Shown here: positions 1-64,000 of the stretch, in pieces
How positions within the stretch are numbered: position 1 is the first letter of the stretch
Layout of the letters: each line of letters starts with the position of its first letter
Assembly (NCBI GenBank): GCA_963923955.1
Contig: OZ000552.1
Coordinates: forward strand, 870,271-934,270
Length of the DNA stretch: 64,000 nt
Direction: 5' to 3'
Source of the DNA: Gammaproteobacteria bacterium
GTDB lineage: Bacteria > Pseudomonadota > Gammaproteobacteria > Eutrophobiales > Eutrophobiaceae
Made by a program: the position numbers and the translations under genes
Notes under the pieces: generated by a model
Databases searched by the model: none
What the model was told of the DNA's origin: nothing
Seen by the model: the letters and a program-made list of their open reading frames with translations, nothing else

Positions 1-81
1 ATCCAGCACCACGCCAGATGGTTCTTATGAAGAAAGCGCATGTGCCGACTTCAATAGCCGTCAGCGCCTTGATCCATGCTG

Positions 82-95
82 CCCCCCCCCCCCCC
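82..95. repeat. Homopolymeric poly-C tract (14 C) in the non-coding start of the window
   Basis: Direct read: gctgCCCCCCCCCCCCCCgcag at 82-95. Confidence 0.9.
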
Positions 96-195
96 GCAGA
101 ACCTGAATATGGACTGATAGGTACCGCTTATCCTTCCGCATTCGCCCTTTGTGCAGGGTAAAAAAACGAGGGGGCCGGGCGGCGGTGGCAAGCTC

Positions 196-1098
196 TTAAG
201 GAGACAAAGCCGTTGTTTTCATGCGGCTGTGGCTGGTGTGAATTGCAGCAAGATCTGCCCGCCACTTATTGAGCTTGTCATGCAGTCTTTTGTTTTGCCG
301 CTCGTTGCGAGTGTTTAGTATTTCCGCGATGAGGATGGATATACGTCTTATGTTTCTCTCGCTGGCCTGCTGTGAATCTTGCTCGGAATAGCCTGCGCCA
401 TCTTGCAGAAGTGTAGCTAATTCGTCTCTCCATCCTTGTGGTTTTTCAAGCGCATCAATCAGCCGTCCCTGCCAGTCTTTCCTAGCCGCCATCCAGCTTT
501 TATCGAGCCTCTCCAGGGCGTTCGCCGTCTGTTTGACCCGGCCCTGTTGTTTCTTTGTGAGCGGGCCCAGCCAATAACGAAAATTCCTGTTCAAACGCTT
601 GCTTGTGGATTGACTATAACCCGCCGCATCCCGGGACAGATATTCATCCTCAAGCTCCCTGTTCCGCTGCGCCATGCTCAAGGCCAATTCTTCGATCTGC
701 GCAGGCGATAAGCTGCCCGCCAACTCAATCAGCCAAGGCGTCATCATGGGCAGCAATTTCTCATAGGCCAGACGTATCTCTTTGAACCATTGTTCTACGT
801 CTTCTCCCTCAAGCTCGCCATCTACCGCCTGCTGCACCTGATCCAAAAAGGCGACATATTCATTCAATTCGCTTTCACTGTGCCAGTCCAACACGGAATC
901 CATGCTCGCCGCAACGAAGCGCGCCTGCTCCCGATCCAGCTCGACATATTTTTCTATCTGATACTTGGTGAACCAGTCGATGCGGTTATAGAGAAACTGA
1001 CCGCCACAGGCAGCCAGCATGGCGAGCAGCAAGATAGACAATGCGCCCGTGCGCATAGGCTTTGAGACTTGACTAAAACCAGCCATCGGCCTTGTCAT
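196..1098 (-). CDS. Hypothetical lipoprotein (signal peptide with lipobox LAACGG, charged and Q-rich)
   Basis: 300 aa ORF, ATG start, N-terminal hydrophobic segment followed by Cys, no recognisable catalytic motif. Confidence 0.5.
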   Translation of the reverse strand: MTRPMAGFSQVSKPMRTGALSILLLAMLAACGGQFLYNRIDWFTKYQIEKYVELDREQARFVAASMDSVLDWHSESELNEYVAFLDQVQQAVDGELEGEDVEQWFKEIRLAYEKLLPMMTPWLIELAGSLSPAQIEELALSMAQRNRELEDEYLSRDAAGYSQSTSKRLNRNFRYWLGPLTKKQQGRVKQTANALERLDKSWMAARKDWQGRLIDALEKPQGWRDELATLLQDGAGYSEQDSQQASERNIRRISILIAEILNTRNERQNKRLHDKLNKWRADLAAIHTSHSRMKTTALSP

Positions 1099-1678
1099 CC
1101 AATTCCGCCTTGCAGCTTTTGTACTGCTGGTTATAACTCGCTGCCCGCCGCTTTACCTTATCAGCCACGCCGATCAGCCACCTTTTCTGCTTCCAGGTGC
1201 CGCGTTTATAGCCGCCGCGGCCCTCATGGTAGGCAAGGTATTGTTCATAGGCATCCCACTTTGAAATGCCCAGTTGTCTCTGGGTCGCATGGGTGTACCA
1301 GCCGATAAAGTCTATGGCATCGCCGAAATCATCCCGGTCTGCCCCCCAGCGCCCGCCGGCCTTTTTATAATCTTCCCAGGCCGGGTCTTGCGCCTGCGCA
1401 TAGCCATAGGCGGAAGAGCGGCGCGGCAGGGGGATGACGCCGAGAAACCACTTGCGGGCGGGTCTGGCATTTCTGACAAAGCGTGATTCCTGGTGCATGA
1501 AGGCCATCATCACCCAGACCGGGGTGCCCCAGCGCTCATTCGCTTTCAGCGCATCCTTATACCAATCAATGTCGCCACGGAATATGGAACAAAGATTATT
1601 CACATTTTTCGGTTGATAATGACTACAGGCGCTTAAAAATAAGGCGAAGATTAGTATGGCTGGATATTTCAGGTTCAT
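1073..1678 (-). CDS. Lytic transglycosylase-like lipoprotein (SLT domain)
   Basis: Lipoprotein signal MNLKYPAILIFALFLSACS, SLT-type motif AFMHQESRF and YGYAQ; start trimmed to the internal Met that gives the signal peptide. Confidence 0.55.
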   Translation of the reverse strand: MNLKYPAILIFALFLSACSHYQPKNVNNLCSIFRGDIDWYKDALKANERWGTPVWVMMAFMHQESRFVRNARPARKWFLGVIPLPRRSSAYGYAQAQDPAWEDYKKAGGRWGADRDDFGDAIDFIGWYTHATQRQLGISKWDAYEQYLAYHEGRGGYKRGTWKQKRWLIGVADKVKRRAASYNQQYKSCKAELDDKADGWF

Positions 1679-1768
1679 AGGGCTTTGCTGCTCTTTAATA
1701 CGGTATTTTAGTTCTTTATAAAGAAACACTATAGTAATGGTTCTTTTGGATACGAATCAAGTCCGTTA

Positions 1769-3547
1769 ATGCGCCCAAGTCGAAGTATCAGTCATCGCAG
1801 CTTCTCTGGTAATTGGACAATACTGGCCAGCCTGGTTCCCTATTTTATGGAATTTCGCAGCCGCGTATTGCTTGCCATGTGCTGTCTTATATTGGCAAAG
1901 CTGGCCACTGTGGCCGTGCCCTTTGCGATGAAGAATATTGTCGATGCGCTGGACACCACCCAATCCACCGTGATTGCCGTGCCGATGGCCTTTTTGCTGT
2001 TCTACGGCCTGCTTCGATTTAGCTCGATCATCCTGGGGGAGATCCGCGACACCATCTTTGGCCGGGTGACGGAGCGTGCCATGCGCCGCATTGGGTTGAA
2101 AGTATTCAAACATCTGCACGCCCTGGAGCTGGAATTTCATCTCTCGCGCCGCACCGGCGGGTTGTCCCGAGACATCGAACGCGGCATAACGGGGATCAGT
2201 TTCATCATGCGTTTTATGTTGTTCAACATCCTGCCCACCCTGCTCGAAATCAGCCTGGTCACCGTTATCCTGCTGTTCAACTACGGGCCTGCCTTTGCCC
2301 TTGTTATCGTTGTTTCGGTAGCGCTGTATGTCGGCTTTTCCGTTGTCATGACCGAGAGGCGCACCCGGCTCGTGCGCGTGATGAATGAGATGGATGACAG
2401 ATCGAATACCCGCGCTGTCGATAGCCTGCTTAATTTTGAAACGGTGAAGTATTTTAATAATGAAGCCTATGAGGCGCATGAGTACGATGAGAATCTGGCC
2501 GACTGGGAAAAGGCGCGGCGTGATAATCGCCTGTCACTGGCGGCGTTAAATTCAGGCCAGTCGCTCATCGTTGCTGCTGCGATCACTCTCATCATGATCA
2601 TTGCGGCACGCCAGGTCGTTGCGGGTTCCATGACCCTGGGCGACCTGGTGCTGGTGAATGCCTATATGTTGCAGCTGTTCCTGCCACTGAACTTTCTCGG
2701 CTTCGTCTATCGGGAGATTAAACGTGCCTTGGCCGACGTCGAGCACATGTTCACGCTCCTGGAAAAACAGCCAAAGATAAGCGATGCAAAAGATGCGCCG
2801 GCGCTGATGATAGCAAGCGGTGCCATTCGCTTTGAGAATGTCGGTTTTTTCTATAAGGGCGATAGAAGAATATTAAACCAGGTCAGCTTCAGTGTGCCTG
2901 CCGGGCGGAAGGTGGCCATCGTCGGGCCGAGCGGGGCGGGCAAGTCCACGATCATGCGCCTGCTATTTCGTTTCTACGATATTGATGAAGGCAGCATTAA
3001 AATTGATGGCCAGGACATCCGCAGGGTTACGCAGCATAGCCTGCGCAGTGCCATAGGCGTTGTGCCGCAGGACACGGTGCTGTTTAACAACACCATTCAC
3101 TACAACATCGCCTACGGCAACCCGGCGGCGACTGAGGCAGACATTGACCATGCCATCCACATGGCGCACCTTGATACGTTCATCGAGCAGTTGCCTCGGG
3201 GGCTTAGCACAATGGTGGGAGAGCGCGGGCTGAAAGTCTCCGGCGGTGAAAAGCAACGTATTGCGATCGCGCGCATGCTGCTTAAAAAGCCATCGATCAT
3301 GATCTTTGATGAGGCGACATCTTCACTGGACTCAAGCGCCGAGCAGGCGATCCTGGCGGCATTAAGAGACATTGCAAGGCACACAACGACCCTGATGATC
3401 GCCCATCGGCTCTCTACCATTATCGAGGCCGATACCATCGTCGTGCTGCGCCACGGCCGTGTCGTCGAGCAGGGAGATCACAAGGCATTGTTGCGGCACA
3501 ACGGCGTCTATTCACGCATGTGGCAGCTACAACAACAGGAGCACTGA
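1769..3547 (+). CDS. ABC transporter, fused permease/ATP-binding protein (ATM1/HMT-type exporter)
   Basis: Six-TM N-terminal region, Walker A GPSGAGKST, ABC signature VSGGEKQRIAIAR, Walker B IMIFDEATSSLD. Confidence 0.85.
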   Translation: MRPSRSISHRSFSGNWTILASLVPYFMEFRSRVLLAMCCLILAKLATVAVPFAMKNIVDALDTTQSTVIAVPMAFLLFYGLLRFSSIILGEIRDTIFGRVTERAMRRIGLKVFKHLHALELEFHLSRRTGGLSRDIERGITGISFIMRFMLFNILPTLLEISLVTVILLFNYGPAFALVIVVSVALYVGFSVVMTERRTRLVRVMNEMDDRSNTRAVDSLLNFETVKYFNNEAYEAHEYDENLADWEKARRDNRLSLAALNSGQSLIVAAAITLIMIIAARQVVAGSMTLGDLVLVNAYMLQLFLPLNFLGFVYREIKRALADVEHMFTLLEKQPKISDAKDAPALMIASGAIRFENVGFFYKGDRRILNQVSFSVPAGRKVAIVGPSGAGKSTIMRLLFRFYDIDEGSIKIDGQDIRRVTQHSLRSAIGVVPQDTVLFNNTIHYNIAYGNPAATEADIDHAIHMAHLDTFIEQLPRGLSTMVGERGLKVSGGEKQRIAIARMLLKKPSIMIFDEATSSLDSSAEQAILAALRDIARHTTTLMIAHRLSTIIEADTIVVLRHGRVVEQGDHKALLRHNGVYSRMWQLQQQEH

Positions 3548-3624
3548 GGCGTTAAGGCAAGTCCCCAGACAGACTTGTGCAGGGTTTTACTCAGGTGCCT
3601 GTAACCGGAAAGAAATAGAAAGCC

Positions 3625-4059
3625 TCAAGCCGCATCACTGCCATCGGGCGGCTTAAACTGCGCTTGCAGGTAATCCGCAAAACTCCGGCATACATCCGTA
3701 TCGGTGAACAGGCCGGCCAGCTTGCCATGTCTTGTCACCAGTGCTGAACCGATATGCTGCTCGGCCATGGTGCGCAATACCTTATCCAGGCGCTCGTTGA
3801 GATCAACGATATAGGGCTCTCTGATGTACACATCGCGGACCTTTAATTCATCCCGCCCTGCAGCGCCCGCCTCAGTCCCCAGATACATTTTAATATCCTT
3901 ATAGGTGAGCACACCGACCAGTTTATCGGCTTCCGTTACCGGCAGATGATGAATGCTGTGTTCCTGCAGAAATTCCATCACCTCCAGCATGGAAGCATCG
4001 ATCTCGACGGAATACGGAAAGGGGGTCATCACTGACTTGATCGCCGGGATACGTTTCAT
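3625..4059 (-). CDS. CBS domain-containing protein
   Basis: 144 aa with a CBS pair pattern (HHLPVTEADKLVGVLTYKDI ... GSALVTRHGKLAGLFTDTDV). Confidence 0.7.
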   Translation of the reverse strand: MKRIPAIKSVMTPFPYSVEIDASMLEVMEFLQEHSIHHLPVTEADKLVGVLTYKDIKMYLGTEAGAAGRDELKVRDVYIREPYIVDLNERLDKVLRTMAEQHIGSALVTRHGKLAGLFTDTDVCRSFADYLQAQFKPPDGSDAA

Positions 4060-4068
4060 GGCATCGCC

Positions 4069-4872
4069 TTAGCGCAAGCCCAGTACATCCTGCATGTCAT
4101 ACAGGCCGCTCTGTTTTTGCATCAGCCATCGGGCCGCACGCAGCGCTCCGACAGCAAAGGGCCTGCGGCTGGAGGCCTTGTGGCTGATCTCGATGCGCTC
4201 ACCGGCGGCGGCAAAGAGCACGCTATGCTCGCCAATGATGTCGCCCGCCCGGATGGTTGCAAAGCCGATGGTGTTTTTATCTCGTACTCCGGTTATGCCC
4301 TCTCGGCCATAGACGGCGCACTCTTTCAACTCACGCCCCAGAGTATCGGCGATGATCTCGCCTAGACGGATTGCGGTGCCTGAAGGGGCATCCTGTTTCT
4401 GGTTATGGTGGGCCTCGATGATTTCTATGTCGGCTTCTGCGCCAATGATCCGCGTGGCCAGTTCAGCGAGCTTAAAACAGAGGTTGACGCCGATGCTCAT
4501 GTTCGGCGCACACACAATGGCGATATCGCGGCTGGCGGCCTTAAGCAGATTTTTTTGCGCCTCATCCAAGCCGGTCGTGCCGATGACCATGCGCTTGCCG
4601 GCGGCCCGGCAGCGTTCAACATTGGCGGCGGTTGCCTCTGCCAGCGTGAAATCGATCAGCACATCAAAATCATCAGCTACTGCGGCGATCTCCGATGCGA
4701 TGACCACGCCCCGTTTGCCCAGCCCGGCGGACTCATGGACATCAAGGCCCAACATGGAAGATTGCGGATGTTCTATTGCCGCGCCGATAATGATCCCGTC
4801 GGTATCGTAGCAGACTGCCAGGATGGTGCGGCCCATCCTGCCCGCCGCACCGCACACACCGATTCTTGTCAT
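4069..4872 (-). CDS. dapB: 4-hydroxy-tetrahydrodipicolinate reductase
   Basis: MTRIGVCGAAGRMGR N-terminal NAD(P)-binding motif, EIIEAHHNQKQDAPSGTA motif; start trimmed from the ORF track; sits downstream of dnaJ as in many bacteria. Confidence 0.85.
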   Translation of the reverse strand: MTRIGVCGAAGRMGRTILAVCYDTDGIIIGAAIEHPQSSMLGLDVHESAGLGKRGVVIASEIAAVADDFDVLIDFTLAEATAANVERCRAAGKRMVIGTTGLDEAQKNLLKAASRDIAIVCAPNMSIGVNLCFKLAELATRIIGAEADIEIIEAHHNQKQDAPSGTAIRLGEIIADTLGRELKECAVYGREGITGVRDKNTIGFATIRAGDIIGEHSVLFAAAGERIEISHKASSRRPFAVGALRAARWLMQKQSGLYDMQDVLGLR

Positions 4873-4968
4873 AGACCCCGTATCCCGTTGTTTGCCTTGC
4901 GCGAAGGCACCTGCCCGCTTCACAAGGGCGAATATATCAGTTTACAGGGGCGATTAGTATGCAGTAAT

Positions 4969-6096
4969 TTAATCGCTTATGCCTTCAAAGAACTTCTTCA
5001 CCCCATCCATCCACGATGAGGCTTGTGGGCTGTGACGCGTGCTGCCCGCCTGCATTGAGCTTTCAAACTCCTGCAATAATTGCCTTTGCCGCTTGTTCAG
5101 CTTGACCGGCGTCTCCACCATCACCCGACACATGAGATCGCCGGTGGCGGCTGAGCGCACCGTCCTCACGCCCTTGCTGCGCAGGCGGAACTGCCGGCCG
5201 CTTTGAGTCTCTGCCGGGATTTTGAGCTTTACCTTGCCATCCAAGGTGGGCACTTCCAGTTCGCCGCCGAGCGCTGCGGTGGCAAAGCTGATCGGGACAT
5301 CACAATAGAGATCAGCACCATCGCGCACAAAGATAGGATGCTCCTTCACCGCAATGTGTACATATAGATCACCAGACGGCCCCTTATTCTCGCCCGCCTC
5401 GCCCTCATTGCTCAGGCGGATGCGGTCGCCCGTATCCACCCCGGGCGGCACCTTCACCGAGATGGTCTTGCTGTCACGCACCCGCCCCTGACCGCGGCAG
5501 GTGGCGCAGGGGTCGCTGATAATCTTGCCCGCCCCCCGACACTGCGGGCAGGTCTGTTGCACGGAAAAAAAGCCCTGCTGCATGCGCACCTGACCAAGGC
5601 CGTTACAGGTCGAACAGGTCGCGGGGGAGGCGCCCTTTTTTGCGCCGCTGCCATGACAGGCGCCGCACTGCACCAGCTTAGGCACACGGATCTTAATCGT
5701 CGTCCCGGCGACTGCATCTTCCAGGTTCAGCTCCAGGTCATAGCGCAGATCCGCACCGCGATATACCCGTTCCCTGCCGCTGCGGCCGCCGCCGAATATA
5801 TCGCCGAAGACGCTGTCAAAGATGTCGCCAAAGCCCGCCGCACCGGCACCGCCCCCACCGCCCATGCCGACATCCACGCCGGCATGGCCGAATTGATCAT
5901 AGGCGGCGCGCTTTTGCTGATCCGAGAGCACATCATGCGCCTCCTTGGCCTCCTTGAATTTCTCCTCCGCCGCCGTGCTGTCCGGGTTGCGATCAGGATG
6001 ATACTTCATCGCCAGCCGGCGATAGGCTTTTTTTAATTCGGCATCGGTGGCATTTTTGGAAACACCAAGGATCTCGTAATAATCTCTCTTGCTCAT
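4969..6096 (-). CDS. dnaJ: Chaperone DnaJ
   Basis: J-domain [12 protein letters not shown]...KYHPDRN, G/F-rich region, four CxxCxGxG zinc-finger repeats. Confidence 0.95.
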
Positions 6097-6214
6097 CTTT
6101 GGCTTAGCGTTGGTTTAACCGCTCTTAAATACGACAATAGCCCGGCAAGAGGGTACGCTCTCCCGGGCTATGAACAGGATTCGTTGCCGATAATCAGGCA
6201 CGAATGGTCACCAT

Positions 6215-8146
<1,932 letters not shown>

Positions 8147-8190
8147 TGTTAGTGTTCTCCGCTTTCTTGGATTATTTGCTTAATTTTCAA

Positions 8191-8219
8191 AAATGTTTGG
8201 GTGAGAGAGCCGAAATTCA
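8191..8219 (-). promoter_or_regulatory. Candidate sigma-32 heat-shock promoter upstream of dnaK
   Basis: mRNA-sense CTTGAAT-N13-CCCAAACAT resembles CTTGAAA-N13-15-CCCCATNT; partial match only. Confidence 0.3.
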
Positions 8220-8252
8220 AGCCCGGATTAGCAACTGTATCTAAAGATGCCT

Positions 8253-8852
8253 TTATTTGGAGACCATCACCATCGCCGGTCGCACCAGGCGCCCGTTTAG
8301 CTCATAGCCCTTCTGCATCACGGCGACCACCCGGCCCGGCTCAGTACCTTCAACTTCCTGCATGGAAACCGCCTCGTGTTTCTCAGGATTGAATTTCTCG
8401 CCCTGCGGGTCCAGTTCTGCGATGCCGAATTTATCCAGCGTGTCCAAGAACATCTTCAAGGTCAGGTCCATGCCCTCGCGTAAGCTCTCTACGTCCTCTG
8501 CGCCTTCGCTGGCATGGATGCCCAGCACCATACTGTCGATCACGGGCAGCAGGCCGGTGACAAATCGCTCCAGGGCGTATTTATGCGCCTGTTCTATGTC
8601 GCGGATGGTGCGTTTACGCAGGTTATCCACCTCAGCCCGGGCGCGCACCGCCTTGTCCACATTCTCTTCTACCAGCAGCTTCAGGCTTTCTATTTCCCGG
8701 TTTAGTCTGTCGATATCGGGCAACTCGGGATCTGGCTCGGCGGCTGTTTCCTCTTCCGTCACGGCCTGCTCTTCCGCCAACACCTCCCCCGCAGGCGCTT
8801 CTTCTTCGACAGTTTCAGTATTTTCCTGATTATCAGTTTGTTCCGCAGACAT
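8253..8852 (-). CDS. grpE: Nucleotide exchange factor GrpE
   Basis: 199 aa, acidic N-terminus, typical GrpE C-terminal motifs (DSMVLG, RPAMVMVSK); immediately upstream of dnaK. Confidence 0.9.
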   Translation of the reverse strand: MSAEQTDNQENTETVEEEAPAGEVLAEEQAVTEEETAAEPDPELPDIDRLNREIESLKLLVEENVDKAVRARAEVDNLRKRTIRDIEQAHKYALERFVTGLLPVIDSMVLGIHASEGAEDVESLREGMDLTLKMFLDTLDKFGIAELDPQGEKFNPEKHEAVSMQEVEGTEPGRVVAVMQKGYELNGRLVRPAMVMVSK

Positions 8853-8936
8853 AGCCCCTCTTAACTAAGATGATAAAGATGACAGAGAAAGAAGACGCCG
8901 GCGCGCATTTGCTCACGCACCGGCTTGAGATAGGGA

Positions 8937-9995
8937 TCAATTCAAGGAATTCAAGGCCGAGCCGAGCATTTTTGCCGTAATATCGACCACGGGGATGACT
9001 CTTTCATAGTCCATGCGGGTCGGGCCGATCACGCCCAGCACACCTAAGGTCTGGCCGTCCACCTCATAGGGCGAGGTGACCACACTGCAATTATCCAGCA
9101 CCTCGTAGCCGGATTCCTCGCCAATGAAGATCTGTACGCCTTTGGCAGTGACCGCATGTTCGAGCAGATGCAGGATGTCGCGCTTTTGGTTAAAGCTCTC
9201 AAAGAGTTTTTTCAGCTTTTCCACATCGCTCAGATCAGTAACCCCCATCAGGTTGGTCTGCCCGGACATGACATAATCATCCGGCTTATTCGAATCAACA
9301 AAGGCCTTTTGCGCCATTTCTATGGCGGTCTGCATGGATTTACTGACCACCTCTTTCATCTTCTTCAATTCCCGCACCAATTCGGCGCGCACGCTCTGCA
9401 GCGCCTTGCCGCTGAAGGTCGCGTTCAGGTAGTTGGCCGCCTGCTGCAATTCGGCAGAAGTGTAGTGCCTTGCAGTATGGATAATACGATTTTGCACCTC
9501 GCGCTCATTCACCACGAGAATGACCAACACCCGATTATCCGACAGCGGCAAAAACTCAATGTGTTTCAGCGCCTGTTGCTCGACTCGGGGCAACATGACC
9601 ACGGCGGCGAGCCTTGTTATCTCAGATAACATGGCCGAGGTCTTCTCCATCAGCTTATTCAAGTCATCGCCCACTTCCATCTCCCGGGCAATCCGAGCCA
9701 TCTCCACGCTCTGCATGGTCTCTGCGCGCAACAGGCTATCCACAAAAAGCCGATAACCCTTGACCGTCGGCACCCGCCCGGCGGAGGTGTGTGGGGAGTG
9801 CAGCAGCCCTAAGTCCTCCAGATCGGCCATGACATTGCGGATGGTTGCCGGGCTTAGCTCCAGCTTGGCATCACGCGCAAGGGTGCGCGAGCCGACCGGC
9901 TGGCCGTCTGAGATAAAATGCTCCACCAGGGCCTTGAACAGGTGCAGGCCGCGTTCAGATAGCTCTCCGCTGCTGGCTTTCGATGTCATCGGCAT
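8937..9995 (-). CDS. hrcA: Heat-inducible transcription repressor HrcA
   Basis: N-terminal winged-helix region LSERGLHLFKALVEHFISDGQPVGSRTLA and HrcA-typical LEDLGLLHSPHTSAGRVPT; 352 aa. Confidence 0.85.
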   Translation of the reverse strand: MPMTSKASSGELSERGLHLFKALVEHFISDGQPVGSRTLARDAKLELSPATIRNVMADLEDLGLLHSPHTSAGRVPTVKGYRLFVDSLLRAETMQSVEMARIAREMEVGDDLNKLMEKTSAMLSEITRLAAVVMLPRVEQQALKHIEFLPLSDNRVLVILVVNEREVQNRIIHTARHYTSAELQQAANYLNATFSGKALQSVRAELVRELKKMKEVVSKSMQTAIEMAQKAFVDSNKPDDYVMSGQTNLMGVTDLSDVEKLKKLFESFNQKRDILHLLEHAVTAKGVQIFIGEESGYEVLDNCSVVTSPYEVDGQTLGVLGVIGPTRMDYERVIPVVDITAKMLGSALNSLN

Positions 9996-10116
9996 AGCCT
10001 AAGATTTTAGCCCTAACAAGAGAAAAATCCAGCATTCTAAGGGCCGCGACTGCAAAAGCAGATTGGCCGGGCGGCCTGTACGTGCTAATTTTGCTTATCC
10101 GGACACCGCCACAACG

Positions 10117-10983
10117 ATGAATATGTTCACGACCATAGCACTGATCAGCAATAACGAAGCGACAGAGATCAAGGATACCTTGTCCGCTGTCACCAATTTC
10201 CTGAAATCCCGCAAGATCAAGGTCATCCTGGACGAATTCTGCGCCGAATTGCTGCCGGATGCCGGTTTTCAGGCCGTGAACGCAGAAGAACTGGCCGAGC
10301 ATTGCACCTTAGGCATTGCCATCGGTGGGGACGGCACCATGCTGCGCGCCGCCCACCTGCTGGCCGGTCACGACATCCCCCTGCTCGGCATTAACCGCGG
10401 CCGGCTGGGCTTTCTGGCCGATATTCCTGCAGAAGCCATTCAGGTGCAACTCGGGCAGATTCTGGATGGTGATTATGTGGAAGATGATCGCTTTCAACTG
10501 CATTGCCGGGTTACGCGCGGCGATGCGATGATCTTGGAAAGCGATGCCTTTAATGATGTCGTCATCCAGAAATGGAACATTGCCAGGCTGATCGAACTGG
10601 AAACCTATGTTGACCGCAGCCTGGTGCACAGCCAGCGCGCAGACGGCATGATCGTGGCCTCGCCAACAGGCTCCACTGCGTACGCGCTGTCCGGCGGCGG
10701 CCCGATCATTCATCCCGCTCTGGATGCGCTGGTGCTGGTGCCGATCTGTCCGCATACGCTGAGCAATCGCCCGATTATCATAGACGGCAACAGCCGGGTG
10801 GAGATCGTCGTTGGTACGCCGGAGATCGATCATGCCCGCTTGAGTTGTGATGGCGAGATAAGCTGCGAGCTCGCCACCGGCGATAAGGTCAGCGTCTATA
10901 AAAAAGACAAAAAAATTCGACTGATCCACCCGGCGCATCACGACCATTTCAGCATCCTGCGGGCGAAGTTGAACTGGGGCTGA
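10117..10983 (+). CDS. nadK: NAD(+) kinase
   Basis: GGDGTML and GINRGRLGFL motifs; start trimmed to ATG at 10117; divergent from the hrcA-grpE operon, as nadK neighbours grpE in E. coli. Confidence 0.85.
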   Translation: MNMFTTIALISNNEATEIKDTLSAVTNFLKSRKIKVILDEFCAELLPDAGFQAVNAEELAEHCTLGIAIGGDGTMLRAAHLLAGHDIPLLGINRGRLGFLADIPAEAIQVQLGQILDGDYVEDDRFQLHCRVTRGDAMILESDAFNDVVIQKWNIARLIELETYVDRSLVHSQRADGMIVASPTGSTAYALSGGGPIIHPALDALVLVPICPHTLSNRPIIIDGNSRVEIVVGTPEIDHARLSCDGEISCELATGDKVSVYKKDKKIRLIHPAHHDHFSILRAKLNWG

Positions 10984-11035
10984 TTTTTGAAAATGATCGC
11001 GGCAAGTTGACAACCCGCCTTTCATTTTCCCGCCT

Positions 11036-11064
11036 CCCCGAACTTCGGGATTTCGGTTTTTTCG
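11036..11064 (+). terminator. Weak candidate intrinsic terminator after nadK
   Basis: Short hairpin CCCG-aactt-CGGG followed by a T-rich run atttcggttttttcg. Confidence 0.3.
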
Positions 11065-11153
11065 CTTTGGCCTCAGTCAGGTTGCGGCGGCGGCTTGTGT
11101 TTGATGGCGGACAGCCCGAGCGACAGGTTCGCGGCAGGATTTGATTTTATCGG

Positions 11154-11642
11154 TCATTGAAACGTCTTCCTTACAAACTCCAAATTTTTACATTCCCGGA
11201 GGATTTCCCAATTATTTTTTGTCTGTTGTATTTTTTTGATTGAAATAGATTGCTGTTTTAACTTTTCAATGTAGATGGTCGGCACAAAATAGAAATTGAT
11301 TTCCTTATCACCATTGTCTGTCAGCACCTCAACACCTACCACAACATCGGCTGTTTCCGTGCTTTGGGTGTAGGATTTCACGTCAGATTTATATTGCCGA
11401 TCTATTCCACCTCGCACACCGCCCTTAAATGAAATAGAGCCGGTTTTACTGATGGTTTTCACCTGGACTCTGATCGTATCGTGTTTGCTTCTCTCAACAA
11501 TCAGGTCGTAGGTGGAATGGGGCAGATCGACTTTGGAGGCATTAAACCCCCGTGCCAGTAATGCCGCCAGCAATCTGCTTTCATTGGCAAAGCCCTTGAC
11601 GGAGGCTAGTTTGCCTTTCTCCGTTTCATTTAAGCCCGTCAC
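11154..11642 (-). CDS. Small PD-(D/E)xK nuclease, restriction-endonuclease-like (Mrr/Hjc-like core), putative R subunit of a type II R-M pair
   Basis: Motif E-x2-LAALLARGF ... YDLIVE ... RVQVKT. A GTG start at 11642 overlaps the MTase TGA stop (GTGA); the track ORF starts at a TTG at 11729. AT-rich relative to the flanks. Confidence 0.45.
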   Translation of the reverse strand: MTGLNETEKGKLASVKGFANESRLLAALLARGFNASKVDLPHSTYDLIVERSKHDTIRVQVKTISKTGSISFKGGVRGGIDRQYKSDVKSYTQSTETADVVVGVEVLTDNGDKEINFYFVPTIYIEKLKQQSISIKKIQQTKNNWEILRECKNLEFVRKTFQ

Positions 11643-12898
11643 TTTTTCAAAACCAGAATGTGGTCGTCGTTTATGCGCTCTTTGCGCGGCACCTTGATAA
11701 AATGGTTGATGATTCCTGAAACAAAACAATATTCCACTTTATAGCCGAGCATCTGTGCCGCTTCTTGTAAATATCGCCAATTTTCAAACTGGATTCCGCG
11801 CACAAGATTATTACCAATCACTACAACATAACGGCTGCCCGGTTTCAGCACCCGATAAACCTCGCGCATGTTTTGAATCATATCCTTGATGTATTTTGTG
11901 GCGATAAAAGCCCGTCTGCGGTCTGTTTTATAAATCTGGCTTATAACATCGTCCGCAGTTTTCAAGCCCGTCAAATGAAGGCTTGCATAATCGCGCGCCT
12001 TGACAACCTCCGTGCCCACATGCATGCTTTTAAGCGCTTGCAGTGAGCCGGACGCCAGGCCAAGCCAGTAAATTTCCAACTGATGAGTGCGCGGATAATC
12101 CACGGCGTTTAAGTAGGGCGGGGAAGTCACAGCCAGGTCAATACTCCCATCGCCGATGCCCGCCAAATTGCGCGCATCAGCGTTGGCAGGGATAAGCACT
12201 TCCACCATGTTGCGGGACGCCAACTCTATCATGTTATCAACTTGCGTCTCGGCACGTTTCAGAAATAAACGGATGGCATCGCCTCGTCTTACTTGCTTGC
12301 CGAGTTTTTTGCGGATAACTGTCCGGGTACAATTATTATCCGCTTCACTCACCGAGCGAATCACTGATGAGAAAATAACCAGAAAAAAATCTTTGACTGC
12401 GCGGCTTGCATCCAGCATTTCAATCGTGTTTTTAAGAAAGCCCAACTCCTTTAGCATAAAGGGCTGAAACCAGTTATCGCGGTAGGGGAACTCTGGGGCG
12501 CCTTCCAGATCGGTGGGTTCCTGGTATTGCCCCGACTTGTGTCGGATCGTTGTATGCGCTTGGGTTACTTGCTGTGCTGGCAACGGGGTGGTCTTTACCT
12601 TAGCAATAAAACGGGAAAACGGGTCAACATCAACGCCAATGCTCTTGCGGCCGAGCAGGGATGCTTCAAGATTGGTGGTTGCGCTGCCCATGAATGGGTC
12701 AAGCACAAGCGCGCCGGGCTGTGAATAGCGCTCAATAATCCAGCGCGGCAATTCAGGAAAGAACTTGGCAGGGTATTTATGTATGCCATGTGTAAAGGCT
12801 CTTTGGTCCTTGCTGATAAATAAAAACCTCTTGCCGTTCCTGATAGGCAAGTCGGCCGGAATATTGCCTTCAATTCTGATTGCTTGTGCCGGATTCAA
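11639..12898 (-). CDS. DNA amino-methyltransferase (N6-adenine or N4-cytosine, PF01555-like) with permuted motif order
   Basis: N-terminal AdoMet module HGIHKYPAKF...VLDPFMGSATT (motifs X and I), catalytic motif IV TSPPY about 200 aa downstream, then a VLKPGSRYVVV-type motif. TTG start preceded by AAGGA; AT-rich. Confidence 0.8.
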   Translation of the reverse strand: MNPAQAIRIEGNIPADLPIRNGKRFLFISKDQRAFTHGIHKYPAKFFPELPRWIIERYSQPGALVLDPFMGSATTNLEASLLGRKSIGVDVDPFSRFIAKVKTTPLPAQQVTQAHTTIRHKSGQYQEPTDLEGAPEFPYRDNWFQPFMLKELGFLKNTIEMLDASRAVKDFFLVIFSSVIRSVSEADNNCTRTVIRKKLGKQVRRGDAIRLFLKRAETQVDNMIELASRNMVEVLIPANADARNLAGIGDGSIDLAVTSPPYLNAVDYPRTHQLEIYWLGLASGSLQALKSMHVGTEVVKARDYASLHLTGLKTADDVISQIYKTDRRRAFIATKYIKDMIQNMREVYRVLKPGSRYVVVIGNNLVRGIQFENWRYLQEAAQMLGYKVEYCFVSGIINHFIKVPRKERINDDHILVLKK

Positions 12899-12988
12899 TT
12901 TATTAATTCCTTAAATAGTAATTGCCCTGCCCGCCGTTGCGATGATGCTCGCATTTTGTCGCGGCATTGTGCCGCCTTTCTGTCATGC

Positions 12989-13017
12989 AATGTATGAAAA
13001 AGCGCGCAGTTTTGTCA
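12989..13017 (-). promoter_or_regulatory. Candidate sigma-70 promoter of the R-M cassette, with an adjacent GCGGCA-ttg-TGCCGC inverted repeat (12961-12975)
   Basis: mRNA-sense TTGACA-N17-ATACAT; a 6 bp inverted repeat lies just downstream of the -10. Confidence 0.3.
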
Positions 13018-13145
13018 AGACGTAAGGCCGCTTAAGGCTTCTGCAACGGCAAATGGAGGTTTTCAAGGTTTCATATTTTCCTTATATAATGCCTTGACCT
13101 TTGCGTCCCTGAAAATCCGACCCTAAATTTGGCAAAACACCAAGC

Positions 13146-14813
13146 ATGCTAAAGCAGTTATCGATACGAAATTTCGCGGTTATTGAGGAACTTGAGTTGC
13201 ACCTTGCCGCCGGCATGACGGTCTTGACCGGGGAGACCGGCGCCGGCAAATCCATCCTGATCGATGCGCTCGGCCTGGTTCTTGGTGACCGGGCGGACAG
13301 TGCCGTTATTCGCAGCGATGCCAAACAGACCGAGATCACGGCGATATTCCACATAGCAGGAAACAAACCCGTTGCCGATCTGTTAGAAGATCAGGCAATC
13401 GACGTGGAGGAGGACGAGCTCATTATCCGGCGCATCGTCAGCCGCGATGGCCGCTCACGCGGCTACGTAAACAGCGCACCGGTGGCCGCCCAACTCTTGC
13501 GTGAGATTGGAGAGCATCTGGTTGATATCCACGGCCAACACGCCCATCAATCCCTGCTAAAACGCGATGTGCAGCGCGGCCTGTTGGATGCATACGGGAA
13601 CTACGCCGGGCAATTAAGCGCAGTCTTTAGGCCTTACCAGGATTGGCATAGCGCAAGCGCTGAATTAGACACACTGCCTGCTAATGAAAAGGAACATCGT
13701 GCGCAGCTGAGTTTACTGGAATATCAGGTACAGGAACTTGAGCAACTCGCCCCGCAGGCCGATGAGTACCGGGCACTGGAAGCGGAATACAAACGCCTGG
13801 ACAATGCCGGCCGCCTGCTGGGCACGGCACAGGCCGCATTGAATACGCTGAGCGAGGAGGAGCACTCCCTGGATGCACGCTTAAATTATGTCCTGAAGGA
13901 TCTTTCTGCCTTGCAGAAGATCGATCCGGAACTAAGCGCAGCCGGCGAGTTGCTGGAGACCGCCCGCATACAGCTGAGCGAGGCGAGTGAGGAGCTGCGT
14001 CATTACCGGGAGAAGGTCGAGCCGCAACCTGAGCGTCTGGCAGAGGTGGAAAAGCGCTTACATAACCTGCATGACATTGCGCGCAAACACCATATCCAGC
14101 CACAGCAACTACCCGAACAGCTACAGGAGCTCAGCGCACAATTACGTGACTTGCTAAACAGCCGGAGGCGTCTTGCTGAACTCAAAGACCGGCAGGCAAA
14201 TGCCCTGGATGACTATACAAGGGCGGCTGAAGACTTGCACAACAGCCGCACCGGGGCGGCGGATAAAATGGCGCAGGCAATCACTAAGCAGCTGCAAACG
14301 CTGGGCATGCCGGACGGGCGCTTCGAGATACAAGTGACAAGACAGAACGGGCACAAGCCGCAGGCCCACGGCGATGACCAGATCGAATTCCTGGTAAGCA
14401 CCAACGCCGGACAGGCACCAAAGCCATTGCGCAAGGTCGCCTCCGGCGGCGAGCTTTCCCGCATCAGCCTGGCCATACAGGTCATCGCCAGCCACGACAA
14501 GGGCATCCCGGCCATGGTCTTTGATGAAGTGGATGCCGGCATAGGCGGCGGCGTTGCGGAGATCGTGGGGAGGCTGCTGCACCGGCTCGCTGAACAGCGG
14601 CAGGTCTTATGCGTCACGCACTTGGCCCAGGTTGCCTCCCAGGCCGACCAACACCTACAGGTGGGAAAATCTTCTGATAAAAAGACGACACAGACTCAAG
14701 TGCTTGCATTGGATGAGTCTGATCGCATTGAAGAGATCGCCAGGATGCTGGGCGGCATAAACATATCGAAACAGAGCCTGGAACATGCAAAGGAAATGTT
14801 GAAGCTGCACTGA
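13146..14813 (+). CDS. recN: DNA repair protein RecN
   Basis: MLKQLSIRNFAVIEELELHLAAGMTVLTGETGAGKSILIDAL, long coiled coil, C-terminal signature SGGELSRISLA and DEVDAGIGG. Confidence 0.9.
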   Translation: MLKQLSIRNFAVIEELELHLAAGMTVLTGETGAGKSILIDALGLVLGDRADSAVIRSDAKQTEITAIFHIAGNKPVADLLEDQAIDVEEDELIIRRIVSRDGRSRGYVNSAPVAAQLLREIGEHLVDIHGQHAHQSLLKRDVQRGLLDAYGNYAGQLSAVFRPYQDWHSASAELDTLPANEKEHRAQLSLLEYQVQELEQLAPQADEYRALEAEYKRLDNAGRLLGTAQAALNTLSEEEHSLDARLNYVLKDLSALQKIDPELSAAGELLETARIQLSEASEELRHYREKVEPQPERLAEVEKRLHNLHDIARKHHIQPQQLPEQLQELSAQLRDLLNSRRRLAELKDRQANALDDYTRAAEDLHNSRTGAADKMAQAITKQLQTLGMPDGRFEIQVTRQNGHKPQAHGDDQIEFLVSTNAGQAPKPLRKVASGGELSRISLAIQVIASHDKGIPAMVFDEVDAGIGGGVAEIVGRLLHRLAEQRQVLCVTHLAQVASQADQHLQVGKSSDKKTTQTQVLALDESDRIEEIARMLGGINISKQSLEHAKEMLKLH

Positions 14814-14859
14814 GTCCAGACGGGGCAGCGGGGTCGTTACATAAACGCTGCAAAGTCGT

Positions 14860-15261
14860 TTATTCCTTCGGCTTGACATAGAGAATCAGGCTATGCTCTT
14901 CCAGAGTGTAGCCGTGTTCTTCTGCAATCTGGCGTTGCAGCCGCTCGATCTCTTCATTCTCAAACTCAATCACCTTGCCGGTCTTCAGGCACACCATGTG
15001 GTCATGGTGTCCGCCCCGATCCAGCTCAAACACCGAGTGGCCGGAATCAAAGTTGTGCCGGATTACCAGGCCGGCGGACTCGAACTGGGTCAACACCCGA
15101 TAGACGGTTGCAAGACCGACATCCTCCCCCGCCTCCAATAATAATTTATAGACATCTTCTGCGCTCATGTGCCGCAGCGATGAGGACTCCAGGATGTCCA
15201 GTATGCGTATTCTCGGGAGTGTGGCCTTGAGGCCGACTTTTTTCAGATCTTTTGCTTCCAT
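14860..15261 (-). CDS. fur: Ferric uptake regulator Fur
   Basis: LKKVGLKATLPRIRILDIL...HMSAEDVYKLL...ATVYRVLTQFESAGL, HHDH and CxxC-like metal sites; 133 aa. Confidence 0.9.
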   Translation of the reverse strand: MEAKDLKKVGLKATLPRIRILDILESSSLRHMSAEDVYKLLLEAGEDVGLATVYRVLTQFESAGLVIRHNFDSGHSVFELDRGGHHDHMVCLKTGKVIEFENEEIERLQRQIAEEHGYTLEEHSLILYVKPKE

Positions 15262-15318
15262 CGTCTTTTCTATTTTAGTAAGTGGGCAGCGTATGCTTGC
15301 TTTATCTTTGCGGCCGTA

Positions 15319-15333
15319 GATGATAAATTATAC
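15319..15333. promoter_or_regulatory. Candidate Fur box upstream of fur (autoregulation)
   Basis: GATGATAAATTATAC resembles the GATAATGATAATCATTATC consensus; a second GATAATAAT sits at 15438-15446 next to the bamE start. Confidence 0.3.
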
Positions 15334-15450
15334 CTGAAGGACTGGTAAAAACCACCGCTCTCGACGGCCTTGAAATTCGTAAAAAAATTTACAGCTTTAC
15401 TATGCCCGTCAATAGCTTAGAATGCAGCTTCGATCCGGACTGATAATAAT

Positions 15451-16011
15451 ATGCTGAAATACGCTATCCCTATCCTTTTCCTGCTATGGCTGCTTGGCGG
15501 CTGTACCAACGTCTATGAAGGCGATTTCAAGCTGCCCGGGGTCTATCGCATCGATATTCAGCAGGGCAATGTCATCAACCAGGAGATGCTGGATAAGCTG
15601 AAACCGGGCATGAACCAGAACCAGGTGCGTTTCATCATGGGCACGCCGATCTTGATCGATCCCTTCCATAATGATCGCTGGGATTATGTCTATACCTTTT
15701 CAAAGGGCGGCGGGCAGCGAGAGCAACGCCACATCAGCCTATACTTTGAAGAAGAAGGGCTGGCCTATCTCGATGGTGATGTCGTTACCGGAATTAGAAA
15801 ACCGCCAACGGCCTTCCTGAAAGAGCGCAAGAGTGTCGAAGTGCCGCTTAGGAAAAAGAAAAAACAGGGCATCATCGCTAACCTGCTCAATGCCATGCCC
15901 TTTGTCGGTGATGACGATGAGCTGATCACGCGGCAAAAGACAACAGAGCCCAGGCCGCCAGAGGTAACAGCGCCGGCAGGCGTTGAGCAAGGCGAAGATG
16001 AGCCTTTGTGA
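15451..16011 (+). CDS. bamE: Outer membrane protein assembly factor BamE (SmpA/OmlA)
   Basis: Lipoprotein signal LLGGC, GMNQNQVRFIMGTPILIDPFHNDRWDYVY motif; divergent from fur, as omlA-fur is in Pseudomonas. Confidence 0.8.
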   Translation: MLKYAIPILFLLWLLGGCTNVYEGDFKLPGVYRIDIQQGNVINQEMLDKLKPGMNQNQVRFIMGTPILIDPFHNDRWDYVYTFSKGGGQREQRHISLYFEEEGLAYLDGDVVTGIRKPPTAFLKERKSVEVPLRKKKKQGIIANLLNAMPFVGDDDELITRQKTTEPRPPEVTAPAGVEQGEDEPL

Positions 16012-16066
16012 TCCCGGCACCGGCGCTCATGGCAATGGCCTGGCGGTGACTTAAAATATCTTAAGC

Positions 16067-16100
16067 CAAGTCCGGTACGGACTTGTTTAGGGCTTTCTTA
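16067..16100. terminator. Candidate bidirectional terminator between convergent bamE and the ABC ATPase gene
   Basis: Perfect hairpin CAAGTCCG-gta-CGGACTTG followed by TTTAGGGCTTTCTT. Confidence 0.4.
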
Positions 16101-16104
16101 AATT

Positions 16105-16875
16105 TCATCCAGGCAGGAAATAGCTGCTCCCCCCCTCGCCCTGAAGCTCTTGAATTGGATGCTGATAGAGCAGTTCCAGGTTGTCTTGGTTGATTACCGC
16201 AGCAGCCGGGCCGCAAATAATGTTGTCCGCATCGATCATCAGCATGGCATGGGTACAAAATCGCCGCACCAGGTTGACATCGTGTAACACCATCAGCAGG
16301 CCGCCGTGAATAGCATCGATACGGCTTGTCAGCAGATTCAGCAGCCTAATCTGATGATGCAGATCCAGATGGTTGGTGGGTTCATCAAGCAACCACAGCA
16401 GGGGATTCTGCAGCAGCATCGTAGCGATCGCCAGCCGTCGACGCTCGCCGCCGGATAAGGTATCCACCTGCCGTGCCGCCATGGCATCCAAGGCCACATC
16501 ACGCAAGGCCTGCCTGGCCAATTCCACATCTTCGCGGCTTTCCACGCTCAAGAAAGGAATATGCGGGTGCCGGCCTGCCAGGGCAGTCTCCATGACCGAG
16601 ATGGGAAAGGTGTCACTGCTGTCCTGAAACAGCACACCAAGCATGCAGGCCAGTGGGCGGCGCCGCCACTGCCTTAGCTCGGTCTCCCCGACAAAGATCT
16701 GCCCTTTTTTGTACGCCCGCAGGCCGGCAAGCGTATGCAACAAGCTGGTCTTGCCAATGCCGTTCGCGCCTAAAATTCCCCAGCGCTCTCCACGCTGCAG
16801 GCTAAAATCCAGCTTATTGCACAAAAGACGCCCGCCTATCTCAAGAGTCAAGGATTTAACCCGCAGCAGGCTCAT
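16105..16875 (-). CDS. ABC transporter ATP-binding protein (iron-siderophore/cobalamin FecE/BtuD type)
   Basis: Walker A GANGIGKTSLL, signature LSGGERRRLAIA, Walker B LWLLDEPTNHLD. Start trimmed to MSLLRV, a 4 bp ATGA overlap with the permease; the track ORF N-terminus is an out-of-frame artefact. Confidence 0.85.
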   Translation of the reverse strand: MSLLRVKSLTLEIGGRLLCNKLDFSLQRGERWGILGANGIGKTSLLHTLAGLRAYKKGQIFVGETELRQWRRRPLACMLGVLFQDSSDTFPISVMETALAGRHPHIPFLSVESREDVELARQALRDVALDAMAARQVDTLSGGERRRLAIATMLLQNPLLWLLDEPTNHLDLHHQIRLLNLLTSRIDAIHGGLLMVLHDVNLVRRFCTHAMLMIDADNIICGPAAAVINQDNLELLYQHPIQELQGEGGSSYFLPG

Positions 16876-17900
16876 GGTCGTTGCCGCAGCTGGGTCTTTT
16901 GTAGCAGGAGCAGAAACAGCGGCACGCCCAGCATGGCTGTTAATATGCCCACCGGTAGCTGTTGCGGGGCGATGATAGTGCGCGCCAAGCCATCGGCAAC
17001 AACGAGCAGGCTGCCGCCCAGCAATACCGCTGCGGGCAGGAGCAGGCGATGATCGCTGCCGAACAGCAGGCGCACTATGTGCGGGATGATCAGGCCGATG
17101 AAACCGATGCTGCCGGCCTGCATCACCGCAGTCGCAGTCAGCAGGGAGGACATAAAATAAATCAGATAGCGCAGCTGTACGACAGAGACGCCAAGGGCTG
17201 CGGCCTGTAGCTCGCCCTGCGCCAACAGATTCAGACTGCGCGCAAGGCCAAAGGACAGCAGCAGCGCGAAAAGAACAATGAACACCGTCCAATGAGAATA
17301 ACCGGCATAGCCCAGATCGCCCATCAGCCAGAACAACATGCCGTGCACCTGGCCAGCGGCGCTGAGCGCTAATAAAAAACTGATGATCGCCATCCAGCCG
17401 GCGGCAACCACGATGCCGGTCAGCAGCACACGCAGGGGGTTCCATTGCCCGCCGCTGTGGGATAAGACAAAGACCATGAACATGGACAGCAATGCGCCCG
17501 CTAAGGCGCCTAAGTTTATCCATACGCCGGCCAGACCGATGCTCATTGCCAACAAGGCGAATACGGCGGAGCCGCCGGAGATGCCCAGCACATAGGGTTC
17601 CGCCAGCGGATTGCGCAGCAATACCTGCATCAAGGCACCGGCTAGGGCCAGCATGCCGCCGACCAGGAAGCCGGTCAGCGCGCGCGGCAGGCGTATCTCT
17701 AACACTATCTGCTCTTCCAGTCCCTGTGCGCCTGCTATCAGGGCGCGGCCTACCTGTAACAAGCTAATGTCAATGCTGCCAACCGACAGGGCGTAGCCCA
17801 GAGCAAAGACGGCCAATACACATAGAGCGGAGAGGATCAGGCCGATCCTGTGCAGGGACAGGGGCAGGGATTCTGGGGAGTCTGGGGCTGAGGGGCGCAT
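16872..17900 (-). CDS. FecCD-family ABC permease (BtuC/FhuB/HmuU-like)
   Basis: 342 aa polytopic membrane protein with FecCD pattern (LTGFLVGGMLALAGALMQ, NPLAEPYVLGISGG). Confidence 0.85.
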   Translation of the reverse strand: MRPSAPDSPESLPLSLHRIGLILSALCVLAVFALGYALSVGSIDISLLQVGRALIAGAQGLEEQIVLEIRLPRALTGFLVGGMLALAGALMQVLLRNPLAEPYVLGISGGSAVFALLAMSIGLAGVWINLGALAGALLSMFMVFVLSHSGGQWNPLRVLLTGIVVAAGWMAIISFLLALSAAGQVHGMLFWLMGDLGYAGYSHWTVFIVLFALLLSFGLARSLNLLAQGELQAAALGVSVVQLRYLIYFMSSLLTATAVMQAGSIGFIGLIIPHIVRLLFGSDHRLLLPAAVLLGGSLLVVADGLARTIIAPQQLPVGILTAMLGVPLFLLLLQKTQLRQRP

Positions 17901-17906
17901 GGATTT

Positions 17907-18227
17907 TTATCCGACTTTTTTCCTGGCCGCGCGCCGGCGCCTGGACTCCTTTGGGTCAAGCAACAGGGGGCGATAGATCTCCACCCGGTCATGATCATGC
18001 AGCACGGTGTCCAGCACCTGTAGCCGGCTGAAGATCCCGACCCTGTTCTTCCCCAGCTCGATCTCAGGATATTTTTTTAAGATGCCTGAATGCTGAATGG
18101 CATCGCCTATGGTGGCGCCTTTATTCAGTGCAAGCGATGCACAATGTATGTCTTTCACGCCGGCATAGACCAGTTCAATCCGGATCGTGCCGCCGGCCTG
18201 TTCACGGCCCATAGAGCTGCTCGGCAC
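17907..18227 (-). CDS. ratB: RnfH-family ubiquitin-like protein (RatB/YfjF homologue)
   Basis: IRIELVYAG ... GKNRVGIFSR ... DHDRVEIYRPLLLDPKESRRRR aligns with E. coli YfjF. Confidence 0.7.
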   Translation of the reverse strand: MPSSSMGREQAGGTIRIELVYAGVKDIHCASLALNKGATIGDAIQHSGILKKYPEIELGKNRVGIFSRLQVLDTVLHDHDRVEIYRPLLLDPKESRRRRAARKKVG

Positions 18228-18636
18228 GTTGGGTGAAGGCGGCGATGAGTGAATGCATAATGCGATTAAATATTTTATTCAATGCCAGTTTAAGCAATCT
18301 GCTTTCGAACTCGAAGTGCATCTGCAGTGAGATGCGGCAGCTTCGCTCACCAGCCGCCTCAAACTGCCAATGGCCGTTCAAGTGCTTAAAGGGGCCGCTT
18401 AACAGGCGTAGCTCAATGCGCCTGCCCGGCTGCATGGTGTTCTCGGTCGTGAAGCTCTGCCTGATTTTCCCTACTGCCAATGATATGGATGCGCGCAGTC
18501 TGTCCTCGTCCCGCTCAAGCACCTTCGCCGCGCTGCACCAGGGCAGATAGTCGGGATAGGCCTCAACATCATTAACGAGGGCGTACATCTGCTCACTGCT
18601 AAAGGGCACGACCGCGCTCTTCTCAATCACTGCCAC
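18202..18636 (-). CDS. ratA: SRPBCC-family ribosome-association toxin RatA (YfjG homologue)
   Basis: VVPFSSEQMYALVNDVEAYPDYLPWC ... LSGPFKHLNGHWQF ... FEFESRLLKLALNKIF aligns with E. coli RatA. Confidence 0.75.
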   Translation of the reverse strand: MAVIEKSAVVPFSSEQMYALVNDVEAYPDYLPWCSAAKVLERDEDRLRASISLAVGKIRQSFTTENTMQPGRRIELRLLSGPFKHLNGHWQFEAAGERSCRISLQMHFEFESRLLKLALNKIFNRIMHSLIAAFTQRAEQLYGP

Positions 18637-18691
18637 GGCTCTATCCTTAGCCTCCTTAAGAGCCGCGGATAAAAGCGGATATTAAAACCTT

Positions 18692-20074
18692 CTAAAGCAG
18701 GCCCAGTGCCTGGAGAAAGATCAGAATAACGCCTGTCGGCGCAATAAACCGGAGAGTAAATCGCCATACCTTGTAAAAGCGCATACTCTGCTTTAGCTCA
18801 TCAAAAGAGGATTCCTGCGACATCGCCCAGGCAGTAAAGATCGCGATCAGTATCCCGCCCAATGGCAACATGATGCTGGCCGTTAATAGATCAAAAATAT
18901 CAAACAGGCCGTTACTCTTCTCTTGGCCAACGAAGCTGAACGAGAAGGCCCATTTATTGAACGACAAGACCGTGCACATGCCCAGCACCCAGGCGGCAAC
19001 GCCGGCATAAGCAGTCGCCTTTACCCGGCTCAGCCCGCGATTTTCCACCAGCCAGGCCACCGGCGGCTCCAGCAGGGAGATCGCCGAGGTCCAGGCGGCA
19101 AACATCAGCAGAAAGAAGAACAAGGTGCCGAAGATTATCCCGCCCGGCATCTGGCCAAAGGCAACAGGCAGGGCGACAAAGATAAGCCCCGGGCCTGCGG
19201 ACGGCTCCATGCCGTAGGTGAAGATAATGGGGAAAATGGCAATGCCGGCGAGTATAGCCACCAGGCAATCGGCAAAGGCAATGGTGGCTGCGGTGTGCGG
19301 GATGGAGGCCTTGTCCGAGAGATAAGAGCCGTACATGATGATGGTGCCCATGCCTAAGCTCAGGCTGAAAAAGGCCTGCCCCAGAGCGCTGAGTAAGACG
19401 CTGCGAAAATCCTCACGCAATACTGTGAAGTCAGGCTTAAATAAATACGCTAGGCCGTCCATGAACTTCTCGGTGCTCATGGCATAGCCGACCATGAGCA
19501 ACAGCAGGAAAAACAGGGCCGGCATGAGATAGCGCACCGCCTGTTCCAGCCCGCTCTTCACCCCGCGCGAGACGACAATAATCGTCATCATCATAAAGAT
19601 GGTATGCCAGGCCAGCAGCCTTTCCGGATCATTGATGAGGGTGGCAAATATCTCGCCCACCTGCTCGGCACTCGCCCCGCTGAACATGCCGGAACCGGCA
19701 CGAAAGATGTACGCCAGCGTCCAGCCGGCGATGACGCTGTAATACGACAGGATCAAAAAGCCGGCCGCCATCCCCATCCAGCCAATGACCTGCCATAGCT
19801 GGCTTTGGCCTTCTTCTTCCGCCAGCGACCGCATCGTGTTGATCGGGCTTTGGCGGCCGCGCCGACCCAACAGCACCTCCGCCATCAGGATAGGAATCCC
19901 GACCAGCACGACACAGGCAAAATACAGCAGCACAAAGGCGCCGCCGCCGCTCTCCCCGGCCACATAAGGAAAGCGCCAGATATTGCCAAGCCCGACCGCC
20001 GAGCCGGTGGCCGCCAGAATGAAGGCCCAACGGGAAGACCATTGGCCGTGGATCGATGTTCGTTTGCTTGCCAT
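18692..20074 (-). CDS. Sodium-dependent transporter, NSS (SNF) family
   Basis: WSSRWAFILAATGSAVGLGNIWRFPY motif, about 12 TM segments, 460 aa. Confidence 0.85.
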   Translation of the reverse strand: MASKRTSIHGQWSSRWAFILAATGSAVGLGNIWRFPYVAGESGGGAFVLLYFACVVLVGIPILMAEVLLGRRGRQSPINTMRSLAEEEGQSQLWQVIGWMGMAAGFLILSYYSVIAGWTLAYIFRAGSGMFSGASAEQVGEIFATLINDPERLLAWHTIFMMMTIIVVSRGVKSGLEQAVRYLMPALFFLLLLMVGYAMSTEKFMDGLAYLFKPDFTVLREDFRSVLLSALGQAFFSLSLGMGTIIMYGSYLSDKASIPHTAATIAFADCLVAILAGIAIFPIIFTYGMEPSAGPGLIFVALPVAFGQMPGGIIFGTLFFFLLMFAAWTSAISLLEPPVAWLVENRGLSRVKATAYAGVAAWVLGMCTVLSFNKWAFSFSFVGQEKSNGLFDIFDLLTASIMLPLGGILIAIFTAWAMSQESSFDELKQSMRFYKVWRFTLRFIAPTGVILIFLQALGLL

Positions 20075-20190
20075 GAGCGTACCCCTGATTTTTCCCTGCC
20101 ATTTTGCGGGAATTCTGCCATTGGCACAACCTTGTTCGTATTCGCCCCGTGCGGACCTGGGCAGGTGCTCTTGCTGCTATAATCCAAGAC

Positions 20191-20664
20191 ATGGCAAAGA
20201 CCAAGAACAAGTCCACCGGCAACACCATCGCGCTCAATAAAAAGGCCCGGCATGACTATTTCATCGAAGAGCGCTTTGAAGCCGGGATTGCCCTGCAAGG
20301 CTGGGAGGTCAAGAGCCTGCGCGCCGGCCGCCTGCAGATCAGGGACAGCTATGTCCTGATAAAAGACCACGAAGCCTATCTCTTCGGCGCCCTGATCACA
20401 CCGCTGCCGACCGCCTCCACCCACATAAAACCAGAGCCGCAGCGCACCAGAAAACTGCTGCTGCACCGAAGAGAACTGGACAAGCTCGCCGGGGCCGTTG
20501 AGCGCCGCGGCTATGCCGTCATCCCGATGAGCATGTACTGGAAACAGGGCCGGGCAAAGCTCGGCATCGGTCTTGCAAAAGGCAAAAAATCTCACGACAA
20601 ACGGGAAAGCGAGAAGGCGCGCGACTGGCAACGACAAAAACAGCGCATCTTAAAGAGCCGCTAA
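20191..20664 (+). CDS. smpB: SsrA-binding protein SmpB
   Basis: [34 protein letters not shown]; start trimmed to MAKTKNK (ATG 20191) with a TATAAT at 20178-20183. Confidence 0.9.
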
Positions 20665-20744
20665 GGCACTTTTGATCCTTGCCATTGTCATAGGCTAACT
20701 GCTAGACTGGCGGCCGTTTGGTTAAGCAATTTAGCGTAAAACCC

Positions 20745-21105
20745 GGGGGCGTGTCTGGCTTCGACGCGAGTATCAAAACCCAAGGGGCATGCCGAGGTGC
20801 AGACTACCTCGTTAATCCATCTGCAAACTCATAGTTGCCAACGACGACAACTACGCACTCGCCGCTTAAATCCCGGTAGGGTGCCGTCTGACCGCAGTGT
20901 GCTTGTACGCGTGGAGCCAGGCGTCGACTCATACAAGCTCGCGATGAAACCTGTCCGGGGTGGATTCGTTAAAGCGTAACGGAATCGTTGTTTGTCTTCC
21001 CTGCCGTTCGGGTAGCACACAATTAAATAAATTGAGCCGGCTAAGCATGTAGAACCGAAGGCAGAGAGCTTGCGGACGCGGGTTCAACTCCCGCCGCCTC
21101 CACCA
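20745..21105 (+). ncRNA. ssrA: Transfer-messenger RNA (tmRNA, ssrA), tag peptide ANDDNYALAA
   Basis: 5' GGGGGCGUGUCUGGCUUCGACG..., 3' ...GGACGCGGGUUCAACUCCCGCCGCCUCCACCA, G3:U acceptor pair, tag ORF GCCAACGACGACAACTACGCACTCGCCGCTTAA; immediately downstream of smpB. Confidence 0.92.
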
Positions 21106-21110
21106 AATAA

Positions 21111-21140
21111 AAAAGCCACCGCATAAGGTGGCTTTTTCTC
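21111..21140. terminator. Rho-independent terminator after ssrA (bidirectional, also ends the convergent 577 aa gene)
   Basis: AAGCCACC-gcataa-GGTGGCTT followed by TTTTCT. Confidence 0.6.
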
Positions 21141-21156
21141 CGCACGCCTTGTCAAG

Positions 21157-22890
21157 CTAGGCATTTTGTGCGGCGAATTCTGCGGCGAGTTTTGTCAGTT
21201 CCTCATCCAGTTTGGCCTTGGCCTTTAGCTGGATCTGTTTTTCCATCTCTTCCTGCTCCTGTTGCCGTTTTTGCACTTCTGCCTCCATCGCCTTGCGCGC
21301 GGCAGCCAACTCGGCTTTTAGTTTTTCCGCATTGGCCAGATCATCCTTGACCTTCTGCGCCTGTTTTTCCAGACGCGCCTTTTCACGCTGTAATTTCTCC
21401 GCCACTTCTTTTTTCATCGCTTCGAGCTTTGCCACTTCCTCAGCATTGCGTGAGTAGATCGCCTCCAGCTTTTTCTGCTCCGCCTGCAGGCGTTGTGCGG
21501 CTTTTAGTTTCATCTGTTTTAATTTCGCCTGCTCCTTTGCCCGTAATTGCTGTGCCTCTTGCTCGGCCTGTTTTTTTGCCGCTGCGATCTTGGCATTCTG
21601 TTTTACTTTCTGCTGTGCTGCCTGCGCCTGTTGCTGACCAGCATCCTCTTGTTTGGCCGCAGTCGCCGGCGTCATTACAGCCTTTGCCTCCGGCGCGGGT
21701 GCCGGTGGTGCCTTGGCCTCTGCGGCAGGGGCTACAGCTTGGGGCTTGGGCGCGGCCTGCGGTTTTGGTGCTTTGGGAGTTTGGGTCACTTCCTCCGGCG
21801 GTGCCAGCTCGGGATGGTTGACCAGGCCGCCATCGAGATAGGAGACATTAAAACCCTGGGCGGCGAGGAGAAATGCGCCGGTAGAGCTGCGCCCTCCCGT
21901 ATCACAAAATAATACGTAGGGGACTTCGGTATCGAGCTTTGCCGCCTGCATGCGCAGCATGTCCATGGGAATGTTCATGCTGCCTTCTATGCCGCCCGGC
22001 CTTTCACGCTCCTTTTTGAAGCGGACATCCAGCCACTTGCCGCCGCCGGCAACGGTTTCCTTTGCCGTGGCCAGCGATACCGCGCTCAAGGTCGGCCGTT
22101 TGATGAGCTCAACAAAGTGATCCTTGCTCAGTCTTCCCACCGTGCCTGCGGCTGTCATGCGGACGGTGGCATTGCGAGTCGTATCGGCAATCAGGGCCTC
22201 CTCGCCAAAGCTGTCGCCGACCGAGAGCGTTGCCAGACGCAGGTCCTTGCCGCCGGAAGGCGGCTGGCGCAATACCTCGCATTGGCCCTCTTGGATAATG
22301 TAGTAATAATCACCCGGCTCGCCCTGCTTGATCACAATATCGCCCACCTTGTATTCCATCGGCTCCAGCAGGGTGAAGAGCTGATGAATGTTTGCAGTAG
22401 GGATGGTGGCAAAGATCGCCGACTGGAATATGCGTGTCATCCAGTCAACATCTTCCTCCTCATCCACTTCATTGATTTCAACCTTATCGACTTCCAGATT
22501 ATAGACGGTAGAATCATCCGGCTCGTCTTCCTTTTCATACAGCACCATCAGCTTATCAAGGAAGTCTCGTTCAATGCGAAGAACCACGCTGTTGGTCTTG
22601 GCCAAGGCGGTGAACTGGCGCGGCTGTAATTGCCCCATCGCATACTGGGCCTTGTCCGTGCCGCTGACTATGGTGTTGTGTAATTGATTATTCGCGTGCA
22701 ACTCAACCTCGCCTTCCAGCACATAAAAAGAATAGGCATCACGGTCGCCTTGTTTGAAGATCTTTCCCTTTTTACGGATGTCCAGCAGGCTGGCCTTGTT
22801 CAGCACCTCGGTCTGAACGGCCGGCGGCAGATCATTGATCGGGATCAGCTGGCGCACCAACTCAATATACTTTTCTTTTTCTTCTGCCAT
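21157..22890 (-). CDS. Multidomain protein: two cNMP-binding domains, a rhodanese domain, a Pro/Ala-rich linker and a long KAEQ-rich coiled coil
   Basis: Second cNMP domain has VGDSFGEEALI...RNATV. Rhodanese active-site Cys in VLFCDTGGRSS. PKAPKPQAAPKPQAVAPAAEAKAPPAPAPEAK linker, then about 170 aa of heptad-like KQAEQEAQQLRAKEQ repeats. Confidence 0.75.
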   Translation of the reverse strand: MAEEKEKYIELVRQLIPINDLPPAVQTEVLNKASLLDIRKKGKIFKQGDRDAYSFYVLEGEVELHANNQLHNTIVSGTDKAQYAMGQLQPRQFTALAKTNSVVLRIERDFLDKLMVLYEKEDEPDDSTVYNLEVDKVEINEVDEEEDVDWMTRIFQSAIFATIPTANIHQLFTLLEPMEYKVGDIVIKQGEPGDYYYIIQEGQCEVLRQPPSGGKDLRLATLSVGDSFGEEALIADTTRNATVRMTAAGTVGRLSKDHFVELIKRPTLSAVSLATAKETVAGGGKWLDVRFKKERERPGGIEGSMNIPMDMLRMQAAKLDTEVPYVLFCDTGGRSSTGAFLLAAQGFNVSYLDGGLVNHPELAPPEEVTQTPKAPKPQAAPKPQAVAPAAEAKAPPAPAPEAKAVMTPATAAKQEDAGQQQAQAAQQKVKQNAKIAAAKKQAEQEAQQLRAKEQAKLKQMKLKAAQRLQAEQKKLEAIYSRNAEEVAKLEAMKKEVAEKLQREKARLEKQAQKVKDDLANAEKLKAELAAARKAMEAEVQKRQQEQEEMEKQIQLKAKAKLDEELTKLAAEFAAQNA

Positions 22891-23086
22891 ACTAAACAGC
22901 CTCTACGCTAAAAATGCTCGCCAAGATTATCATAATGAATTTTATCCCGGTTTCAATGCGACACTGCTCATATTCTAATACATCCGGGCTGCGGAGGCAT
23001 AGCCATCATCCTGCGCATTTTCTACGGAAGTAATACTACAGGATTCATCAGGGCAGTGCCAATATCCAGCGCATCCGCCGCTTTGG

Positions 23087-23740
23087 TTAGATACCCAATA
23101 AATGATAGACCAGAGACTGCACGGCGGCGACTGGCGGCCAGAGGAGCTTTCCCAGCACACCCGTTATCAATAAGAGGATAAGGATAACAAGCCCGTATCT
23201 CTCCAGACGGCTGTATTGATATTCAATGCGCGGCGGTAACAACGAGGAGACCACCCGGCTGCCATCCAAGGGAGGAAGCGGCAGGAGATTGAGCACCATC
23301 AAGACGATATTGATCGAGACGCCGGCGAGCGCCATATAAAACATCGGCAGGGCTATGTCTGATAAGGCCCCCTCAAACAGGAGCACCGCCTTTGCCAGCA
23401 GCGCCCAGAAAACCAGCATCAGCAGGTTCGCAGCAGGCCCGGCGAGCGCCACCAGGGCCATGTCGCGCCGCGGTTTGCCCAGGTTGCGCCAATCAACCGG
23501 CACTGGCTTCGCCCAGCCAAAGATAAATGGACTCATTGCCAGCATCAACAGGGGCAGTACTACGGTGCCAAGCGGATCAATGTGTTTGATCGGGTTCAGG
23601 CTCAGGCGGCCAAGCATCTTTGCGGTCTGATCGCCCAGCTTGCTTGCCGCCCAGCCGTGGGCGGCTTCATGCACTGTCACTGCAAAGATGACCGGGATTG
23701 CCCAGATGCAGATCTTTTGAATCAGCGTTAATTCGGCCAT
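23087..23740 (-). CDS. Site-2 protease family (M50) intramembrane zinc metalloprotease
   Basis: HEAAH zinc motif in TM1, polytopic, LDGSRV motif; 217 aa. Confidence 0.8.
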   Translation of the reverse strand: MAELTLIQKICIWAIPVIFAVTVHEAAHGWAASKLGDQTAKMLGRLSLNPIKHIDPLGTVVLPLLMLAMSPFIFGWAKPVPVDWRNLGKPRRDMALVALAGPAANLLMLVFWALLAKAVLLFEGALSDIALPMFYMALAGVSINIVLMVLNLLPLPPLDGSRVVSSLLPPRIEYQYSRLERYGLVILILLLITGVLGKLLWPPVAAVQSLVYHLLGI

Positions 23741-23777
23741 GCGATTGACTTAACAGGTGGCGCCAAAACGGCCCGGT

Positions 23778-24383
23778 TCAGAAGGAAGAATCAGGCTGTT
23801 GCAGGAATGCAATTTCTTCCGCCGTACTTGCTCGCCCCAAAATGGCATTGCGATGGGGATAGCGGCCGAAGCGCTCAATGATGCGCTGATGCCTGAGCGC
23901 ATAATCGAGATTTTCTTCGAAATACTCACGCTCCCCAGCGTCCGCCTCAGCGACAAGGGCACGATATAAGTCCACGCTCTGCTGCTGTCGTTGCAGTGAT
24001 TCGGCATGTTCAAAGGGCAGATAAAAGAAGCTGCGCTCGACTAGTAATAATTGTCTGTCCGTTCCCTTGTTGAGGCCTTCAATCGCAAGTTCTAATGCGA
24101 TGCCATCCTGGCCAAAACTCTTAGGGTCATCCCGGTACATATTGCGGGAGAACTGGTCGGCCAAGATGATCAGGGCCAGATGGCCGCGCGGCTGTGCCTT
24201 CCAGTGCTCCAGTCGGCCCTCGATCAAGCTCTCAAGCGGTGCTGCAAATTGCGCCTTGATCTGTGCATCAAAGGCCGCATCCTTGCGCCACCAGGATTCC
24301 GCCTTTTCTTTTATGATGCCGAGGTTGTCCTGTTTTTTTCCGAACCAGAAATCCAGTACCGACTGATATGCAGGCTGCGCCAT
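23778..24383 (-). CDS. DUF924-family protein
   Basis: 201 aa; family pattern WFGK...DAQIKAQF...GHLALIILADQFSRNMYR. Confidence 0.65.
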   Translation of the reverse strand: MAQPAYQSVLDFWFGKKQDNLGIIKEKAESWWRKDAAFDAQIKAQFAAPLESLIEGRLEHWKAQPRGHLALIILADQFSRNMYRDDPKSFGQDGIALELAIEGLNKGTDRQLLLVERSFFYLPFEHAESLQRQQQSVDLYRALVAEADAGEREYFEENLDYALRHQRIIERFGRYPHRNAILGRASTAEEIAFLQQPDSSF

Positions 24384-24385
24384 GT

Positions 24386-24574
24386 TTATGAGCTTGCCAT
24401 CATGAGCAGCAAGATGACAAACAAGACCACGATGCCTATCGGCACCAGGGCACCCTTCCAGTCCGGGTTCTCCGCCTGTTTACTCTGCTCCAGGGCCCGC
24501 TTTGCACCGGGCCAGAAGAAGAACAGCAGGGCAAAGGCCGCCATCCCTAAAAGGATCTGTTCCCATAATTCCAT
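24386..24574 (-). CDS. Small membrane protein (two TM), hypothetical
   Basis: 62 aa, two hydrophobic segments, 3 bp from the upstream gene. Confidence 0.35.
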   Translation of the reverse strand: MELWEQILLGMAAFALLFFFWPGAKRALEQSKQAENPDWKGALVPIGIVVLFVILLLMMASS

Positions 24575-24745
24575 CTTTAACTCCCGCTCGTTTTCTTTGC
24601 CTTAGATGCCAAGAGCAGGCTTAAGGCAGATGACCCTGATGCCACCGCCGACTCACCTCTGCATCAAAAAAACAGCACAGCCAAAAATATCCATCAACGT
24701 CATGTTGCGCTACACCTTCTCTCTATGCCTGCTTGCGCATACGTG

Positions 24746-25543
24746 CTACCAACTGTTTCTAAGTTCCCGCAACTTGAGAAACACCGTCTTGGGCTCCGGC
24801 TCCTCGGGCAGATCGGGAAACTCCTCGCGTAGTTTGGCGATGACGGACGGGCTTTGCAGCCTGAAAAAGGTATTGATCTCCTTCTCCAGTGCCAGGGTGG
24901 TGACCAGCGCCTTATCAGGGTCTTGCTCGGCGGTCTCTTCGAGCAGCGCCTTGGCGCGCTCGTTGTCGGGTTCACGGGCGAGGGTGAATGCCAGGTTATT
25001 GGCAATATAATCATGGCCCGGATAGATGCGGGTGGCAGCGTCTAATTTTGCCAGTTGCCCGATGAAGCTGTCGTAGAGTTCCTCCGGATGTCCACCGTTA
25101 TGACAATTACCGGCACCGGCGTTAAACAGGGTATCGCCACAAAACAGGGCGGGTTCATCCGTCTTTGACAATAGGCAGACATGCGACATCGTATGACCCG
25201 GCGTATCCAGCACGAGCAGTTCAACATGGCGCCCGACTTTCACTACATCCCCCGCGCTCAAGCCCACATCCATGCCGGCAATGGCCTGGCTTGCGCGGCT
25301 ATGGGCTAATAACTTCGCCGCCGTTGCTGCAATCATTGCTCTATTGCCACCGGTGTGATCGCCATGCTCATGGGTGTTCAGTATCTGCGTAATCCCCCAG
25401 CCCTGCTCCTTTGCCAGGTTTAGGCATTTCGCATGGTCCAAGGGGTCAACCGCCAGGGCCTCGCCGGTCTCAGGACAGGCGATTAAATAATTAAAATTGC
25501 GATAGGCGTTCCCGGTCCAGATCTGTTCAACTATCATTCGCAA
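24746..25543 (-). CDS. gloB: Hydroxyacylglutathione hydrolase-like MBL-fold hydrolase (glyoxalase II type)
   Basis: NFNYLIAC ... THEHGDHTGGN ... YPGHDY motifs matching GloB; 265 aa. Confidence 0.6.
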   Translation of the reverse strand: MRMIVEQIWTGNAYRNFNYLIACPETGEALAVDPLDHAKCLNLAKEQGWGITQILNTHEHGDHTGGNRAMIAATAAKLLAHSRASQAIAGMDVGLSAGDVVKVGRHVELLVLDTPGHTMSHVCLLSKTDEPALFCGDTLFNAGAGNCHNGGHPEELYDSFIGQLAKLDAATRIYPGHDYIANNLAFTLAREPDNERAKALLEETAEQDPDKALVTTLALEKEINTFFRLQSPSVIAKLREEFPDLPEEPEPKTVFLKLRELRNSW

Positions 25544-25608
25544 TCACTCCATTTAAGCTGAGACAAAATTCCCTTGTGTCGTAAGATGGTCTTACCGACA
25601 GAAAGGCG

Positions 25609-26225
25609 CTAATGGCCTTCTGTGTCCTGCTCATCCTTGACCCACTTCCAGCCCGTGATCATGGGGCGGATTAGATTTTCCTTTTTCCAGATGAGGTAAT
25701 AAAAGACCGCCAGCAGATGCAACACCACCAGCACCAGGATACATTTCGACAAAAAGCCGTGCCACCAGGTCAGGCGCCATACTGTGCGCTCACTGACAAG
25801 GTGGGAGAGCGGGCCGGCACCGAAAAAGACATCCGACTCGACAAAAAGCCCCGAGAGCGCTTGGGCGGTCAGCAACACCAGGATCGCAATCACCGACAAG
25901 GCACCGAGCGGATTGTGTCCCCTAAGCCCGCTGGGGCGGCGCCGGCCCAGTGTGCGCAGGTAGGCAAGGAGCACGGAAGGGCGGGGCAGAAGGGCGCGGA
26001 AACGGATCGGGGCCGGCCCGACAAACCCCCAGACAAGCCGAATCGCCATAAGCGCAGGACGGTATAGCCGCAGTAAAAATGCCATTCAATGGTTGTGAAC
26101 GACATAAATTCACCCAGATACCAGCCCACTGACACGACCACTACCAGCACCCAGTGCCACAGACGTGTCAGCGGATCCCAGACCTTTTCTAAGCGACCAC
26201 TCTCCAATGGGCGACCCTTCTCCAA
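25609..26225 (-). pseudogene. Cytochrome b561 / Ni-Fe-hydrogenase-type b cytochrome, interrupted by a -1 frameshift near 26055
   Basis: N-terminal frame 26225..26055 gives KVWDPLTRLWHWVLV...HFYCGYTVL. C-terminal frame from 26055 gives ALMAIRLVWGFVGPAP...GHNPLGALSVIAIL...HLLAVFYYL. The two frames share nucleotide 26055; together about 205 aa. Confidence 0.5.
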
Positions 26226-26231
26226 CGGCGC

Positions 26232-26702
26232 CTACTTTTTCTGAACAAAATTATCATGACAGCCCTTGCAGGCATCGCCTACACCACGCAGATTAGCCCG
26301 CAGCGCATTCAGGCCCTTGCCGGCAGAGCCCGCCAGGGCATCAATCGCCGTCTGGTAGTTTTTGCCGTATTCAGCGATCTCCGGGTAAGTAGTCCATATC
26401 TCCGGCAGCGCGGCGGTCTTGCCGGGGTATTTATCATTCCCAGTGTTGGGCGCCCAGGCGCGGCCCATGTCCAACTCGGTCAAGGACTGCATTTGGCGCG
26501 CAAGGCCGGCCGCCATGTCGGCATCGTAGTCCATCTTGCCTTTCGCCATCGCCACCAGCGGCCCGAAAAAATAAGACCGCAACTCCATCTCGCCCTGACG
26601 CGCCTTGATCAGGTCCAGGTTCGGATCACCCCTGTCGGCAAGACCCGGTGTAGAGACACCAAGCAAGAACAATGCAACAAACAAACTAGTAATTTTTCGC
26701 AT
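26232..26702 (-). CDS. Cytochrome c' (class II c-type cytochrome)
   Basis: Signal peptide, C-terminal haem site CKGCHDNF, 156 aa; adjacent to the cytochrome b561 gene, as in many cycP loci. Confidence 0.8.
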   Translation of the reverse strand: MRKITSLFVALFLLGVSTPGLADRGDPNLDLIKARQGEMELRSYFFGPLVAMAKGKMDYDADMAAGLARQMQSLTELDMGRAWAPNTGNDKYPGKTAALPEIWTTYPEIAEYGKNYQTAIDALAGSAGKGLNALRANLRGVGDACKGCHDNFVQKK

Positions 26703-26784
26703 AACTCATCTCCCGGCTATTTTAGAATAATGATTATCGACCACTTCCCGCCGGAACTCAAGTAATCTTAAAGACAAGGATCGC

Positions 26785-27687
26785 CTAGTTTTCAGGCATT
26801 GCCGCATACAACACTCGCAGGAAGGCCTCCGGGTTCAGGAAGCCGCCGCCCCATTTCTTATCCAAATCCGCATTGGGTTGCATGGCGATGATCTCATCCA
26901 GGGTCTTGCCCTGGTCAAGTAACTTTTGCATGCGATCACGCACCAGGATCAACATAGCGCGAAATTCTTCTAAATCCTGTTTCGTCGCCAGCGGGCCGTG
27001 TCCCGGCATGATCTTTGTCTCGTCATTGGCCATAGCAAGAATACGCCCTGCCGTCTCGATCATGCCATTTACATCACCGCCGCTGGAGGCATCGATAAAG
27101 GGGTATATGCCGTTAAAAAGAATATCGCCCGTATGGATCACATTCGCGGATGTGAAGAAGATCACGCTGTCGCCGTCCGTGTGCGCATGGCTGTGATGAA
27201 CGGCGCGGATCTCCTGCCCGTTCAGGCGGAAGGTGACAGTATCGTTAAAGGTGATCACCGGCAGGGCCGCCTTCGGTGCCGCCGGCACCTTGAGGTTAAA
27301 GGCTTCGATAAAGCCATCCTTGCTCATGCGCTCATAGACATTATCATGCGCCACGATAACAGCGCCCTCCTTGCCGAGATTTTCATTGCCACCGGTATGA
27401 TCAAAATGCCAATGCGTATTGATTACAAAGCGAATAGGTTTATCGGACAACTTTGCAATCGCCGCCTTTATCTTTTCCGTCAAGGGGGCGAATTGATCAT
27501 CAACGAGGAACACCCCGTCCGCACCGACCGAGACGCCGATATTCCCGCCCCGTCCCATCAACATATAAATACCATCCGCCACAGCAACTGTCTCGATACG
27601 AACATCCTGCATATCATCCTGTGCATTGACGCCGACAACAAAAGAAAACAATAATGCAATCAAGGTCAATTTCTTCAAATAGCTCAT
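26785..27687 (-). CDS. Periplasmic MBL-fold metallo-hydrolase (B3-beta-lactamase-like HxHxDH)
   Basis: Signal peptide, NTHWHFDHTGG zinc motif, downstream His-containing motifs (VAHDN, HHSHAH, PGHGP). Confidence 0.7.
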   Translation of the reverse strand: MSYLKKLTLIALLFSFVVGVNAQDDMQDVRIETVAVADGIYMLMGRGGNIGVSVGADGVFLVDDQFAPLTEKIKAAIAKLSDKPIRFVINTHWHFDHTGGNENLGKEGAVIVAHDNVYERMSKDGFIEAFNLKVPAAPKAALPVITFNDTVTFRLNGQEIRAVHHSHAHTDGDSVIFFTSANVIHTGDILFNGIYPFIDASSGGDVNGMIETAGRILAMANDETKIMPGHGPLATKQDLEEFRAMLILVRDRMQKLLDQGKTLDEIIAMQPNADLDKKWGGGFLNPEAFLRVLYAAMPEN

Positions 27688-27740
27688 CTCAATTATTCCT
27701 CCTAAAAAATTATTCGATTTTTAGTCGCGCTCTCTCCTGA

Positions 27741-28019
27741 TCAATGTTCGCAAGACCCTACAGGCGAGCAATGGTAGGTTGATAATTGTACCTCATCATA
27801 TATGCTTGCCGGCATTCCCTCAACAAATACGGCAAAGACTTTCAGCCGGATAACTTTGGTGTCTTGAGTGAGCTGCCGGGCGGTATCAAGGGCAGGTTCA
27901 TCCTCTCGCCGAGCGATGCGCCGGAAATACGGGACCAGGCTGCCCGATTTGACCGGCCAATCAGCCGGCCTCTGGTTAAACAAGGTGCGGTCTGCAAACG
28001 ATAAGGCCAGTCCAGGCAT
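27741..28019 (-). CDS. Hypothetical protein (no recognisable domain)
   Basis: 92 aa ORF 17 nt downstream of the nuclease-like gene; ATG at 28019 (the track uses TTG at 28022); weak RBS. Confidence 0.25.
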   Translation of the reverse strand: MPGLALSFADRTLFNQRPADWPVKSGSLVPYFRRIARREDEPALDTARQLTQDTKVIRLKVFAVFVEGMPASIYDEVQLSTYHCSPVGSCEH

Positions 28020-28039
28020 CAAGGCCTGTGCGAGGCTAT

Positions 28040-28447
28040 TCAGGGAGCGGGCAGTTTGCGAAAGGCCTTGAGGAATTGAGTCTTGCTTTTGAATGAATAA
28101 TGTTCTTTGTGGTCCAGCCTGCGTGTATTTTCACTAAAGGCGGGCATCACACAACCGAAAAACTCACTGCCTACTTCATTTTTCCGGACAAATACAAGCA
28201 CATAATGGATAGAGCTGTCTTTCCATTTGTTCTCTATACATTGAGTATCACTTGCCACCGTTTTAACCTGAATACGATAATACCTCTGGCCCTCGGCTAT
28301 GAGAATATCCGTCTTATGATGATCAAGCAGCGGCATATATACCTCCCAGCCTTCTTGCATAAGCCAGCTTGCAGCGAGTATTTCATAAGATATATTGTGT
28401 GATACTTCACGGGTGCCTGCTTTAATTTCTCTCATCATTTTCGGCAT
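28040..28447 (-). CDS. Solitary PD-(D/E)xK nuclease, paralogue of the R-M-associated nuclease at 11154-11642
   Basis: E-x2-LAASWLMQEGW ... TDILIAE ... RIQVKT aligns with YDLIVE...RVQVKT of the other gene. Start at MPK (28447) with an AGGAGA RBS 6 nt upstream; about 42% GC against about 60% in the flanks. Confidence 0.45.
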   Translation of the reverse strand: MPKMMREIKAGTREVSHNISYEILAASWLMQEGWEVYMPLLDHHKTDILIAEGQRYYRIQVKTVASDTQCIENKWKDSSIHYVLVFVRKNEVGSEFFGCVMPAFSENTRRLDHKEHYSFKSKTQFLKAFRKLPAP

Positions 28448-28527
28448 GATCGTCTCCTGTGTTGTAGTTGCTGTTTCCCGACACAGGCCCGATATAGGAA
28501 AGGATGTCGGGCATTTCATCATGCGCT

Positions 28528-28602
28528 AACACAGGAAAGCACACCCTACTTATTTCCGAGGTGTTGCATTCGGTAGGATACCCGACTGGGGGTTCCTGTG
28601 TT
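28528..28602. other. Nested inverted-repeat element upstream of the solitary nuclease gene
   Basis: Perfect 10 bp inverted repeat AACACAGGAA (28528-28537) and TTCCTGTGTT (28593-28602), enclosing an inner imperfect CCTAC...CCGAG / TCGG.TAGG dyad. Confidence 0.4.
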
Positions 28603-28721
28603 AAACGCAAGATACGGGTTTCTGATGTAAAGAAACCTGTATGTACGGCATCACACGCAAAAAATGAGAATGCAAGCGGTCGTGCCGGGAATTTTTCTTT
28701 TGCCTGATTTAATAAAACAGG

Positions 28722-29930
28722 CTATTTAATTGCTGAAAGTGCCTGCTCTAAATCAAGTATAAGATCTCCCGAATCTTCCAGCCCGATAGACAAGCGCACC
28801 AGGTCATCCGTAATGCCGATCGCGGCGCGTTGTTCGTCCGACAGCCGGTGGTGCGTGGTGGTGGCCGGGTGGGTGATGGTGCTTTTGCTATCGCCCAAAT
28901 TCGCCGTGATGGAAAACAGGCGGGTGTGGTCGATGAACTTCCAGGCCGCCGCCTTGCCGCCGCGCACGGTGAAGCTGATGATGCCGCCAAACCCAGATTG
29001 TTGGGATTTCGCCAATTCGTGTTGCGGGTGATCCGGTAGACCCGGGTAGTAGATTTTTTCCAGGGCCTCTTGTTCACGCAGCCATGCGGCGATGCGCCCG
29101 GCATTCTCACTGTGTGCGCGCATGCGCAGGCCGAGCGTCTCCAGGCCCTTCAAAAAGACCCAGGCGTTAAAAGGACTCATGGACGGGCCGGCGGTGCGCA
29201 GAAAGCCGAAGACATCCTCATTCAGCAATTCCTCGCTGCCCAAAACTGCACCGCCCACGCAGCGCCCTTGTCCGTCCAGATACTTAGTCGCCGAATGGAT
29301 AACCATGTCGGCGCCCAAACGAAAGGGCTGTTGCAGGGCGGGGGTGCAAAAACAATTATCCAAGATCAACAGGCAATCATGTTCGTGCGCCAAGTTTGCC
29401 AGATGAGGAATATCGGCAATTTCCGTGAGCGGATTGGAAGGCGTCTCAAGAAACAGTATGCGCGTCTGTGGGCGGATGGCATCCTGCCAGGCGGCATAGT
29501 CGCTTAGGGGCACGAAACTAGTACTAACGCTAAAGCGCGGCAGGATGTTGTGGAAGAAACCGACTGTGGTGCCGAAGACGCTGCGCGAGGAGACGATATG
29601 ATCGCCGCTTTTCAGCAGGCCGAAACAGGTGGCCGCTATGGCCGCCATGCCCGATGCCGTGGCGATGCAGCGCTCGGCACCTTCCATCGCTGCCAGCCGC
29701 TCTTCAAAGGCGCGCACGGTCGGGTTGGTAAAACGAGAGTAAATATTGCCCGGCTCATCCCCGGCAAAGCGGCGGGCGGCCTGCTCGGCGCTGGCAAAGA
29801 CAAAGCTGGAGCTTAAAAACAGCGGCTCGCTGTTTTCATTTTCCGCCGTCCGCGGCCACCTTGCGCGCACCGCCTTTGTGTTTTGGCCGACCCGGCTGTC
29901 ATCATCCGCGCGCATGTTTCTCTCCTTCAC
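28722..29930 (-). CDS. metZ: O-succinylhomoserine sulfhydrylase (Cys/Met-metabolism PLP enzyme)
   Basis: PLP-lysine context VIHSATKYLDGQG, family motifs SRFTNPT, ETPSNP, GLEDSGDLILDLEQAL; 402 aa (start may be M6). Confidence 0.85.
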   Translation of the reverse strand: MKERNMRADDDSRVGQNTKAVRARWPRTAENENSEPLFLSSSFVFASAEQAARRFAGDEPGNIYSRFTNPTVRAFEERLAAMEGAERCIATASGMAAIAATCFGLLKSGDHIVSSRSVFGTTVGFFHNILPRFSVSTSFVPLSDYAAWQDAIRPQTRILFLETPSNPLTEIADIPHLANLAHEHDCLLILDNCFCTPALQQPFRLGADMVIHSATKYLDGQGRCVGGAVLGSEELLNEDVFGFLRTAGPSMSPFNAWVFLKGLETLGLRMRAHSENAGRIAAWLREQEALEKIYYPGLPDHPQHELAKSQQSGFGGIISFTVRGGKAAAWKFIDHTRLFSITANLGDSKSTITHPATTTHHRLSDEQRAAIGITDDLVRLSIGLEDSGDLILDLEQALSAIK

Positions 29931-30123
29931 GTTTTCTAAAAAAGCGGAAATAGCAAATCGGCGCAGTTACTTCACGGAGACCTTACTGCAAAACCGGCGC
30001 TCGTGTCAATCCGTGCGCTCGGCCTAGGCCGCGGCCAAATCACGCATGGCATAAAATTGCATTTTGTGAAAGACTCCTCAAAGCACAACAACAACGAGTT
30101 CCTATTTTTAAGGAGAGTAAAAA

Positions 30124-31419
<1,296 letters not shown>

Positions 31420-31430
31420 TTGAGCATGAT

Positions 31431-33188
31431 ATGGCGCATCAAAAGCAGCTTATCGCCCGGTGTGCGCAGCGGATCTACGACGGGTTCAGGAGATATAATG
31501 AGAGTTTCAGCCGCATAACCCATCGCGCCCGGCGGCGCTTCGAAGAACGGGACTGGGCCGGGCACCAGCAGGACATCGTCGAGCGCGTTGATCTGTATGA
31601 AAAATCCGTAACCCTCATGGTCAATGCCCTGAGACAGGACTTAGGAGCGCGGGTCGACGAGCATGCTTTGTGGAATGACATGCGCCGCTATTATGGGGAG
31701 CGCTTGAAGAATGTCCCCGATGCCGGCTTCATGCAGACCTTTTTCAATTCGATCAGCCGCCGCATCTTCAACACCATCGGCATTGATGCGCAGGTGGAAT
31801 TTGTCTCGGCCGCACCAGGTGAGGGCTATGCGGCCTTAGAAGCGCTCACGCTTAAACCCTATCCTTATTGGGGCTCTCTTGAAGCAATCTTCATGGAAAT
31901 CCTCAAAGACTTCCGCTTCAAGATCCCCTACCAAGACGCAGCAGCAGCGGCCGGTTATATCAGCGCTGAGATAAGAGACTATGCCCGCATTCATCTGGAT
32001 GGCTTTGGTGATTTTCTCCGCTTTGACTTTATCGACTCCTTTTTTTATCAATCGGCGCGCAGCTATCTGGTCGGCCGGCTTATACAGCAGCAGCAGACCA
32101 CGCCGATCGTGCTGGCACTGATGAATGCCGGCGAGGGAATAGAAGTGGATGCCGTGCTCATGTCGGAAGAGGAAGTCAGCAACCTCTTCAGTTATACGCG
32201 TTCTTATTATTTTGCTGATCCGCGATCGGTTATCGGTACGGTGCATTTCCTGCATTCCATCCTGCCCGGCAAGCCGATCGATGAACTCTATACCGTGCTC
32301 GGGCGCCTGCGCCAGGGCAAGACCGAGCGTTATCGCATCTTCGCCCAGCACCTTGAGAATACCAACGACAAGTTTGTCCATGCCGCTGGCGACACCGGGC
32401 TGGTGATGCTGGTGTTCACCCTGCCCTCTTATAACCTGGTGTTCAAGATCATTCGTGACAGATTCGGTTTCCCCAAGGCCATCGGCCGCGAGGACGTGAT
32501 AGAAAAATATAGACTCGTCTCCAAACATGATCGCGCCGGGCGCTTGATTGATACCCAGGAGTTCCGCAATCTGGAGATGCCGCTGCATCGCTTCTCGGCG
32601 GAACTCTTGGATGAGCTATTGGATGAGACCGCCAGCACGGTACGTATCGAAGGCGACAAGCTGGTTCTTGATCATGTGTATATCGAGAGACGGGTCCGGC
32701 CCTTGAACCTCTACCTGCGGGAAGTCAAGCGATTTGATGCCGAGCAGGCCATCCTGGACTATGGCCAGGCGATCAAGGATCTGGCGCAGACCAACATCTT
32801 CCCCGGCGATCTGTTGCTGAAAAACTTCGGCCTGACCCGGGATAGGCGGGTGGTCTTTTATGATTATGATGAAGTGGCGCTGGTGAGCGAATGTCGGTTC
32901 AGGGCGCTGCCGCAGCCGCAGGATGACGAGGACCGACTGCGCCCGGCAGGCTCCTGGTCTTATATCAATGACAAGGATGTTTTTCCCGAAGAGTTTCTCA
33001 AATTCCTGGCCATGGGTGCGGAGTTGCGTGAACTGTTTGTCAAGGCACACGGCGAGCTATTAACGGCGGAGTATTGGCGTAGCATCAAAGAGCGGCATCA
33101 GGCCGGGGAAGTCTCGCTTGTGATTCCCTATTATCGAGCACCATCCCCGGCCAAAGGTGAGCCGGGAGCGCTTGGCGCTGTCGGTTGA
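31431..33188 (+). CDS. aceK: Isocitrate dehydrogenase kinase/phosphatase AceK
   Basis: 585 aa, AceK-type N-terminal region and kinase domain (FPGDLLLKNFG, VFYDYDE), directly downstream of icd. Confidence 0.85.
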   Translation: MAHQKQLIARCAQRIYDGFRRYNESFSRITHRARRRFEERDWAGHQQDIVERVDLYEKSVTLMVNALRQDLGARVDEHALWNDMRRYYGERLKNVPDAGFMQTFFNSISRRIFNTIGIDAQVEFVSAAPGEGYAALEALTLKPYPYWGSLEAIFMEILKDFRFKIPYQDAAAAAGYISAEIRDYARIHLDGFGDFLRFDFIDSFFYQSARSYLVGRLIQQQQTTPIVLALMNAGEGIEVDAVLMSEEEVSNLFSYTRSYYFADPRSVIGTVHFLHSILPGKPIDELYTVLGRLRQGKTERYRIFAQHLENTNDKFVHAAGDTGLVMLVFTLPSYNLVFKIIRDRFGFPKAIGREDVIEKYRLVSKHDRAGRLIDTQEFRNLEMPLHRFSAELLDELLDETASTVRIEGDKLVLDHVYIERRVRPLNLYLREVKRFDAEQAILDYGQAIKDLAQTNIFPGDLLLKNFGLTRDRRVVFYDYDEVALVSECRFRALPQPQDDEDRLRPAGSWSYINDKDVFPEEFLKFLAMGAELRELFVKAHGELLTAEYWRSIKERHQAGEVSLVIPYYRAPSPAKGEPGALGAVG

Positions 33189-33194
33189 TATAAC

Positions 33195-34283
33195 ATGTCA
33201 GCCGGATTACGGATCCCGCTCTGTAGCTGCTGCCTGCTTATCGTATTTTTTTCAGCTTCCGGCTGTCATCAGGCACCGGCTTCCAGAGAGTTGATAGTCC
33301 TCAATGGCCTGACCATGGGCACCAGCTATACCGTCAAGATAACCGCGGCGGAAACCATCATCGAGCAAGAGCAGATACAAGCTGCTGTCGAGCTGATCCT
33401 CGATAAAGTGAACAACGAGATGTCAAGCTACCTGCCTGATTCGACCATCAGCAAGATAAACCGAAACAAAACCACAGACTGGCAGGCGCTTACGCCGGGT
33501 TTATATGCGGTCATTCATCAGGCGCTGGAGATCGGCATAGTCAGCCGCGGCGCTTTTGATATTACGACCGGAGCGCTGGTGAATCTGTGGGGCTTCGGGC
33601 CGGACGGCAGAACAAAAAACCTGCCTGCTGATGAAGCTGTCCGTTTGGCCATGCAGCGCTCCGGCCTCCATCATATTCAGCTATCGCATAGCCCGCCCTT
33701 GCTCAGGAAAGATATAGGTGATCTGTACCTGGATCTTTCCGCTATTGCCAAGGGCTATGGAGTCGATATGATCGCCAATTATCTTGACGGTCTTGGCATA
33801 GATAACTACATGGTGGAGATCGGTGGGGAGATAAAGGCGAAGGGGGTGAACCGTGAACATATCCCTTGGCGCATAGGCATTGAAAAGCCGACCAAGAATG
33901 AGCGGCATGTTCAGACAGTGATTCATCTGCACAATATCGGCATGGCGAGCTCGGGAGATTACCGAAATTATTATGAGCAAGATGCAACCCGCTATTCTCA
34001 CACCATCAACCCTGCAAGCGGGAGACCCGTCACACACAATCTGGCCGCCGTCACCGTGCTGCACGAATCCACCGCTATGGCCGATGGCCTGGCGACCGCC
34101 CTGCTGGTGCTGGGCCTTGAGGAGGGCTATGAGTTGGCGGAGGAGGAAGACATGGCGGCATTGTTTATCTACCATACAGACGAGGGTTTTCAGGAAAAAA
34201 TCACCCCGCAATTCCGGCCATACCTGTTGCCATCGCGGCAGTCGGCGGGCCTGTCGAAGTTCAGTCAAGGCTCAAGTCGTTGA
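33195..34283 (+). CDS. apbE: FAD:protein FMN transferase ApbE (lipoprotein)
   Basis: Lipobox SGC, ApbE motifs LNGLTMGTSYTV, FDITTGALVNLWGFGPDG, DLSAIAKGYGVD. Confidence 0.85.
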   Translation: MSAGLRIPLCSCCLLIVFFSASGCHQAPASRELIVLNGLTMGTSYTVKITAAETIIEQEQIQAAVELILDKVNNEMSSYLPDSTISKINRNKTTDWQALTPGLYAVIHQALEIGIVSRGAFDITTGALVNLWGFGPDGRTKNLPADEAVRLAMQRSGLHHIQLSHSPPLLRKDIGDLYLDLSAIAKGYGVDMIANYLDGLGIDNYMVEIGGEIKAKGVNREHIPWRIGIEKPTKNERHVQTVIHLHNIGMASSGDYRNYYEQDATRYSHTINPASGRPVTHNLAAVTVLHESTAMADGLATALLVLGLEEGYELAEEEDMAALFIYHTDEGFQEKITPQFRPYLLPSRQSAGLSKFSQGSSR

Positions 34284-34396
34284 GTTTCCAGTACGCCTCG
34301 CTGCCCTTCAAGTCTGCGTTGTCTTTCGTGTAGTCGATAGCCTTTTTCCCCGCAGCATCCCGTAGCTTCGGATCAGCACCTAACTTCAGCAGTGTG

Positions 34397-34906
34397 CTAA
34401 TCACCTCCGGTTTTTGTTCTATCCGTCCGCATCAGTACCGTCCGGCCGTCGTCATCCTCTGCATTGATATCGGCGCCATGTGTGATCAGCGTACTCATTA
34501 TTTCCGGGTTTTTGTTATATTGCGCCGCCACCATCAGCGCCGTCCAGCCGCGCCTATCCCTTGCATCGACTTCGGCACCGTGAGTGATCAGTGCGTTAAT
34601 CACCTCCGGGTTTTCGTTGTATTGCGCCGCCACCATCAGCGCCGTACAGGCGTCCTCATCCCCTGCATTGACATCGGCACCACGCTCAATCAGCGTACTA
34701 ATCAAGCCCGGATTTTTGTGCCATCGCGCCACCAGCATCAGCGCCGTCTGGCCGTCCTCATTCCTTGCATTGATCTCGGCATTGCGCTGGATTGCCTGTT
34801 CAATATCGGCAACATTGGCGGCTTGAATGAAATCATCATCAAGCAGGGAGTTTTTCCTCTGGAAGTAACGTAATAATTTTCTTATGGCATCTGATAATGC
34901 TTTCAT
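34397..34906 (-). CDS. Ankyrin-repeat protein (four ANK repeats)
   Basis: Repeated DGQTALMLVARWHKNPGLISTLIERGADVNA-type 33 aa units, seen as 99 bp DNA periodicity; start trimmed to MKALS (ATG 34906). Confidence 0.75.
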   Translation of the reverse strand: MKALSDAIRKLLRYFQRKNSLLDDDFIQAANVADIEQAIQRNAEINARNEDGQTALMLVARWHKNPGLISTLIERGADVNAGDEDACTALMVAAQYNENPEVINALITHGAEVDARDRRGWTALMVAAQYNKNPEIMSTLITHGADINAEDDDGRTVLMRTDRTKTGGD

Positions 34907-35042
34907 GGTAAATACCTCATCCGCTGCGCTATGGATTTCAAGGTGCAGACGGCGCACCGATCTGCCTAATATGGTGTTATACTAGGCAAAAAACAATGAA
35001 GAGTCAAACTATCGATGCAGTTCTCACAAAGCGGAGCGGGCC

Positions 35043-35525
35043 ATGCCATCCTTTGATGTTGTTTCAGAAATAGATAAGCACGAATTAACTAACGCCGTTG
35101 ATCAGGCAAATAGAGAAATAGCCAATCGCTTTGATTTCAAAGGCACTAACTCGAAAGTCGAACAAAACGAGTATGTCTTGACCCTTATCGCGCCGGCTGC
35201 ATTTCAGCTAAGGCAGATTCTTGACTTGCTGCGAGATAAGATGGCAAAGAGAAAGATCGATATCAAATGCCTTGAATACGGCAAACTTGAAGAGAGTAAT
35301 AATGAATGCCGTCAACCGCTGACCGTGCGCCGGGGTATAGACAAGGAATTGGCGAGAAAAATTGTCCGGCTTGTCAAGGACAGTAAATTAAAGGTCCAGG
35401 CCGCCATCCAGAGCGAGCAGGTCCGGGTCAGCGGGAAAAAGCGCGATGATCTGCAAGCGGTGATTGCCATGTTAAAGGAAAAAGACCTGCCACTGCCCTT
35501 GCAATACATCAACTTCCGTGACTAA
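35043..35525 (+). CDS. yajQ: YajQ-family nucleotide-binding protein (UPF0234)
   Basis: MPSFDVVSEIDKHELTNAVDQANREIANRFDFKG ... 160 aa, full-length match to the YajQ pattern. Confidence 0.85.
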   Translation: MPSFDVVSEIDKHELTNAVDQANREIANRFDFKGTNSKVEQNEYVLTLIAPAAFQLRQILDLLRDKMAKRKIDIKCLEYGKLEESNNECRQPLTVRRGIDKELARKIVRLVKDSKLKVQAAIQSEQVRVSGKKRDDLQAVIAMLKEKDLPLPLQYINFRD

Positions 35526-35535
35526 CAACCAGAGC

Positions 35536-35724
35536 ATGATAGATACCCCGCAGGCATATCCCGTTACCTGCCCCTATTGCTGGGAGACCTTTTCCATCAG
35601 CATCGAAATGACGGCCGACGGATTGAGTTTTATCGCTGACTGCCGGGTATGTTGCCACCCGATCCAGTTTCACGCCACCATAGAGAACAACGAAGAAATC
35701 CTGATCCACGCCGAGCGCGCCTGA
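35536..35724 (+). CDS. CPXCG-motif cysteine-rich small protein (zinc-ribbon-like)
   Basis: CPYC ... CRVCCHP cysteine pairs; 62 aa from ATG 35536 (the track begins at an upstream GTG). Confidence 0.5.
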   Translation: MIDTPQAYPVTCPYCWETFSISIEMTADGLSFIADCRVCCHPIQFHATIENNEEILIHAERA

Positions 35725-35766
35725 GCCGGGCAGGCTTTGTCATCATCGACAGGCAGCGCCCCTTTC

Positions 35767-37185
35767 TCAATAACGATAATGCTCCGGCTTGTAGGGCCCG
35801 GCCACCGGCACACCCAGGTACGTAGCCTGCGCCGATGTTAATTCATCAAGCCTCACACCCAGCTTCTCCAGATGTAATCTCGCCACCTTTTCATCCAGCT
35901 CTTTGGACAAGGTATAAACCCCTACTTCGTATTGATCCCGGTGCTTATAAAGCTCTATCTGCGCCAGGGTCTGGTTGGTGAAAGAAGTGGACATGACAAA
36001 GCTGGGATGGCCGGTGGCACAACCCAGATTCACCAGCCGCCCTTCCGCCAGCAGGATGATGCTGCGACCATTGGGCAGGGTGATGCGATGCACCTGCGGC
36101 TTGATCTCGTTCCAGCGATATTTCTTCAGCCGCTCGGTCTGGATCTCGTTGTCAAAATGCCCGATGTTGCAGACAATCGCGTTCTCCTTCATCTCCAGGA
36201 TGTGTGCCTCCGTGATGACATCGCAGCAACCGGTGGTCGTGACAAAGATATCGCCCAGCTTGCAGGCATCGATCATCGGCATCACTTCATAGCCCTCCAT
36301 CGCCGCCTGCAAGGCACAGATGGGATCGATCTCGGTGATGATCACCCGCGCCGCCTGGCCGCGCAGGGATTGAGCCGAGCCCTTGCCGACATCGCCGTAA
36401 CCCGCCACCACCGCCACCTTGCCGGACAACATCACATCGGTAGCGCGCATGACGGCATCCACCAACGAATGCCGACAGCCGTAGAGATTATCAAACTTGG
36501 ACTTGGTAACGGCATCATTGACATTGATGGCCGGGAACAGCAACTCGCCGCGCGCCTGCATCTGTTGCAGGCGATGTACGCCGGTGGTGGTCTCCTCCGA
36601 CACGCCGCGAATGTCCTTGATGATCCGGTGAAAGCGCTGCGGGTCGCGGGCCAAGGAAGAGCGCAACTGCGCCAGCAGGTACTGCTCCTCCTCGCTGTCC
36701 GCCTCCTTAGCAAGCACGGCGGCATCTTCTTCCGCCCGATAGCCCAGATGCACGAACAGGGTCGCATCGCCGCCGTCATCCAAAATCACATTCGGCCCCA
36801 GGCCATTGCCCCAATCCAGGGTGCGGTCAACATAGTCCCAATACTCGGCCAGGCTCTCGCCCTTATGGGCGAACACCGGCGTACCGGTCGCGGCAATCGC
36901 AGCGGCTGCATGATCTTGCGTTGAGAAGATATTGCAGCTGGCCCAGCGCACCTGCGCGCCCAAGGCTTCCAGGGTTTGGATCAACACCGCAGTCTGTATG
37001 GTCATGTGCAGGGAGCCGGTGATGCGCGCCCCTTTGAGTGGTTGCCCCACTCGGTACTCTTCGCGCATGGCGATTAAGCCCGGCATTTCATGCTCGGCCA
37101 AGGCAATCTCCTTGCGCCCGAACTCGGCCAGGCCAAGGTCCTTGACAATAAAATCATCACGTATTTTCTCTGCTGCATCAGCCAT
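35767..37185 (-). CDS. ahcY: Adenosylhomocysteinase
   Basis: 472 aa; NAD-binding GYGDVGKG; family motifs [13 protein letters not shown]-like, [13 protein letters not shown]. Confidence 0.92.
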
Positions 37186-37214
37186 GTTTTTCTCTCCAGT
37201 TTTAGTTAAAAAAA

Positions 37215-38384
37215 TTATAAAACGCCTACGGCATCGCGCAACAGCTCGGCCTTGTCGGTCTTCTCCCAGGGAATGTCGCCTTCTGTGCGCCCGAAGTGTC
37301 CGTAGGCGGCGGTCTGCTGGTAGATAGGCCGCAGCAGGTCCAGCATGGCCACGATCCCTTTCGGGCGCAGGTCAAAGTGTTCACGGATGGCGGCGATCAG
37401 GTTCACATCGTCCACCTTGCCGGTGCCGAAAGTGGCCACGCTGATCGAGGTCGGCCGGGCAACGCCGATGGCATAGGACAACTGTATCTCGCACTTGTCC
37501 GCAAGACCCGCGGCGACCACGTTCTTGGCGACATAACGCGCCGCATAGGCTGCGGAGCGGTCCACCTTTGACGGGTCTTTGCCGGAGAAGGCGCCGCCGC
37601 CGTGCCGCGCCATGCCGCCGTAGGTGTCAACAATGATCTTGCGTCCGGTCAGGCCGCAATCGCCCATCGGCCCGCCGATGACAAAGCGCCCGGTGGGGTT
37701 GATAAAATAACTGGTGTCGGGCTTAAGCCACTCGGCGGGCAGGACGGGTTTTACGATTTCCTCCATCACCGCCTCCTTGAGCGCCGGCTGTTTGATGTGC
37801 TCAGCATGCTGGGTGGAAAGCACGACCGCATCAACGGCGACCGGCCGGTCATTTTCATAGCACAAGGTCAGCTGCGACTTGGCATCCGGCCGTAACCAAT
37901 CCAGCGTGCCGTCCTTGCGCAACGCGGCCTGGCGTCTTACCAGACGATGGGCGTATGCTATGGCCGCCGGCATCAACTCTTCAGTTTCATTGCAGGCATA
38001 GCCGAACATCAGCCCCTGATCGCCCGCCCCCTGCGCCTTGTCCTCGCCCTCGCCTTCGTTCACGCCGCGGGCAATGTCCGGCGACTGCTTGTCCAGCGCC
38101 ACCAGCACGGCACACGAATCAGCATCGAAACCGACATCCGGCGAGGTATAGCCAATCTCGCGGATGGTGCTGCGGGCGACATCCTGCAGATCCACGCCGG
38201 CAGCGCTGCTAATCTCACCGGCAATCACCACCAGGCCGGTCGTAACCAGCGTCTCACAGGCCACCCGGCTTTGGGAGTCCTGCGCCAACATCGCATCCAA
38301 CACCGCATCGGAGACCTGATCGGCCACCTTGTCGGGGTGGCCTTCAGAGACCGATTCGGAGGTGAACAAAAAATTCCTGCTCAT
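37215..38384 (-). CDS. metK: S-adenosylmethionine synthetase
   Basis: [42 protein letters not shown]; 389 aa. Confidence 0.95.
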
Positions 38385-38877
38385 CCAAATAGCATCCTCA
38401 AATTCTGGTTTAAGACTAAGAAACCTGCTTGCATTGCGCTTTGTACAAGCCTCGTGAAGGTCTCGGCAAAAACCTTCTCGATGCCGCTAAAACATAAGGG
38501 AAACAAAGATAGGTCAAGGGATAGACACGCCGCGCCCACTTTGTCTGCCTGACAAACAAACCAAGCGAGCGCCGTTTATTTCATCTATGCCTGAGCCTGG
38601 CGGGTCTCACCCGTCGCAACGCTCCTCAGACATATAAAGTGCGGATTATAGTCTATCTAATATTTATATACCAATTAGTTCGCACCATCTCTGGCAAGAT
38701 TCTAGTTCCGGACGAAAAACCCGGCCTGTCGACCGGCCGATTCGCGGCGGCTGAAAACTTTGTTGGATTAACATTGCCAACGGGTTTATACTGGATAAGT
38801 CAAGGGGCTAAGGGTCGCTTTATGGGGGCGGGTTTGCGGCAATAACGCAAAGGCAATTTTATTTAGGATAAAAGCCG

Positions 38878-40317
38878 ATGATTGACAACCTCGACATGGT
38901 GTTCCTGGCCCGGGCGCAGTTCGCCTTCACGGTCGCCCTGCATATCATTTTTCCCTCGTTCACGATTGGCCTGGCCAGTTATCTGGCCATGCTCGAAGGG
39001 CTGTGGCTGAAGACCGGGCGGGCGGTGTATCTCAGCCTGTATCGCTTCTGGGTGAAGATCTTCGCCATCTCCTTCGGCATGGGCGTGGTCTCCGGGGTGG
39101 TGATGAGCTACCAGTTCGGCACCAACTGGAGCGTGTTCTCGGAATTGACCGGCAATGTCCTGGGGCCCTTGCTGGGCTATGAGGTCTTGACCGCCTTCTT
39201 CCTGGAAGCCTCGTTTTTGGCGATCATGCTGTTCGGCTGGGACAAGGTGGGGCGTAAGCTGCACTTCTTCTCCACCTGTGCCGTGGCAGTAGGTACGCTG
39301 ACCTCGGCCTTTTGGATCTTGTCCGCCAACAGCTGGATGCACACGCCAGCCGGCTATGAGATCCGCGATGGCGTGTTCTATGCGGTCAACTGGTGGGCGG
39401 TGATCTTCAACCCCTCCTTCCCCTACCGCTTCACACACATGGTGCTGGCGGCTTATTTGACCACCGGCTTTGTGGTGATCGCGGTCGCCGCCTTTCACCT
39501 CCTGCGTGATCGCTACCACAAGCGTAGCAACAACGAGGCCAGCCTGGTGATGCTGAAGATGGGGCTGATCTTCGTGGCCATCGTTACGCCCTTGCAGATC
39601 GTCTCCGGCCACAGCCACGGCGTGAACGTGCACGAGATGCAGCCGCTCAAGCTGGCGGCGATGGAGGCGCATTGGGAGTCCAAGCGCGGCGCGCCCCTGG
39701 TGCTGTTCGCCCTGCCGAATGAGGAGGCCGAGCGCAATGATTATGAGATTGCCATTCCTAAGCTGGCCAGCCTGGTGGTCGCCCATGACCTGAACGCCAA
39801 GCTGCCGGGCCTGAAAGACTGGCCGGCCAGCGAGCGCCCGCCGGTGGCCGTGGTGTTCTGGAGCTTTCGCATCATGGTGGGCATGGGCCTGCTGATGCTG
39901 CTGGTCGCCGCCCTCGGCGTGCTGTTTTTAATGCAGGGCACGTTGACCGCGCACAGGCGCTTTTTGCAACTGTGCGTGCTGACCGGGCCTTCTGGCTTTA
40001 TCGCGGTGCTGGCCGGCTGGTTCACCGCCGAGGTGGGGCGCCAGCCCTACACCGTCTATGGCCTGTTGCGCACGGTCGATTCGGTCTCGCCGGTGACCGC
40101 CAACAGCGTCGGCATGTCGCTAATCGTCTTCATCTTCACTTATCTCATCGTGCTGTGCGCGGGGCTGTATTATTTATCACGCTTGGCGGTCAAAGCGCCG
40201 CAGTCGGTCACGCCGGATTCAGAGGAGCTGCGCTCGCAGCCGGTGCTGGGCAGCCGCATCGAGATCGCCGATTATGAACACGATCTCACCCTGCGAACTC
40301 AAGGCCAGCGGCCATGA
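38878..40317 (+). CDS. cydA: Cytochrome bd-type quinol oxidase subunit I (short Q-loop, CioA-like)
   Basis: 479 aa; conserved His/Glu haem-ligand context (FAFTVALHIIFPSFTIG, GWFTAEVGRQPY). Confidence 0.9.
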   Translation: MIDNLDMVFLARAQFAFTVALHIIFPSFTIGLASYLAMLEGLWLKTGRAVYLSLYRFWVKIFAISFGMGVVSGVVMSYQFGTNWSVFSELTGNVLGPLLGYEVLTAFFLEASFLAIMLFGWDKVGRKLHFFSTCAVAVGTLTSAFWILSANSWMHTPAGYEIRDGVFYAVNWWAVIFNPSFPYRFTHMVLAAYLTTGFVVIAVAAFHLLRDRYHKRSNNEASLVMLKMGLIFVAIVTPLQIVSGHSHGVNVHEMQPLKLAAMEAHWESKRGAPLVLFALPNEEAERNDYEIAIPKLASLVVAHDLNAKLPGLKDWPASERPPVAVVFWSFRIMVGMGLLMLLVAALGVLFLMQGTLTAHRRFLQLCVLTGPSGFIAVLAGWFTAEVGRQPYTVYGLLRTVDSVSPVTANSVGMSLIVFIFTYLIVLCAGLYYLSRLAVKAPQSVTPDSEELRSQPVLGSRIEIADYEHDLTLRTQGQRP

Positions 40318-41354
40318 CGGAGGGCTTTTTCAACCTGCCGATGATCTGGGCGCTGCTGCTCGGCGTGGCGGTGTTCATGTACATCTTGCTGGACGGCTTT
40401 GACCTGGGCGTGGGGATCTTATTCCCCTTTGCCGCCACCGATGAAGATCGGGACATTATGATGAGCTCGGTCGCGCCGGTCTGGGATGGGAATGAGACCT
40501 GGCTGGTGCTGGGCGGCGGCGGCCTGTTTGCGGCCTTCCCGAAGGCGTATGCGGCGCTGATGCCGGCGGTGTATATGCCGATCGGCTTCATGCTGATTGC
40601 CCTGGTGTTTCGCGGCGTGGCCTTTGAGTTTCGTTTTTCCTCCACCGGCGTCCTGCAGCGGCTGTGGGATCAAGCCTTTCACTGGGGCTCGGTGGTGGCC
40701 GGTTTCAGCCAGGGCCTGATCCTGGGCGCGATGGTGCAGGGCATCGAGCTACAAGACGGGCGCTTCGCCGGCGGCATGTTCGATTGGTTAACGCCGTTCA
40801 GCTTCTTCACCGGCTGCGCCGTGGTCTGGGGCTATGCCCTGCTCGGTTCCACCTGGCTGATCATAAAGACAGAAGGCGAATTGTTGTCATGGTCACGAAG
40901 GATGGCCTTCGTGGCCGCTCTGTTCGTGATCGTGTGTTTGGCAATCGTCAGCTTCTCGGTGCCCTTGCTGGACTCGGCCGCAAGTGCGCGCTGGGGGATT
41001 GATTATCCGCACATCCATTGGGGACAACTGTTACCCTTGGCGCCGCTGCCCATTATCACGGCGGCCGCCTGCTGGCTGCTGCTCGGTGCCGTGCGCAATG
41101 AGGCCACGCTGTGGCAGCCTTTTGCCTATGCCATGCTGATCTTTCTGCTGTCCTACTTAGGCCTGGTCATCAGCTTCTTCCCCTACATCGTGCCGTATTC
41201 CCTGACGATTAGCGAGGCGGCGGCCGCGCCCAACTCCCAAGCACTGCTGCTGGTGGGGGCGTTGATCCTGTTGCCCGTGATCCTGGCCTACACCGCCTAT
41301 ATCTATTGGGTCTTTCGCGGCAAGACCGAGCTGGGTGCCGGCTATCATCATTGA
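40314..41354 (+). CDS. cydB: Cytochrome bd-type quinol oxidase subunit II
   Basis: 346 aa polytopic; ATGA overlap with cydA; CydB-typical N-terminus LDGFDLGVGIL. Confidence 0.9.
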   Translation: MTEGFFNLPMIWALLLGVAVFMYILLDGFDLGVGILFPFAATDEDRDIMMSSVAPVWDGNETWLVLGGGGLFAAFPKAYAALMPAVYMPIGFMLIALVFRGVAFEFRFSSTGVLQRLWDQAFHWGSVVAGFSQGLILGAMVQGIELQDGRFAGGMFDWLTPFSFFTGCAVVWGYALLGSTWLIIKTEGELLSWSRRMAFVAALFVIVCLAIVSFSVPLLDSAASARWGIDYPHIHWGQLLPLAPLPIITAAACWLLLGAVRNEATLWQPFAYAMLIFLLSYLGLVISFFPYIVPYSLTISEAAAAPNSQALLLVGALILLPVILAYTAYIYWVFRGKTELGAGYHH

Positions 41355-41360
41355 TGACCG

Positions 41361-41492
41361 ATGAAACCCCCGCAGGACGACAAGCCCGATAGAAAGCAGC
41401 AACTGGCCTGGTTCATCGGCCTGTACTTAGCCGGCCTGCTGGTCGTACTCGCCTTTGCCTACCTGCTGCGCGGCTTGTTGGGGTTGGTGTGA
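41361..41492 (+). CDS. Candidate small single-TM subunit of the bd oxidase (CydX/DUF2474-like); absent from the ORF track
   Basis: Own translation: ATG at 41361 gives MKPPQDDKPDRKQQLAWFIGLYLAGLLVVLAFAYLLRGLLGLV (43 aa), one TM helix, 7 nt after the cydB stop. Confidence 0.45.
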   Translation: MKPPQDDKPDRKQQLAWFIGLYLAGLLVVLAFAYLLRGLLGLV

Positions 41493-41644
41493 GAAGTGGG
41501 TGGGGCGTTGGGACTGAATATTCTCGGGGCCGCCCGCTATGCGATAAGAAACGCTTACCGCCGGTCTAGCGCAGGCCCGCAGTATCGCCCAATCATGCCC
41601 GGCACCACCAACAAGACCCTAAGGATTAAGATATACTGCTACGC

Positions 41645-42283
41645 ATGAACAACAAGATACTCATCGTTATGACCGTCGGCGTGATGGCGCTGGCAAGTGC
41701 TGCGGGGATCTACTCGGCACGGCATCAGCAAAGCTCATTGAACCCGGCGGATATTGCCGGGCTGCTCTGGCCGAATCCTAAGCAGCTGCATGCCTTTTCC
41801 ACGATTGATGACAACGGGGCGGCCTTCGGGCTGGAAGAATTGCAGGGAAGATGGTCTTTCCTGTTTTTCGGCTTTACCCATTGCCCGGATATCTGCCCGA
41901 TCACGCTGGGCGTGTTGAATCAGGTCAAGACACTGATAGAAAAGGACGGGCAAGATGAGGATGTCCAGATTATCTTTGTCTCGATCGACCCGCAGCGTGA
42001 CACGCCTGCGCAACTGGCGGCCTATATCGATTACTTTAATCAGGAATTTATCGGCCTGGGAGGCAGCCCGGAACAGATCCAGGGCCTGGCCGGGCAGCTT
42101 GGCGTCATGTATTTTCGCGGAGAGACTTCAGCAGCGGGCGATTATCTGATGGATCATTCCGCTTCGGCCTTTTTGGTTGACCCTTTGGGAAGGTTGGTTG
42201 GCATATTTTCCGCTCCCCATGCTGCCGATGACATCGCTGCGCGCTTTCTTCGCATCAAAGAATTTATTGAAGGACAGAGCTAG
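41645..42283 (+). CDS. SCO1/SenC-family copper chaperone
   Basis: N-terminal TM, thioredoxin-like CPDICP motif, conserved His near the C-terminus. Confidence 0.85.
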   Translation: MNNKILIVMTVGVMALASAAGIYSARHQQSSLNPADIAGLLWPNPKQLHAFSTIDDNGAAFGLEELQGRWSFLFFGFTHCPDICPITLGVLNQVKTLIEKDGQDEDVQIIFVSIDPQRDTPAQLAAYIDYFNQEFIGLGGSPEQIQGLAGQLGVMYFRGETSAAGDYLMDHSASAFLVDPLGRLVGIFSAPHAADDIAARFLRIKEFIEGQS

Positions 42284-42284
42284 T

Positions 42285-42737
42285 ATGCGCACCAGGCTTA
42301 TCTGCGGTATCTTTCTGCTGCTCTTTTCTATTTCAGCGCAGGCTAAGGATGCGATTGTTATTAACGATGCCTGGATCAGCGAGGCACCGCCGACCGCCAA
42401 GGTCAACGCCGGTTATCTTTCTATCGAAAACAAGACCAATACAGAGATCCAACTAATAAAGGTTCGCAGTAATGATTATGGGCGGATCGAAATGCATCGA
42501 AGCATTATCGTTAATGAGACGGCACAGATGCGCACTCAGACATCGATCAGCATTGCGGCAAAGGAGCGCTTTGCGTTTCGCCCCGGCGGCTATCACCTGA
42601 TGCTGTTTGAACCGACCAAGTATTTCAAGGCGGGGGAAGTCATCGACCTGCAATTCGAATTTTCCGATGGTGCGACCATTCCGGTTCGTGCCGAGGTGCG
42701 TAAACTAAAAACGCCACATCATCACGCCCATCACTAA
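42285..42737 (+). CDS. Copper chaperone PCu(A)C (DUF461)
   Basis: Signal peptide, H(M)x10Mx21HxM-type motif (EMHRSII...ETAQMRTQ), His-rich C-terminus PHHHAHH; start trimmed to ATG 42285. Confidence 0.8.
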   Translation: MRTRLICGIFLLLFSISAQAKDAIVINDAWISEAPPTAKVNAGYLSIENKTNTEIQLIKVRSNDYGRIEMHRSIIVNETAQMRTQTSISIAAKERFAFRPGGYHLMLFEPTKYFKAGEVIDLQFEFSDGATIPVRAEVRKLKTPHHHAHH

Positions 42738-42747
42738 ACACCCGCGC

Positions 42748-43617
42748 ATGAAGATCAGGGACCGGCTCTTTGTCTTTATGCAGCGGCACCTGCCTCAACA
42801 CCTGCTCTCTGCGCTCATGTACAGGCTCGCTCGCTGCGAGTATTCATTGTGGAAAAATTCCCTCATCCGCATCTTTATATGGAAGTTCGAGGTCGATATG
42901 AAAATTGCAGCACAGGCAGAGCCGACAGGCTATCGGCACTTCAATGATTTTTTCACTCGCCGCCTGAAATGCGATGTGCGTCCTGTCGATCAGGCCAAAT
43001 CCAATGTGGTCTCTCCCGTTGATGGAGTCATCAGCCAGGCAGGCAAGATCGATGGCGATGCCATGCTGCAGGCCAAAGGGAAGTCCTATTCCTTGAAGGC
43101 CCTGCTGGCGAATGATGAGTCCTTGCGCCGGTCTTTTATGAATGGCCGTTTTATGACTGTCTATCTATCCCCCAGGGACTATCACCGCATCCACATGCCC
43201 CTCTCCGGGCGGCTGGTGAAGATGCTCTATGTGCCGGGCGATTTATTCTCGGTGAACGAGGTGACGACCGCCGCGGTGGAGCAGCTTTTTGCGCGCAATG
43301 AGCGCATCATCAACGTATTCAACACGCAAGTCGGCACGATGGCGCTGATCATGATCGGGGCGATCTTTGTCGGCAGCATGGAGACCGTCTGGGCTGGGCA
43401 GATTACGCCTGCGGGGCGGCGCGAGATCAAGCAATGGGATTATGACCCGGCCTCCCCTGAGATAAAATTGGACAAGGGCGAGGAGATGGGGCGTTTCAAT
43501 CTGGGTTCAACCGTGATCTTGTTATTCGAACCCGGGAAATGCGCCTGGCTTGATGAGATGAAGGCCGGCAGGATGCTGAGGATGGGACAAGCCATCGGCA
43601 CCGGAAGTTTTGATTAG
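42748..43617 (+). CDS. psd: Phosphatidylserine decarboxylase proenzyme
   Basis: FNDFFTRRLK, YHRIHMP, LGSTV cleavage motif (FNLGSTVIL). Confidence 0.9.
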   Translation: MKIRDRLFVFMQRHLPQHLLSALMYRLARCEYSLWKNSLIRIFIWKFEVDMKIAAQAEPTGYRHFNDFFTRRLKCDVRPVDQAKSNVVSPVDGVISQAGKIDGDAMLQAKGKSYSLKALLANDESLRRSFMNGRFMTVYLSPRDYHRIHMPLSGRLVKMLYVPGDLFSVNEVTTAAVEQLFARNERIINVFNTQVGTMALIMIGAIFVGSMETVWAGQITPAGRREIKQWDYDPASPEIKLDKGEEMGRFNLGSTVILLFEPGKCAWLDEMKAGRMLRMGQAIGTGSFD

Positions 43618-43644
43618 CTATTCAGGCACAGCAGAAGTACGCGC

Positions 43645-45084
43645 TTAGGCCCCCATCGCCCGCAGACAGGCCAGCATCAGCACGCCCGGCACGAAGCCCA
43701 GTGCCAACAGGGACAGGCCGTTGAGGCTGATGACAAGGCGCATCGGCCGTGAAGCCTTGATCGCCGTCATGTGTTCGGGCTTGTCGAAGTACATGAGCTT
43801 GACGATGCGCAGGTAATAATACGCGCCGACAACAGAAAGCAGCACGGCAAAGGCCGCCACGCCGATGTAACCGGCGGCGATCACTTCCATGATCACAAAC
43901 CACTTGCCCCAGAAGCCGATGAAGGGCGGCACCCCGGCCATGGAAAACATCAGGATCAACATGATAAAAGCAAACCAGGGACTGCGCTCGGAAAGGCCGG
44001 CGAAGTCTTCCAGCAGATCGGCCTCATAGCCCTTGCGCCCCAGCAGGATGATCATGCCAAAAGCCCCCATGCTCATCAGCGCATAGACCAGCACATAGAA
44101 CATTGCCCCGGCATAGCCGGAAGCCGTGCCGGAGAGGATGCCGAGTAACAAAAAGCCGATGTGGGCGATGGCCGAGTAGGCCAGCATGCGTTTGATGTTG
44201 GTTTGCGAGATGGCGATGATGTTGCCGGTGGCAATGGACAAGACTGCGAGGATCAGCAACATGCCCTGCCAGTCCGGTAGCAAGGCGGGCATGCCATCCA
44301 CAAGCAGGCGCATGGCAAAGGCAAAGGCGGCGATCTTGGGCGCGCTGGCGATGAACAAGGTAACGGGCGTTGGCGCGCCTTCGTAAATATCCGGCACCCA
44401 CATGTGAAAGGGCACCGCGCCCAGCTTGAATGCAATGCCGACAATGACGAAGACCAGCCCGAAGACCAGCAAGAGATCGGCTTGGGTCTGCCCGGCGATG
44501 TACTGCGCCAGGCGCGCCAATTCCAAGGTGCCGGAGATGCCGTACAACATGGAGATGCCGTACAAGAGCATGCCCGAGGCAATGGCGCCTAAGACAAAGT
44601 ATTTGATCGCCGCCTCCGATGCTGTTTCCGAATCGCGGTGCATGGCCACCATCGCATACAAGGACAAGGACAATAGTTCCAGGCCGAGATAGATCGTCAA
44701 AAGACTAGCGGCAGAGACCATCACCAACATGCCCAACACGGCGAACAGCCCTAAGACGAAATATTCCCCCTTGATGAGTTCATGTTCTTTTAGGTAATCG
44801 TAAGAATAAAAGAACACGACCACGACCACCGCGCAGATGCTGGTCTTTAACAACACGCTCATGGGGTCGCTGATGAAGTGATTGTTAAAGGCATAGACAG
44901 GCTGTGCTGGCGAATAATAAAAGACCAGGAAGCCGACGATGACCAGCGTTGACTGCGCCACGCAATAGAGCAGGAACTTGTCCTTGTCTTCGCCGAAGGT
45001 ATCCAAGATAAGGATCAGGCAGGCGAGCGCCAGCAAGACCATTTCCGGTAAGACAAAGATCAATTCCGCCGCCATCATCATCAA
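43645..45084 (-). CDS. nuoN: NADH-quinone oxidoreductase subunit N
   Basis: 479 aa antiporter-like subunit, last gene of the nuo operon. Confidence 0.92.
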   Translation of the reverse strand: MMMMAAELIFVLPEMVLLALACLILILDTFGEDKDKFLLYCVAQSTLVIVGFLVFYYSPAQPVYAFNNHFISDPMSVLLKTSICAVVVVVFFYSYDYLKEHELIKGEYFVLGLFAVLGMLVMVSAASLLTIYLGLELLSLSLYAMVAMHRDSETASEAAIKYFVLGAIASGMLLYGISMLYGISGTLELARLAQYIAGQTQADLLLVFGLVFVIVGIAFKLGAVPFHMWVPDIYEGAPTPVTLFIASAPKIAAFAFAMRLLVDGMPALLPDWQGMLLILAVLSIATGNIIAISQTNIKRMLAYSAIAHIGFLLLGILSGTASGYAGAMFYVLVYALMSMGAFGMIILLGRKGYEADLLEDFAGLSERSPWFAFIMLILMFSMAGVPPFIGFWGKWFVIMEVIAAGYIGVAAFAVLLSVVGAYYYLRIVKLMYFDKPEHMTAIKASRPMRLVISLNGLSLLALGFVPGVLMLACLRAMGA

Positions 45085-46601
45085 CCCGTCTTTGATTGCA
45101 ACATGTGTTGCAGCAGGTGTTCAAGGCTCGGCTGCATGACTTCCAGCAGCGGCGCCGGCCAGACACCGAACAGCAGCACGACAAAGGCCAGGGCCGCCAG
45201 CACTATCGTTTCCCGTGCGTTGATGTCTTGTAACTCGGCCACATCCTCGTTGGCCACCTCGCCGAAGATCACCCGCTTGTACATCCACAAGGTATAAGCC
45301 GCGCCCAGCACCAGCGTGGTGGCCGCCAAAAAGGCGATCCAGAAGCTCGCCTGGAAGCTGCTCAAGATTACTAAAAACTCGCCGACGAATCCGGAGGTGC
45401 CGGGCAGGCCGGCATTGGCCATGGCGAATAACATCATCAAGGCGGCGAACACCGGCATGGTGTTGGCCACGCCGCCATAGGCGCTGATCTCGCGGCTATG
45501 TACGCGGTCGTACATCACGCCCACGCACAGAAACAGGGAGGCGGAGATAAAGCCGTGCGAGATCATCTGCACCATGCCGCCCTGCAAGGCCATGATCGCG
45601 CCGCTGCTCTGCTGCGTGGTCGCAAACACGGAAAAGGCCACGAAAAAACCCAGCGTTACAAAGCCCATGTGCGAGATGGAGGAGTACGCAATCAGCTTTT
45701 TCATGTCCTGCTGCACCAGCGCCACAAAGCCGATATAGACAATCGCGATCAAGGACAAGACGATCATCAGCCCGTCAAAGGCGAGGCTTGCATCCGGCGT
45801 GATCGGCAGGCTGAAACGAAGAAAACCATAGCCGCCCATCTTCAACATAATGGCGGCCAAGATCACCGAGCCGCCGGTGGGGGCTTCCACGTGCGCATCG
45901 GGCAGCCAGGTATGCACCGGCCACATCGGGATCTTCACCGCAAAGGCGAGCAGGAAGGCGATGAAGATCAGCTTCTGCGCCGTTAGCGAGAGCGGCAGCT
46001 GGTGCAAGTCCAGGATATAAAAACTGTCCATGCGGGTATAAAGATACAACAGCGCCACCAGCATGAACACCGAGCCCAGAAAGGTGTAGAGAAAAAACTT
46101 GATGGTGGCATAGACGCGCTGCGGCCCGCCCCACACGCCGATGATCAAAAACATCGGGATCAACATCGCCTCCCAGAAGAAATAAAACAGGATGGCATCC
46201 AGCGAGGCGAACACGCCGTTCATCAGCCCTTCCAGGATCAAAAAGGCCGCCATGTATTGCGAGATGCGTTTTTCGATCACCTCCCAGGCGGCGAGGATGA
46301 CCAGGATGGTGGTGAAGGTGGTCAGCAGGATCAGCGGCAAGGCGATGCCGTCGATGCCTAAGTGATAATGAATGTTGAAGGCCGGGATCCAATTCGCCTT
46401 CTCGACGAACTGCATGGCATGGCTCGCCCGGTCGAATTGTTGATAGGCGATAACAGACAAGATAAACACCAGCACGGCAACGGCCAATGACAGGCGCTTG
46501 ACCGTCTCTTCCTGGCGGTCGCCGGCATACAGCACCCACAGACCGCCCAATATGGGTGCCCAGATCAGCAGGCTAAGCAGGGGCAGGTTCTCGAACATCA
46601 A
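45081..46601 (-). CDS. nuoM: NADH-quinone oxidoreductase subunit M
   Basis: 506 aa antiporter-like subunit; 4 bp overlaps with nuoL and nuoN. Confidence 0.92.
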   Translation of the reverse strand: MMFENLPLLSLLIWAPILGGLWVLYAGDRQEETVKRLSLAVAVLVFILSVIAYQQFDRASHAMQFVEKANWIPAFNIHYHLGIDGIALPLILLTTFTTILVILAAWEVIEKRISQYMAAFLILEGLMNGVFASLDAILFYFFWEAMLIPMFLIIGVWGGPQRVYATIKFFLYTFLGSVFMLVALLYLYTRMDSFYILDLHQLPLSLTAQKLIFIAFLLAFAVKIPMWPVHTWLPDAHVEAPTGGSVILAAIMLKMGGYGFLRFSLPITPDASLAFDGLMIVLSLIAIVYIGFVALVQQDMKKLIAYSSISHMGFVTLGFFVAFSVFATTQQSSGAIMALQGGMVQMISHGFISASLFLCVGVMYDRVHSREISAYGGVANTMPVFAALMMLFAMANAGLPGTSGFVGEFLVILSSFQASFWIAFLAATTLVLGAAYTLWMYKRVIFGEVANEDVAELQDINARETIVLAALAFVVLLFGVWPAPLLEVMQPSLEHLLQHMLQSKTG

Positions 46602-48577
46602 GCAAAGATCCCATGCACAAACACGCCCAGCAGCAGCAGCAGGCCGATGATCATGGCGAAGGCATAATCATAGAGATAGCCCGATTGCAGGGTGCGGATG
46701 AGGCCGGAGAACCAGCGTACCGCAAGCGCTGAGCCATTGACCAGCAGGCTGTCTATCAGGCGCACATCGCCGCTGCGCCAGAGCAGCCCGCCCAACCGCC
46801 GCGCCCCGCCGCTAAAAACCAGCTGGTTAAAGTCATCAAAGCCGTATTTGTTTAGCAAGATGCGATAAATAAGCGCCAAGCGCTGCGCCACTTTCTCAGG
46901 CCAGGCCGGGAACTTGACATAGAGCAGCCAGGCGAGAAGCACACCGGCGGCGGCCAAGTAAACCGGCGGATGCTTGAATGCGGTAAAGGTAAAGAACAGC
47001 ACACCATGATAATTCGCGCCGAGCCGCGCCAGCACATCATTCGCCGCCGTAACATAGATCGACCCGCCGAAATAATCGCCGAACAGCATAGCGCCGATCA
47101 GCGAGGCGCCGATAAGGACCGAGGGGATGGCGAGTGCCAGCAACGGCACGGTGACCACGGCGGGCGATTCGCGCAGCCGCTCCCAGGTATGCCTGTCAAA
47201 ACGCTCCTCGCCGTGGAAGGTCATAAAGAACAGGCGGAAGCTGTATAAGGCCGTGATAAAGACCCCGGCCAACACCGCATAATAAGCCAGCCCGGCCGCC
47301 GGCAGCGTGGAGTGATGCACGGCCTCTATGATCGCATCTTTGGAGTAAAAACCGGCAAAGGGCGGCAGGCCGATCAGCGCTAATGATCCGATCAGGCTGG
47401 TCAGCCAGGTGATCGGCATATAGCGATATAAGCCGCCCATCTTACGCATGTCCTGCTCATGGTGCATGGCGATGATGACCGAACCGGCGGCTAAGAACAG
47501 CAGCGCCTTGAAAAAGGCATGGGTTACCAGATGAAAGATCGCCGCTGCATAGGCCGATGCGCCAAGCGCCACGGTCATGTAGCCGAGTTGCGACAAGGTG
47601 GAATAGGCCACCACGCGCTTGATGTCGTTTTGCACCAGGCCAAGCAGGCCCATGAAAAAGGCGGTCACGGCGCCGATGCACAGGATCAGGTTGAGTGCCG
47701 TGGCCGAGAGTTCAAACAAGGGCGACATGCGCGCCACCATGAAGATGCCGGCGGTGACCATGGTGGCGGCGTGGATCAGCGCCGAGATGGGCGTCGGGCC
47801 TTCCATGGAATCGGGCAGCCAGACATGCAAGGGCACTTGGGCGGATTTGCCCATCGCGCCGATGAAGAGGCAGATGCAGATTACGGTCATCACCGACCAT
47901 TCATAGCCATTGATAAGCGACAGGGTCTCGCCTTCCAGCGCCGGTGCTTGCGCAAACACTGCGGCATAATCCAGCGTATTGAAGTACAGCAGCACCGCGG
48001 CGATGCCTAGCAGAAAGCCAAAGTCCCCCACGCGGTTGACCAGGAAGGCCTTTAAGTTGGCAAAGATGGCCGATTCTCGCTTGAACCAAAAACCGATCAG
48101 CAGGTAAGAAACCAGCCCCACCGCCTCCCAGCCGAAGAATAATTGCAGGAAGTTGTTCGACATTACCAGCATGAGCATGGCGAAGGTGAATAGGGAAATG
48201 TAGCTGAAAAAGCGCTGATAGCCGGGATCATCGTGCATGTAGCCGATGGTGTAGATGTGGATCATCAAGGAGACGAAGCTGACCACCACCATCATCGTTA
48301 CCGAGAGTTCATCGATCAGGAAACCGATCTCAAAGCAGTAGCTGCCCGCGATCAACCAGGTATAGACCGACCCGTTATACACCGCCCCGCCATCGAATAG
48401 TAAATGTTTGTAAGCGATGCAGGACAGGACGGTGGCGATGCCGACGCCGATGATCGTTACCCAGTGCGCGCCGCTGCGGCCGATGACCTTGCCGAACAGC
48501 CCGGCGATGACCGCGCCGAGCAGGGGCGCCAACACGATGCCCAGATAGACCTGCTGCATGGTCGCCGACATGTTCAT
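46598..48577 (-). CDS. nuoL: NADH-quinone oxidoreductase subunit L
   Basis: Start trimmed to [15 protein letters not shown] (ATGA overlap with the nuoK stop); the track ORF's 86 aa N-terminal extension is read-through in the nuoK region. Confidence 0.92.
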
Positions 48578-48879
48578 CCCTTCATGGTGTCCAGATCGGC
48601 GACATTGATCGTGTTGCGCCGGCGAAACAGCACCACCAGGATCGCCAGCCCGATTGCGGCTTCTGCCGCGGCCACCGTGAGGATGAAGAAGACAAATATC
48701 TGGCCGGCGATGTCGTCTAAGAAATGGGAAAAAGCCACGAAGTTCATGTTCACCGAGAGCAGCATGAGTTCGATGCACATCAGCAGGATGATCACGTTCT
48801 TGCGATTGATGAAGATCCCGGCCACGCTGATGCAAAAGAGGATCGCCGCCAAGATGAGTATGTCTGTTAAAACCAGCAT
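48574..48879 (-). CDS. nuoK: NADH-quinone oxidoreductase subunit K
   Basis: 101 aa, three TM, ND4L-like. Confidence 0.9.
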
Positions 48880-48974
48880 GGACTTACCCTCTCAGCGCTG
48901 GCCCGGCAGGCAAGGCGAGCGGCGCGGCGATTGTGCCACTCGCACCACTTGCGCCGTCCGCCGAATACTGTGCT

Positions 48975-49580
48975 TCACGCATCACGCTTCTCCGCCTCCA
49001 TCTCGACCAGCCGCACACGCGCCTCCCGCTTCGCCGCCACCTGCATCTCCGGCCGCGGCGTCTTCAGGCTCTTCGGCTTGCGCATGGTCAGGCTAATCGC
49101 GGCGATAATGGCGACCAGCAAGATCGCACCGGCGATCTCAAAGGGATAGAGATAGTCGGTATAGAGCACACGCCCTAATTCAGCCGTGTTGCTGTAGTCT
49201 GGATCATCGCTCACCGCCAGCGCCGCCTGGCTTGTGTCAAAATAGCCGGAACCCAGCACCAGCCCCATGGCCACCATCATCAGCACGGCAAAGAACAGGC
49301 CGACCGGCAGAAAGCGCGCAAAGCCCTCCCGCAAGGGCGCCAAGTTAATATCCAGCATCATCACCACGAACAAAAACAACACCATCACCGCCCCGACATA
49401 GACCAGGATCAGGACGATGGCAAGAAATTCGGCATGCAAGAGCATCCAGATGACCGCAGATGAGAAAAAGGCCAGCACCAGAAACAGCGCGGCCAGCACC
49501 GGATTACGCACGGTTATCACCACGCAGGCCGAAGCAATCAACAACGCCGCAAAACAATAAAAGACAACTTGTGTGATCAT
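48975..49580 (-). CDS. nuoJ: NADH-quinone oxidoreductase subunit J
   Basis: 201 aa, ND6-like. Confidence 0.9.
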   Translation of the reverse strand: MITQVVFYCFAALLIASACVVITVRNPVLAALFLVLAFFSSAVIWMLLHAEFLAIVLILVYVGAVMVLFLFVVMMLDINLAPLREGFARFLPVGLFFAVLMMVAMGLVLGSGYFDTSQAALAVSDDPDYSNTAELGRVLYTDYLYPFEIAGAILLVAIIAAISLTMRKPKSLKTPRPEMQVAAKREARVRLVEMEAEKRDA

Positions 49581-49634
49581 TTTTTTAGTCTTTTTTCCTA
49601 ACTCACACGAAGCCCAATCCCCGCCCGGCTTGGC

Positions 49635-50123
49635 CTAGCGATAAAGCGCCTCTTCGGCGCGATCCGCGGCAATCTGCGCCTCGGCCTGGTCGCCGACTTC
49701 CAGCAGGCGCTCCTTCGTCATCAACAGATCGCTGCGCACCTCGCCGTGGTATTCAAAGATGCGCGTCTCCACAATCGAATCCACCGGGCAGGACTCTTCG
49801 CAAAAGCCGCAAAAGATACATTTGCTTAGATCGATATCATAGCGCGTGGTGCGGCGGCTGCCGTCTTCCCGTTGTTCGGATTCAATCGTGATCGCCAGCG
49901 CCGGGCAGACCGCCTCGCACAGCTTACACGCAATGCAACGCTCTTCCCCATTTGGGTAACGCCGCAGCGCATGCAGGCCGCGAAAGCGCGCCGACTGCGG
50001 TGTCTTTTCTTCCGGATACTGCACGGTAACCTTGCGCCGGAATAGATACTTGCCGGTCAGTTGCAGGCCCTTGAGCAACTCCCATAAAAACAAACTCTGG
50101 AGGTAATTTTTGATTACTTGCAT
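49635..50123 (-). CDS. nuoI: NADH-quinone oxidoreductase subunit I
   Basis: Two 4Fe-4S ferredoxin motifs [12 protein letters not shown] and [12 protein letters not shown]. Confidence 0.92.
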
Positions 50124-50142
50124 CTTTTCAGTTCACCCGATA

Positions 50143-51237
50143 TTAGTTAAACCACGGCGGCAGCCCGGCCACGACCAGGGCGCTGATGACCACGATCCAA
50201 ACGATGGTGATCGGCAGGAAGACCTTCCAGCCCAGGCGCATGATCTGGTCATAGCGATAGCGCGGGAAGGTAGCCCGAAACCAGAGAAACAGGAACAGGA
50301 AGGCCGAGGTCTTGGCCAGCAGCCAGAATATGCCGGGCTCGCCGATCAACGGCAGCCCTTGAAAGGGCGAGAGCCAGCCGCCGCAAAAAAGCAGCGCAGT
50401 CAAGACCGAGATCAGGATCATGTTGGCGTACTCGGCCATGAAGAAGATGGAAAAGGCCATGCCGCCGTATTCCACATGGAAGCCGGCCACGATCTCGGAC
50501 TCGCCTTCGGCCACATCAAAGGGCGCGCGGTTGGTCTCGGCCACGCCGGAAATAAAATACACCAGGAAGACCGGCAGCAAGGGCAGCCAGAACCAGTGCA
50601 GGATGCTGCCGCTCTGGGCGCGCACGATCTCGCCTAAGTTCAGGCTACCGGCGGCGATCAGCACCACCACCAGGGCAAAACCCATGGCGATCTCATAAGA
50701 GACGATCTGCGCTGCTGAGCGCATCGCACCCAAAAAGGCATACTTGGAGTTCGAGGCCCAGCCGGCGATGATGACGCCATATACGGCCAGCGAGGTCAGG
50801 GCCAGGATGTAGAGCAGGCCGGCGTTGATGTCGGCCAGCACTGCGGTGTCGTCAAAAGGGATGACCGCCCAGGCCGCCAGCGAGGGGGCGAGAGACAACA
50901 CCGGGGCGATGATAAACAGGCGCTTGTTGGCGCCGGTGGGGATGATGATCTCTTTGAAGATCAGCTTCACCGCATCGGCGATCGGCTGCCCCAGTCCGGC
51001 TAGGCGAAAGCCGAAAAAACCGACGCGGTTCGGCCCGATGCGCCCTTGAATAAAGCCGATCACCTTGCGCTCAGCATAGGTAATATAGGCCACGCTGAGC
51101 AGCACCGGGATCAGGATGGCGATGATCTTGATGATGATGTCCAGGGTATAGACGATCTCCTGCTCATAGCCACCCGGCACAAGCGAATGCACCAGAGGGC
51201 TAAGCAACTGCTTGCGGATAAACTCAAACATATTCAA
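50143..51237 (-). CDS. nuoH: NADH-quinone oxidoreductase subunit H
   Basis: ND1-like, GRIGPNRVG motif, 364 aa. Confidence 0.92.
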
Positions 51238-53639
51238 ATCCGCTCCAGCGCGATCTCGCCAAACCAGGCGCCCAGGCCGGCGCTGGCCGGATGCCCGGCA
51301 TGAATAAGCACGGTCTCATCCGCCAAGTCGGGATCGATCCTTAGCGGCAACTCAAGGCTGTGTTCTTCTTGCGTAACCTTGACCGTATCGCCGCTCTTGA
51401 CGCCCAGTCGCTCGGCTAAGGCCCAGTTGATGTGCACCGTGCCATCGGCGACCTCGGCGGTTTGCTGCAACGCCGCGGCCCGTCTCAGCAGGCCATCGCC
51501 AGCGTTCATCGGTACTGTGGTGATTCTTTGTAATTTGCCATTCGCGCGGCCGAGCGCCTTTGGTCTGCGCCAAGCGCCAACATTGGCATTCGCATTGTTG
51601 GCAGCGCTAATTTCCCCGACCGCCGCATCCAACTCTGCTGCCACCTCGGCCAGGTCATGATAAGGAAAACCATCCAGACCAAAGCCATCGGCCAGCACGC
51701 GCAGGATCTTCCAGCCCGGGCGGCTCTCGCCTGGCCCGGCCACCGCACTGGTGAAATGCTGCCGCCGGCCCTCAATGTTAATATAACTACCGGTGTTCTC
51801 CGCATACACGCACAAGGGCAGCAGAACATCGGCGTAGTCCTCCAGCCCAGCAGAGCGGTACGGCGTGATGGCAATCACATGCTGCGCCGCCTGCATGGCC
51901 TCCAGCGCCAGCCGTCCATCGCAGCAGTCCAGTTCCGGCTCCACATTTAACAAGAGATAGGCGGATAACTTCTGCTCCAGCATGGCCAGGGCGGACAAGC
52001 CTTGCGCCTGGCCCTTACCGCCATGCGCCCCGCCCGACCCACTCGCGGAGTGGTCGGGCACGGCAGCGGCCACGGCCATGCCTAATGTGTTCGCCGCCTC
52101 GCCCAGATAGCCAAAGCCGGCTGAGGAAAAGGCCGCGATCTGGCCGGCCAGGTAACGCAGCGAGGATAGTTGCGGATGAGTCATTGCCACGCTGCCTAAA
52201 AACACGCCGGGGTTGTCCGCCGCCCGCAGCCGCTCGGCCACCGCCCCTTGTGCCTCGCTGACCACCACCCCGGCCAGCAGCTTCTCCAGCGCCGCATCGC
52301 TACGCGCCGGCAGCAGCGCCTTGGCGATGCCGGCCAAGGCGTTCACCCAGTCGCCGGGGGCGCAGCATAATTGCGCCGCCGCTGTAAAATTAAGCGCATG
52401 ACGGGCGGCATGTAAGAACATGATCTCAGCACCCCGCAGGGCCGCCTTACGCAGGCGGTGGTTCAGCAGGGGTTGCTCCTTGCGCGGATGGCCGCCTACG
52501 ATCAGGGCAGCGTCTAAGTGTTCTGAGTCGGCGATGGGCATGCCCAGCGTGGGGTAGCGCGGCGCCGACTCCTGATCGCTGAAATCAGACTGGCGCAGGC
52601 GATGATCGATATTCGGACAACCCAGGGCGCGCACGAGCTTTTGCAGCAAATACGCCTCTTCCGTGGTGGATGTTGGCGAGATCAGGGCGCCCAGCTGCTG
52701 CGGCCCTTGGGACTCGATGACCGCGCCAAGTCGCCCCTTGACCGCCTGCAAGGCCAGCGGCCAATCCACCTCCCGCCAGCTACCGTCTTCCTTGACCATC
52801 GGCACCGTCAGGCGCTCGGCGCTGTATAGCCCTTCGTAGCTGAAGCGATCCCGATCAGAGAGCCAGACCTCGTTGATCGCCTCGTTCTCCGCCGGCACGA
52901 TGCGCTTCACGCGCCCGTCCTTGATGTGAAAATAGAGATTCGAACCGACCGCATCATGCGCGGCGATGCCGGGGTGCTGCTGCATCTCCCAGGTGCGGGC
53001 GGAGTAGCGAAAGGGCTTGGAGGTGAGCGCGCCGACCGGACACAGGTCGATCACATTGCCGGATAATTCCGAGGCCATGCTCTTCTCGATATAGGTGCCG
53101 ATCTCCATGTCCTCGCCGCGCCCGGTCGCCCCCAGCTCACGCAGGCCGGCGATCTCTTCACCAAAGCGTACACAGCGGGTGCAGTGGATGCAGCGGGTCA
53201 TGTCGGTCTGCACCAGCGGGCCGATGTTCTTGTCCACCACCACGCGCTTGCCTTCCTGGTAGCGCGAGACATCGCTGCCGTAGCCCATCGCTAGGTCTTG
53301 CAATTCACACTCGCCGCCCTGATCGCAGATCGGGCAATCCAGCGGGTGGTTGATCAGCAGAAACTCCATGACGGATTTTTGCGCTTCCAGCGCCAGCTTT
53401 GATCGCGTCTTGACCACCATGCCGGGCATCACCGGCGTGGCGCAGGCCGGCAAAGGCTTGGGTGCCTTTTCCACCTCCACCAGGCACATGCGGCAATTCG
53501 CGGCCACCGACAGCTTGTGGTGATAGCAAAAGCGCGGCACATAGCTGCCGTTGGCATCCGTAACCTCGATCAGCATCTGCCCCTTGCGCGCCGGCAGGGA
53601 AGCGCCATCCACTTCGATCGTTATCGTATCTTCAGCCAT
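51234..53639 (-). CDS. nuoG: NADH-quinone oxidoreductase subunit G
   Basis: 2Fe-2S and 4Fe-4S Cys clusters ([32 protein letters not shown]); start trimmed to [12 protein letters not shown] (ATG 53639). Confidence 0.9.
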
Positions 53640-53664
53640 TGCTCTTCGTTGCTCATTTGACCGC

Positions 53665-54975
53665 TCACGCCGCCTTGCTCGGCACACCGTCTAAGATGGA
53701 GCGGCCCTGGTGTTCGATCATGTATTCAAACTCGTGGCGGTAGTGTTTTAGGAAACTCTGCACCGGCCAGGCGGCGGCATCACCCAGGGCGCAGATGGTG
53801 CGGCCTTCGATCTTGTTCGCCACATCCACCAGCTTGTCCAGATCGTCGGTCACGCCCTTGCCGTCAATGATGCGCGAGAGCATGCGATACAGCCAGCCGG
53901 TGCCTTCGCGGCACGGCGTACACTGCCCGCAGGACTCGGCGTAATAAAAACGCGAGATGCGGCGCAGCATCCGGACCATGCAGGTGCTCTCATCCATCAC
54001 CACCACGGCGCCGGAGCCGATGGAGGAGCCGGTGATCTTCTGCACCGAGTCGTAATCCATATTCGCCTGCATCATCAACTCGCCCGGCACCACCGGCACC
54101 GACGATCCGCCCGGGATGACGGCCTTTAACTCACGCCCCTTCCAGACGCCGCCGGTCAGCGCCAGCAAGTCCTTGAACGGCATGCCCAGCGGCACTTCAA
54201 AGTTGCCCGGCTTTTCCACATGACCGCTGACGGAGAAGCACTTGGTGCCGCCGCTGTTTTCCACGCCCAGCTCGGCAAACCATGCCGCGCCGCGGCGGAG
54301 GATGCTGGGGACGGAACTGAAGCTCTCGGTGTTGTTGATCGTGGTCGGCCGCCCATAGAGACCGTATTGCGCCGGAAAAGGTGGCTTGAAACGCGGCTGG
54401 CCGGGCTTGCCTTCCAGGGACTCCAGCAGGGCGGTCTCCTCGCCGCAGATATAAGCACCGGCGCCCAGCGTGCCGTAAATATGGATGGTCAAGCCCGTGC
54501 CCATAATGTCCTCGCCCAGCAAACCCTCGGCGTAGGCCTCGGCCAGTGCGCCCTCAAAGCGCCGCCAGGGCTCGTCCATGAATTCGCCGCGGATGTAATT
54601 GTACGCCACGCTTGCGCCCATCGCATAGCAGGCAATCGCCAGCCCCTCAATCAGGGAGTGCGGGTTCAGGCGCAGGATGTCGCGATCCTTGCATGTCCCC
54701 GGCTCGCTCTCATCCGAGTTGCACACCACATATTTTTGCACCGGCGAATCCCCCGCCATGAAGCTCCATTTCAGGCCGGTCGGGAAACCCGCCCCGCCAC
54801 GCCCGCGCAGGCCCGATGCCTTGACCTCTTCGATGATGTCTTTGGGCGGGGTCTGCTCGGCCAAGATCTTTTTCCAGGCCTCATAGCCGCCGACCTTGGC
54901 GTAATTCGCCAGCGTCCAGGGTTGCTTGTACTTCAGCGTGGCGTAGCAGACCGCATTTAGTTTGTCGTCATTCAT
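53665..54975 (-). CDS. nuoF: NADH-quinone oxidoreductase subunit F
   Basis: FMN/NADH site [13 protein letters not shown], 4Fe-4[11 protein letters not shown]; 436 aa. Confidence 0.93.
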
Positions 54976-54995
54976 CGTGTACTTGTTTTGGGAAA

Positions 54996-55217
54996 TTATA
55001 CAAAATTCCGACCATTGCCGATCTTCATCAGGCCTTTCAAGGCCAGGCGGATTTCATCCACCTGTCGCTTGGGCGCGATAAACACGCCTTCCGGCATGAT
55101 TTCAGCCGCTAAAAATTCATCTAAATTGGGAATAGACTGAACCCGCGCGGCAGCGCCAAACAGCCGCTCATAGCCGCCGGAGGCGTCTCTCGGTTTTCTA
55201 TCTGCGATCCTGGCCAT
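54996..55217 (-). CDS. Small hypothetical protein (73 aa) encoded inside the nuo operon
   Basis: ATG at 55217 overlaps the 3' end of the MTase-like gene by 20 nt; ends 20 nt before nuoF; no recognisable domain. Confidence 0.35.
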
Positions 55218-55974
55218 TCAAATCACAACCTATAAAGTTGCGGCGCTGCAAGCGGCAAGCCTCCAGCACAGTAAAATCACCGGCGGCCGGATCAAGCACA
55301 AGATCGCCTTCGTTAGTAACCGCCGCCAGCAGTTGCCCTTGCAAGTCAATAGGCTTGCGGTGCGGATGCGTACCCTTCGGTGCCTTCTCTCGCCAGGTAT
55401 CCGTTATATTGTGGATCTTCCAGACGCCTTTAGCCCTGCGCGGTCGCTTCTGCAACACCACGCAGTATTCGGTTATCCGGCGCGTACGGTAGCCCATGCC
55501 CATCCGGCCCTTGTCCCAGTTCACCATATCGACCACATCGAATGCCGTGCCTGCCAGCCAGGAACGAAAGCCATTGAGCAGTTCAAATTTATCCACCCAC
55601 AAAAACAAATGGCCGCTGGGCATCAGCGCCCGGTCCATGCCCTGCACAAAACGGGCGATGGTTTCATCGTTCATCTGCTTGAGTTCACATCGGGCCTTGC
55701 CCCGGCTCTTACCCTCATTGCCGTAACTCATCTTGTTCAGTATGCCGCGATATTGCGGATCTAAGAAGGCGACTGGAATGGATGCCGGCGGCAGCTGCGC
55801 CAATAACTTCAGCCCGTCCATCTTTAGCCGTTTGTTGGTTTTAATGCCACGCGGCAATTTGATGGTCGGCGGCGCAATGTCGCGTCGGGCGGAGAATACG
55901 GATGCCGCTGCTTGGTCAAAGCGCATGTCTGTTATCGGCTTTATTATGTTCTTGGCAGTTCTGGCCATGCTCAT
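55198..55974 (-). CDS. Beta-class DNA amino-methyltransferase-like protein (PF01555-like) with degenerate motifs, inserted between nuoE and nuoF
   Basis: Motif IV-like FLDPQYRG and C-terminal motif X/I-like HPHRKPIDLQGQLLAAVTNEGDLVLDPAAGDFTV (canonical HPTQKP...DPFxGSGTT); same overall layout as CcrM-type MTases; ATG 55974 lies 12 nt after the nuoE stop. Confidence 0.6.
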   Translation of the reverse strand: MSMARTAKNIIKPITDMRFDQAAASVFSARRDIAPPTIKLPRGIKTNKRLKMDGLKLLAQLPPASIPVAFLDPQYRGILNKMSYGNEGKSRGKARCELKQMNDETIARFVQGMDRALMPSGHLFLWVDKFELLNGFRSWLAGTAFDVVDMVNWDKGRMGMGYRTRRITEYCVVLQKRPRRAKGVWKIHNITDTWREKAPKGTHPHRKPIDLQGQLLAAVTNEGDLVLDPAAGDFTVLEACRLQRRNFIGCDLNGQDRR

Positions 55975-55985
55975 CAATCGTCCGT

Positions 55986-56489
55986 TTATTTCAGGCCGTC
56001 CAGGATGGCGTTGACCTTATCCTTGTTCAGGTTTTCGTGATAGACATGATCGACCATCATCATCGGCGCGGCGCAGCAGGCGGCCAGGCATTCTTCTTCG
56101 TTTTTAAGGTAGATGCGGCCATCGGCGGTGGACTCGCCGGTCTTGATGCCCAGGCGTTTCTCGATGTGCGCCACGATCTCATCGGCACCGCGCAACATGC
56201 AGGAGATGTTGGTGCAGACCGAGACGCTGTGCCGCCCGCAGGGACGAGTCTCCAGCATGGAATAAAAACTCGCCACTTCATACACGGCAATCTTCGGCAT
56301 ATCCAGATAATCAGCCACCGCATCCATCAAGGCGGTGGTGAGATAGCCGCCGTTCTCGTGCTGCGCCTCACGCAAGGCCGCCAGCACCGCGGACTGTTTT
56401 TGATCGGGCGGATATTTTTCTAACCAATGATCGATCTCGGCGCGCAGGTGCGCAGACAAGGCCGGTGTTGCAGTCTCACTCATGCGCAT
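55986..56489 (-). CDS. nuoE: NADH-quinone oxidoreductase subunit E
   Basis: 2Fe-2S thioredoxin-like cysteines (CGRHSVSVCTNISC, CLAACCAAP); start trimmed to MRMSETA with GGAG upstream. Confidence 0.9.
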   Translation of the reverse strand: MRMSETATPALSAHLRAEIDHWLEKYPPDQKQSAVLAALREAQHENGGYLTTALMDAVADYLDMPKIAVYEVASFYSMLETRPCGRHSVSVCTNISCMLRGADEIVAHIEKRLGIKTGESTADGRIYLKNEEECLAACCAAPMMMVDHVYHENLNKDKVNAILDGLK

Positions 56490-56526
56490 GGCTCCGATCT
56501 CGGCAGGCGGCGAGGGAGGAGAAACC

Positions 56527-57780
56527 TCATCGGTCGATCTCCCCGAAGACGATGTCCTGGGTGCCGATAACAGCCACCACATCGGCCAGCATGTGGCCGG
56601 TGACCATCTCGTTCATGGAGGCCAGATGGGCAAAGCCCGGGGCGCGGATCTTGACTCGATAGGGTTTATTCGCTCCATCGGAGACCAGGTAAATCCCGAA
56701 CTCGCCTTTGGGGTGTTCCACCGCGCAATAGACCTCGCCCTCCGGCACGCAGTAGCCCTCGGTGAATAGTTTGAAGTGATGGATCAGCGCCTCCATGTCG
56801 CCCTTCATATCCTCGCGTTTGGGGGGAACGAGCTTGTGGTCGTCGATCACCACCGGGCCGGGGTGGGCGCGCAGCCAGTCCACGCACTGGCGAATGATGC
56901 GATTCGACTGGCGCATCTCTTCCACACGCACCAGGTAGCGATCATAGCAATCGCCGTTCACGCCCACGGGGATGGCGAAGTCCAGTTCATCATAGACTTC
57001 ATAGGGCTGCTTCTTGCGCAAGTCCCACTCCACGCCGGAGCCGCGTAACATCGGGCCGGTAAAGCCCAGCTGCACGGCGCGCTCCGCCGTTACCACGCCG
57101 ATGCCGACCGTGCGCTGCTTCCAGATGCGGTTATCTGTGAGCAGGGTCTCATACTCATCCACGCGCTCGGGAAAGCGCGCGGTGAAGTCCTCGATAAAAT
57201 CCAGCAAGGAGCCCTGGCGGTTTTCATTCAAGCGCTTGATCTCTGTTTCATCCTTCCACTGCGAGGGGCGGTATTGCGGCATGCGCGCCGGCAGGTCGCG
57301 ATAGACGCCGCCGGGGCGGTAATAGGTGGCGTGCATGCGGGTACCGGAGACGGCTTCGTAGCAATCCATCAGGTCTTCGCGCTCGCGAAAGCAATACAGG
57401 AACATGGTCATGGCGCCGATGTCCAGCCCGTGCGCGCCCAGCCACATGAGGTGGTTCAAGATGCGGGTGATCTCGTCATACATGACGCGGATGTACTGCG
57501 CCCGCCGCGGCGGGGTGAGCTGGAGCAACCGCTCAATGGCCAGCACATAGGCGTGTTCGTTGCACATCATGGAGACATAGTCCAGCCGGTCCATGTAGCC
57601 GATGCTTTGGTTATAAGGCTTGCTCTCGGCCAGCTTCTCGGTGCCGCGGTGCAGCAGGCCGATGTGCGGATCGGCGCGCTCGATCACCTCGCCGTCCATC
57701 TCCAACACCAGCCGCAGCACCCCGTGCGCGGCCGGGTGCTGCGGGCCGAAGTTCATGGTCATGTTGCGGATCTCAGGCAT
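56527..57780 (-). CDS. nuoD: NADH-quinone oxidoreductase subunit D
   Basis: 417 aa, 49 kDa subunit; [24 protein letters not shown]. Confidence 0.93.
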
Positions 57781-58465
57781 CGGTTTGCGCCTCCTCGGCG
57801 GGCTTCATGTAGCGATTGTCATGGCGGATGACCTTCGGCACCAGTACGCGGTTCTTGATCGTAACCGGCTGATACACCACCCGCTGCTTGTCCGGGTCGT
57901 AGCGCACTTCCACATTGCCCTCCAGCGGAAAATCCTTGCGAAAGGGATGGCCGATGAAGCCGTAGTCGGTGAGGATGCGGCGCAGGTCCGGATGGCCTTC
58001 AAACATGATGCCGAAGAGATCAAAGGCTTCGCGTTCATACCAGTCGGCCGCCGCCCAGAGCGCGCGCACCGAGGCCAGCCGCGGCGGTTCGTTGTCGATA
58101 AAACAGCGCAGGCGCAGGCGCTGGTTGTGGGTAAATGACAGCAGGTGATAGACCACGGCGAAGCGGGAATGGGTGGACTTGTGTTCGTCATAAATCCCCT
58201 GGCTCACCGCGCGGCTAAAGCCGGTGCTGGTAGTGTTCTGCGTCTCCCAATCGGCCTGGCCATAGGCCGCATAATCCACGGCGCACAAGTCCGATAATTG
58301 CGCAAAGGCGAGGTCGGGATGATCGCGCAAGGTCTGGCAGACCGGCAACAACTGCGCCGGCAGCACCTCCAAGGTCAACTGGCCGGCGGCGCGGCGGATG
58401 GCCAGCAGCGCATCGGAAAAATGCGTCCGCAGCTGCGCATCAAGCCTTGCCAGTGATTCGGACAT
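57773..58465 (-). CDS. nuoC: NADH-quinone oxidoreductase subunit C (not fused to NuoD)
   Basis: 230 aa, 30 kDa subunit pattern. Confidence 0.9.
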
Positions 58466-58474
58466 GGGCGAGCC

Positions 58475-58966
58475 TTACCCGGTCCGGCGCAGGGTGTTTT
58501 TGCCGCTGCGCTTGATCTTCTTTTGCAGCTGCATGACGCCGAACAGCAGGGCTTCCGCGGTCGGCGGACAGCCGGGGACGTAGATATCCACCGGCACGAT
58601 GCGGTCGCAGCCGCGCACGACGGAATAGGAATAATGATAATAGCCGCCGCCGTTGGCGCAGGAGCCCATGGAGATCACCCAGCGCGGCTCGGCCATCTGG
58701 TCATAGACCTTGCGCAGCGCCGGGGCCATCTTGTTGACCAAGGTGCCGGCCACGATCATCACATCGGACTGGCGTGGGCTGGGGCGGAAGATCACGCCGA
58801 AGCGATCCAGATCATAACGCGCCGCGCCGGCCTGCATCATCTCCACCGCACAACAGGCCAGGCCGAAGGTCATCGGCCACATGGAGCCGGTGCGCGCCCA
58901 GTTGACGAGGTTGTCCACCGTGGTGGTAACGATGCCTTGTTCGTGTATCTGCTCTACTGCGCCCAT
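58475..58966 (-). CDS. nuoB: NADH-quinone oxidoreductase subunit B
   Basis: [28 protein letters not shown] motifs for the N2 cluster. Confidence 0.93.
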
Positions 58967-59011
58967 CGCTTTACTCCTTAATATCAGGATTTGTTTTACT
59001 GCGCCGCCGGA

Positions 59012-59368
59012 CTATTCCCACTCCAGCGCGCCCTTGCGCCATTCGTAGATAAAGCCCACCACCAACACGGCCAGAAAGATCATCATCGCCCAGAACCCGG
59101 CCATGCCGATGTCCCGCAGGGCGACCGCCCAGGGGAAGAAGAAAGCGATCTCCAAGTCAAAGATGATAAACAGGATCGCCACCAGATAATAGCGCACATC
59201 AAACTTCATGCGGGCGTCTTCAAAGGCTTCAAAGCCGCACTCATAGGGCGATTGCTTCTCCGCATCCGGCCGGTTCGGCCCCAGAAAATAGCCGACGACA
59301 AAAAACACCCCGCCCAGCGCCAGGCCAACGATGAGGAAGATCAGGATGGGTAGGTAGTTTTCTAACAT
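59012..59368 (-). CDS. nuoA: NADH-quinone oxidoreductase subunit A
   Basis: 118 aa, three TM, ND3-like (YECGFE). Confidence 0.9.
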
Positions 59369-59445
59369 CTCGCCTTAACTTTAACTTATATCGCCTGTTT
59401 CAATGGCCGGCCTGTGCGCCGGGTTTCGCCGCATCAATGAGAAAA

Positions 59446-59692
59446 ACGCCAACTTTACGCCCTCTTTTCATCTAACCCGTCATTCCTGTGCAAGAACGCC
59501 ATCCCTGCCTGCGAGGAGGGCAGGAGTCCACCCGGTTGCCTCCCTCCTCGTCATTGCTGCAAAAGCTCGTCCCCGTGGAAACGGGGGCAGGAATCCAGGC
59601 AGAGAGAGCCATTGTAAGCCCTCTTTTCACCTAACCCGTCATTCCTGCGGAAGCAGGAATCTAGGCCAGATAAGGGACCTTAAGCCCTCTGT
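59446..59692. repeat. Array of three or more degenerate copies of a short palindromic intergenic repeat (dRS3-like) upstream of nuoA
   Basis: Units share GCCCTCTTTTCAYCTAACCCGTCATTCCTGYG ... GCAGGAATCYAGGCAGA; internal hairpins ATTCCTGC-ggaa-GCAGGAAT, CCCTGCC/GGCAGG and CCCGT-ggaa-ACGGG. Confidence 0.7.
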
Positions 59693-59978
59693 CCACCGGT
59701 ACTAAGGTAGATTATATCGCCTGTAGCCAAGCCTGCCACTATTAAAGTTCACACTCGCAGCCGTATTCGTGAAAAAAACCGGCTATTTAGGCTTGGGCGC
59801 AGGCGCAACCCTTCTTGTTATTGCATACACGGGCCGCGTACAAACCGGATGAACAGGCTATGCGCGATGAGGACGCCGACCAGCCGCCTGCTGTCGGTAT
59901 TGAGGGTGACGGCGTTCATGGCGATGAAACCGGGCTCAACGAACGGCCAAACCAATAGGACTGGGACGGGACAGGTGC

Positions 59979-60239
59979 CTAAAGCAGCTTGATCAGCGCA
60001 GCAAGGATCGCAGTCTGGCCCAGCAGCGCTGCGAACATCCATTTCAGAATCTCCGCCTTGGTCTCGGCGATAATCCGCATGATCTCGGCCTTGGCCTCAG
60101 CAAGATCGCGCTTGGTCACCAGGTGTCCTTCGAGCAGGCGCGACTGTTCATCGGCCAGCACTTCGGCTTGACGCTCCGGCATACCGGCTGCGGTCAACCG
60201 CTTCACGAAACCATGCGTATCAAAGGTGGTAGCGTTCAT
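59979..60239 (-). CDS. DUF1640-family coiled-coil protein
   Basis: MNATTFDTHGFVKRLTAAGMPERQAEVLADEQ ... C-terminal TM; start trimmed to ATG 60239 (the track extension runs into the repeat). Confidence 0.55.
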   Translation of the reverse strand: MNATTFDTHGFVKRLTAAGMPERQAEVLADEQSRLLEGHLVTKRDLAEAKAEIMRIIAETKAEILKWMFAALLGQTAILAALIKLL

Positions 60240-60284
60240 AAGTCTGAAATTACGCTTCTTTGGCGGCGAAGTCAACGGGGGGCG

Positions 60285-60312
60285 ATGGGGCAGGAATCCA
60301 AGCAGAAAGTAC
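60285..60312. repeat. Partial copy (3' module) of the dRS3-like repeat
   Basis: GGGGCAGGAATCCAAGCAGAAAG. Confidence 0.6.
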
Positions 60313-60388
60313 ATTCCGCCGCGTGACAAGTGCAGGGCGGTTTGATATGTTCTTTGGATGTTGGCCACTCCGGGAGGTGTAAATTTAG

Positions 60389-60970
60389 ATGCGCACTATA
60401 TTGCTTGCTGTCTTTGTCCTGACAACGATGGGCTGGGGGGCTTCGTCTGCGGCCACGAAAGAATTAAGTAGCGCCGTCTGGAATGCGATCTCGATGGATG
60501 AAAACACCCCTGACTTCGATATGCGCCGTCGCTTCGCGCAAGCGATAGAAGCATATTGGAAAGACTTCGATGCGCGTATTCCGCGGCTTTCTCCACAAGA
60601 ACGGGAGTGGTTAGAGGAGGAAATACGTTCATCAGAAAAGCGCCTCCTCCGGGCTACAGAGAGCCCCGAGTTCGCTATCTGGAAATTAAACCAGCGCATG
60701 GAAACTTGCCTTGGCACGATCCGCAAGGTCCTCAATGCAATGGCCAACGAGGCGGCAAGACAATTTGAAATGTACTACTGGCCGAAGATGGTGAATTGCT
60801 ATGATCGCCCTCGCGATGTAGAGATTTATCTTGATCGGGCAGGCATTCCGCATGATGACCAGATGGAGTATGGTCTTGTAGAGCGCTTCTTATTGGTTCG
60901 ACAATCAATTCTGAACGGGGTCGCTACAGCGGCAATGTTTGAGACCATGGGTTGGTCATTAGCCAAGTAA
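60389..60970 (+). CDS. Secreted hypothetical protein (signal peptide)
   Basis: 193 aa, N-terminal signal MRTILLAVFVLTTMGWGASSAA, no recognised domain. Confidence 0.5.
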   Translation: MRTILLAVFVLTTMGWGASSAATKELSSAVWNAISMDENTPDFDMRRRFAQAIEAYWKDFDARIPRLSPQEREWLEEEIRSSEKRLLRATESPEFAIWKLNQRMETCLGTIRKVLNAMANEAARQFEMYYWPKMVNCYDRPRDVEIYLDRAGIPHDDQMEYGLVERFLLVRQSILNGVATAAMFETMGWSLAK

Positions 60971-60980
60971 GGATGACAAG

Positions 60981-62171
60981 ATGCGGAAAAAACTGATCAA
61001 CGCAGCGGCGTTTGCCGCGCTACTGGCGGCCGCGGCGGGGGCGAGCGAGCCGCAGGTGCTCGCAGAATGGAACAGCCTGCCATATATTGTCAAGGATGCG
61101 GACACTAGGGCGGCATGGGAAGGCAGCGAGATCTTCGGCAAGGCCCTGCTGCAGGGAGTCAAGGTCGATAGCGCCGGCAATATCTATGTCTCAACCGCCC
61201 GCTGGGGCGGGGCTGCGATCCCTGCAACGCTGTCTAAACTGGTGCAGCATGGCGACACCTGGGCCTTGCAAGCCTGGCCCAATGAGGCGATGAACGACAT
61301 CGCGAATGCTACGGGGCTCAAGGCCGTGCTGGGTTTTGAGATCGACCGCAGCGATGTGATGTGGATCCTGGATCAGGGACATGTGGCGGGCGCGCCCTTT
61401 GCCGCCGGCGATGCCAAGCTGGTGCTCTGGGACATCAAGGCGAGCAAGGAAATCCAGCGCTATGTCTTCAGCGCGGCCGAGGCTGACCCCGAGTGTTCCT
61501 TTCTCAATGACCTTGCCGTTGATAATGACAGCGGCTTTGCCTACATCACCGACAGCGGCATCTTTTGCGACCCGCTGCATGGCGGGCTGATCGTCTATGA
61601 CCGCAACACCAAATCGGCACGGCGCATTCTTAATCAGCATCGCTTCACCAATGACGAGCCGAACTTCTTCTTCAACATCGACAACCGACCGGTGCTGAAA
61701 GATGGCGGCATGCGCACCGGTGCCGATGGTATTGCGTTGTCGGGTGACAAGGAAACGCTCTATTGGACAAACCTGACCGGCAACCATCTCTACAGCCTGC
61801 CGACCGAGCTCCTGCGCGACTTTAACAGCAGTGAAATCGTGCTCGAGAACGCGGTGGAGATCGCTGCGGTGCTGCCGTCGAACACGGACGGGATGACCGC
61901 AGATAACGCCGGCAACATCTACATGACCGCGCTGTCGCTGGATGGGATCATGAAATTTGATGAGGGCACCCGCCGCGTCAGCCGCTTTGTCCATCACCCG
62001 GACATGAACTGGCCGGATACGCTGGCCTGGGGGCCGGATGGCGCGATGTATGCTGTTTCCAATCACTTAAACGTCTGGGTTGACGGCGACATGGATTTCG
62101 ACAATCCCGAGATCCCGAATTTCCGCATCTGGAAGATACCGGGCGTTGGTCAGAGCTATACCCGCGAATAG
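60981..62171 (+). CDS. Secreted MRJP/yellow-family protein (six-bladed beta-propeller)
   Basis: Signal peptide; yellow/MRJP-like blocks: SFLNDLAVDNDSGFAYITDSG, GLIVYDRNT, TLYWTNLTGNHLYSLPTELL, GNIYMTALSLDGIMKFDEG; 396 aa. Confidence 0.65.
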   Translation: MRKKLINAAAFAALLAAAAGASEPQVLAEWNSLPYIVKDADTRAAWEGSEIFGKALLQGVKVDSAGNIYVSTARWGGAAIPATLSKLVQHGDTWALQAWPNEAMNDIANATGLKAVLGFEIDRSDVMWILDQGHVAGAPFAAGDAKLVLWDIKASKEIQRYVFSAAEADPECSFLNDLAVDNDSGFAYITDSGIFCDPLHGGLIVYDRNTKSARRILNQHRFTNDEPNFFFNIDNRPVLKDGGMRTGADGIALSGDKETLYWTNLTGNHLYSLPTELLRDFNSSEIVLENAVEIAAVLPSNTDGMTADNAGNIYMTALSLDGIMKFDEGTRRVSRFVHHPDMNWPDTLAWGPDGAMYAVSNHLNVWVDGDMDFDNPEIPNFRIWKIPGVGQSYTRE

Positions 62172-62217
62172 GCTTTCCGAGACTGGCACGGCAATCGGGC
62201 GTTGATGTCGCTTGCTC

Positions 62218-62400
62218 AGCGCAAACATCCCTAGCGAGGGCAGGAATCTAGGTAGAATGCACATTTTAAGCCATCTCTCCGCCTAACCCGTCATTCCTGC
62301 GTAAGAACGTCACCCCTGCCTACGAGCAGGTGCAGGAATCCAAGCAAAGGGCACCAGTTTTAAGCCTTCTTTTCAAGTGCAAAATGCCTGTGTTCTTGAA
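62218..62400. repeat. Two further copies (one full, one partial) of the dRS3-like palindromic repeat
   Basis: TTTTAAGCCATCTCTCCGCCTAACCCGTCATTCCTGCGTAAGAACGTCACCCCTGCCTACGAGCAGGTGCAGGAATCCAAGCAAAGGGC, then TTTTAAGCCTTCTTTTCA... Confidence 0.7.
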
Positions 62401-62441
62401 CACCGGGAACACCAGCTCTGTCGCAGGATTGTCAAACAGGG

Positions 62442-63227
62442 TCATTTGTACCTGGAAACTGCGAAATTCACGAAGGCGCTGCACACGACGATCATGAAAT
62501 GTGCGTCAGATTCATCGACTGCAATATTGTCATCCAAAGACGCATGACGAATGCCGCCCTCATCCGAAGCGTATCCGTAAAGCTTGTTGAGACCGTCTCT
62601 AAAAGCAGCATGCATCTGCTTTTGTTGATCCAGGATTCCAAGGGCTTCCCCTAATGTCGCCTTGTCTTTTCCCGAGATTACCTTTGCAATGCTCTCGACC
62701 GCAGAAATTGCTTCCTTGATCGCATTCGAATAATCCGCATTGGGCTTTTGTGAGAACGCTTCCAATGCCCGTCGAATGTGTTCTCTAGCCCCGGAAAATT
62801 TATCATCCAAGTTTGCAGCGGCCGATACAGCCCCAATTTCTGTTGCATCGGAGATCGGCACCAGTCTTCTATTGATAAACCGGTACGCTGATTTTTCCTC
62901 TTCAAGTATCCAGTTGAACGGTTTGGCCATCGATGGATCGATTTTTTTAACAATAAATTCCACGAAGTTATAAATCTCGTGCCATTCCAATTCAAAATAT
63001 CTTTCCCTCAAGTTTGAGTTTTTTTGATATATTTTTATGCCTGTTTCATCATCAGGAATTTTGAAAAACTCATCAAAAGTACGATGGTATCTGACGCTAA
63101 TGAATTTGCCGGAAAATACCACAGCATTTATTTTATTCCACAATCGATTTCTAAGTGCATCATCAATGCTGCCAGACTGATAAAGCCTTTGGGGAACTGT
63201 TACTCCAATCCGATCAGAAAATCTCAT
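62442..63227 (-). CDS. Possible Abi/defence-associated protein embedded downstream of hsdS (weak AbiJ N-terminal-family resemblance, tentative)
   Basis: 261 aa from MRFSDRIG (GGAGAG RBS 7 nt upstream of ATG 63227); AT-rich; 65 bp after the hsdS stop; no nucleotide-binding or MTase motif; C-terminal GGIRHASLDD segment. Confidence 0.4.
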   Translation of the reverse strand: MRFSDRIGVTVPQRLYQSGSIDDALRNRLWNKINAVVFSGKFISVRYHRTFDEFFKIPDDETGIKIYQKNSNLRERYFELEWHEIYNFVEFIVKKIDPSMAKPFNWILEEEKSAYRFINRRLVPISDATEIGAVSAAANLDDKFSGAREHIRRALEAFSQKPNADYSNAIKEAISAVESIAKVISGKDKATLGEALGILDQQKQMHAAFRDGLNKLYGYASDEGGIRHASLDDNIAVDESDAHFMIVVCSAFVNFAVSRYK

Positions 63228-63292
63228 TGCTCTCTCCATTTTAGAATTTCACGGGGCATTGTTGCCGGTGTGTCTTGCATCGCGATATTATT

Positions 63293-64000
63293 TTACAGCG
63301 CCTTATCAAGGGCTTTATTTGTCTCATGTGCAAAGGCTTCGCGCAAGACGGCTTGCATCAGGGCATCGGCGTGGGTTTGGTTTTGGGTGATTTGAGTTTG
63401 CAGTTTATCGCAGAGGGCGAGAAGTTTTTCGGCTTTGGCAACAATGGTTTGTTGTTCTTGGAGAGGAGCAAGCGGGATCAACTGTGAATATACTTCATCT
63501 CGGTTCAAGCCGGGTTTTATTCCTTTGCCTAATTGACTGAGATTCAACGATTTCAATAAATAGGTTAGATAAGCAAACCCAAAAAGGTGCGACTCCTCAA
63601 TGTAATAGGCTACATCAGTAGTCCAAGAACCCCCTTCTGCAATTTGTAATGCGCCGGCAGAGCCTTTGCGTCCAACGATGATTGAACGTTTATCGGTTAA
63701 TCTAGAGGAGTGAAAACCAACTACTCCGTTTGAACCATAAACAGGATATTCCCCCACTGGTTTTGTTTGGCTCTTCGGAAGAGCCTTCCCATAGTGCATC
63801 AAGATAATTTCACCCAGTCGGCACCAGGCCCAGCCCTTGGGTAGTGCGAAGGGTTTTTCTTTTTCGTTTATTGGTGGCAGGGGTTTTTGTTGTTTGATTT
63901 TTTTGGCTTTGGTCAGTTTGGCTTTTTCGGCCTTGATGCGCGCTAAGAGTGCGGCGGCGGGTTCTGCACTCGGGTTGGCGCTGCGCCAGGCAATGGTCAG
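63293..64000 (-). CDS. hsdS: Type I restriction-modification specificity subunit HsdS (3' part; the 5' end lies beyond the window)
   Basis: TRD start LPKGWAWCRLGEIILMHYGKALP ... NGVVGFHS ... conserved repeat PLAPLQEQQTIVAKAEKLLALCDKL. The frame stays open to position 64000 and reads ...ARIKAEKAKLTKAKK..., the central conserved region. Confidence 0.8.
   Translation of the reverse strand: MTIAWRSANPSAEPAAALLARIKAEKAKLTKAKKIKQQKPLPPINEKEKPFALPKGWAWCRLGEIILMHYGKALPKSQTKPVGEYPVYGSNGVVGFHSSRLTDKRSIIVGRKGSAGALQIAEGGSWTTDVAYYIEESHLFGFAYLTYLLKSLNLSQLGKGIKPGLNRDEVYSQLIPLAPLQEQQTIVAKAEKLLALCDKLQTQITQNQTHADALMQAVLREAFAHETNKALDKAL

Follow-up and report, generated by a model that had tools for sequence, protein, structure and literature searches.

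A probable two-gene restriction-modification cassette with a nuclease of predicted I-Ssp6803I fold at the nadK-recN junction of a gammaproteobacterial genome

Between nadK and recN in the window, i.e., the whole stretch of 64,000 nucleotides of gammaproteobacterial DNA analysed here, lies a cassette (10984-13145) that takes up the entire gap from the nadK stop (10983) to the recN start (13146). The gene order around it is grpE, hrcA, nadK, the cassette, recN, fur, bamE, and further on rnfH, ratA, smpB, and ssrA, with other genes in between. An initial annotation of this DNA had described an E. coli-like backbone, which is right overall, except that hrcA and fur interrupt the order it quoted. 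It had also placed a low-GC segment of ~2.1 kb exactly in the nadK-recN gap, and its coordinates agree with ours. The features of the locus are the following.

10117..10983, plus strand: nadK (NAD kinase), left flank; Pfam NAD_kinase and NAD_kinase_C; 70% identity to nadK of the closest genome found (L006)
10984..11153, no strand assigned: spacer of 170 bp, from nadK stop to nuclease stop; weak hairpins resembling terminators, 11037-11049 and 11078-11097
11154..11642, minus strand: PD-(D/E)xK nuclease, 162 aa, putative restriction endonuclease; GTG start in the methyltransferase stop (GTGA)
11639..12898, minus strand: DNA methyltransferase (MTase), 419 aa, TTG start at 12898; Pfam N6_N4_Mtase, 7.8e-20; PADLOC MTase_II PDLC03362, 1.2e-71
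12908..12912, minus strand: Shine-Dalgarno-like AAGGA, 9 nt before the TTG of the MTase, read from the sequence
12961..12975, no strand assigned: inverted repeat GCGGCA-N3-TGCCGC between candidate promoter and MTase start; not conserved at other loci
12989..13018, minus strand: putative sigma-70 promoter for the M-R operon; boxes TTGACA and ATACAT/TACATT, 17-18 nt apart; 10/12 matches
13146..14813, plus strand: recN, right flank; Pfam SMC_N; 53% identity to L006 recN

The longest nadK ORF opens at TTG 10063, and the ATG at 10117 used here agrees with the L006 homologue. In base composition the cassette is set apart from its surroundings: with a GC content of 0.475 it ranks last among 619 sliding windows of 2.16 kb (mean over the window 0.562, sd 0.031), and GC3 is 0.485 in the nuclease gene and 0.545 in the MTase gene against 0.63-0.71 in six neighbouring genes, so that both measures lie below the flanks and do not equal them. 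L006, in which RecN, NadK, HrcA, and Fur are 53%, 70%, 70%, and 83% identical to their counterparts here, keeps the order hrcA-nadK-recN-fur with a nadK-recN gap of about 17 bp, and L008, a genome from the Kangiellaceae, has about 33 bp there; neither junction holds a cassette, and L006 has its own copy at another place, among glycosyltransferase genes. Because the junction is this short in both relatives and GC and GC3 are low, the 2.16 kb gap is, as judged from the sequence, an insertion that was acquired horizontally. Comparison of the borders gave no convincing direct or inverted repeats at the cassette ends, in keeping with the earlier remark that no direct repeats were obvious there; comparison with other copies revealed no conserved non-coding cassette end, and the spacer at 10984..11153 has no similarity to cassette flanks at other loci.

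The MTase and nuclease genes are on the same strand and overlap by 4 bp (GTGA), the nuclease GTG at 11642 lying in the MTase stop just as had been annotated; the TTG start of the 419 aa amino-MTase and its AAGGA ribosome-binding site are likewise in the sequence. The promoter-like boxes, TTGACA at 13018-13013 followed after 17 nt by ATACAT at 12995-12990, had been attributed to the nuclease as its own promoter. The sequence is there, but it is sited upstream of the MTase gene, and for that reason the candidate promoter would serve the whole operon rather than the nuclease alone. Please note that the region is no richer in hairpins and promoter-like sites than shuffled sequence, so that the candidate promoter, its assignment to the operon, and the hairpins are plausible by position only. 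The inverted repeat said to follow the promoter was found at 12975-12961. As for a controller (C) protein gene, whose absence had been noted, the cassette spacers hold no ORF of at least 50 aa and gave no helix-turn-helix (HTH) match in Pfam.

The MTase is matched over its full length by PADLOC MTase_II, a model of type II MTases derived from REBASE, and it also matches a phage DNA-MTase PHROG (8.4e-68). The Pfam N6_N4_Mtase match is in two pieces, with the N-terminal part of the protein aligned to the C-terminal part of the model. Motifs X and I (YPAKFF.../DPFMGSATT) are at residues 42-75 and motif IV (TSPPY) at residues 258-262; a stretch of about 190 aa, the target-recognition insert, separates DPFMGSATT from TSPPY, and both of these motifs are invariant across the MTase homologues in our family alignments. 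The motif order, i.e., X-I, target-recognition domain (TRD), IV, is that of the alpha class by sequence. The AF2 model of the MTase (pLDDT 86.7), searched against PDB with Foldseek, retrieved generic Rossmann-fold methyltransferases only (Trm11, NNMT; TM about 0.3), and no solved DNA MTase of the same topology was found in PDB.

From Deinococcus radiodurans comes a distant homologue of the MTase, M.DraR1 (24.9% identity, E 3e-15, in an alignment covering residues 61-410), whose target is CCGCGG; the distance is too great for this specificity to be transferred. M.DraR1 has been shown by experiment to be an alpha-class N4-cytosine MTase, and it resembles the window MTase in its N-terminal FxGxG, its central target-recognition domain, its SPPY towards the C-terminus, and its similar length (PMC6712171). 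Judging from TSPPY as its catalytic motif and from an order of motifs that it has in common with M.DraR1, the product of the window MTase is probably N4-methylcytosine. The BspHI system (pBspH1, Acinetobacter sp. NEB 394) has an MTase that is distantly homologous too, at about 27% identity and with its motifs in this order; its catalytic motif is SHPPY where the window MTase has TSPPY, so base specificity is not uniform across the wider MTase family.

The small ORF (11154-11729, minus strand), which the initial annotation had given as a PD-(D/E)xK nuclease-like protein of 162-191 aa, is present; it is 191 aa long if read from its TTG and 162 aa from the GTG at 11642. We take the 162 aa form to be the real one, since the homologues align from the GTG and NCBI/ENA has an identical protein of 162 aa, recorded on the same contig as a protein identical to the 419 aa MTase. 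An exact-match look-up with the two window proteins themselves returned no record. Against Pfam PF11645 (PDDEXK_5) the nuclease aligns with part of the model only and reaches 26.1 bits, which is precisely the gathering score, and many of its homologues and remoter relatives score above the window protein against this family. A PDB sequence search with the single nuclease sequence returned no match, and none of the PADLOC models, including those for restriction endonucleases (REase), matched it.

In an alignment of 32 homologues the invariant residues are E21, R23, D46, R58, Q60, and K62, of which we propose E21, D46, Q60, and K62 as catalytic. The AF2 model (pLDDT 78), on which the attribution of the fold relies, places E21 in a helix (6-30), D46 at the start of a strand (47-52), and Q60-V-K62 within another strand (55-63), an arrangement that, as modelled, is canonical for PD-(D/E)xK enzymes except that Q replaces E. 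The predicted fold is that of I-Ssp6803I, a homing endonuclease that is closer in the model comparison than any solved conventional type II enzyme. The nuclease had been called very small for a type II enzyme; the protein is small indeed, but not unprecedented, since R.PvuII, a target in the fold search, has 157 aa against 162 aa here. The window nuclease resembles I-Ssp6803I far more than it does PvuII.

I-Ssp6803I (PDB 2ost), the founder of PF11645, is the PD-(D/E)xK homing endonuclease from the group I intron in tRNA-fMet of Synechocystis. The window nuclease is only 16% identical to it, and a profile search of PDB sequences with the nuclease family was blind to 2ost, giving chance-level matches only (E at least 0.48). 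I-Ssp6803I is intron-encoded, whereas the window nuclease is free-standing, is predicted to be co-transcribed with an MTase, and belongs to a family found at many genomic sites. As a tetramer, I-Ssp6803I binds a target that is long and pseudo-palindromic (PMC3384342). No other member of PF11645 is characterised, and I-Ssp6803I is an intron homing endonuclease and not a restriction enzyme (PMC3424549). We counted this against a restriction-modification (R-M) reading of the cassette, together with the lack of a PADLOC REase match and of a PDB sequence match for the nuclease, the PF11645 score at threshold, the chance-level promoter and hairpin signals, and one nuclease homologue without an MTase (L035).

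Such a fold could suggest a selfish element of the homing type, in which the nuclease would cut a long site at a cassette-free nadK-recN junction, or at some other fixed site, and the element would spread by repair-mediated copying while the MTase shields the occupied alleles. The distribution of the copies makes this very unlikely. The genes next to the cassette differ in every genome examined, i.e., the insertion sites are unrelated and not one fixed target. DNA similarity to the other copies is confined to about 11158-12913, which is the two ORFs; it ends where the ORFs end, the spacers are without counterpart, and the flanks have nothing in common between loci. An Rfam scan of 10500-13600 recovered no intron and no other RNA family, and the nuclease follows the MTase gene in an operon. 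There is no copy in mobile-element collections, with zero nuclease homologues in 72,556 plasmids, 50,697 phage records, and the viral contig set. A homing endonuclease, moreover, has no need of an MTase.

The nuclease family is rare, with 181 matches at E <=0.001 among 1.84 billion representatives of 50%-identity clusters, and all the named homologues are annotated as 'hypothetical protein'. The named hosts of the cassette include Bacteroidota, Gemmatimonadota, Flavobacteriaceae, and Gammaproteobacteria. In 34 of the 35 other loci an alpha-type MTase with TSPPY adjoins the nuclease homologue, nearly always directly upstream and on the same strand, with the 4 bp overlap retained in the closer subfamily. 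At one of these loci (L019) the two genes are divergent and an IS110 element sits in between. The sole exception to the pairing, L035, is an N-terminally truncated nuclease ORF on a contig of 1.85 kb, with no MTase within 1.3 kb upstream of it. The two proteins also seem to have diverged together: across 17 loci their identities to the window MTase and the window nuclease are correlated (r = 0.79, uncorrected for shared ancestry).

R-M systems usually decay by loss of the nuclease with the MTase kept. We examined three MTase homologues whose contigs were absent among the listed nuclease matches (L042, L043, and L044). In each of them the MTase is full length and the nuclease gene is broken, by an insertion of 1 nt or by an internal deletion plus frameshift, and none of these lesions is within a long homopolymer. 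The nuclease is thus almost never found without the MTase, and the MTase is sometimes found with a dead nuclease, which is the asymmetry expected if the nuclease is lethal without methylation. The linkage, the correlated divergence, and the three loci with intact MTase and broken nuclease strengthen the type II R-M reading that had been put forward from the window sequence, and we consider it quite probable that the cassette is a horizontally acquired type II R-M module of two genes without a controller protein.

The strict linkage also bears on the possibility that the MTase accompanies a nuclease with no role in restriction, e.g., an Hjc-like resolvase, or a nuclease that repairs lesions arising from methylation in the way Vsr stands beside Dcm. 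Such a nuclease would leave its strict, mobile linkage to the MTase unexplained, and its fold match is poorer than that of I-Ssp6803I; the archaeal Hjc-type Holliday junction resolvases are not the closest relatives in fold or sequence, and the context is not that of stand-alone repair. We regard this explanation as quite unlikely. Extremely unlikely, too, is a type IV-like nuclease that depends on modification and shares the cassette with an MTase of another specificity. The similarity to such enzymes is far below that to I-Ssp6803I and none is seen in sequence; for a methyl-dependent nuclease, moreover, it would be self-destructive or pointless to be translationally coupled to an MTase within an operon and to keep this type of MTase as its partner across loci.

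Decay at other loci raises the question of whether the window copy is itself a silent or inactive relic, with ORFs that are intact yet unexpressed or catalytically dead. The weak promoter evidence and the decayed copies at L042-L044 speak for such a state; against it, the window MTase and nuclease are both full length and retain every residue that is invariant in their families, and a relic is to our mind unlikely.

If the cassette is the R-M module that we favor, it would work as one operon, MTase first and then nuclease, with transcription probably starting from TTGACA-N17-ATACAT (13018-12990). The MTase, translated from the TTG with the AAGGA ribosome-binding site, would mark a short specific sequence on the host chromosome, most likely as N4-methylcytosine, and the nuclease, probably a homodimer or a homotetramer, would cut unmethylated copies of this sequence, e.g., in phage or other incoming DNA. 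Since the nuclease GTG overlaps the MTase stop and has no ribosome-binding site of its own, its translation may be dependent on that of the MTase and lag behind it, so that the nuclease would be made at a lower level and later. This lag would be the protective delay that takes the place of a C-protein switch. A recognition site was sought by palindrome avoidance in 62 kb of the host and in 132 kb pooled from ten cassette-bearing genomes; no candidate stood out, and the avoidance seen was of a generic kind (CTAG, CGCG, AAGCTT, CGATCG, and others).

The cassette differs from the known systems that come nearest to it in one part or another. M.PvuII is an N4-cytosine MTase of the beta class, with the catalytic motif first, and the PvuII system has a C protein; the cassette MTase is of the alpha-class order and no C gene accompanies it. 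In the BspHI system, the MTase on pBspH1 is partnered by a convergent protein of 381 aa and an HTH regulator, whereas the cassette is without a controller. The partner of M.DraR1, R.DraR1, is a GIY-YIG enzyme encoded ten ORFs away (PMC10855626), in contrast to the adjacent PD-(D/E)xK protein that the window MTase has as its partner.

As such, an R-M cassette at nadK-recN is most likely ordinary, and the I-Ssp6803I-like fold of the nuclease would be its sole unusual point; R-M cassettes are common in conserved gene junctions, and the diversity of restriction endonucleases is notorious. A mildly new point is that the nuclease family has no name in the sources searched (REBASE, which possibly lists such genes as putative, was not among them). 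Mildly new is also that the family escapes the PADLOC defence models and that, among free-standing proteins linked to an MTase, it stands closest by structure to a homing endonuclease. In the searchable literature, we found no paper tying PF11645 or I-Ssp6803I-like proteins to restriction-modification.

The nuclease might share with I-Ssp6803I a tetrameric state and the recognition of long or degenerate sites, here paired with alpha-class N4-cytosine MTases. It may even found a family of restriction endonucleases, as a free-standing, MTase-linked counterpart of I-Ssp6803I and an evolutionary bridge between homing and restriction, a proposal that we hold to be possible though somewhat short of probable. 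If the restriction role is confirmed, one small PD-(D/E)xK scaffold would serve both selfish homing and restriction, and the enzyme could provide a new specificity in compact form, with a possible sensitivity to 4mC. For the host, the insertion has a further side. A LexA box was searched for upstream of recN and not found. The insertion parts recN from nadK, and it could have altered the transcription of recN in this lineage.

In three metagenomic genomes the methyltransferase (MTase) orthologous to that of the cassette is intact and the nuclease gene is disrupted, at the following positions of the respective loci:

4278-4750 (L042), disrupted nuclease region, internal deletion with frameshift
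4326-4818 (L043), disrupted nuclease region, insertion of 1 nt
4314-4794 (L044), disrupted nuclease region, internal deletion with frameshift

At nine loci (L024, L025, L027, L028, L031, L034, L036, L037 and L040), the nuclease homologues share about 50% identity with the window nuclease, and their partners belong to a second lineage of MTases, i.e., alpha-type enzymes with a TSPPY motif that share only 21-26% identity with the window MTase. Either the partner has been exchanged or the MTase has diverged much faster than the nuclease.

At locus L014 (40-5483), the MTase gene comes immediately after a transposase gene of the IS1595 family (Pfam DDE_Tnp_IS1595, 6.8e-19), and the whole transposase-MTase-nuclease unit is duplicated in tandem, the nuclease of the first copy being truncated; this arrangement could represent a route of mobilisation or could be an artefact of assembly. 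Locus L019 (1501-6984) has its MTase and nuclease genes pointing away from each other on either side of a split IS110 transposase, and a conjugative-element context is suggested because the gene for a TraG/TraD-type coupling protein of type IV secretion adjoins the locus.

More distant relatives were found for both proteins. Six remote relatives of the nuclease (P0311, P0321, P0323, P0329, P0336 and P0347) are about 300-475 amino acids long and carry the PF11645-like domain at the C-terminal end, their N-terminal 150-320 amino acids being without a Pfam match. For the MTase, a distant homologue is encoded on plasmid pBspH1 of Acinetobacter sp. NEB 394 (locus L046, 2884-5485), with SHPPY as motif IV in contrast to TSPPY in the window MTase; its gene is convergent to those of a 381-amino acid hypothetical protein and an HTH regulator. 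As the name of the plasmid suggests, this locus is presumably the BspHI system.

With the cassette inserted, recN now lies 2.16 kb from nadK and 247 bp from the start of the divergent MTase gene. Within this latter interval (window 12899-13145), neither a plus-strand sigma-70-like promoter nor a LexA-box-like CTGT-N8-ACAG element was found upstream of recN.

A second low-GC stretch (GC about 0.48) occupies window positions 61600-64000 and contains two ORFs:

62442-63239, minus strand, ORF of 265 amino acids, unknown function
63293-63802, minus strand, ORF of 169 amino acids, similar by eye to a type I HsdS specificity subunit (C-terminal half)

The stretch may be a further locus for restriction or defence, running past the window end. 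Elsewhere in the window, one further gene was located directly downstream of smpB:

20745-21105, tmRNA gene, tag peptide ANDDNYALAA

Follow-up and report, generated by a model that had tools for sequence, protein, structure and literature searches.

The locus raises the question of whether a small nuclease-like gene that stands alone between housekeeping genes, ORF135, belongs to a split restriction-modification (R-M) system whose DNA methyltransferase (MTase) lies 16 kb away in the same window, i.e., the whole 64-kb stretch of DNA analyzed here, and what part is played by the inverted repeat immediately upstream of it. We favor a reading, at a probability of roughly 0.6, in which ORF135 is a mobile stand-alone nuclease gene under translational control by an antisense RNA and not part of an R-M system. 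The inverted repeat turns out to be more informative than the nuclease similarity. The gene and its immediate surroundings are as follows.

28040-28447, minus strand: ORF135, a stand-alone PD-(D/E)xK (PDDEXK_5) nuclease-like gene of 135 aa.
27741-28022, minus strand: ORF of 93 aa with a TTG start, 55% GC and a GC3 of 0.55.
28612-28642, minus strand: 12-bp hairpin ∼80 nt past the metZ stop, at the upstream edge of the module.

ORF135 starts with an ATG at 28447, preceded after a gap of 5 nt by AGGAGA at 28453-28458; the 135-aa reading frame, its AGGAGA ribosome-binding site and the GC content of ∼42% given in a preliminary description of this DNA are thus confirmed (GC 0.431). Its GC3 is 0.44, compared to 0.69 for the flanking metZ and 0.63 for the flanking MBL gene, the closest relatives of which are 73 to 76% identical. 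The low-GC islet had been placed at 27700-28610. GC is indeed low at 28040-28720 and at 27600-27750, whereas 27750-28040 has 55% GC. The ORF downstream of ORF135, previously listed as a hypothetical ORF of 92 aa, is probably not a gene and lies outside the module; it has no match in Pfam, PHROG or PADLOC and no counterpart in 94 related loci. The hairpin at the opposite edge is probably the metZ terminator; its T-tract is weak, and a terminator scan gave no call on the minus strand. In a related genome (L096), icd-metZ and the MBL gene are syntenic with the window, and three other genes fill the metZ-MBL interval. No remnant of these three genes was found in the window, and the exact insertion boundaries are not definable from this comparison. 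Together, the GC3 contrast and the L096 interval point to horizontal acquisition of the islet as a module with one gene, set between housekeeping genes. A PDDEXK_5 gene next to an MBL gene was also considered as a conserved pair; the arrangement is seen in the window and at one homologous locus (L007), and it was rejected as a coincidence because the two MBL proteins are only 27% identical.

Several observations place the product of ORF135 in the PD-(D/E)xK nuclease fold class. First, its residues 23 to 71 match the Pfam family PF11645 (PDDEXK_5) with 28.4 bits (E 1.8e-6), above the gathering threshold of 26.1, with the match confined to the N-terminal half of the profile. Second, the predicted fold contains the alpha-beta-beta-beta-alpha-beta core of the superfamily, and its nearest structural relatives are I-Ssp6803I, a homing endonuclease, and the Hjc of archaea. 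Third, E22, D47, Q60 and K62 are among the invariant residues of its family and form a core of the type E..D..QxK. In this core, the invariant Q60 (Q-V-K) takes the position at which the canonical (D/E)xK motif has an acidic residue, and catalytic activity is therefore not assured. Searches of the PDB sequences with the protein and its profile gave no genuine match, the sole return being a spurious CheY, and no defence model in PADLOC-DB 2.0 matched at E ≤ 1. Nothing in NCBIfam scored above the curated cut-offs, and the only match was a sub-threshold one to the Hjc model NF040854 (12.8 bits, E 0.078, cut-off 70).

The ORF135 family comprises 17 clusters in 5.8e9 proteins and 131 representatives in 1.84e9, and its carriers are 93 genomes among 185,579 species. 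It moves among marine Gammaproteobacteria, Desulfobacterota, Verrucomicrobiota and others. Its members are ∼131 aa long with a mean column identity of 62%. The homologues occur sporadically and at synteny breaks, their genomic contexts differ between genera, and no relatives were found in the viral contigs of IMG/VR. The two nearest structures and the scattered occurrence at synteny breaks could suggest that ORF135 encodes a homing endonuclease that stands free or a repair enzyme resembling Holliday-junction resolvases. We consider this improbable. The gene is intergenic, with no intron or intein context and no Rfam intron family, and the absence from viral contigs also speaks against homing; the differing positions between genera leave no single homing site, and the strong conservation of the sequence is unlike that of decaying homing endonuclease genes. 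As for a resolvase, the score against the Hjc model is far from its cut-off, and so narrow a distribution would not be expected of an enzyme of core repair.

Small genes for defence and for toxins are known to be stored in integron cassettes. The ORF135 homologue is itself an integron cassette in ∼10 of 86 loci: attC sites flank the gene or lie in arrays at L025, L026, L028, L037, L054, L059, L065, L069, L070 and L075, with the attC 3′ of the ORF in the cassette-borne homologues, and at L037, L065 and L075 an integron integrase (TIGR02249, 404 bits) adjoins the gene in divergent orientation. At these last three loci, the homologue is oriented for expression from Pc and has no RNA in front of it. 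The protein is, therefore, tolerated when expressed, which weakens the notion of a toxin that needs a gate. The neighborhoods of the homologues revealed neither a conserved neighbor nor an enrichment of MTase genes; among the 135 nearest neighbors at ∼75 loci of the family, DNA MTase families are absent from the 25 commonest. A ParB/N6_N4 gene lies near the homologue at a single locus (L014). In our view, the product of ORF135 is most probably a DNA endonuclease, selfish or defensive in role, that requires no methylase.

The perfect 10-bp inverted repeat with an inner dyad that had been noted upstream of ORF135, with no reading attached to it, is present and extends further, with TAACACAGGAA and TTCCTGTGTTA (28527-28537 and 28593-28603) complementary at 11 of 11 positions and enclosing the dyad CCTAC/GTAGG. 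Its word recurs in a third copy, AACACAGGAG, at 28454-28463, overlapping the Shine-Dalgarno (SD) sequence, and in a fourth, CCUGUGU, at 28481-28487. Four copies of a 7-mer within 150 nt are far beyond chance, and the word was found nowhere else in the window. An Rfam scan of this region returned a full-length, sub-threshold match to sRNA-Xcc1, an RNA with three helices, that overlaps the repeat, and the elements of this region are as follows.

28497-28587, minus strand: sRNA-Xcc1-like structured RNA, matched by Rfam RF02221 and by our own model, R1.
28579-28587 with 28505-28513, minus strand: helix P1, AGUCGGGUA with UGCCCGACA.
28545-28577, minus strand: helix P2, with the internal loop AAUGCAACACC.
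∼28526-28539, minus strand: loop of helix P3, followed by a C/U-rich tail.
28593-28603, minus strand: a1, (U)AACACAGGAA, putative upstream copy of the target in the SD region; 5′ arm of the repeat on the RNA strand.
28528-28537, minus strand: a′, UUCCUGUGUU, putative anti-SD in the P3 loop; 3′ arm of the repeat on the RNA strand.
28454-28463, minus strand: a2, AACACAGGAG, putative target holding the Shine-Dalgarno sequence AGGAG; its predicted duplex with the P3 loop has −15.6 kcal/mol.
28477-28487, minus strand: b2 (UGUCGGG) and CCUGUGU, with which the 3′ strand of P1 and the SD region can pair instead in MFE folds.

The match to RF02221 covers positions 1 to 87 of the 87 in the model with 30.8 bits, below the gathering score of 53 bits and the 66 to 73 bits of true members; its E-value of 0.0013 to 0.0044 applies to the small region chosen and would be ∼0.2 over the whole 64 kb. 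The R1 model was built from five phage members, with the window and L007 left out, because a MAFFT alignment that included these two (five sequences) misaligned the 3′ half. R1 matches the window over its full length with 15.6 bits (E 4e-4), with P1, P2 and P3 formed, and matches L007 with 12.0 bits, the two hits agreeing in position and strand; across 96 kb of control loci, the background reached at most 10.6 bits. L007 has no match in Rfam and is seen only with R1 at full sensitivity. The P1 helix of the window (GUCGGGUA/UGCCCGAC) is almost the same as in the Providencia member, and the internal loop reads AAUGCAACACC in the window versus AAUACAAUACC in true members. Covariation among the latter supports the structure, with 94% paired and eight pairs having double changes. 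True members are borne on integrons, phages and plasmids; on phages and plasmids, 40 to 50 nt separate them from a downstream gene of the antirepressor type (Ant, KilA-N, BRO-N, Rha). In the window, the ATG of ORF135 follows the end of the match by 50 nt. The RNA was detected in two of the 86 loci of the ORF135 family, 11 of the others being negative at full sensitivity and the rest by filtered or motif search; it is, therefore, not a feature of the family. L082 was considered as a third RNA-bearing locus on account of its AAUGCAAUACC word and rejected with a model score of 5.7 bits. A promoter scan of the module gave nothing convincing, the best candidate agreeing at 9 of 12 positions with a start that would fall inside P2.

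Could the sRNA-Xcc1 match be due to chance, with the repeat a generic or nonfunctional element such as terminator debris or a REP-like palindrome? The score below the Rfam cut-off, the E-value over 64 kb and the lack of the element in most family members would be in line with this, and we nevertheless regard it as unlikely. Two independently built models give full-length matches that coincide in coordinates and strand, and L007 matches at the equivalent position. Moreover, the sole Rfam family matched is one that resides on integrons, phages and plasmids at the same short distance upstream of a gene as here. Finally, one of the four copies of the 7-mer lies over the SD, and a word that is not repeated elsewhere in the window does not form a REP family.

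An alternative of similarly low standing is that the repeat is an attC site and the islet a lone integron cassette (SALIN) at a secondary site, with the likeness to the RNA incidental. The cassette-borne members of the family fit this proposal, as do the repeat ends, ..TAAC and GTTAAAC, which agree with the R″/R′ core-site consensus, and a second GTTAAAC at 27975-27981, 624 bp away, so that the pair brackets the ORF. Isolated cassettes are also common in genomes (bioRxiv 10.1101/2022.09.11.507474). However, in our own constraint-folding scanner, which is crude and is not IntegronFinder, the sites at L025, L065, L070 and L075 pair 19 to 22 of the first and last 26 nt, whereas the window repeat pairs 11 and went undetected. 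The repeat lacks the unpaired central spacer and the L-box, it precedes the ORF while the attC of true cassettes in the family follows it, and the region 3′ of ORF135 folds poorly, without a clean hairpin. A tblastn search of the 64 kb revealed no ORF resembling IntI (best E 0.86), and an attC would not account for the two further copies of the word at the SD. Elsewhere in the 64 kb, the scanner gave no attC apart from a weak candidate at 61604-61739, where the GC content is high.

The favored reading, an antisense RNA in front of ORF135, instead assigns a role to the copies of the word. In the window, the P3 loop is predicted to pair with the SD region at −15.6 kcal/mol (p 0.008) and with a1 at −16.1 kcal/mol (p 0.001). 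Across the window and six true members, the loop-target complementarity covaries: the diagonal sum of the cognate P3-loop:TIR duplexes is the best of 5040 permutations, with a Fisher p of 1.5e-7 that is to be read with the fact that the loop boundaries were chosen after the sequences had been seen. In L007, the pairing between loop and TIR is not significant (p 0.83). Upstream copies of the target are also found in the Providencia, Aaphi23, S1249 and Escherichia coli members. Folding of the leader gives −51.3 kcal/mol for the a:a′ state versus −50.0 kcal/mol for the a′:SD state, and the computed probability that the SD is unpaired falls from 0.46 to 0.02 when a1 is left out. We suggest that the P3 loop UUCCUGUGUU pairs with the ribosome-binding region AACACAGGAG of ORF135 and thereby blocks translation, and that a1, AACACAGGAA, an identical copy of the target 5′ of the RNA, would compete for the loop as a decoy or anti-anti-SD. 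The P1 3′ strand may likewise have a second partner downstream. Because the P3 loop and the 3′ strand of P1 would each have a choice of partners, the leader could toggle between an SD-masked and an SD-open state, in a layout like that of a1/b1 - C4 RNA - a2/b2 in the immI operon of phage P1. In this reading, the RNA would be made and would repress translation, and the protein would be an active nuclease that needs gated expression. Complementarity between RNA and mRNA, as predicted here, is also a trait of type I toxin-antitoxin systems; the Pc-oriented copies without the RNA at L037, L065 and L075 count against strong toxicity.

The relationship between ORF135 and the nuclease of the distant R-M cassette concerns two further features.

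11154-11642, minus strand: R-M-linked PDDEXK_5 nuclease ORF (the R-M ORF), 162 aa from a GTG start; a remote homologue of ORF135 only.
11639-12898, minus strand: N6_N4 DNA MTase (Pfam PF01555, 72 bits), the partner of the R-M ORF and not of ORF135.

The similarity and the shared motifs on which the preliminary description relied are real but weak: BLASTP aligns 13 identities over 44 positions (E 0.007), the R-M ORF reaches PF11645 at exactly its cut-off (26.1 bits), both proteins match phrog_5018, and both contain E-x2-LAA, D-[IL]-[IL]-[IV] and R-[VI]-Q-V-K-T, the Q-x-K being a trait of the R-M ORF family as well. Profile-profile alignment of the two families with hhalign gives an E-value of 5.6e-5 and a probability of 66% over 62 columns. 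Members of the R-M ORF family have 160 to 170 aa and a C-terminal half unlike that of ORF135, and a homology search from the R-M ORF returned, among the matches listed, none of the ORF135 members found previously. Thus, pairwise similarity exists, and the two proteins are only remote homologues from separate families that meet only at the level of profiles, both nevertheless matching PF11645; ORF135 is not the paralogue, or second copy, of the R-M nuclease that it was taken to be. The lack of an MTase near ORF135 was borne out, with none within ∼9 kb on either side in the window. In both homologues of the R-M ORF that were examined (L104; L105-L108), the gene overlaps by 4 nt with an N6_N4 MTase of ∼420 aa, so that the nadK-recN cassette, for which a new reading had been contemplated, stays an ordinary M-R pair. 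The C-terminal halves of such nucleases usually set specificity. Accordingly, a distributed R-M system, in which ORF135 would be a second nuclease and the MTase at 11639-12898 would shield the host DNA, is very improbable despite the common Pfam and PHROG families and the common E..D..QxK core, given the separate families, a likeness limited to 62 core columns with differing C-terminal halves, the 86 homologous loci, single integron cassettes among them, that show no MTase enrichment among nearest neighbors, and an R-M ORF already placed in a canonical overlapping M-R operon.

These findings settle the annotation of ORF135, which should not be listed as a component of a split R-M system, and identify a small uncharacterized nuclease family that is strongly conserved, travels in integron cassettes and has no partner gene. 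They also suggest a concrete mechanism for sRNA-Xcc1, for which we found no agreed function in the literature: its P3 loop and the ribosome-binding region of the downstream gene covary, as in the C4 RNA of P1. If confirmed, hundreds of annotations as "virulence sRNA" would be reinterpreted as gates, encoded in cis, on the translation of antirepressor, toxin and nuclease genes. More tentatively, sRNA-Xcc1-type RNAs might constitute a general, programmable C4-like gate in front of mobile-element genes that must be silent, with the P3 loop rewritten for each ribosome-binding site and the decoy setting the switch; here, the gate might be coupled to an uncharacterized integron-cassette nuclease as a toxin-antitoxin-like or methylase-independent defence cassette. 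We regard this broader proposal as somewhat less likely than not. In the literature, we found no mention of an sRNA-Xcc1-type RNA paired with a stand-alone nuclease.

How does the module compare with known systems? ORF135 shares with the R-M-linked nuclease the Pfam and PHROG families and the helix-E, D and R-[VI]-Q-V-K-T motifs, and differs from it in that its family lacks the 420-aa N6_N4 MTase partner. Compared to I-Ssp6803I and Hjc, it has no sequence match to a PDB chain, is not intron-encoded and has Q in place of the acidic residue. The likeness to modification-dependent enzymes of the BisI family (NhoI, Eco15I) is at the level of the fold only, with 12 to 15% identity, and lends no support to modification dependence. 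Like SALINs and cassette-borne defence or toxin genes, the module is a small low-GC single-gene insert between housekeeping genes with relatives that are cassettes next to intI; unlike SALINs, the window copy has no recognizable attC.

sRNA-Xcc1 (RF02221) was first found in an integron cassette of Xanthomonas campestris, and many genome annotations since 2010 include it. The window RNA resembles it in having a P1 that closes P2 and P3, the internal loop and the C/U-rich tail, and in lying on the same strand as, and 40 to 50 nt upstream of, a mobile-element gene to whose ribosome-binding region the P3 loop is complementary. It differs in that its P3 loop is 10 nt longer, that no TTCAAT block lies directly 5′ of P1, and that the downstream gene encodes a PD-(D/E)xK nuclease in place of SymE, Ant, KilA-N, BRO-N, Rha or ORF6N. 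With regard to C4 RNA, Citron and Schuster reportedly described, in 1990, target-like a1/b1 copies upstream of it. Processing releases C4 RNA from the transcript that also carries its target, and the ribosome-binding site is masked by the loops of the RNA (PMC5320573, PMC8201110). In contrast to C4, the window RNA has one loop and the P1 strand, not two loops, with alternative partners, and the region 27600-28800 has no match to Rfam C4 RNA (RF01695) at E ≤ 10. As with C4 in the immI operon (c4-icd-ant) of phages P1 and P7, the RNA lies in tandem upstream of its putative target on the same strand, with a loop that would pair with the ribosome-binding region (PMC5320573); by this analogy, the window RNA would resemble C4 in mechanism and layout only.

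The description that fits the locus best is a stand-alone PD-(D/E)xK nuclease gene of the integron-cassette type, acquired horizontally, with a divergent sRNA-Xcc1/C4-like antisense RNA gate in front of it. As an observation, the preliminary description (a nuclease-like ORF, motifs shared with a distant restriction-modification (R-M) nuclease, and a perfect inverted repeat) was borne out. The features are:

28040-28447, minus strand: ORF135, 135 aa, start MPKMMREIK..., AGGAGA 5 nt ahead of the ATG
28454-28463: third copy of the repeat word, AACACAGGAG, including the Shine-Dalgarno (SD) sequence
28481-28487: fourth copy, CCUGUGU; like the third, beyond the two noticed before
28497-28587, minus strand: sRNA-Xcc1 match
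28527-28537 and 28593-28603: perfect inverted repeat TAACACAGGAA / TTCCTGTGTTA, enclosing CCTAC/GTAGG
28722-29930: flanking gene metZ, O-succinylhomoserine sulfhydrylase, GC3 0.69
26785-27687: flanking MBL-fold hydrolase gene, GC3 0.63

ORF135 has a GC of 0.431 and a GC3 of 0.44. The low-GC islet previously drawn at 27700-28610 holds for 28040-28720, but 27750-28040 has 55% GC; the 93-aa downstream hypothetical ORF in the latter stretch has neither a family match nor a counterpart in other loci, and we do not regard it as a gene. Within ~9 kb either side of ORF135, every ORF of 170 aa or longer matches a family with a metabolic, transport or other cellular role (SNF transporter, cNMP/rhodanese protein, M50 peptidase, DUF924, gloB, metZ, icd, aceK, apbE, ankyrin protein, ahcY and metK), and no DNA methyltransferase is among the ORFs; two smaller ORFs at 25609-26702 we take, by eye, to resemble cytochrome b561 and cytochrome c'. 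A tmRNA gene (20745-21105, plus strand, 220 bits) also lies in this range, and an SAH riboswitch (38560-38633, minus strand, 63 bits) lies upstream of the ahcY-metK pair. Among available relatives of the flanking genes, the closest (L096; metZ and MBL proteins ~75% identical) keeps the icd-metZ...MBL order, but three unrelated genes, which encode an HD-domain protein, a protein of 276 aa and DUF711, separate metZ from MBL (1599-5000, compared with 27688-28721 in the window). No traces of these three genes remain in the window. Given this unlike gene content, the stretch between metZ and MBL is a variable spot, and the ORF135 module with its low GC is an insert, the exact edges of which are not definable from the L096 comparison.

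The ORF135 family is a small one, with 17 clusters in 5.8 billion proteins by word-indexed search and 131 representatives, many of them fragments, in 1.84 billion by exhaustive profile search. It is carried by 93 genomes among 185,579 species, and IMG/VR viral contigs held no member. Carriers are for the most part marine Gammaproteobacteria (among them Neptunomonas, Marinobacterium, Endozoicomonas, Ferrimonas, Thiomicrorhabdus, Pseudidiomarina and Halieaceae); others belong to Desulfobacterota, Verrucomicrobiota and Planctomycetota. Nearly all members are 129-135 aa long, and identity to the window protein is 41-51%. When ORFs within 2.5 kb were clustered across the 86 non-redundant loci, no conserved neighbour was common to more than five, and clusters common to as many as five came from congeneric loci. 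The 135 nearest neighbours match 145 Pfam families, none in more than four loci and with no DNA methylase among the 25 commonest; their content is of the cassette-array type (ParE, GNAT, HTH, GFA, DUF1643). An integron integrase (TIGR02249 at 404 bits, cut-off 265) lies divergently just upstream of the homologue in L037 (Desulfosarcina widdelii), L065 and L075, and attC sites, either behind the stop codon or in arrays, are present in these three loci and in L025, L026, L028, L054, L059, L069 and L070; in L075, the homologue sits between canonical attC sites (GCCTAAC...GTTAGGC). Thus, a minority of genomes carry the family as a mobile cassette gene, and the rest as a solitary insert. Around the homologues, L025, L065, L070 and L075 have 4-6 attC sites each; two of these loci, L065 and L075, are complete integrons that include intI. 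The L037 cassette contains, besides the nuclease gene, a membrane-like ORF of 79 aa.

Because the family is cassette-borne, the window repeat was tested as an attC site, which would make ORF135 an isolated integron cassette (SALIN); such cassettes are common (bioRxiv 10.1101/2022.09.11.507474). TAAC / GTTAAAC forms the ends of the repeat, and GTTAAAC recurs 624 bp off, across ORF135. However, the repeat is no canonical attC: our constraint-folding scanner, which finds the arrays in integron-bearing loci (19-22 of the first and last 26 nt paired), misses this repeat, in which 11 contiguous pairs are followed by an asymmetric 6/15-nt loop. Moreover, attC lies 3' of the ORF in true cassettes of the family whereas the repeat lies 5', the region 3' of ORF135 folds poorly, and the window has no integrase. 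Since the scanner is not IntegronFinder, we keep the attC reading as a minor rival to the RNA gate. The GTTAAAC heptamers bracketing ORF135 (27975-27981 and 28599-28605) fit the integron core-site consensus GTTRRRY; judged by sequence, they could be chance or a remnant of integrase-mediated insertion.

ORF135 had also been read as a paralogue of the nuclease in the nadK-recN cassette (R-M ORF, 11154-11642, minus strand, paired with the MTase at 11639-12898). The shared motifs are real, and both ORFs match PF11645 and phrog_5018. By sequence comparison, however, the likeness is remote (BLASTP, 13/44 identities, E 0.007; profile-profile, probability 66%, E 5.6e-5, 62 N-terminal columns). The R-M ORF family is well populated (153 clusters, 57-79% identity, 160-170 aa), and the ORF135 family members found earlier were absent from the list of a homology search from the R-M ORF. 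In two loci examined (L104; L105-L108), a ~420-aa N6_N4 MTase precedes the R-M ORF homologue with a 4-nt overlap, and the window pair is arranged likewise. Given its own family and the overlapping MTase in homologues, the cassette stays an ordinary type II M-R pair, and re-reading it is unsupported. ORF135 is not a copy of its nuclease, the two families being separate with a profile-level likeness, and a distributed R-M arrangement finds no support. The window pair (11154-12898, minus strand) is a compact M-to-R operon, with an N6_N4 MTase, a 4-nt overlap and then a 162-aa PDDEXK_5 nuclease at 43-49% GC; the same pairing is found in unrelated genomes (L104-L108).

ORF135 clears the Pfam threshold for PDDEXK_5 (PF11645) with 28.4 bits, and neighbours of its predicted fold in structure comparison include many type II restriction enzymes. 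Residues E22, D47, Q60 and K62 are among the 25 positions that do not vary in the family alignment and form an Hjc-like E...D...(E)xK arrangement with the second acidic residue replaced by glutamine. No PDB chain matched ORF135 in a sequence search, no PADLOC defence model matched, and the Hjc NCBIfam model gave 12.8 bits (cut-off 70). The protein is a candidate DNA-cutting enzyme. Homologues in integrons lie in the Pc-transcribed orientation without a partner, so the protein is tolerated when expressed alone. These RNA-less copies argue against a non-specific poison and make a specific nuclease (for methylase-independent defence, or selfish or structure-specific) a likelier role than that of a classical toxin.

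Several observations bear on the RNA gate. First, the sole match below E 0.1 in an Rfam scan of 27600-28800 was sRNA-Xcc1 (RF02221), on ORF135's strand, full-length, at 30.8 bits (gathering score 53) and E 0.0044, or 0.0013 on 351 nt. This RNA was discovered as an ~88-nt RNA of a Xanthomonas integron cassette (PMC2996969) and lies upstream of symE in the commonest Xanthomonas cassette (bioRxiv 10.1101/2025.06.18.660453) and of an ORF6N gene in APSE phages (bioRxiv 10.1101/2020.03.17.996009), which fits the window context. Second, the P1 helix, which closes P2 and P3, is nearly identical in Providencia (GGUCGGGUA/UACCCGACC) and the window (AGUCGGGUA/UGCCCGACA); for the conserved internal loop AAUACAAUACC, the window has AAUGCAACACC. 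Third, R1, an independent covariance model of five phage or prophage members with a structure well supported by covariation (94% of cells paired; 8 pairs changed on both sides), searched with filters off, gave 15.6 bits (E 4e-4) on the window element at the Rfam coordinates and 12.0 bits (E 3e-3) at the equivalent position upstream of the L007 homologue. On 96 kb of eleven other family loci, R1 scores reached 10.6 bits at most, and no match lay upstream of the gene. Of the members examined, two (window and L007) thus have the RNA ahead of the gene, and the family does not share it in general. L082 has the loop word too but, at only 5.7 bits, was rejected as an RNA-bearing locus. In L007 (5985-6010), the start typical of the family, MPRR... 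with its ATG at 5989, is shifted by one base from the reading frame of the called ATG at 6001, which is a frameshift or assembly error in the metagenomic contig.

True sRNA-Xcc1 members were gathered by BLAST with the model consensus; L097-L099 were confirmed by Rfam (66-73 bits) and L100 by R1 (80 bits), and L101-L103 were taken on BLAST similarity and fit to the consensus structure.

True sRNA-Xcc1 members: downstream gene, P3 loop and target in its ribosome-binding/start region (TIR)
Providencia plasmid: Rha-family gene, 40 nt downstream; CUCAGAA; UUCUGAG
Phage Aaphi23: ant; CUGUUUG; CAAACAG
Phage S1249: ant; UUAUGUG; CACAUAA
Phage Pmp3: ant; AUUUUUGG; CCAAAAA
E. coli prophage: BRO-N gene; CUGGUAG; CUACCAG
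Pasteurella prophage: KilA-N gene; UGAACA; UGUUCA

In all six, the P3 loop, although varying in sequence, is complementary to 6-8 nt at or beside the downstream gene's SD or start codon, a feature on which the literature cited here for the family makes no statement. The window loop holds UUCCUGUGUU, which can pair with AACACAGGAG in the ORF135 SD region (-15.6 kcal/mol). In a 7x7 duplex-energy matrix of the window and the six members, the cognate loop-TIR assignment was the best of 5040 permutations, and 6/7 loops preferred their own TIR (combined loop-shuffle p 1.5e-7, with loop boundaries chosen after the sequences were inspected). The L007 pairing was not significant. The covarying complementarity, with Ant, KilA-N, BRO-N and Rha targets, maps to L097 2440-2628, L099 2420-2606 and L100-L103 ~1450-1610. 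A conserved block 30-100 nt upstream of the RNA in L097, L100, L101 and L103 runs from a target 7-mer copy through CGG...CCCGTCAG...GCGG and a run of ~7 T to ATGTCC; from its position behind the Q antiterminator gene in Aaphi23 and S1249, it may be a late-promoter or terminator element.

The inverted repeat is the P3 loop (a') paired with an upstream target copy, AACACAGGAA (a1), 6 nt ahead of P1. The Providencia, Aaphi23, S1249 and E. coli loci likewise have upstream copies, as exact 6-7-mers (combined p 0.025 with the window left out), and UGUCGGG, farther downstream, is a second partner for the P1 3' strand CCCGACA. In full-leader folding, a1:a' (-51.3 kcal/mol) and a':SD (-50.0 kcal/mol) are near-isoenergetic, with an SD unpaired probability of 0.46; in a predicted transcript from P1, which lacks a1, the SD is buried (0.02). 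We infer that the RNA is transcribed and represses ORF135: the P3 loop would pair with the SD region, and a1, by binding the same loop, would provide the alternative state in the leader. A promoter scan gave one promoter-like match, weak and badly placed. A 12-bp hairpin at 28612-28642 (ATACGGGTTTCT/AGAAACCTGTAT), ~80 nt past the metZ stop codon, is probably the metZ terminator; given its weak T-tract, read-through into the ORF135 leader is possible.

Beyond the locus itself, the main value lies in a mechanism, open to test, that the locus suggests for the sRNA-Xcc1 family. The order of target copies, RNA and target over the ribosome-binding site is that of the phage P1/P7 immI operon, in which Citron and Schuster reportedly described a1/b1 target copies in 1990. 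As the scan of 27600-28800 gave no Rfam C4 match, kinship to C4 is one of mechanism and not of membership. In the phage operon, C4 RNA and its target icd-ant share one transcript, from which C4 RNA is released by cleavage, and the loops of C4 RNA block the ribosome-binding site (PMC5320573, PMC8201110).

Follow-up and report, generated by a model that had tools for sequence, protein, structure and literature searches.

In the complex I operon contained in the 64,000-nucleotide stretch of gammaproteobacterial DNA that we have analysed (the window), nuoE and nuoF are separated by approximately 1 kb of additional sequence. We consider it very probable that this is a decayed Type II restriction-modification cassette that was inserted once between the two genes, and that its endonuclease has been destroyed while its methyltransferase has been kept as an orphan. 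On this explanation a compact cassette, in which the methyltransferase gene was followed by an overlapping gene for the endonuclease, would have been inserted exactly between the stop codon of nuoE and the start codon of nuoF, in the orientation of the operon, in the common ancestor of the window genome and the organism represented by a metagenomic contig (L134). In the window lineage the endonuclease would then have lost its catalytic core by two in-frame deletions, giving an open reading frame (ORF) of 73 aa. In the L134 lineage it would have been cut to 14 N-terminal codons and C-terminal codons, with other DNA between. What remains would be a solitary (orphan) methyltransferase, on which purifying selection acts with the same strength as on its complex I neighbours. 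Transcripts from the nuo promoter would read through into it, and nuoF to nuoN would depend on transcription through the insert. The conversion of a restriction-modification cassette into a solitary methyltransferase is a known process, which is seen here in an unusual place. This is a new and well-documented instance, and not a new kind of system.

The insert and its borders

On the minus strand of the window nuoB, nuoC, nuoD and nuoE are followed by the insert, and this in turn by nuoF through nuoN. The preliminary description of the locus, an interruption of the nuo operon by approximately 1 kb carrying two overlapping genes on the nuo strand, was borne out when the coordinates were re-read from the sequence. 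The left border is formed by nuoE (55986..56483, minus strand), encoding the 24-kDa subunit of complex I (PF01257, E 6e-49). The stop codon is TAA at 55986-55988, and the C-terminus of the protein (...ILDGLK) is complete and can be aligned with those of insert-free relatives. A spacer of 11 nt, ACGGACGATTG (55975..55985, minus strand), separates this stop from the ATG of the methyltransferase. It includes a weak GGA(C)G Shine-Dalgarno-like element, and is too short for a separate promoter. The methyltransferase gene (258 aa; 55198..55974, minus strand) runs from the ATG at 55974 to a TAG at 55198, and its last codons are overlapped by the start of the 73-aa ORF (54996..55217, minus strand). 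The 3′ flank of the cassette (54976..55000, minus strand) consists of the hexamer TATAAT (54995-55000) and an A-rich leader that has no Shine-Dalgarno sequence, and extends to the ATG of nuoF at 54975. The nuoF gene (53665..54975, minus strand), encoding the 51-kDa subunit with PF01512, PF10589 and SLBB domains, forms the right border of the insert, and the N-terminus of the protein is complete. The GC content is 0.50-0.58 in the insert, compared with approximately 0.62 in the flanks.

The junction was compared with those of 80 related gammaproteobacterial species, whose nuoE is 67-80% identical to that of the window. The gap between nuoE and nuoF is 53 nt or less in 74 of the 80, and the stop codon of the one frequently overlaps the start codon of the other (TGATG or TAATG). 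This agrees with the earlier suggestion that an otherwise contiguous operon has been interrupted and that this is unusual. None of the 80 species has the methyltransferase cassette at this border. Two of them carry unrelated cargo there, i.e. a HicA/HicB-like pair (L027) and two aldehyde-oxidase-type subunits (L029).

The insert is also present in L134, where the order is nuoD-nuoE-methyltransferase-remnant-nuoF and the DNA of the junction is homologous on both sides; the left junction is TAAACGTCAATGTTGATG, similar to that of the window. As the two assemblies are independent, an assembly artefact is ruled out. L134 is closer to the window than is any of the 80 species, with identities of 88.7% for nuoD and 75.8% for nuoG, compared with 61% for the best species genome. 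The identities for nuoE and nuoF are 82 and 81%. The preliminary description had offered ancestry, with the same two genes at this position across the whole genus, as the alternative to insertion. They prove to be common to one sister lineage, that of L134, and absent from the approximately 80 other species.

Comparison of the window with L134 gives dS 1.19, dN 0.132 and dN/dS 0.11 for the methyltransferase. The corresponding values are 1.38, 0.081 and 0.06 for nuoD, 1.43, 0.142 and 0.10 for nuoE, and 1.13, 0.137 and 0.12 for nuoF. Since both dS and dN/dS of the methyltransferase match those of nuoE and nuoF, these sequences point to a single old insertion in the common ancestor of the two genomes, followed by purifying selection on the methyltransferase. 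It appears to be constrained no less strongly than the complex I subunits beside it. The window and L134 methyltransferases are nearer to each other than either is to that of L133, a locus in which the cassette is complete. A solitary methyltransferase is recognized by an intact gene, by the lack of a functional cognate endonuclease beside it and by long purifying selection, and we find all of these here in the 64 kb of the genome seen.

A search around the insert for a target-site duplication or terminal inverted repeats found only short repeats at the level expected by chance. As there is no integrase, transposase or repeat, an integron cassette or an IS-mediated insertion in the window is ruled out. 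We note that the left spacer ACGATTGATGAGC resembles the start of nuoF ACGATGAATGACG, but the resemblance is too short to count.

The methyltransferase and its motifs

The 258-aa protein is identical to the database protein P0001. Inside the start of the ORF at 55974 there is a second start, at 55968, that fits the family (MAR...). The alignment shows that the stop codon which follows ...GCDLNG in the family (AAT GGC TAA/TAG) is CAG here, adding four residues (QDRR) to the C-terminus.

The proposal that this is a beta-class amino-methyltransferase is well supported. PF01555 (N6_N4_Mtase) matches with E 1e-15 and 58.6 bits, above the gathering score of 26.7, in an alignment that covers only the C-terminal third of the protein. 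The PADLOC model for Type II methyltransferases (MTase_II, PDLC03271) gives an almost full-length match with E 3.5e-81, and several PHROG DNA-methyltransferase families also match. On comparison with the PDB the family profile matches M.MboIIA, M.BceJIV, the rotifer N4C methyltransferase (N4CMT), DpnA, CcrM and M.RsrI. The AF2 model of the protein (pLDDT 78.6, pTM 0.80) was matched by Foldseek to the beta-class methyltransferases M.MboIIA, CcrM, M.BceJIV and M.RsrI, with E values of 1e-14 to 1e-11 and TM scores of 0.55-0.65. The predicted fold is that of a normal, Rossmann-like beta-class methyltransferase.

The motifs are found in the permuted order of the beta class, i.e. motif IV (catalytic), HP..KP, and then motif I (AdoMet), and the three that had been quoted previously (DPQY, HPHRKP and GDLVLDPAAGDFTV) are all present in the window. 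Motif IV is DPQY (residues 72-75; 55750..55761, minus strand), a variant of (D/N/S)PP(Y/F). HPHRKP occupies residues 203-208, between motifs IV and I. The motif I region is DPAAGDF (residues 228-234; 55273..55293, minus strand), a variant of DPFxGSG that aligns with motif I of M.MboIIA and M.BceJIV, and the protein ends approximately 20 residues beyond it. The canonical (D/N/S)PP(Y/F/W) and the FxGxG loop are absent, with DPQY and AAGDF in their places.

These departures had been taken to indicate degenerate catalytic and AdoMet motifs, and perhaps an inactive enzyme, but comparison with the family does not support this. There are 3,591 matching homologues, of which the best 120 are 60-80% identical to the window protein and approximately 251 aa in length. 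In an alignment of 34 sequences of the family DPQYR (D72, P73, Q74, Y75 and R76), HP.xKP and DPAAG(D/S)F are invariant, including D228, P229, A231, G232 and F234 in the last of these. The window protein deviates at two of the 88 columns with a conservation of 95% or higher among the best 120 of the 3,591 (I113M and L145F); both changes are conservative, and such a number is in the normal range for the family. It is 79% identical to P0002, a family member that lies beside an intact endonuclease. Few close relatives were found in single-protein scans of metagenome and viral contigs. DPQY and DPAAGDF are thus best read from these alignments as a signature of the subfamily, and not as decay. Since many relatives with the same motifs adjoin an intact endonuclease, a pairing that needs a working methyltransferase, the enzyme of the window is probably active.

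The HhaII restriction-modification system of Haemophilus haemolyticus, with the target GANTC, is reportedly that of Schoner, Kelly and Smith in 1983. M.HhaII is an active enzyme that has been reported with DPQYR as motif IV (PMC4190342); it has no C-terminal domain of the CcrM type (PMC7672430), and when it was made in E. coli the DNA was protected from digestion by HinfI (PMC3973329). R.HhaII has been assigned to the PD-(D/E)XK class by sequence analysis (PMC2441816). The window protein likewise has DPQYR at motif IV and no CcrM-like C-terminal domain. The PADLOC profiles for the family have 228 and 227 positions, equal to what we take to be the lengths of M.HhaII and R.HhaII (228 and 227 aa). 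On account of the DPQYR motif, the missing C-terminal domain, the class of R.HhaII and these profile lengths, the family is probably of the HhaII type, with an enzyme that makes N6-methyladenine in GANTC, an assignment drawn from the literature. GANTC is mildly under-represented in the window, with an observed/expected ratio of 0.76 (z -3.0), the third lowest of the 16 XYNY′X′ palindromes.

The endonuclease remnant and the approach to nuoF

An overlapping gene encoding 220-232 aa lies 3′ of the methyltransferase in L133, L135, L085, L088, L089, L127 and a Campylobacter plasmid (L136). In each of these both genes of a Type II restriction-modification pair are intact, which is not the case in the window. 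The partner protein matches the PADLOC model REase_II with E 2.8e-43, and belongs to a family of 341 matches, some of whose records are named restriction endonuclease by NCBI. The residues E93, D95, E112, L113 and K114 are invariant in the family (E93-x-D95...E112-L-K114), and an AlphaFold model of the partner (pLDDT 89.5) matches the PD-(D/E)XK enzymes EcoO109I, Cfr10I, PspGI, AgeI and Bse634I.

The 73-aa ORF, previously described as a partner of unknown function, can now be related to this endonuclease. As a protein it matched only itself in a homology search of 5.8 billion proteins, and nothing in Pfam, NCBIfam, PHROGs or PADLOC. Its origin becomes visible only on comparison with the gene 3′ of the methyltransferase in L133 and L135, where the methyltransferases are 79 and 76% identical to that of the window and the partner genes encode 225-229 aa. 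When the ORF was compared by BLASTP with the complete partner proteins of L135 and L133, the E values were 2e-20 and 6e-17. The BLAST search that had been proposed for this ORF thus returned no homologue from the protein databases, and a clear match to the endonuclease when directed at these partners.

Protein alignment, tblastn and DNA alignments agree that residues 1-23 of the ORF correspond to residues 1-23 of the partner, residues 24-55 to approximately 49-82, and the last 15 or so to the C-terminus of the partner (225-229 aa). Segments of 25 aa and approximately 128 aa have therefore been deleted, each in frame, and the larger deletion takes out the catalytic E-x-D...E-L-K core; the (P)D...(D/E)xK motif of PD-(D/E)XK enzymes is not present in the ORF. 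The stop codon of the endonuclease, which is TAG in L133, is CGG in the window, making the ORF four codons longer. The kept segments are 39-46% identical to the full-length endonucleases, compared with 53-67% among the latter, and this fits a relaxed constraint on the ORF. These alignments show the ORF to be a dead remnant of the PD-(D/E)XK restriction endonuclease that was cognate to the methyltransferase. Both deletions would be in frame by chance about once in nine, and this could hint at some residual constraint. In L134 the endonuclease has decayed differently. Fourteen recognizable N-terminal codons and C-terminal codons are left, the frame stops after 26 codons, and between the two ends lie a 125-aa signal-peptide gene and an unrelated ORF of 73 aa. 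No ORF of at least 30 aa in L134 ends near the start of nuoF.

The 3′ flank of the window, AATTTTGTATAATTTCCC, matches AATTTTATGTAATTCCC past the endonuclease stop codon in L133, and TTGTATATAACCTCC in L134. On the minus strand TATAAT was confirmed at 54995-55000, leaving 19 nt to the ATG of nuoF, and judging by the homology with L133 this segment was probably inherited from the 3′ flank of the cassette. Between 54700 and 56300 no two-hexamer sigma-70 site was found, against 1.4 expected by chance, and there is no -35 hexamer at a spacing of 16-18 nt from the TATAAT. Terminator-like hairpins were not above the level expected by chance. Since the methyltransferase begins 11 nt from the nuoE stop codon and there is no promoter-like site, it is probably transcribed together with the nuo operon by read-through, and nuoF to nuoN are probably reached through the insert.

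No GGAG-type element precedes the ATG of nuoF, and the earlier statement that this gene has no Shine-Dalgarno sequence stands; nuoF of L134 likewise has none. In the window and in L134 alike nuoF is also uncoupled from nuoE, to which it is coupled by overlapping stop and start codons in the insert-free relatives. Translation of nuoF may begin from the A-rich leader, or may follow termination at the stop codon of the remnant ORF, 20 nt upstream. Coupling to the remnant is a weak idea, since L134 keeps no such ORF.

Alternative readings and significance

The methyltransferase homologue could be dead, or repurposed as a DNA- or RNA-binding factor or for another substrate, following the change from DPPY to DPQY and the alteration of the glycine loop. 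DPQY and DPAAGDF do depart from the textbook motifs of the beta class, the Pfam match spans the C-terminal third only, and purifying selection alone is silent on which activity is selected. Nevertheless we regard a dead or repurposed protein as highly improbable. The same motifs are invariant in members that lie beside an intact endonuclease (P0002 among them, at 79% identity), in cells that need a working methyltransferase; just two of the 88 conserved columns are changed, and the predicted fold is normal. M.HhaII itself, with DPQYR (PMC4190342), protects DNA from HinfI in E. coli (PMC3973329).

We think it very unlikely that the 73-aa ORF is a selected small protein, whether a regulator that arose from the N-terminal part of the endonuclease or a translated bridge that hands ribosomes to nuoF. 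It is not kept in L134, where the endonuclease frame is closed after 26 codons and ORFs of 30 aa or more that end near nuoF are lacking; its kept segments have diverged further (39-46% identity) than the full-length endonucleases have from one another (53-67%); and no 73-aa homologue was found in the 5.8 billion proteins. Against this must be set the in-frame character of both deletions, the retention of the original start overlapping the end of the methyltransferase, and the position of the stop codon 20 nt before nuoF. A bridge would also be consistent with the lack of a Shine-Dalgarno sequence in nuoF and its coupling to nuoE by stop/start overlap where there is no insert. The remaining alternative is that the insert has brought a new promoter, with the TATAAT at 54995-55000 driving nuoF to nuoN independently of the nuoA promoter, as had been suggested in the preliminary description. 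A perfect -10 hexamer 19 nt before the ATG, with an AT-rich counterpart (TATATAA) in L134, gives this some appeal, but approximately 16 TATAAT hexamers would be expected by chance on the two strands of 64 kb, as estimated from base composition. Moreover, no -35 element is found at a spacing of 16-18 nt and no promoter-like site where 1.4 are expected, the segment derives from the 3′ flank of the cassette as seen in L133, and transcription from this site would give a leader of approximately 13 nt. We consider a new promoter unlikely.

The decayed cassette can be compared with several known systems. Extra genes between complex I genes have precedents, in that the nqo/nuo clusters of Paracoccus denitrificans and Rhodobacter capsulatus contain unidentified reading frames, also at the NQO2/NQO1 (nuoE/nuoF) border. 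To our knowledge these are not restriction-modification genes. The HhaII system is similar in its beta-class methyltransferase with DPQYR and no CcrM-type C-terminal domain, and in its PD-(D/E)XK endonuclease. It differs in that the endonuclease of the window is destroyed, leaving the methyltransferase solitary, and the cassette is located within the complex I operon of a chromosome. Among solitary methyltransferases that have become regulators, CcrM is the textbook case. The window protein shares its fold with CcrM and M.HinfI (Foldseek 6pbd, E 6e-14), and possibly the target GANTC, but the identity is only about 16-18% and the C-terminal strand-separation domain of approximately 80 residues is lacking.

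Solitary methyltransferases are thought to arise partly through loss of the endonuclease, although Oliveira et al. (2014, PMC4176335) concluded that most arrive already solitary. The insert resembles the decay cases of that study in having an intact methyltransferase beside an endonuclease pseudogene, under purifying selection. It differs in that decay in situ is seen directly, with two independently decayed copies that can be compared. Restriction-modification cassettes behave as mobile elements, and insertions of them are known at the borders of genes and within operon-like clusters (Furuta et al. 2010, PMC2853133). As in those cases a stop codon on one side and the next start codon on the other mark the exact limits of the insertion, and the flanking genes are intact. 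By contrast, no long target duplication is detectable here, the host is a 14-gene complex I operon, and the cassette has persisted through a dS of approximately 1.2.

We put forward only tentatively, as a rather doubtful extension, the proposal of a domesticated methyltransferase. This would be an N6-adenine enzyme of the GANTC type that belongs to the HhaII lineage and has become fixed in a clade of uncultured Gammaproteobacteria, with its expression tied to complex I and acting as an epigenetic regulator or genome protector. If this were true, a CcrM-like orphan would have arisen by a route separate from the one taken in the Alphaproteobacteria. Other members of the family are found in the contexts usual for mobile cassettes, i.e. 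on a Campylobacter conjugative plasmid (L136), beside genes for an IS1595 transposase and a nuclease of the OLD family, in a phage-like region, and between co-directional core genes (leuS and lptE in L141) or upstream of tkt (L138). An upstream motif common to family members was looked for and none was found. In a wider form of the domestication proposal, which we also consider doubtful, the cassette family may favour sites between co-directional housekeeping genes (nuoE and nuoF, leuS and lptE, or upstream of tkt), where it would live off their transcription.

The analysis corrects an easy misreading, in that DPQY together with DPAAGxF is the signature of a large and probably active methyltransferase family, and not of decay. 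It also offers a clean natural example of the passage from a selfish restriction-modification cassette to a host gene, with what is probably one insertion in two lineages and an endonuclease that has decayed differently in each. Unrelated cargo in three lineages indicates that the nuoE/nuoF border tolerates insertions, which is relevant to the way in which operons with translational coupling deal with such events. Should the enzyme methylate GANTC and be expressed together with complex I, it would offer a tractable candidate for a new orphan methyltransferase with a regulatory role in bacteria other than the Alphaproteobacteria. The main interest lies in the length of time for which selection has kept the gene within the complex I operon, and in a possible GANTC orphan in a gammaproteobacterial clade.

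Decay of the endonuclease gene

The 73-aa endonuclease remnant that lies beside the methyltransferase gene between nuoE and nuoF contains a 9-bp hairpin, CAGGUGGAU-GAA-AUCCGCCUG (window:55044-55064, minus strand), that is located exactly at the large deletion junction. The fold z-score for 100 nt around the hairpin is -2.5. There is no U-tract on its 3′ side, and we therefore reject it as a canonical terminator.

In the sister lineage (contig L134), a secondary insert (L134:3279-3940) interrupts the decayed endonuclease gene. It contains two ORFs, one for a 125-aa protein that has a signal peptide and the other, Pro/Thr-rich, of 73 aa, and both lack a match in Pfam. In L137, another relative, the endonuclease gene is in two pieces, as ORFs of 170 aa and 55 aa (L137:3156-3832), probably due to a frameshift. 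This split gene suggests that decay of the endonuclease is recurrent in the methyltransferase-endonuclease family.

Under-represented palindromes and structured RNAs in the window

The sequence GGNCC is strongly under-represented in the window (positions 1-64000), with 159 occurrences observed vs 318 expected (O/E 0.50, z -8.9). The same holds for TCNGA, with an O/E of 0.57. The value for GANTC is 0.76. The under-representation of GGNCC and TCNGA suggests that restriction systems recognising these sequences act, or once acted, in this lineage.

The window contains a tmRNA gene (window:20745-21105, plus strand; 220 bits) and a SAH riboswitch (window:38560-38633, minus strand; 63 bits). The latter lies upstream of ORFs of 389 aa and 472 aa that, as a guess from their sizes, are putative metK- and ahcY-type genes.

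Insertions between core genes

The nuoE|nuoF border is interrupted in two other gammaproteobacterial lineages by inserts that are unrelated to the methyltransferase cassette. These are a HicA toxin paired with a UPF0150 (HicB-like) protein, both encoded on the opposite strand (L027:5471-7096), and the 2Fe-2S and molybdopterin-binding subunits of an aldehyde-oxidase-type enzyme (L029:5486-8298). The junction seems to tolerate insertion repeatedly. In the ATP synthase operon of L002, a genome that also has a solitary member of the methyltransferase family, a Smr-domain gene separates atpG from atpD (L002:316-786).

Among relatives in which the restriction-modification pair is intact, the closest (L133:1696-3961) has an OLD-family (AAA/TOPRIM) nuclease gene upstream and an IS1595-family transposase gene overlapping the methyltransferase start, surroundings that look like a defence-island or mobile context.

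Members of the methyltransferase family are also flanked by co-directional core genes other than nuoE and nuoF. In L141 the gene order is leuS, the methyltransferase and a second PF01555 methyltransferase, then lptE-holA (L141:2143-3862), and in L138 the methyltransferase gene adjoins a divergent metK and lies 4 nt upstream of tkt-gap (L138:3286-3966). From this small sample, the family may be prone to insert into housekeeping operons.

Follow-up and report, generated by a model that had tools for sequence, protein, structure and literature searches.

The window analysed here, a stretch of 64,000 nucleotides of gammaproteobacterial DNA, ends inside a type I restriction–modification (R-M) specificity gene, hsdS, which is followed on the same strand, past a short spacer, by an AT-rich gene for a protein of 261 amino acids (aa). 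The coordinates of both genes, of the spacers on either side of the 261-aa gene and of its domains and candidate active-site codons are collected in Table 1.

Table 1. Features at the end of the window, with positions counted from its first base
Feature	Position	Strand	Basis
Spacer from core MRJP-family gene to 3′ end of AbiJ-NTD4 gene, 270 bp	62172..62441	.	Repeats, composition
AbiJ-NTD4/HEPN gene, 261 aa, PADLOC candidate family PDC-S32	62442..63227 (including stop codon)	minus	Pfam and PADLOC
C-terminal HEPN-fold domain, residues 141-261, predicted RNase effector	62445..62807	minus	
R227-H228 codons, invariant pair at position of HEPN R-phi-x(n)-H motif	62544..62549	minus	Conservation
H150 codon, first HEPN helix, candidate substitute catalytic residue	62778..62780	minus	Conservation in 258 sequences
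N-terminal AbiJ-NTD4 domain, residues 1-140, predicted sensor/regulatory module	62808..63227	minus	
Spacer between hsdS and the gene, 65 bp, GGAG ribosome-binding site at 63234-63237	63228..63292	minus	Sequence, consensus scan
3′ part of type I R-M specificity gene hsdS	63293..>64000	minus	Methylase_S and Specificity_I matches

The hsd locus and its downstream gene

The hsdS reading frame is open up to base 64000 and ends in a TAA stop codon at 63293-63295, giving 235 codons that cover the central conserved region, the second target-recognition domain and the C-terminal conserved helix. An earlier note on this DNA had placed the window end inside hsdS on the strength of its target-recognition domain and a conserved repeat peptide; the peptide LIPLAPLQEQQTIVAKAEKLLALCDKL is present in the frame, and the assignment holds in profile searches, with E values of 1.2e-15 against Methylase_S (Pfam scan) and 1.4e-40 against PADLOC Specificity_I. 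The fragment shows the defining features of HsdS, the specificity subunit of type I R-M systems, namely a Methylase_S target-recognition domain and the conserved central and C-terminal helices. Relatives of the visible part are about 400-412 aa long and 52-63% identical to it, and the length of HsdS relatives (~404-412 aa) places roughly 170 further hsdS codons beyond the window. Proteins on record from one contig include one identical to the 261-aa protein (P0001) and two of its neighbours (P0241 and P0242); for HsdS, by contrast, the records contain nothing that exceeds 63% identity to the 235 visible residues. Most simply, this would mean that the source annotation lacks an HsdS protein product because the gene is disrupted past base 64000 or has been flagged there as a pseudogene. 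On this indirect evidence, the source protein set, which has the products of the neighbouring genes, appears to lack HsdS, and the local hsdS may be a pseudogene and the hsd locus decayed. A related HsdS (P0125) is encoded in an operon of the layout hsdR-x-hsdM-x-hsdS-x, with an unrelated cargo gene immediately after hsdS, which marks this slot as a place where variable cargo occurs. Another related HsdS (P0121) is truncated and stranded among transposases.

The open reading frame downstream of hsdS (62442..63239, 265 aa) contains two in-frame ATG codons, of which the second (63225-63227) opens the 261-aa product MRFSDRIG... and has the GGAG six bases upstream. The 261-aa start is preferred because the upstream ATG at 63239 lacks a Shine-Dalgarno sequence and homologues begin at an equivalent M-x-F-S-D-R; residues are numbered from it unless stated otherwise, so that the GGIRHASLDD segment occupies residues 224-233. 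The earlier description of an AT-rich gene with a good ribosome-binding site 65 bp after hsdS is borne out, the spacing being exact. With 42.6% GC (43% at third codon positions, GC3) the gene shares a foreign base composition with the adjacent hsdS part (47.6% GC), both lying at 43-48% GC against 56-60% for the core; the adjacent MRJP-family and nuoD core genes are at 59-62% GC with GC3 of 75-84%. A consensus scan of the 65-bp spacer found no terminator-like or promoter-like site on the gene strand, and for this reason the gene is probably read through from hsdS, as the 3′-terminal gene of a type I hsd transcript. The genes on its other side belong to the core, comprising an MRJP/SGL-family gene, a 193-aa ORF and the nuo operon, which places the AbiJ-NTD4 gene at the edge of an AT-rich island rather than between hsd genes. 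Of the arrangement originally proposed, then, the position directly downstream of hsdS stands, whereas embedding within the hsd operon gives way to a position at the end of the hsd locus.

As had been noted, the 3′ side of the gene abuts repeats. The 270-bp spacer holds two imperfect copies, ~92 bp apart (62233-62276 and 62325-62370), of a dispersed ATTCCTGC...GCAGGAAT element, further copies of which lie in unrelated intergenic regions at 59465-59665 and 60288. Over the longest repeat family, the copies are 70% alike. No Rfam match was obtained between 60 and 64 kb of the window. A drop in GC within the spacer makes it the likely boundary of the AT-rich island.

Family membership, fold and putative active site

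The earlier note had seen a weak resemblance to AbiJ-family abortive-infection proteins, and profile searches turn this into a firm assignment. Pfam AbiJ_NTD4 (PF18863) matched residues 5-142 of the 265-aa ORF scanned with 82.7 bits (E 4.9e-23, cut-off 34), spanning positions 1-150 of the 152 in the profile, a domain of ~150 residues. Both PADLOC PDC-S32 models matched at full length (E 2.7e-86 and 4.3e-78; residues 3-263 of the 265-aa ORF on profile positions 5-280 of 285), as expected of a single-gene system, and no conserved partner gene accompanies the family. Plasmid homologues are named 'AbiJ-NTD4 domain-containing protein' by NCBI. Among the other models that had been suggested for a check, DUF4145 and Abi_2 gave no match in the Pfam scan, nor did PrrC-type models, and no ATPase domain was found. 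NCBIfam STM4504/CBY_0614 (NF046078) scored 16.9 bits against a cut-off of 150, and Pfam Abi_C (PF14355) gave 14 bits (E 0.057), below its cut-off of 24, in a local match of residues 227-260 (265-aa ORF numbering) to profile positions 48-81 of 83 with no net gap. The identical protein P0001 carries a precomputed Abi_C hit from a newer Pfam version, a hit absent from the other 119 proteins among the matches listed. The 261-aa protein is a divergent additional member of the catalogued PDC-S32/AbiJ-NTD4-HEPN candidate family.

The combination of an AbiJ-NTD4 domain with an AbiJ-type HEPN domain was defined computationally by Anantharaman et al. in 2013, in whose proposal the N-terminal domains recognise phage components and keep a suicidal HEPN RNase in check (PMC3710099). 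PDC families were nominated by Payne et al. from genes embedded in BREX, DISARM or type I R-M loci (bioRxiv 10.1101/2024.01.29.577857), and as such they are defence candidates. The name 'PDC-S32' was not found in the literature searched, and the supplementary tables of that preprint contain neither 'PDC-S32' nor 'AbiJ' as text.

In the 261-aa protein, the AbiJ-NTD4 domain is made of six helices and a beta-hairpin and carries an invariant E111/R116 motif as well as an equally invariant N-terminal tail, M-x-F-S-[DE]-R-x-G, which is modelled with low confidence. Foldseek returned nothing significant for this domain, the best death-fold match being the Apaf-1 CARD (E 8, TM 0.46), and AbiJ goes unmentioned in a survey of death-like domains in bacteria (PMC8195603); a resemblance to the death fold is tentative. 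The C-terminal domain has the four-helix up-and-down fold of HEPN domains. It scored 9.4 for likeness to the HEPN domain of sacsin, and among toxins 8.8 for LsoA, 8.5 for AbiA, 8.4 for the HepN-family structure 5yep and 7.4 for AbiV, while no relative of solved structure was detectable by sequence.

The canonical HEPN Rx4-6H motif (R-phi-x3-5-H) is absent before the last helix throughout the family. In its place 200 of 201 family sequences have G-x-R-H, and 197 of these 200 have no histidine within positions +1 to +8. In an alignment of 258 sequences from many phyla, H150, E172, Y217, R227 and H228 are conserved in every member, E178 and G225 in all but one each, and D165, N168, K171 and C249 in 97-99%, while 90% have an acidic residue, Glu or Asp, at position 232. 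The 261-aa protein has every one of the family-invariant residues, and its R227-H228 is followed by A-S-L-D-D. The Abi_C match begins four residues upstream of R227, which locates the region of the canonical motif at or near R227-H228, though not its exact register. We infer from this that R227 would correspond to the arginine of the canonical motif and the acidic residues 232-233 to the position of its histidine. The active site is probably formed by R227-H228 with H150, D165, N168, K171, E172 and E178, and conservation this strict argues for a functional but differently built site. As the canonical motif is absent family-wide and Abi_C falls below its cut-off, it is from fold and conservation that we infer RNase activity of the HEPN domain. 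How non-canonical HEPN sites work may be approached through this family-wide loss of the canonical histidine in a setting where other residues are strictly conserved.

One alternative is that the HEPN-fold domain is no nuclease at all but an RNA- or nucleotide-binding regulator or adaptor, comparable to the non-catalytic MtlR or sacsin, in a protein that could still serve in defence. Loss of the distal histidine would fit such a role. However, R227, H228, H150, E172 and E178 are conserved across phyla in the manner of an active site, and AbiV, in which the canonical motif is also lacking (PMC3710099), has nevertheless been reported to be an RNase (PMC13064643). We consider a non-nuclease role unlikely, though it deserves some weight.

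Distribution and genomic context of the family

A word-indexed search of 5.8 billion proteins returned 495 relatives, the nearest of which, apart from the identical P0001, is 56% identical. An exhaustive profile search of 1.84 billion representatives gave 6,947 clusters at 50% identity with E <= 1e-3 and 3,192 with E <= 1e-30, nearly all of them 265-300 aa long and of a single architecture. Among GTDB species-representative genomes, more than 556 stretches encode relatives of at most 46% identity, in Proteobacteria, Bacteroidota, Acidobacteriota, Chloroflexota, Firmicutes, Planctomycetota and one Bathyarchaeota MAG. Relatives also occur on 32 plasmids, mostly large plasmids of Enterococcus faecium and mostly conjugative by MOB-suite typing, as well as in 4 phage records and 14 IMG/VR viral contigs; a search of PHROGs gave none. 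Members of the family are carried on plasmids, on prophages and on integrase-flanked elements. The family is thus large and spans many phyla, plasmids and phages, yet it is catalogued only as a candidate.

Genomic context was sampled at 80 genome loci together with flanks of up to 10 kb in both directions. R-M genes were sought by iterated phmmer and tblastn, seeded with EcoKI HsdS, HsdM and HsdR and with the HsdS of the window, a search whose reach is EcoKI-like systems; none of the 80 loci had hsdS or hsdM within 10 kb, and a single weak helicase match was obtained. All-against-all clustering of the 804 neighbour ORFs found no neighbour family spanning more than four loci, and Pfam and PADLOC scans of the 138 immediate neighbours found no recurrent family, with at most three members each. 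There was likewise no conserved small partner ORF and no recurrent tandem-repeat array or antitoxin RNA in the family loci. Because neither a neighbour, a small ORF nor a repeat array recurs in the 80 loci, the family is a stand-alone single-gene unit, type I R-M linkage is not a family trait, and the position after hsdS is unusual for the family. The link to type I R-M put forward in the earlier note therefore survives as a local adjacency to hsdS and falls as a property of the family.

What does surround the relatives is in part mobile or defence-related, and includes N6_N4 methylases, RhuM, resolvases, transposases, an AbiEii-type ATPase, nSTAND, PDC-S05, PDC-S23 and type II and III methyltransferases. 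One of the two closest relatives has a phage terminase on one side and a CAP12-PCTIR TIR gene on the other, the second immediately follows a phage integrase, and plasmid copies adjoin Doc/AbrB, MNT/HepT and TIR genes. Many family loci lie among housekeeping genes (GatB, UvrA, ETF), however, so that an enrichment in defence islands is at most a possibility.

Copies on conjugative plasmids beside toxin–antitoxin (TA) modules and transposases, and next to integrases, would also suit an addiction or stabilisation toxin of the carrier island, plasmid or prophage, whose primary role is not against phages. Such a toxin is expected to come with an antitoxin, and no conserved antitoxin ORF or RNA accompanies the family; a single polypeptide lacking one cannot kill post-segregationally by the usual route. 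We think this explanation distinctly improbable.

A functional partnership with the type I R-M enzyme is a further possibility, in which the Hsd complex would keep the protein latent and phage anti-restriction proteins would release it, as for PrrC with EcoprrI. The local arrangement invites this idea, in that the gene follows hsdS by 65 bp with no terminator between them, that a related HsdS operon also has a cargo gene right after hsdS, and that PDC families were themselves nominated from R-M-embedded genes (10.1101/2024.01.29.577857). Set against it are the absence of hsdS and hsdM within 10 kb at all 80 loci and of recurring type I components among the 138 immediate neighbours, the lack of a PrrC-like ATPase domain, and a local hsdS that is possibly a pseudogene, so that we regard such a partnership as very unlikely. 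Placement beside type I R-M appears opportunistic rather than functional in the PDC-S32 family, which tempers reasoning from 'guilt by embedding'.

A type III TA pair of the AbiF, AbiV or ToxIN type, with the neighbouring repeats as RNA antitoxin, might be imagined from the two related copies ~92 bp apart that adjoin the gene and from AbiV, a HEPN toxin with an RNA antitoxin (PMC13064643), but it is effectively refuted: the repeats lie 3′ of the gene instead of upstream, share no more than 70% likeness over the longest repeat family and also turn up, as members of a dispersed family, in unrelated intergenic regions at 59.5 and 60.3 kb. The 65-bp spacer upstream of the gene and the flanks of the window contain no tandem array, the family loci show no consistent arrays, and the Rfam search of the window between 60 and 64 kb gave no match.

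Proposed function and comparison with known systems

Taken as a whole, the 261-aa gene is probably a stand-alone, horizontally acquired defence candidate of the PDC-S32 family, in which a sensor-like AbiJ-NTD4 domain is joined to a HEPN-fold domain and the protein acts as a phage-triggered RNase. The mechanism is modelled on AbiJ/Abi_C proteins such as SadR and on the general HEPN-Abi model. In the uninfected cell, the N-terminal domain would hold the HEPN RNase inactive. On infection, a phage component or replication intermediate would engage the N-terminal domain, upon which the HEPN domains would pair and cut RNA of the host, the phage or both, leading to a stop of translation and abortive infection. 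The gene would be cargo of the same small AT-rich island as hsdS and would add a second layer of defence independent of the R-M enzyme. Support for such a mechanism comes from the Abi_C protein SadR, which is an RNase whose HEPN motif is required for defence (PMC13590631). Against it counts that we found no published experimental test of a PDC-S32 or AbiJ-NTD4 protein. The locus offers a compact, natural, R-M-adjacent example of the family with its native upstream region.

One possible and more far-reaching hypothesis is that PDC-S32 proteins form a class of their own among single-gene immune effectors, and a widespread one, in which a prokaryotic death-fold-like AbiJ-NTD4 domain would drive trigger-dependent oligomerisation of the HEPN domain and a non-canonical site would be built from the R-H pair, the helix-1 histidine and acidic residues. 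We regard this as speculative, with a slim chance of being correct. If true, the death-fold reading would provide a mechanistic parallel to the CARD- and death-domain-driven assembly of effectors in animal innate immunity.

Among known systems, the closest counterpart of the 261-aa protein is PDC-S32 itself, with which it has the same length and two-domain architecture. It differs in its divergence, given that its nearest relative among 5.8 billion proteins is only 56% identical, and in lying directly after hsdS, an arrangement found in none of the 80 family loci examined. The STM4504/CBY_0614 prototype of AbiJ-NTD4 (NF046078) has the same named N-terminal domain and a similar length (a profile of 281 positions); the match to it, however, is weak and partial and points to a different subfamily.

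Lactococcal AbiJ (Abi-859) and SadR of S. aureus are likewise single-gene systems of ~260-280 aa in which a helical domain at the N-terminus is followed by a HEPN fold at the C-terminus. AbiJ/Abi_C proteins also have an arginine ~35 residues from the C-terminus, as here, and a phage-triggered RNase is the mechanism proposed in both cases (PMC3710099, PMC13590631, PMC13064643). The RNase activity of SadR and its role in defence depend on each of R225, N226 and H232 (RNEYGDAH; PMC13590631), whereas the protein described here reads R-H-x3-[D/E] and has no distal histidine. AbiJ-NTD4 is found in only 3 of 2,815 Abi_C proteins (PMC13590631).

AbiV resembles the 261-aa protein as a HEPN toxin that also lacks the canonical Rx4-6H motif (PMC3710099) and has been reported as an rRNA-degrading RNase (PMC13064643). 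It differs in having no N-terminal domain and in forming a type III TA pair with an RNA antitoxin (PMC13064643), no such RNA being seen at the local locus. With PrrC/RloC, our gene shares the setting of a toxin-type gene that lies within an hsd operon or at its end, and symE of E. coli K-12 provides a further example of a gene directly after hsdS. The defining features of PrrC and RloC are an ABC-type ATPase domain at the N-terminus and an obligate location inside hsd operons; the 261-aa protein, by contrast, has neither an ABC-ATPase nor an anticodon-nuclease domain and belongs to a family that is not linked to R-M.

The conserved N-terminal tail and possible variant forms of the family

Residues 1-8 of the 261-aa AbiJ-NTD4/HEPN protein form a tail, M-x-F-S-[DE]-R-x-G, that is invariant or nearly so throughout the PDC-S32 family, with F3, S4, R6 and G8 as the positions kept. 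In the predicted structure these residues have low model confidence (pLDDT 51-67), and the tail may serve as a peptide for docking or for autoinhibition.

Some genomes carry two neighbouring copies of the family. In Wocania ichthyoenteri the two are separated by 4 kb and score equally, each being 37.5% identical to the query. In a Bacteroidetes MAG, a partial copy follows a full one. Possible fusions or longer forms are seen in a Chiayiivirga locus, where a 765-aa ORF spans the family match but may be an artefact of ORF calling, and in P0311, a 539-aa family representative with about 265 additional residues at its C-terminus.

The edge of the island and its surroundings

A dispersed intergenic repeat family is present in the window, its core being the inverted repeat ATTCCTGC...GCAGGAAT and its unit approximately CTAACCCGTCATTCCTGYG.AAGAACG...GCAGGAATCC. 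Where core DNA meets the AT-rich hsdS/AbiJ-NTD4 island, the junction is filled by two copies. The family is similar to the dRS3/RS elements of Neisseria, which are found at the flanks of small mobile islands.

The protein collection includes a protein identical to the 261-aa query (P0001) and the products of two neighbouring genes (P0241 and P0242), all on the same 2.63-Mb contig, and the HsdS proteins in it reach at most 63% identity to the hsdS fragment seen in the window. The hsdS gene may, on this indirect indication, be a pseudogene, or be disrupted upstream, beyond window position 64000.

Elsewhere in the window, an ORF encoding a DNA methylase domain lies within the nuo operon, flanked by nuoE-like and nuoF-like genes, an odd site for a DNA methyltransferase. 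The tmRNA gene and the SAH riboswitch are both ordinary, and could assist in assigning the organism to the Proteobacteria.

Coordinates of features in the window and in the compared loci
Feature	Locus	Position	Strand	Remark
tmRNA gene	window	20745-21105	+	tag peptide ANDDNYALAA
SAH riboswitch	window	38560-38633	-	
nuoF-like gene	window	53665-54975		
DNA methylase-domain ORF	window	55198-55977	-	Pfam N6_N4_Mtase, E 1.1e-15
nuoE-like gene	window	55986-56582		
Dispersed repeat copies	window	59465-59530, 59585-59665, 60285-60302, 62233-62276, 62283-62345		intergenic
N-terminal tail	window	63204-63227	-	residues 1-8
Chiayiivirga ORF	L019	8507-10804		
Wocania ichthyoenteri copies	L042	6865-7695, 11084-11914		
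Bacteroidetes MAG copies	L051	116-949, 1201-1659		
symE, E. coli K-12	L085	1500-1841		directly 3' of hsdS
Lodged genes, related operon	L086	5939-7054, 8465-9004, 10236-10817		hsdR-hsdM gap, hsdM-hsdS gap, after hsdS

Cargo genes in other hsd operons

Three unannotated or little-known genes are lodged in a related type I operon (L086), the one after hsdS carrying an HI_0787_N domain, and all three are further embedded candidates. For accessory genes carried as cargo at an hsd operon's 3' end there is a well-known counterpart in E. coli K-12, where hsdS is immediately followed by symE, a small gene, and by symR, its antisense RNA.
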